A DNA stretch of 42,542 bases from Octopus bimaculoides (lineage: Eukaryota), in assembly GCF_001194135.2 (NCBI RefSeq), contig NC_068982.1:99481891-99524432 (forward strand), in the 5' to 3' direction. This document shows positions 1-42,542 of the stretch, piece by piece; position 1 is the stretch's first letter; each line of letters starts with the position of its first letter. The notes beneath the pieces are model-generated. The model was given only the letters and a program-made list of their open reading frames with translations. It had not been told where the DNA came from and made no database searches. The position numbers and the translations under genes were made by a program.

Positions 1-23540: not shown

Positions 23541-26500
23541 TTGTCTTTGCACAGCTTCTAACTCTGGAGATGTACTACGGTGTCAGCTGTTCACTACCAA
23601 TGAACTAAGGTAACACCCCTTATTTTTCGAGCACCATACAGAGTATTCGAGCAGTTCCAAGCGGTGCTGTTTTCTGCAAGTGCTCCACCCTTATTGCAGC
23701 CCCTATTTGTTTAATGTATTTACCAGGGCTCCGACAATTATTGGTACTACTACCACCTTTTTCAGCGACCACAGCTGCTTAAACTCCCATGCGAACCTAT
23801 CATATCTATTGACTTTTCTTTCTTCATTATCGCATATCTTGTTGTCAGCTGGGCTTGCTATATCCATGAACCAGCATCGTTTGCTTTTTTTTTCTCAATT
23901 AACACTATGTCTGGTTTCCTATTCTCTATCTCATGGTCGAACTGAATCATAATATCCCACAGTATCTTTGCATTATCATTTTCGATGATGCCTTCGGGTT
24001 TACGTTCGTATCAATTTTTTGCTCTGTCACGTTTACACTTGTTGCAAAATGTATAATATGGACAATCCTTGCTATGTTGTCATGACGTCTCTTATATTCT
24101 TTCTGGGCTAGTGGCGTACATTGGCTGGTAATGTGCCATACAGTTTCACCATTTTGCCCACAAATTCTGCACTTATCACTTTCTAATGTTTTGTCTATTC
24201 TGTATTTGATGTAATTGGTTCTTAATGCGAACTCTTGGGCAGCACAGATTAGAGCCTCCGTTTCCGGTTTTAAATCACTTTTAGTCATTCAAAGCCATTT
24301 CTTTTCTTTGTTTGTTTTATCTTCAACATCCCTATGAAATTGTCCATGCATTCTTTATTTTATCCATCTATTTTCAGTTTCATTCATTCTCAAGGGCATG
24401 TACAGTGATTTATTTTTGCAATCTTCCATCCTACACAAGCCTAACCTTACTTCTAATAATAGCAGTTCTGTGGCATTTTTGACCTAACCTGCTTTGTTGT
24501 TTTCTTTTGCTCTAATGTTGTGTTCGCATCCAATCAGTCTTCTTCTCCCTCTTTTTATTGGTACATACTGTCTGTCTGTATCACTTTTTGGGTGGAGTGT
24601 TCCATATCTAGTAAGCAACTTCCTTGTCTTTCTGTCTAAACTGTTTCTTTCGTCTACTATCCATGCGATTACCCCTGCTCCATATCTAAGGAGTGAAACT
24701 GCCCAGATATTGATAGCTTTAATCTTATTCCGTCTGTTTAATTTCGACTTAAGGATCAGTCTCAGTCTGCGCAAGTACTCCACCTTAGATTTTTCTGTCA
24801 TTTCTTTCTCCATCAATTTATCCATTTCCAATATCTCCAAGTACTTATAACCCGTCTTTTCTACTTGTTTCATAATCTCCCACGCCGTTATCGCTAGTCC
24901 GTCCATACATTTAATTTTGCCTCTCTTCAAGATTAACACACCACACTTTCTCAGTCCAAACTCCATTCTAATATCAGCAGCACTGAAGGTATATACTGTA
25001 TCAACGAGGGAACTGACTTGGGATTCATGTTTACCATAAAGTTTGAGGTCAACCATGAATAACAAGTGGTTGACATTTTTGTTGGCGGCTCTTGAATACA
25101 TATCCAGCATTTGCTTTCCTTAGAATCAGTGTTAGTGGTATCATGCACAGTACAAAGATCAGTGGGGACAGGCAGTCTTCTTGGAAGATGCCTCTCCTGA
25201 TTTCTATTGTCCCTAAACGTCTTCCGTATGCTGTCAGTTGCGTCCTCCAATTCGCCATACTTTTTCCAAGTAATCGTTCAACATACGATGCAATTCCAAA
25301 TAGGTTCATACATTTCATAATACAAGAATGTGGGATCATATCGTATGCCTTACGATAATCGGTTCATGACATGGCTAAGTTAGTTTCCTTCCTCTTGCAG
25401 TCTCTAAGTACAGTTTTGTCTACCAGGAGTTGATCCTTGGTACATCTGCACTTACACCTGCAACACTTCTGCTCATGTTCGTACATTGACTCTGCGACTA
25501 TTCCAGTCAATAATTTCCACACTAGTGGCAAGCAATATATCGGCCTGTAATTGTCTGCCGTATTGCCTTTTTCGATGGTTTTCAAGCACAGCACTGTCCT
25601 ACCCATTGGCAACCACTCTGGTGTTACTTGGCTGGCATTTAAAAAGATGTTGAGTTGTACAGCTATTCGTGCATGACAATCACCAAATCTTTTTATCCAG
25701 TAGCCTTGAACTCCATGTGGTCCCGGGGTCTTCAACTTGCCCATTTTTTTTTCCTGATTTCCTTCGCTTCCCTAACTGAAATGACTAGTTCTGCCTGTTT
25801 TGGTCAAACTACTGTTTGTTTCAGTTCTTGCAACCATTCAGCATCCTCTTTGTGCTCCTTGTCGTTGCTCCAGATGTCACTCCAAAATCTTTGACTTTCA
25901 ATGTTATTTGATACCAACTTTTCATCTGTACACTCTCCATTTATTTCTTTGTAGAATATCATTTCATCTACTCTGAACAGACTGTTCTGCTGGTATCCAT
26001 TCATTCTTTGGTCGTATCTTACCATCTTTGCTTTCTTTGCAACGAGGCGCTGTTTCAGTTCCTCCATTACCACTTTCAGGCCCTTTCTTTCAATATCATA
26101 CTTCCTGTTCAGCGCCCTGTATTTTTGTTCGCTTTTAAGCCCCACCTCTCCTTTCGGTCTAACACAAAAATGTCTTTCGCGAGCTTATCTAACCTTGCCT
26201 GTATTCTTCTTTTCCACCGTGGATATTTTCTTTTATCACTCCCATTATCTTTCCTTTTCTTGACATCAATACCCACATTTTCTGCTACAATAATACTTGC
26301 TGCCTTGATCAAATTATTTGTTTCTGTGATGTTTTTTGTTCTGATGTATTTCAGAATTTCATTCACATTTTTCATTTCTTGGTTCAATTTCCACCGATCA
26401 ATCTTCGTAAGGTTGCAAATAATGTCAATGTCGTTCTCCTGTAGCCTTGCCTTTATTCTGTCGTAAACATCTGTCATGTCACCATTAGTTTTATTGTCTT

Positions 26501-27081
26501 ATTCCAGACCATCTATGTGTCTCTCATCGAGGAAGCTATCATTGTTCCTTTCCTGTGGTTTATTAGAGATCTCACCTGTTTTCTGCTATGAGATTATTTT
26601 TATCAGTAAACACTGTATTTTCATCGTTTCCTCTGCTGCTGTTTTCCAATACCCGTCTTTTGATAGCTTCGAGCTTTACTTCTGTGAACCAACGATTTTT
26701 TCTTATTGCTCTAGCTTGATCACATAAACTCTGTTCCGTTAGTTGAAACAATCTTCCTTCTCTCTATTGATCATATATACATTGTCGGTATCTCTTAATG
26801 CAAGCACCATTTTCGTCCACAGGGTTGCTCAAATAGTAACACTCCATGACCACAGCATAGACTTGTTTGCTCCATCTACGTCGTGTGTGATGGTCCATTG
26901 ATGGATAACGACAGGCTGGAGCCGGACCAGTATCCCCGAACCTGCCGAGTTCAACATTTTCACCATCAAGGGCTTCAGATTCATTACCACCGGTATTTAC
27001 AATATTTTGTTTTTTTCATTGTCATTCATATGAGGTAGCGATTAACAGTGTATCATCGATCAGGACATGGGGAGATTCCTT

Positions 27082-27082
<1 letters not shown>
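23541..27082 (-). mobile_element. Near full-length (about 3.5 kb) decayed R4/Dong-like RLE LINE
   Basis: Single-ORF layout: N-terminal RRRWSKQV...VMECYY...TEQSLCDQARAIRKN; KTPGPHGVQGYWIK; NYRPIYCL; DQLLVDK; DYRKAYDMIPHS; GIFQEDCLSPL; HLLFMVDLKLY (decayed FMDD); HPKSDTD; CRICG...HITSQC; RRHD; KPDIVL...DIASPAD; PIIVGAL. Many stops and frameshifts. Confidence 0.93.
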
Positions 27083-27112
<30 letters not shown>

Positions 27113-27135
27113 CATCACTGATATTATTATTTTCA
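27083..27135. repeat. (ATT)n microsatellite at the LINE 5' junction
   Basis: Read directly. Confidence 0.9.
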
Positions 27136-27414
27136 TTTTTTACTATTTGTCATTGTTAACATTTCCTCTGATCCGACATGAATTTTGGCTAATTGTCATT
27201 AACACTTTCGTGTTAGTACTAGGCTCCGGGTATTATTCACTAGCGTAGATAATTTGATAGAACACTGCCTCTAATTATAAACGAATAAATGTAGTAAACA
27301 AGACAAATAAAGAAACAAAAAACTAATGTCCACCCTTATTTTTTTCCGTGGGGGGGTATANNNNNNNNNNNNNNNNNNNNNNNNNNNNNNNNNNNNNNNN
27401 NNNNNNNNATATAT

Positions 27415-28135
27415 ATATCATACCTAATGCACCCACTATGATAAGAATTGTTTCTGTCTTTAGGTTCCACTTTCGAGTTACCTCTATTTCCAGATCTTTG
27501 TATTTTGAAAGTTTCTCCGTTTCTTTTAGAGAAATATTGTCATTTCCTGGCATTGATACATCGCTTAGAAAGCGTGTTTTTTTTCTTGGTGATCTCTGAC
27601 AATTATATCCGGCATGTTGGCCTTAATTTCTCTATCTGCGTGTGTTGACATATCCCAGAGCTTTCTCATTTTCTGTAACCTTTTCTGGCGTGTACCTATA
27701 CTATTTTTATTCTGTTGTTATTCCACAGTATTGGCATAGCTTCCAGTATTTATAGGTCCCAATTCTGTTGTGTCTGAATATATTCCTTCTTAGCCAGGAC
27801 TGAGCAGCCAGAGACAATATGGTTTATTGTTTCTTCTCCATCGCCACATATTCTGCAGTTACTCGTGTTTCTTTTCATTATGTTTTTGGTGATTTCTGAT
27901 GCTGCAATTAAAAACACTGCTTTGAGTCCTGAGCTTCTCAGCCATTGTTGGGATTTTGCTTTGACTATTTCTTTTCTGTTTAGCTTAACCCAATATTTGC
28001 CATGGAGGGGCTTTTCTTGCCATCGTTTTATCATGATTCGTTGCTGTTCCAGTTTTAGTTTGGATTGCAGTTGTTCTACAGCTTTTGATGTTTTTTTCCT
28101 CTTCATAGTTGTTATTATGACTTCTTTTTGATATT
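27415..28135 (-). mobile_element. R4/Dong-like LINE fragment, same subfamily as 20394-22013
   Basis: KPLHGKYW, CRICGDGEETINHIVSGCSVLAKKEY, KLSKYKDLEIEVTRKWNLKTETILIIVGALG. Collinear with about 20610-21350. Confidence 0.9.
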
Positions 28136-28153
28136 TATCAGCTTTTTTGTACT

Positions 28154-28158
28154 TATTA

Positions 28159-28216
<58 letters not shown>
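28154..28216. repeat. (ATT)n microsatellite
   Basis: Read directly. Confidence 0.95.
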
Positions 28217-28239
28217 CGTTTTTGTTGCTGGTGTTGTGA

Positions 28240-28548
28240 GGACGGATGGCCTAGGGGTTAGTGTTGTGAGAACGCATGCCCATTGTGAGATCGTGGTTTC
28301 AATTCATAGACCGGGTCGTGCGTTGCGTTCTTGAGCAAAACACTTCATCTCACCTCGCTCTACGATCACCTCGACAACTTACGCATGGCACACCGTGCAC
28401 CCGTTCGGGCAAAGTCGATTTGATTGAGGGGGTGAGCTAAAATACAGCACATACATCTGATCACTATAAACAAAATCATTTGTGCAGGTCTTTCGGCAAG
28501 AGCTGAGCACTAATACGCCGTTTTCGACAGGAGAGTCCATTGTTGCTG

Positions 28549-28583
<35 letters not shown>

Positions 28584-28610
28584 ACTGATATCGTTGCTGT
28601 TGTTGTTGTT
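28240..28610 (+). mobile_element. tRNA-derived SINE family 3 with (CTG/TTG)n tail
   Basis: A-box-like TGGCCTAGGGGTTAG, B-box-like GGTTTCAATTC, CTTGAGCAAAACACTT post-tRNA motif, trinucleotide tail. Confidence 0.7.
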
Positions 28611-28658
28611 AAGTCATTGGTTCGATACCGAGTTTCGACATTTTATGTTGATTTATAA

Positions 28659-28880
28659 GGCGGTGAGCTGGCAGAATGGTCAGCATGCCGGACAAAGTGT
28701 TCGGCGGAATTTCCTCTATTTTTATGTTATGCGTTCAAAATTACGACGAGGTTGAATTTGCCTTTATTCTTTCAGGGTCGATAAAATGGGTACCAGTTGA
28801 GTACTAGGACTGATTTAATCGATTAGCACCCGCTCAAAATGTCAGGCCTTGTGCTGATAAAAGAAAATAAAAAGATATTA
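28659..28880 (+). mobile_element. SINE family 1
   Basis: GGCGGTGAGCTGGCAGAATGG head, GTTCAAAATT, core. Confidence 0.85.
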
Positions 28881-28989
28881 TGAATCTTTTGCATGCTACT
28901 TTTAGTTAGCAGAGGTATTATGTTGAAGTTTGACAACATCTAGTTTCTTCAAATCTTCAGAATCTTTCTTAGGATTCATGCAGAACACA

Positions 28990-29330
28990 AGATGGCACTT
29001 TTCTACAAATCGACAATGTGTGTCTCAATTTTAGTATACTTCAGCTACTTAGATAAAAGTTAGGCTGTCGCACCAGTTACCACAGGAACAATTGCCACAT
29101 TTGTCTTGCACACTCTCTTCGTCTCTCTATGATCATGTGGTATTGTAGAGATTATGATCAGACATAGACTATTTTTTGTCCTCTACAATCATACCTAGTT
29201 TCCTTGCTTTAGAGGTGTTATCAGTCTTTATGAAGAAACACCATAAATCCTGTAATTGTAATTTACCATTACAGCCTCTGGCTTGTATTCATACCACTTT
29301 TCTGTCACTTTGGATAATCACATTCGGTTA
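28990..29330 (-). mobile_element. Old RLE-type LINE C-terminal fragment
   Basis: VTEKWYEYKPEAV...IKTDN...LCLII...PHD...VAIVPVVTGA on the minus strand with frameshifts. Confidence 0.55.
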
Positions 29331-29409
29331 ACATCACAAAGTACTCTTTAACTGACAATAGTACCTGCACTTATATTCCTCTTGTGCTAGCTTACGGCAT
29401 TCACATTAG

Positions 29410-29625
29410 TGCAGATCTGTAGAATTGTCAGAGGATCGGATAAAATGTTTAAAAGCATTTAATTTCGGCTCCTTACATTCCGAGTTAAAATTCAACTGAG
29501 GTCAATTTTCATTCTTTTAGGATTGACAATATAAAGTACCAGTGAAATACCGAAGTCAATATAATCAACTAATCCTCTCCCCATAAAATCGTCGGCCTTA
29601 TGCCAAAATTATAAACGATCATTAT
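29410..29625 (+). mobile_element. SINE family 1 (diverged)
   Basis: acattccgagttaaaattcaactgaggtc...aagtaccag...ggccttatgccaaaatt...attatt. Confidence 0.7.
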
Positions 29626-29697
29626 TGTTTATAATTTTAGCACAAGGTCTGCGATTTCTGTTATTGTTAATAACTGTTACAGTTATTGCTGTTTTTA

Positions 29698-29698
<1 letters not shown>

Positions 29699-29785
<87 letters not shown>
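29699..29785. repeat. (TG)n tract of about 43 units, ending about 32 nt upstream of the GPCR exon acceptor
   Basis: Read directly. Confidence 0.97.
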
Positions 29786-29786
<1 letters not shown>

Positions 29787-29819
29787 GCATCTGTTTCATA
29801 AATGTTTTTAATCTTTCAG

Positions 29820-29862
29820 AACAGCTGATACAGTTATGAAGCTCTGTTAAGCAGAAACAAAA
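29820..29862 (+). promoter_or_regulatory. 5' UTR part of the first coding exon with uORF MKLC* (29836-29850)
   Basis: Acceptor ...tttttaatctttcAG at 29818-29819 implies at least one upstream non-coding exon. ATG AAG CTC TGT TAA ends 12 nt before the main ATG. Confidence 0.6.
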
Positions 29863-29979
29863 ATGGATTCAGAGGAAGTCCCCGAAATTAATTTAACACT
29901 CAACATTACTGCTCAATATCTGGAGGAATATTCGTCCAACTGCACTCAGAACCTACGTAATGTCCACTATTTTTACCGG
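29863..29979 (+). CDS. CCAPR: CCAP/neuropeptide S-type GPCR, first coding exon (extracellular N-terminus)
   Basis: MDSEEVPEINLTLNITAQYLEEYSSNCTQNLRNVHYFYR (39 aa). Strong AAAATGG start context, three N-glycosylation sequons (NLT, NIT, NCT), phase-0 GTATGC donor at 29980. The HYFYR end matches the FYFYx stretch that precedes TEQ in CCAP receptors. Confidence 0.82.
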
Positions 29980-30312
29980 GTATGCCAATAGTGTTCAAAA
30001 CACTTTTATTTATAAGAAAATTACTGATGAAACCCAACGTTTTCCTGTTGTTGTTATTATTACTTCTATCATTGTTGTTATTGCCACTGTTGTTACTGTT
30101 GTTTCTTTTGTTGTTATTGCTGTTATTTCTCTTGCTTTTCAAGTGAACCAAATTATGGTTATAATCAGTAAAGGTGTATGTATATAAGTATGTATGCAAG
30201 TAACTAAGTGCGTACGTATGTTTGTACCAATGTAGTACTAAACCGCCAGTTCTAACCATGAACCGTGAACTTTGGGTTTTGCTTACAAGTATACTAGAAG
30301 GAAATAATGGGA

Positions 30313-31600
30313 TTTTTTATTGCCAACGAAGAGGGACTATAAAAGACATGTGGAGACAAAAAACAAATGAAAAAAATAAAAAATGTATGGTACAATGATA
30401 ATTGAAAATGAGAAATGAAAATGACGCTACTTGCCCCACCAAGCACCACCACTTACTTCCTTTTTCCCCTATATTCCATTATATCAAGTCCGTATTCTTT
30501 TTGAGTTCCTCATATTCTATATTGTCTGGTAATCCTTTCTTATCGTGCTCCACTTTCCAAACCTCGTATTCTCCATCTTTCAATTTCATTTTTCTGTTCT
30601 TCTGTTATTCGTATGCATGTATGGCGCCCGCCAATACTCGTCTCATCATCCACCCCAACAAACACTGTATCCTTCCATTTCACCACCTTTTTAACCAGTT
30701 CATCTTCTGCTTCCTCATACAATACAGACGCAAAACAACCAGTTGGAAGGGAAATTTGTGGGTTCCTGTGTGTTTATGCTTTTCTTTTCTGATTTTGTGT
30801 TGGAGGGGAGTGGGAAGGTTTAGTGCATGCAGAGAGAGGGTTGAGACGAAGAAGGTGTAGGTGGGCATTAGGTAATTGTGGGGTGGGGTTCTGTGTGTAT
30901 TGGACTCCATTTCTTCCTCTTTCACCTTTTTCTTTTCCTTGTGGTCTCCCATTCTTTCTCTGCCTTTTCTTCTTCCACCACCATTGGTAAGATTGTTTAT
31001 TCCTTTTGTTCTTCCTGGGGTTCCTCCTGGGGCTCTATCTCTTGTGGTGGCTCAGTTTTTTGGTGGGTGGAGGGCATTTCGCTCTAATGTGACGCTTCAG
31101 ACCACATTTAAAGCAGCGAGGGTTCTGTACTCCACCCTGACACTCATTATCGTGTCGGTCACCGTTATAGTCTCCACCATGTCCTCTACTGTCTCGTTCG
31201 ACCCCTGAATAATCATATTCAGAGTCTGACCCTTCCAATGAACACTTTTTGTTTTTCTAGCCTGGAGCACCGCTATCTTATCCTCATTACCAAGTAGGAC
31301 AGCGGCTGCTAACCAGGCCACATCCATCTCCGGTGGAATTCCTTCCACCCTAACCCTAGACACTTTCCGTCCCAGGTAAGTAGGTAGAAGTATGGTATTG
31401 ATGATTGATGCGTAGGGTATTGATGATTGAGTGAGAAAACAGCGATGGAATTATCAATAACAAAGTGATAATACGTTTTGAATCGAGGAATTTTTAATAC
31501 ATCATCTGGTTTCACTGTAAAATAATTTACGATTAAATTCCAAATAACCGTGGGCAAGTTCTTTCCTTTGCAATTTTTCAATTACAGTCCAATAAACTTT
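30313..31600 (-). mobile_element. Gag/ORF1-like element with CCHC zinc knuckle and no RT, antisense in GPCR intron 1
   Basis: Frameshifted ORF: ...PTYLGRKVSRVRVEGIPPEMDVAWLAAAV...MSVRVE...RCFKCGLKRHIRAKC (C-X2-C-X4-H-X4-C at 31074-31115), then a basic region and an unrecognised C-terminal segment. Minus-strand AATAAA at about 30316-30321. Confidence 0.65.
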
Positions 31601-31743
31601 TTGAAAAAGAGGATGATGATGATGATGATGACGATGATGACGACAACGATGACCATGATGATGGCACTAGACGTAGTTAACTGCTTGATTGCACTTGTCA
31701 TAAAATGTCATAAGTACTACAGCACAGTTCATGAAACAATTCT

Positions 31744-31820
<77 letters not shown>

Positions 31821-32035
31821 TCATGCTCATTCACACTCACTCACACACACGACATGACTTCAATACTCATGAACAATGCTCAACTGAATTCATGAGAGTC
31901 TCTTTCCTTGTGTACGGATGTGGGAGCAGGGGCATCTTTCATATTCTAGTCGTCTCAATAATGAACGACTTGCATTGGATGAAAGTATATTCCATATATG
32001 GTAGCAAGTATACACACAATATAATATTTTCTACT

Positions 32036-32236
32036 ATAGGCACAAGGCAAGAAATTTTGGAGAAGAGGGTTAGTCGATTACATCGACCTCAGTGAGTAAC
32101 TGGTACTAATTTCATCGAACCCGAAAGAATGAAAGGCAAAGACGACCCCGGCGGAATTTGAACTTAGAATGTAAAGACGGACGAAATGCACTAAGCATTT
32201 TGCCCGGCGTGCTAACGACTCTGCCAGCTCACCGCC
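32036..32236 (-). mobile_element. SINE family 1 (intronic, antisense)
   Basis: Reverse complement of GGCGGTGAGCTGGCAGAGTCGTTAGCACGCCGGGC...GTTCAAATTCCGCC... Confidence 0.9.
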
Positions 32237-32911
32237 TTATACATGCAATATAATGAACACGCGTCTAGACTGTGTCACCATTTCCTTTTGCAAGTATAAT
32301 ACAGAAACAGTTATGTATGAGTTACTTTGCAGGCAAACAGTGGACTGTCACTATAAAAATTATGATATTTACATAACTTAAGAGACTACTTGTGGCATCA
32401 GTGCCCTTTTTTTTTTATCACAACATTGAATATCATGATGATGAAAATTATAGAATAAAATTATAAAAAATGATGTTGATGAAGATGACATCGATGACGA
32501 TGATTATGACGACGACGATGACCATGATGAGACGACAATAGAATAAGAACAGTAATGAAGGGAAGCAAAATAACAGTATAATAATCTAATACTATAATAA
32601 AATAATGGTAAAAAAATTTGTGTGAGATGAGGAAAAGAAGCCCCTATCAATTTCGCCATGCAATATTGTAAATATCACGAATCAATAGATATATTCACAA
32701 TTTAGTGTATTATTACGTGGCACTTATATCACGTAATGTAAAGAACCACATTTCATATTACGAAATGATTTACAGAAAATGGTATGCATGCTTGTCACTT
32801 AGGATATATTTATCAAACATGTTTGGAAAATAAATTAGATGAAATTAAACAACAAATATGTGACATGGATATCATAACATGGTTGAAAACTTAAATTTTT
32901 CCAAACGTACA

Positions 32912-33122
32912 TACGAGAGTGTGCTGAAAAGTTCCTGGCTTTGGGTAAAAGAAAATACAGGAGGATCAGTTATGATTTTGTTCAACATATTCTCCTGTCA
33001 GACTCACACACTTATTGCAAAGGGGCTTCAGTTTTCCTAAACCCTGTGAAGGAACTCAGAAGGTTGGGCCTCCAGCCAGGCCTTTCCCAATACCCTTAAA
33101 CCAGGAACTTTTCAGTACCTGC
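32912..33122 (+). mobile_element. Mariner-type MITE, copy 2 (both TIRs present)
   Basis: TACGAGAGTGTGCTGAAAAGTTCCTGG at the left and CCAGGAACTTTTCAGTACC at the right. Homologous to 2025-2217. Confidence 0.8.
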
Positions 33123-33140
33123 TGCTTCTTTATGTAGTAA

Positions 33141-33250
33141 GATGGCGAATTAGTAAAGTTGTTAAGTGTGGAGTAAAATGCCACACTGTATTTGTTAAGT
33201 CTGTCCGTGCTCTGAGTTCAAATTGCTTTCATCCTTTTGGGGCGGGAGTT
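33141..33250 (+). mobile_element. Degenerate SINE family 1 5' part
   Basis: gatggcgaattagtaaag...ctctgagttcaaatt-gctttcatccttttgggg. Confidence 0.5.
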
Positions 33251-33653
33251 AGAAAAAATAAGACTTCAGAGTGATGGATTTGTAAAACCGAGAGAGCATG
33301 GCCTTCAAGTGAAGCCTTTGTTTTGGACAACACACGTGGAATGAAGAGAGAAAACATGCAGAGTCAAGTACAGGTCTTTCACAAAAAAACCTAAGCCAGG
33401 TTTGCGCATGTAGGCGCATATAGCTGGGCAATCCTAACCGACGGAGAACCTAGAATAGAATATTTTTGTAATAAGAGTAGTTTAGAGCAGTGAAAGCATT
33501 GCAATAAAAGAGGTACATCCGAGGTGAGTTTGAAATTAATCCTACTTTTATTTACAAGCTCGTACAGCTGCACACATGCATATAGATTCATATACACCTG
33601 TTAACCACTTTCTTTTTATGTATGTATATACGTATGCATGTATATATGTATGC

Positions 33654-33686
<33 letters not shown>

Positions 33687-34054
33687 NNNNNNNNNNNNNN
33701 NNNNNNNNNNNNNNNNNNNNNNNNNNNNNNNNNNNNNNNNNNNNNNNNNNNNNNNNNNNNNNNNNNNNNNNNNNNNNNNNNNNNNNNNNNNNNNNNNNNN
33801 NNNNNNNNNNNNNNNNNNNNNNNNNNNNNNNNNNNNNNNNNNNNNNNNNNNNNNNNNNNNNNNNNNNNNNNNNNNNNNNNNNNNNNNNNNNNNNNNNNNN
33901 NNNNNNNNNNNNNNNNNNNNNNNNNNNNNNNNNNNNNNNNNNNNNNNNNNNNNNNNNNNNNNNNNNNNNNNNNNNNNNNNNNNNNNNNNNNNNNNNNNNN
34001 NNNNNNNNNNNNNNNNNNNNNNNNNNNNNNNNNNNNNNNNNNNNNNNNNNNNNN

Positions 34055-34107
<53 letters not shown>

Positions 34108-34840
34108 ATATATGTGTGTGTGTGTGTGCATGTGTGTGTGTGTGTGTGTGTATGTGTGTGTATCTCACAGTTAAATTTAGAAAGATTATGAGGCAAGAGG
34201 AGAAAACAAGCAAATAATACATGAAATCAGATAAGTAAGACGCATGGGTGAAAAAGCGTAGAAATACACAGTGAAACAACAACAATAGATGAATGTACAC
34301 AATGAAAGTAAATACGCCAGTGAAAGAAACAGGAGGGAATCTAACATTTCGACTTAAATCCTTTAACAAATAGAAGGAAAAGGAATAAGTGAATCACGAG
34401 AATAGAAAATTGAATGATATCGAATTAATGACATCTGTTTAAATTTAGTGTTTAATAGAAGATGCATCCAGCCTACATATAGCTCTTTCCATCTCAACAC
34501 ATGATTTAGATCACAATACTCAACATCTACACTTATTCAAATCAAAATTTCGCTGAAACAAATACAGAGAGAATCGCGTAGAGTACCGCTACCACGTAAA
34601 GGCTATTCACGGAAATAGAATACTCGCCGACGTCATATTTGGTCAATATAAAGAAGCATTACTAGTTTACAAATAGTATATTAAAATTAACATAGGCTAT
34701 GAGGGCCTGGGCCTTGAATCGATTCATGTCTAATTTCAACAAACCCCAAAGAACGCAAAAAAAGTACATTTAGCATCGTAGGTTACCCACAAAAATCCCC
34801 CATTGATCACCTCCACAATCAAAGAAAAAATATTCCAGGC

Positions 34841-35024
34841 AACGAAAGATTCTCTAAGTGGTCAACGAATATGCTAGAAATAGTTGCTAGGTCTCCTCAA
34901 ATCACATCCTACTACCTTATAAAATTTTTTGATATGCAAAAAGACAAGATAGTCATGGCCAGATTGCCTTTCATCGTAGGGTTGATTTATCAAGTTTGAC
35001 TTGGGGCCAAACAATAACAACAAC
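34841..35024 (-). mobile_element. Short interspersed repeat family 4, copy 3
   Basis: tgctagaaatag...ctcctcaaatcaca...ggggccaaacaataacaac is the reverse complement of the family-4 pattern. Confidence 0.6.
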
Positions 35025-35129
35025 ATCACAATCTCCCCCCAAAACTACTATTCTAACTACTCTATTCCAACTTTAATCTTTGCCTATCATTACTTATTAA
35101 TACTGTTTTGTTATTGTTAATCTTTACAG

Positions 35130-35268
35130 ACTGGTCAGCTGGTGTTTCTGTTCTTGCTGTTATGTTTCATTACAAGTGGAAACTTAATCCTGTTAGGAGC
35201 TGTGACACTATCCCGAGCTGAGAAACGATCCAGAATGAATTTCTTCATAATGCACTTAGCCATTGCAG
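35130..35268 (+). CDS. CCAPR: CCAP/neuropeptide S-type GPCR, second coding exon (TM1-ICL1-TM2)
   Basis: TGQLVFLFLLLCFITSGNLILLGAVTLSRAEKRSRMNFFIMHLAIA plus G of the split Asp codon. TM1 GN motif, SRMNFFIMHLAIAD typical of CCAP/NPS receptors, tctttacAG acceptor (phase 0) and GTATGC donor (phase 1). Confidence 0.92.
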
Positions 35269-35902
35269 GTATGCTTCGCAGAAATTCTAAAATAATTTTA
35301 TGAAAAATAAACTTAATTTTCTTTCACAAATTCACGAAGTTTCATTGGACCATCCATTACTTTCACTTTCTTAAGCGTATGACGAATTTTCATCCAACTC
35401 CTGTCTAAATAATAATCTATCTTCGATAAATTTCAAGGATGATTCTACCTCAGTTAAATACGTTGTTTTATTTATTATATAAAAAAATTAGCTAGCTGAC
35501 TGAAACTATAACTCAAATATTTTAAACTGTTTACTTTTTTTTACGTTTTACATCAAATCCTGTTTTAGGTTTAATAGTAAAGAAAAATTGTTGCGAAATT
35601 AGGCCTGTAATCATACAAGAAGCCATTAACTTGTAAATGTAATTAAAGTCGATTCTGAGTTGAGTGAGAGAACTGAGGAGAAACTGATTGCTAACGTTTC
35701 AAAGATTTCAAATCCAATTATTTTGGTAAGGTATGCGAGTTAGCACTGATAGTGATTGTAGAAACATACTAATTAATAAAAGAATTCGAAGCGATTCCTG
35801 AGGATGAAACAATGACCGAAAAAGATGACTATATTTGAGAGTCGAGGAGAGGGACATTCAGCTGAAGACATCAGAATTTTCTTTTATATATATATATATA
35901 TA

Positions 35903-36318
35903 GACGTAGGAGTGGCTGTGTGGTAAGTAGCTTGCTTACCAACCACGTGGTCCCGGGTTCAGTCCTACTGCGTGGCATCTTGGGCAAGTGTCTTCTACTA
36001 TAGCCTCGGGCCGACCAAAGGCTTGTCAGTGGATTTGGTAGACGGAAACTGAAAGAAGACCGTCGTATATATGTATATATATATATATATANNNNNNNNN
36101 NNNNNNNNNNNNNNNNNNNNNNNNNNNNNNNNNNNNNNNNNNNNNNNNNNNNNNNNNNNNNNNNNNNNNNNNNNNNNNNNNNNNNNNNNGCTATAGAGAC
36201 CGATAGAATAAGTACTAGGCTTCTAAAGAATAAATCCTGGGGTTGATTTGCTCGACTAAAAGCGGTGCTCCAGCATGGCCACAGTCAAAAGACTGAAACA
36301 AGTAAAAGAGTAAAAGAG
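35903..36318 (+). mobile_element. tRNA-derived SINE family 2 with internal (TA/TG)n
   Basis: GGAGTGGCTGTGTGGTAAG (A-box), GGTTCAGTCC (B-box), CTTGGGCAAGTGTCTT, GACGGAAACTGAAAGAAG, internal microsatellite/gap, tail (GTAAAAGA)n. Confidence 0.9.
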
Positions 36319-36863
36319 TATATATATTACGAACATGGTGGACAGAGCATTTGCATTGGTGGATTCTATCTCAGCACTAGTTCCATCTTTTGGACTGTAG
36401 GTAGGCTGAAGCTATCACATTTCTGTATGGAAAAATATGCTTAAATGCTTTTCGCAAGGGAAATTCTTTCAAGCTGGTGACCTTTTGCTTGGTTGGGAGA
36501 AAACGAACATCATACAGCGAAATAAATCTGCCATGAAACCAGTTCACATTTACAATGTGAACTAGTTACATGGCAGATTATGTTGATTACAGTGATGAGC
36601 GTGTTCCTATTCTCACCATTATCAGTAATATAGTATTATTATGTATATTCGCAGATCATTTCATTTTCGTTTCTTCTATTGCTCTCTCCTACAGTATGAA
36701 AATCAAAAGGAGGGAAATTTCTCAGCATATGGATTATACGTAAACAATTCTTTAGATATGATTGATCTCCCACCCCCACCCCCTTTTAGAATAGTTAATC
36801 GTTTCATTGTTATGGAATTATGAACTACCTAAGAAAACAGAAACATTAAATAAGCATAAATAT

Positions 36864-37140
36864 GACTGTGCAGTCAAGGAGCTCGCTTTGCAACCACGTG
36901 GTTCCGGGTTCATTTCCAATACTTGAAACTTACGACAAAAGTATTCAGCTTTAACCTCGTGGTAATGCTTTGTGATAGACGGAAACTGTGTCGAAGCCCT
37001 TTACATATATATATATATATATATACATGTGTGTGTGTGTGTGTGTGTGTGTGCGTGCGCGCGTGAGACCTTGTCTTTATGTTAGTCCTCCCACTACTTT
37101 GACAACCAGTGTTTATTTACGTCCCCGTCACTTAGCAGTT
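36864..37140 (+). mobile_element. SINE family 2, diverged copy running into a gap
   Basis: caaccacgtggttccgggttca...gacggaaactg..gaagccc...(TA)(TG)...ttgacaacc...tttacgtccccgtcacttagc. Confidence 0.75.
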
Positions 37141-38063
37141 NNNNNNNNNNNNNNNNNNNNNNNNNNNNNNNNNNNNNNNNNNNNNNNNNNNNNNNNNNNN
37201 NNNNNNNNNNNNNNNNNNNNNNNNNNNNNNNNNNNNNNNNNNNNNNNNNNNNNNNNNNNNNNNNNNNNNNNNNNNNNNNNNNNNNNNNNNNNNNNNNNNN
37301 NNNNNNNNNNNNNNNNNNNNNNNNNNNNNNNNNNNNNNNNNNNNNNNNNNNNNNNNNNNNNNNNNNNNNNNNNNNNNNNNNNNNNNNNNNNNNNNNNNNN
37401 NNNNNNNNNNNNNNNNNNNNNNNNNNNNNNNNNNNNNNNNNNNNNNNNNNNNNNNNNNNNNNNNNNNNNNNNNNNNNNNNNNNNNNNNNNNNNNNNNNNN
37501 NNNNNNNNNNNNNNNNNNNNNNNNNNNNNNNNNNNNNNNNNNNNNNNNNNNNNNNNNNNNNNNNNNNNNNNNNNNNNNNNNNNNNNNNNNNNNNNNNNNN
37601 NNNNNNNNNNNNNNNNNNNNNNNNNNNNNNNNNNNNNNNNNNNNNNNNNNNNNNNNNNNNNNNNNNNNNNNNNNNNNNNNNNNNNNNNNNNNNNNNNNNN
37701 NNNNNNNNNNNNNNNNNNNNNNNNNNNNNNNNNNNNNNNNNNNNNNNNNNNNNNNNNNNNNNNNNNNNNNNNNNNNNNNNNNNNNNNNNNNNNNNNNNNN
37801 NNNNNNNNNNNNNNNNNNNNNNNNNNNNNNNNNNNNNNNNNNNNNNNNNNNNNNNNNNNNNNNNNNNNNNNNNNNNNNNNNNNNNNNNNNNNNNNNNNNN
37901 NNNNNNNNNNNNNNNNNNNNNNNNNNNNNNNNNNNNNNNNNNNNNNNNNNNNNNNNNNNNNNNNNNNNNNNNNNNNNNNNNNNNNNNNNNNNNNNNNNNN
38001 NNNNNNNNNNNNNNNNNNNNNNNNNNNNNNNNNNNNNNNNNNNNNNNNNNNNNNNNNNNNNNN

Positions 38064-38105
<42 letters not shown>

Positions 38106-38888
38106 CATAATATATGCAATATATATACATATACATACATATATAAACATATACATACAGATATACATAATACATATATAGATACACACACACACTCGAA
38201 CCGCACGCACACATATTTACATACAAGTCTGAATTACTGAATGACAATGAAGGTGATTATGTAAGTCCTGTTCTTTTGTCATTGATTAATTGATATTATG
38301 CTCGGTACTCTTCTGACGCTTTACTCTAAAGTTTTGAAATTGTTTTTGAACATTTTTTTTTTGCAATTGTCTGTCCTGTTTTTGATTTGATCTTACAAAC
38401 ACATTCCCAACTTTTAAGTCACTTCAAAAATGACCCTCAATCGAATAACGCTGTTTACAAGACTATGCTTGGAATGACCAATTATAAATACCACTGGAAC
38501 TCACACACAAGGTACAGGAAACTTACATAGACACCATTCTGCTTAAATAATAGAACTGCAGATACAATATCCTTACGTATCTCACGTCTGTTTTCTTTCC
38601 TTCACTTCGCTCTGTATTTCATATCTTCTCTATAATAACTATTACTTAAACATTTTCTCGCACCGTCTCTTATATATAAAATATTCCGAAACAGCTGTAA
38701 GACCTTCTCTTTATAAATGTCCTGAAAATTTCACAGCCTTGGATTTTTTATCTCATTCTGTTAATTTATATATATATATATATATATATATNNNNNNNNN
38801 NNNNNNNNNNNNNNNNNNNNNNNNNNNNNNNNNNNNNNNNNNNNNNNNNNNNNNNNNNNNNNNNNNNNNNNNNNNNNNNNNATATATA

Positions 38889-40158
38889 CAGGAGTTGGAC
38901 AAAAGAATAGAAACATCTAACATCATAGCATCATAATTTTGAAATATCTATAAAACCGTCAGAAGCTTGTTTATTTTTATGTTTTTATTTATTTACTATT
39001 AGTGTTGATTAATATGTTTAGCTAAAATTGCTGTTTCTTTTCAGATATCGTCAGAAAAAGGTAATTAAAATCCATTAAAATGACAGATCTATCGGACTTT
39101 CAAAGATGTCAAATTGTTGGTGTATGTATGGCAGGTGCGAAATGTTTGGTGTATCAAGAAGTACTGTCACGAAAGTAATAACAGCCTTTGAGGAAGAGGG
39201 AAAATCCTCCTCGTCGAAACTAAACTCCGGAAGAAAGCCAAATCTTTCAGATAGGGACCGTCGCACTCTTACTCGAATTGTTAGAAAGGATCACAAAAGT
39301 ACAGCTCCCAAAATTACTGCAGAGCTTAATGACCACCACGAGAACCCAGTTTTCACAAAAACTGTTCGCTGGGAGCTGAACAAAGCCGGATTTTAAGGGA
39401 GGGCTACAATCAGAAAACCACAACTTTCAAAAACAAACGTTGCAAAGCGTTTAGAATGGAATAAAAATCTACAGAGTTGGTCCCTAGAGCAGTGGAAGAA
39501 TGTTATTTTCTCAGACGAGTCATCCTTTACCTTATTTCTAACCACCGGCCGAGTATACATGTAGAGACAACCAAAAGAAGCATTTGACCCAAACTGCCTT
39601 CTTCCAAATGTTAAACATGGAGGAGGATCTGTAATGATCTGGTGGGCGGAGGGGGGGGGCTATATCTTGGAAATCCGCCGGCCCAATGGTTTCACTTCAT
39701 GGCAGAATTAATAGTCAAGACTATTTAAGTATTGTATCTGATTAAATTCATCCTATGGTTGCGGAACTTTTTCCGGGGTGGGGGACGCAATCTTTCAGGA
39801 TGATAATGCACCAATTCACACAGCTAAATTTGTTACTGAATGACACGAGGAACATTCTAGTGAAGTTGAACTTCTTATCTGACCACCACAGTCCCCAAAT
39901 CTCAATATCATTGAACATTTGTGGTGCATTTTAGAAAAACAAGTAAGGAGTGGATATCTTCCACCATCATCACTACAAGAACTGGAGACTGTTTTAGCTG
40001 AAGAATGGACAAAAATTCCTTTGGAAACAATTCAAACTTTGTACGAGTCCATACTTCGGAGAATTCAAGTTTAATTACTGCCAAAGGCCATCCTACCCCA
40101 TATTAAATAAAATTTGTTTGAAATTTTAAGGTGTTTCCATTATTTTGTCCAACCCCTG
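38889..40158 (+). mobile_element. Full-length decayed Tc1-like transposon with DD36E spacing, sense orientation in GPCR intron 2
   Basis: 30-bp TIRs (26/30 identical), TA on both sides, 1270 bp. Transposase from ATG 39080: MTDLSDFQR..., SGRKP, VIFSDES, KHGGGSVMIW, FQDDNAPIH...PPQSPNLNIIEHLW. Several stops and frameshifts. Confidence 0.95.
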
Positions 40159-40276
40159 TATGTGTGTGTGTGTGTGTGTNNNNNNNNNNNNNNNNNNNNN
40201 NNNNNNNNNNNNNNNNNNNNNNNNNNNNNNNNNNNNNNNNNNNNNNNNNNNNNNNNNNNNNNNNNNNNNNNNNNNN

Positions 40277-40321
<45 letters not shown>

Positions 40322-40461
40322 CATACATATGTGTGTGTATGTGTGTGTATGTGTGTGTATGTATGTATATGTACATATATACATCTATATATGTGTGTGT
40401 GCACGTGTACATATATATATATATATATGGGGGACACACACATACATATGTATGCATATAT

Positions 40462-40527
<66 letters not shown>

Positions 40528-40783
40528 ATAAATATTCTTTGCTGAAAATCAAGATTAATCGCGCTTTCTTTTCCATTCTGTACAGTAATTGGATCTGCAG
40601 ACGACATATTTCGCTATAATTTTTTTAATTTTCTTTTCGGACAAATGTTCAGAATAAGTTTAGCGTCACATCCATATCAAATAAAGAAAGGGAACTATCT
40701 TTGTAATATGATAACAATATATCGAGAAGTAATTATACACTATGTATTTAATCAAAAATCTTGTGCACCGACTCTTTTTTTAT

Positions 40784-40874
40784 TAGACGGTGGATGGTGG
40801 ATAGACGGTGGACTGGTGGATAGGTAGTGGACTGGTGGATAAGTAGAGGACTGATGGATAGGTAGTGGACTGAT
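40784..40874. repeat. About 19-bp minisatellite, about 5 units (TAGGTAGTGGACTGGTGGA-like)
   Basis: Units tagacggtggatggtgga / tagacggtggactggtgga / taggtagtggactggtgga / taagtagaggactgatgga / taggtagtggactgata. Confidence 0.85.
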
Positions 40875-40929
40875 ATAATCGCTAGAGAATGAAAATGCTT
40901 TGCTGTATTTAGTTGTGGCCCTTGCAGTA

Positions 40930-41020
40930 TGAAATTAAATTCTACGGAGGTCAGATTTAGCTTTCATCCTTCCGGAGTGCTTAAAATAAGGTACAAGTCC
41001 TGGTATCGATTTGATATTCC
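40930..41020 (+). mobile_element. Degenerate SINE family 1 core
   Basis: aaattctacggaggtcagatttagctttcatccttccggag...aaaataaggtac. Confidence 0.45.
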
Positions 41021-41404
41021 TACAAAGCAGCTTAAATGTAGAAGGAAATATAATAGGAGACTAAAACTACAATTATTTTATAATTCATCGTTTTGGTAAA
41101 TGTAAATGTAAATGTAAATGGGACGCTTTTGTGTATGTGTGCTGAGCCCCATGGAAAACATACCACGTATTGTTGCTTCTACATCAGGGACCCTGCTGCT
41201 TCTACACAAACAAATATTCTAGACCACTGTCTAACTCACCTAACAACCCACAACATTTCATCCATGTACATTCCGTCTCCTATGTCTGCTTCTTATCCCT
41301 ATTGCAATGAGCTATGTTCTTCTGAACGAACTAACTGTACACCATCTCCATCCGGGTCCACCCGACATTTTCGCATATTTTTTTACGTGCCACGCATACC
41401 GTGT

Positions 41405-41436
<32 letters not shown>

Positions 41437-41445
41437 GTTATTATT

Positions 41446-42266
41446 CATGGTATGCACGAATGTCTTACATTCGGAATCAATATCCATGATACCGGGTCAC
41501 AACCAGTTTCCTTAGATATCAAGGACCTTTCATACAATCCTTGCTGTTCCCAACAGAGGAGATTTCTAAATCAATGCAAATCTTGTAGTCACACCTGTCA
41601 TAATAAAGGAGCTGTTAAGTCTTGGTAACTGTGCCTAGGTCACCTATAATAACTGAGATTGCCAAAGGACTACAGGAACTTATTATGTGCATAATGGATT
41701 CCTCTTTTTCATTACATATTATGAACTTTGAACTTTTCGCAAGTTTGTTTATTTTTGCCCTAATGATTTTCATCCGCAACAACTGGCTTTGAGCAGCCCT
41801 TAGAAGTCCTTCCGTTTCTTTCTTAAGGTCTCCATTCTTTTGCCACAGCCAAGACTCATCTGCTGCGATGTCCTGCGTTTGTCTGAGATGCTGACCATCT
41901 AGTCCTTTTCCCCAGATGATGTTTCTTTCTCGCTCCTGCTTTCTTTTTTCTTGTATTTCGTTGCCATCATAGTAGCTTTTTTTCTCTTCTCGTCTAGCAG
42001 ACGAAATCAATTTTTCAAGATTGCTTCTCACTTACTCTTGTATCTCTCATTTTGCCATCTCTATAAAGTCTTCTATTAATACCAGACCTCTCCCCCTCCT
42101 TCTATGGTAGGCATAATCTATCGACACTGTCTCTGGGAAGTAACGATCTGTACAGAGACATTATCTTTCTGGTCTTACAATCTATGTCTCTTAGTTCTTC
42201 CTTAGTCCAGTTCAGGAAAGCAGCAGAATATCTTATTGGAGAGATCCTCCATGTGTTTACTTCAGT
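41446..42266 (-). mobile_element. 5'-truncated, internally deleted R4/Dong-like LINE
   Basis: IRYSAAFLNWTKEELRDID, GGRGLVLIED, LKKETEGLLRAAQSQ, ICNEKEESIMHIISSCSPLA joined directly to ISVIIGDLGTV, then LLGTARIV.KVLDI*, 3' UTR and an aataataac(agt)n tail. Confidence 0.88.
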
Positions 42267-42348
42267 GAGAGTCACTGTCTGGTACTGCAGTTAGAAGCCA
42301 TGAGAGTCACTGCCTGGTACTACATCAGAAGCCTTGAGAGTCACTGCC
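42267..42348. repeat. About 2.4 tandem copies of a 34-35-bp retroelement terminal motif
   Basis: gagagtcactgtctggtactgcagttagaagccat / gagagtcactgcctggtactacatcagaagcctt / gagagtcactgcc. Matches the end of 22093-22560. Confidence 0.85.

Positions 42349-42427
<79 letters not shown>
42349..42427. repeat. (ATT)n microsatellite
   Basis: Read directly. Confidence 0.97.
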
Positions 42428-42542
42428 CACCCTTTCATTCAGCCTTTTTTCCCCCGTCATATCACTATGTTGGACCGTTGAACTCTGCAAATTTTTTCAC
42501 TCTCCGTGTTTTTCATTCTTTCTCTACCCTTTTCCTCTTAAT

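What the first reader, a model, noticed from the sequence alone, without database searches (positions are those of the whole stretch)
29863..35268. Hidden host gene: CCAP/neuropeptide S-type receptor missed by the ORF track
Two short exons splice in frame across a 5150-nt GT-AG intron to give MDSEEVPEINLTLNITAQYLEEYSSNCTQNLRNVHYFYR|TGQLVFLFLLLCFITSGNLILLGAVTLSRAEKRSRMNFFIMHLAIA(D). This has the glycosylated N-terminus, TM1 GN and TM2 LAxAD of class A GPCRs and the CCAP/NPS receptor signature. These 256 coding nt are the only host CDS I found in 42.5 kb, and fragmented assemblies often drop such N-terminal exons.
Basis: partly seen in the sequence, partly recalled or inferred. Interest (0 to 1): 0.72.

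Follow-up and report, generated by a model that had tools for sequence, protein, structure and literature searches.

The report
Octopus CCAP-type receptor gene, first exons
The two short exons are real and are the first two coding exons of the Octopus bimaculoides CCAP-type (cardioacceleratory peptide) receptor gene, but public databases already annotate this gene with exactly these exons, so the finding is correct and ordinary.

Summary
Observation confirmed. Exon 1 (29863-29979) and exon 2 (35130-35268) have canonical GT-AG borders. They splice in frame to the 85-residue peptide plus the first base of an Asp codon. The N gap (33687-34054) lies wholly inside intron 1 and cannot affect the frame.

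The spliced peptide is 100% identical to residues 1-86 of XP_052834476.1, 'cardioacceleratory peptide receptor [Octopus bimaculoides]' (435 aa). The window is 100% identical to assembly GCA_001194135.2, chromosome CM046602.1.

Exon 3 is not in the window or its gaps. It lies about 3.4 kb past the window's 3' end and begins AT, completing Asp86 as predicted.

All 120 listed relatives that carry a functional name are called CCAP or NPS receptor(-like). Identity to a Rhodnius protein matching the deorphanised CCAP receptor is 41% (277 bits), against 152 bits for human oxytocin receptor.

The 'hidden gene' angle fails. The 2015 and current RefSeq models, plus O. sinensis, O. vulgaris and Argonauta models, all contain these N-terminal exons. 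The 2015 model lost the C-terminal exons instead. The ligand is inferred, not shown. Already known; low interest.

The parts
29863..29979 (+). Coding exon 1 (117 nt, aa 1-39). It encodes the start Met and the extracellular N-terminus with sequons N10 (NLT), N14 (NIT) and N26 (NCT). Donor is CGG|GTATGC, phase 0.
   Evidence: Searches give the sequence, with an in-frame TAA at 29848-29850 upstream. One search shows 100% identity to XP_052834476.1 residues 1-39. One search gives a unique GT-AG solution. Homologous 39-aa N-termini occur in O. sinensis, O. vulgaris and Argonauta.
29980..35129 (+). Intron 1 (5150 nt as assembled, GT...AG, phase 0). It contains the assembly gap 33687-34054 (368 N), flanked by TA/TG microsatellites.
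   Evidence: The same gap persists in GCA_001194135.2, so the true length is unknown.
35130..35268 (+). Coding exon 2 (139 nt, aa 40-85 plus the first base of the Asp86 codon). It encodes TM1 (GN, N1.50 = N57), intracellular loop 1 (SRAEKRSRM) and the start of TM2 (NFFIMHLAIA). Acceptor is TTTACAG|ACT and donor is GCAG|GTATGC, phase 1.
   Evidence: The same exon with the same borders occurs in another species' contig L001. Among related hits, 21 unspliced genomic ORFs break at the same point.
35269..42542 (+). First 7.3 kb of intron 2. The whole intron is 10,682 nt as assembled, 4,021 of them N. This stretch holds a decayed Tc1/mariner-type transposase (about 39079-40071, +) and four gaps. Exon 3 lies beyond the window, at window-equivalent 45951-46054.
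   Evidence: Searches find no further receptor-like coding segment in the window. One search gives the HTH_Tnp_Tc3_2 and DDE_3 hits. map the window onto L002.

Best explanation
The window is Octopus bimaculoides genomic DNA. The finding is the 5' end of the already-annotated gene for a CCAP-type receptor (RefSeq XP_052834476.1, 'cardioacceleratory peptide receptor'). That is coding exons 1 and 2 of nine, plus intron 1 and the first part of intron 2.

Shown here:
- Exon 1 encodes a 39-residue extracellular N-terminus with three N-glycosylation sequons.
- Exon 2 encodes TM1 (N1.50 in GN), the basic first intracellular loop with the SRM motif, and TM2 up to the sodium-pocket Asp2.50, whose codon is split by a phase-1 intron.
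- That intron position recurs in other members of the family.
- The rest of the protein lies outside the window and carries the other class A switches: DRL in place of DRY, CWSP and NPIIY.

Inferred:
- A CCAP-type amidated, disulfide-bridged neuropeptide binds the extracellular face.
- The receptor then signals through heterotrimeric G proteins, giving Ca2+ mobilisation as reported for the Rhodnius CCAP receptor.
- In cephalopods it plausibly mediates the reported CCAP effects on circulation and oocyte transport.
- Which octopus peptide activates this particular paralogue is untested.
For: - Identity: the spliced peptide matches XP_052834476.1 residues 1-86 at 100%.
- Locus: the window is 100% identical, gaps included, to GCA_001194135.2 CM046602.1, with window position = L002 position + 19862.
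- Gene model: a unique nine-exon GT-AG model translates exactly to the 435-aa protein.
- Orthologues with the same N-terminal architecture: O. sinensis and O. vulgaris at 97%, Argonauta hians at 78% over the 86 residues.
- Transcript-like evidence: an intronless 425-aa ORF sits on 2.3-kb contigs in two sequencing runs of a related species.
- Family: Pfam 7tm_1 scores 154.7 bits over the full profile. All 120 listed hits that carry a functional name are CCAP or NPS receptor(-like).
- Link to a characterised receptor: 41% identity and 277 bits to P0141, a 374-aa Rhodnius protein. It matches the deorphanised RhoprCCAPR in length and in DRL at residues 127-129. RhoprCCAPR responds to CCAP with EC50 12 nM and not to AKH or corazonin (PMC3706402).
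- Contrast: human oxytocin receptor scores 152 bits.
- Motifs GN, LAIAD, DRL, CWSP and NPIIY are present.
- Conserved phase-1 intron: 21 unspliced ORFs end ...HLAxAG, and 15 spliced models continue with D.
- Physiology in molluscs: PMC6660194 and PMC8398477.
Against: - No ligand-binding or expression data exist for this octopus receptor. The name comes from automated homology-based annotation.
- No RNA-seq junction reads for O. bimaculoides could be inspected here.
- Octopus has at least one more CCAP-receptor-like paralogue (P0064, 41% identity), so the ligand pairing of each is open.
- My NJ tree has one outgroup and weak backbone support (17-44%), so the subgroup assignment within molluscan receptors is unresolved.
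- The fragment in the window is too short to classify on its own.
Confidence: 0.95

Rival explanations
1. It is a member of the CCAP/NPS receptor family by descent, but this cephalopod paralogue has a ligand other than canonical CCAP. That could be a different CCAP-precursor peptide or another peptide. The annotated name would then mislead about function.
For: The cephalopod clade is a well-supported (100%) and fairly long branch, separate from the second octopus paralogue P0064. It is no closer to other molluscan receptors (43-48%) than to insect ones (41-47%). No octopus CCAP receptor deorphanisation turned up in my literature searches.
Against: The 7TM core is strongly conserved with a deorphanised insect CCAP receptor (277 bits), including the family's DRL variant. 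CCAP peptides exist and are bioactive in cuttlefish.
Confidence: 0.15
2. The receptor is really of the vasopressin/oxytocin type (cephalotocin or octopressin) or the GnRH/corazonin type, not the CCAP/NPS type.
For: The best solved-structure matches are the oxytocin, V1a, V2 and GnRH receptors. The KxSRM...HLxxAD motif is shared by this whole receptor superfamily (alignment).
Against: The PDB copy returned no CCAP or NPS receptor among the matches shown, so that ranking only identifies the sister family. Against sequence databases every top hit is CCAP or NPS receptor(-like), at about twice the bit score (277-311 against 152).
Confidence: 0.02
3. The locus is a non-functional pseudogene, or the two ORFs are chance open frames.
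For: None specific. No expression data for O. bimaculoides were available here.
Against: All nine exons are open, and each junction has a single canonical GT-AG solution. The protein is 81% identical between Octopus and Argonauta and 59% identical to a transcript-like contig from another cephalopod. tblastn E-values are 1e-21 and 9e-17.
Confidence: 0.02

Closest known systems
XP_052834476.1, cardioacceleratory peptide receptor [Octopus bimaculoides] (gene on CM046602.1, GCA_001194135.2)
   Same: It is the same gene.
   Different: Nothing differs in the window. The window simply contains only 2 of the 9 coding exons.
XP_014768813.1 (2015 RefSeq model, 340 aa) for the same gene
   Same: It matches over residues 1-295 and includes both N-terminal exons.
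   Different: It diverges after residue 295, which is the end of exon 7. Exons 8-9 lie beyond a 13.1-kb intron holding 3.9 kb of N. So the C-terminus was lost, not the N-terminus.
Rhodnius prolixus CCAP receptor (RhoprCCAPR, KC004225; PMC3706402). Insect CCAP receptors such as Drosophila CG6111 are described in that paper only.
   Same: Shared features are the class A 7TM fold, 41% identity over 371 residues (277 bits), the RMNFFIMHLA motif, DRL in place of DRY, and NSxxNPxxY. Both genes have many exons: 10 in Rhodnius and 9 coding exons here.
   Different: The N- and C-termini and intracellular loop 3 are unrelated. The insect receptor is experimentally activated by CCAP, whereas the octopus one is untested.
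Vertebrate neuropeptide S receptor (NPSR1) and echinoderm NGFFFamide receptor
   Same: The literature treats these as the deuterostome orthologues of CCAP receptors (PMC4422128; PMC8557429). Some molluscan relatives are auto-named 'neuropeptide S receptor-like'.
   Different: I did not compare them directly. No NPSR1 sequence or structure came up in the searches.
Oxytocin and vasopressin receptors (PDB 7ryc, 7qvm, 9uwi, 7kh0)
   Same: They are the closest solved structures, and the literature treats them as a paralogous family. They share ICL1/TM2 (SRxxFFxKHLSIAD), CWxP and NPxxY.
   Different: The score is about half (152 against 277-311 bits). The ligands differ, and this is not the orthologous group.

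Membership tests
Class A (rhodopsin-like) GPCR, Pfam PF00001 7tm_1 | The Pfam 7tm_1 profile matches above its gathering score. | tested here: met
   The full protein P0061 scores 154.7 bits against a 30.5 cutoff over profile positions 1-260. The window's 86-aa fragment alone scores only 16.2 bits, below threshold.
Class A (rhodopsin-like) GPCR | The conserved microswitch residues are present: N1.50, D2.50, D/ERY, CWxP, NPxxY and the TM3-ECL2 cysteines. | tested here: met
   G56-N57 and LAIAD (D86) are encoded or started in the window. DRL137-139, CWSP299-302, NPIIY336-340, C113 and C183/C189 lie in the rest of the protein. DRY is replaced by DRL, as in the deorphanised Rhodnius CCAP receptor.
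CCAP / NPS / NG-peptide receptor orthology group | The closest relatives are CCAP or NPS receptors rather than vasopressin/oxytocin or GnRH/AKH/corazonin receptors. | tested here: met
   Every functionally named hit among the 120 listed is CCAP or NPS receptor(-like). The score is 277 bits to Rhodnius CCAPR against 152 bits to human OXTR. This rests on similarity and automated names. A formal multi-outgroup phylogeny was not done; one search has one outgroup only.
CCAP / NPS / NG-peptide receptor orthology group | Shared gene structure: a phase-1 intron splits the Asp2.50 codon. I propose this as a family trait from the hits found here; it is not a published criterion. | tested here: met
   The window has GCAG|GT and exon 3 starts AT. 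L001 has the same borders. Among related hits, 21 unspliced ORFs end ...HLAxAG and 15 spliced models continue with D. I did not check NPSR1 or the vasopressin-type genes.
CCAP / NPS / NG-peptide receptor orthology group | The receptor is activated by a CCAP-type peptide. | not testable with these tools
   This needs heterologous expression and a Ca2+/cAMP assay. Only insect receptors were seen to be deorphanised in the papers read.
Vasopressin/oxytocin-type (cephalotocin/octopressin) receptors | Closest relatives fall within the vasopressin/oxytocin receptor clade. | tested here: not met
   OXTR, V1aR and V2R are the best solved structures, but at about half the score of CCAP receptors. No vasopressin-type name appears among the top 120 database hits.

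The most novel reading that the evidence does not exclude
This cephalopod-specific, long-branch CCAP-receptor paralogue may have diverged in ligand preference or coupling from the second octopus CCAP-receptor-like gene (P0064 lineage). The two receptors would then divide up the several peptides of the cephalopod CCAP precursor, or one would have acquired a new ligand. The window adds nothing towards this beyond the N-terminal 86 residues.
Probability: 0.15. Interest if true: 0.3.

Novelty: already known. Interest (0 to 1): 0.08.

Why it matters
It matters little beyond quality control. The result shows that the first-stage reader can recover short eukaryotic exons and name the receptor family from raw sequence. 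The gene, its N-terminal exons and its family assignment are already in RefSeq for O. bimaculoides, O. sinensis, O. vulgaris and Argonauta.

Three modest points remain useful:
- The exact nine-exon structure is now mapped onto the gapped assembly.
- The truncation of the 2015 model is explained.
- The phase-1 intron in the Asp2.50 codon recurs in many unspliced contigs from other species, which makes it a handy marker for finding this exon in fragmented assemblies.

The receptor's ligand is still untested in octopus, but that is an ordinary deorphanisation task.

Tried and rejected
- The first word-indexed protein search with the 86-aa peptide returned only one hit, P0001, an unspliced exon-2 ORF from another species. 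It missed the octopus protein. The exhaustive phmmer search of exon 2 was needed to find it.
- Pfam and PDB searches on the fragment alone were too weak to classify it. The PDB search was also contaminated by spurious matches of the N-terminus to GLIC ion channels.
- The search for exon 3 in 35269-42542 failed, both by open-frame listing and by tblastn with orthologues. Nothing was found, and it was later shown to lie outside the window.
- The idea that exon 3 sits in the 37141-38063 gap is rejected. The annotated exon 3 is 3.4 kb beyond the window's end.
- The idea that DRL instead of DRY marks a novel change is rejected. The deorphanised Rhodnius CCAP receptor has the same DRL.
- Literature searches for a deorphanised cephalopod or oyster CCAP receptor found only indirect mentions in the open-access library.
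- The rough NJ tree did not resolve the molluscan paralogue groups.
Full report
**1. The observation**

The sequence is as described. An ATG at 29863 opens a 117-nt frame that ends CGG|GTATGC at 29979/29980. An in-frame TAA at 29848-29850 lies just upstream, so the frame cannot extend further 5' within this exon. After a pyrimidine-rich tract and TTTACAG, a second open segment runs 35130-35268 (139 nt) and ends GCAG|GTATGC. Joined, they give 256 nt, which is the quoted 85 residues plus one G.

The window has ten N gaps. The flagged one (33687-34054, 368 N) lies entirely between the donor and the acceptor, flanked by TA/TG microsatellites. It therefore cannot break the reading frame. It only makes the intron's real length uncertain.

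**2. What the fragment says on its own**

The fragment alone says little. Pfam 7tm_1 matches residues 56-86 at 16.2 bits, below the 30.5 cutoff. Against solved structures the best GPCR is the oxytocin receptor at E = 0.013-0.024, followed by generic aminergic and peptide receptors. The word-indexed protein search gave a single hit, P0001. This is a 144-aa ORF called on a 2.6-kb contig from another organism. It contains the same exon with the same borders (TTTTCAG|ACC...ATTGCAG|GTAGG) and then reads through into intron sequence. That was the first sign that exon 2 is a conserved, real exon.

**3. Identification**

An exhaustive phmmer search with exon 2 gave 42 hits. The top hit was P0002, 'cardioacceleratory peptide receptor-like [Argonauta hians]', 93% identical over its residues 40-85.

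Searching with P0002 brought up P0061 = XP_052834476.1, 'cardioacceleratory peptide receptor [Octopus bimaculoides]', 435 aa. Its first 86 residues are identical to the spliced peptide plus Asp. The same 90% cluster holds O. sinensis XP_036356369.1, O. vulgaris CAI9717223.1 and the older O. bimaculoides model XP_014768813.1.

The genomic locus of P0061 is GCA_001194135.2, CM046602.1:99,501,753-99,567,279 (L002). It is 100% identical to window 19863-42542, same N gaps included, with window position = L002 position + 19862.

**4. Gene model**

I required GT-AG introns and exact translation to P0061. Each junction then had exactly one solution, giving nine coding exons (1308 nt).

Intron 2 is 10,682 nt as assembled, of which 4,021 are N. 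Exon 3 lies at window-equivalent 45951-46054, about 3.4 kb beyond the window's end. It begins AT TTA, so G|AT completes Asp86. tblastn of the octopus proteins against the window finds only the two exons (E = 1e-21 and 9e-17); all other HSPs of these octopod orthologue models have E > 0.4. So exon 3 is not in the window and not in the 37141-38063 gap.

The 2015 model matches through residue 295, the end of exon 7, and then diverges. Exons 8-9 lie behind a 13.1-kb intron with 3.9 kb of N. In this gene the fragmented assembly cost the C-terminus, not the N-terminus.

**5. Family**

The full protein matches Pfam 7tm_1 end to end at 154.7 bits. It carries N1.50 (G56-N57), D2.50 (LAIAD), DRL at the DRY position, CWSP and NPIIY, plus cysteines C113 and C183/C189 for the usual TM3-ECL2 disulfide.

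Every functionally named protein among the 120 best database relatives is a CCAP receptor(-like) or NPS receptor(-like). They come from molluscs, brachiopods, nemerteans and arthropods.

P0061 is 41% identical (277 bits) to P0141, a 374-aa Rhodnius prolixus protein. P0141 agrees in length and in DRL at residues 127-129 with the cloned RhoprCCAPR. That receptor is activated by CCAP (EC50 12 nM) and not by AKH, corazonin or an extended FMRFamide (PMC3706402). The DRL variant is therefore a family trait, not an octopus novelty.

Human oxytocin receptor, the best solved structure, scores 152 bits. The literature treats CCAP, NPS and NG-peptide receptors as one bilaterian orthology group, paralogous to vasopressin-type receptors (PMC4422128; PMC8557429).

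**6. Gene-structure signature**

Of the 42 exon-2 hits, 36 contain the RMNFFIMHLAxA-type motif. In 15 of them, which are spliced gene models or transcripts, the next residue is D followed by L or F. In 21 short ORFs called on unspliced contigs, the next residue is G followed by unrelated sequence. That is what a GT donor placed after the first base of the Asp codon produces. The phase-1 intron in the Asp2.50 codon therefore appears conserved across many members of this family.

A 425-aa relative (P0062, 59% identical to the Argonauta orthologue P0002) sits uninterrupted on 2.3-kb contigs in two sequencing runs. It looks like assembled mRNA, which supports the exon 1-2-3 continuity in a related cephalopod.

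**7. Paralogy**

Octopus has at least one further CCAP-receptor-like gene (P0064, O. vulgaris, 41% identity). I built a rough NJ tree from 36 sequences and 351 columns, with 100 bootstraps and OXTR as the sole outgroup. It recovers the cephalopod clade of this gene at 100%, separate from P0064. The backbone among molluscan groups has only 17-44% support. I draw no conclusion beyond 'two distinct paralogues'.

**8. Mechanism**

Shown: the window encodes the extracellular N-terminus with three sequons, TM1, intracellular loop 1 and most of TM2 of a class A peptide GPCR.

Inferred from family membership: a CCAP-type cyclic amidated peptide binds, and G-protein signalling follows. The Rhodnius assay used Ca2+ mobilisation.

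Reported roles of CCAP in molluscs include vena cava tonus and oocyte transport in cuttlefish, and gill and osmotic regulation and spawning in oysters (PMC6660194; PMC8398477). No deorphanisation of this octopus receptor was found.

**9. Rest of the window**

I found no other host coding sequence. The longer ORFs are transposon remnants or microsatellite translations:
- A Mos1-type HTH at 12135-12608 (-).
- A hAT dimerisation domain at 7474-7878 (-).
- A frameshifted Tc1-type transposase at about 39079-40071 (+) inside intron 2.
- Reverse-transcriptase-associated pieces at 21058-28106 (-) and 41615-42031 (-).

**10. Verdict**

It is not a discovery, because the gene and these exons are already annotated in public databases. 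Novelty: already known. Interest: low.

Noticed in passing
window 39079-40071 (+): A decayed Tc1/mariner-type transposase lies inside intron 2. It is spread over several frames, with HTH_Tnp_Tc3_2 and HTH_32 hits at 39079-39393 and a DDE_3 hit at 39883-40071.
   Followed up: partly
window 12135-12608 (-) and 399-968 (-): The ORF at 12135-12608 has a Mos1-transposase HTH_48 domain, marking a mariner remnant. The ORF at 399-968 reads like the C-terminal part of a mariner-type transposase but has no Pfam hit.
   Followed up: partly
window 7474-7878 (-), with 9023-9304 (-): The ORF at 7474-7878 has a hAT-family C-terminal dimerisation domain. The nearby ORF at 9023-9304 may belong to the same hAT element remnant.
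   Followed up: partly
window 21058-21615, 23947-26477, 27750-28106 and 41615-42031 (all -): These are non-LTR retrotransposon-like ORF fragments. One has a zf-RVT hit (41615-42031). Window 20611-21380 and 27416-28144 are copies of one another at 81% identity.
   Followed up: partly
all ten N gaps (e.g. 1046-1788, 11218-11632, 33687-34054, 37141-38063, 40180-40276): The gaps whose edges I read border TG/TA/CA-type microsatellites. The seven gaps inside the overlap are carried over unchanged into the chromosome-level assembly GCA_001194135.2. The window's 3' end (42542) abuts another gap in that assembly.
   Followed up: yes
window 29699-29785 and 29836-29850: A perfect (TG)43 microsatellite ends 78 nt upstream of the start codon. 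A 4-codon upstream ORF (ATG AAG CTC TGT TAA) sits in frame between an acceptor-like site (tttcag|, 29819/29820) and the ATG. The coding exon may therefore start at 29820 with a spliced 5' UTR.
   Followed up: no
L002 40672-53785 (outside the window): The 2015 RefSeq model XP_014768813.1 diverges exactly at the end of exon 7 (residue 295). Exons 8-9 lie beyond a 13.1-kb intron with 3.9 kb of N, which explains that truncated model.
   Followed up: yes
hits P0001-P0042; L001 390-530: Twenty-one short ORFs called on unspliced contigs from other organisms end ...HLAxAG at the same point. This indicates a conserved phase-1 intron in the Asp2.50 codon of CCAP-type receptor genes.
   Followed up: partly
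window 29906-30259 (-): A 117-aa ORF on the opposite strand overlaps exon 1. It is Asn-rich and low-complexity, a translation of the TTG/TTA-rich intron repeat, and is most likely a chance frame.
   Followed up: no
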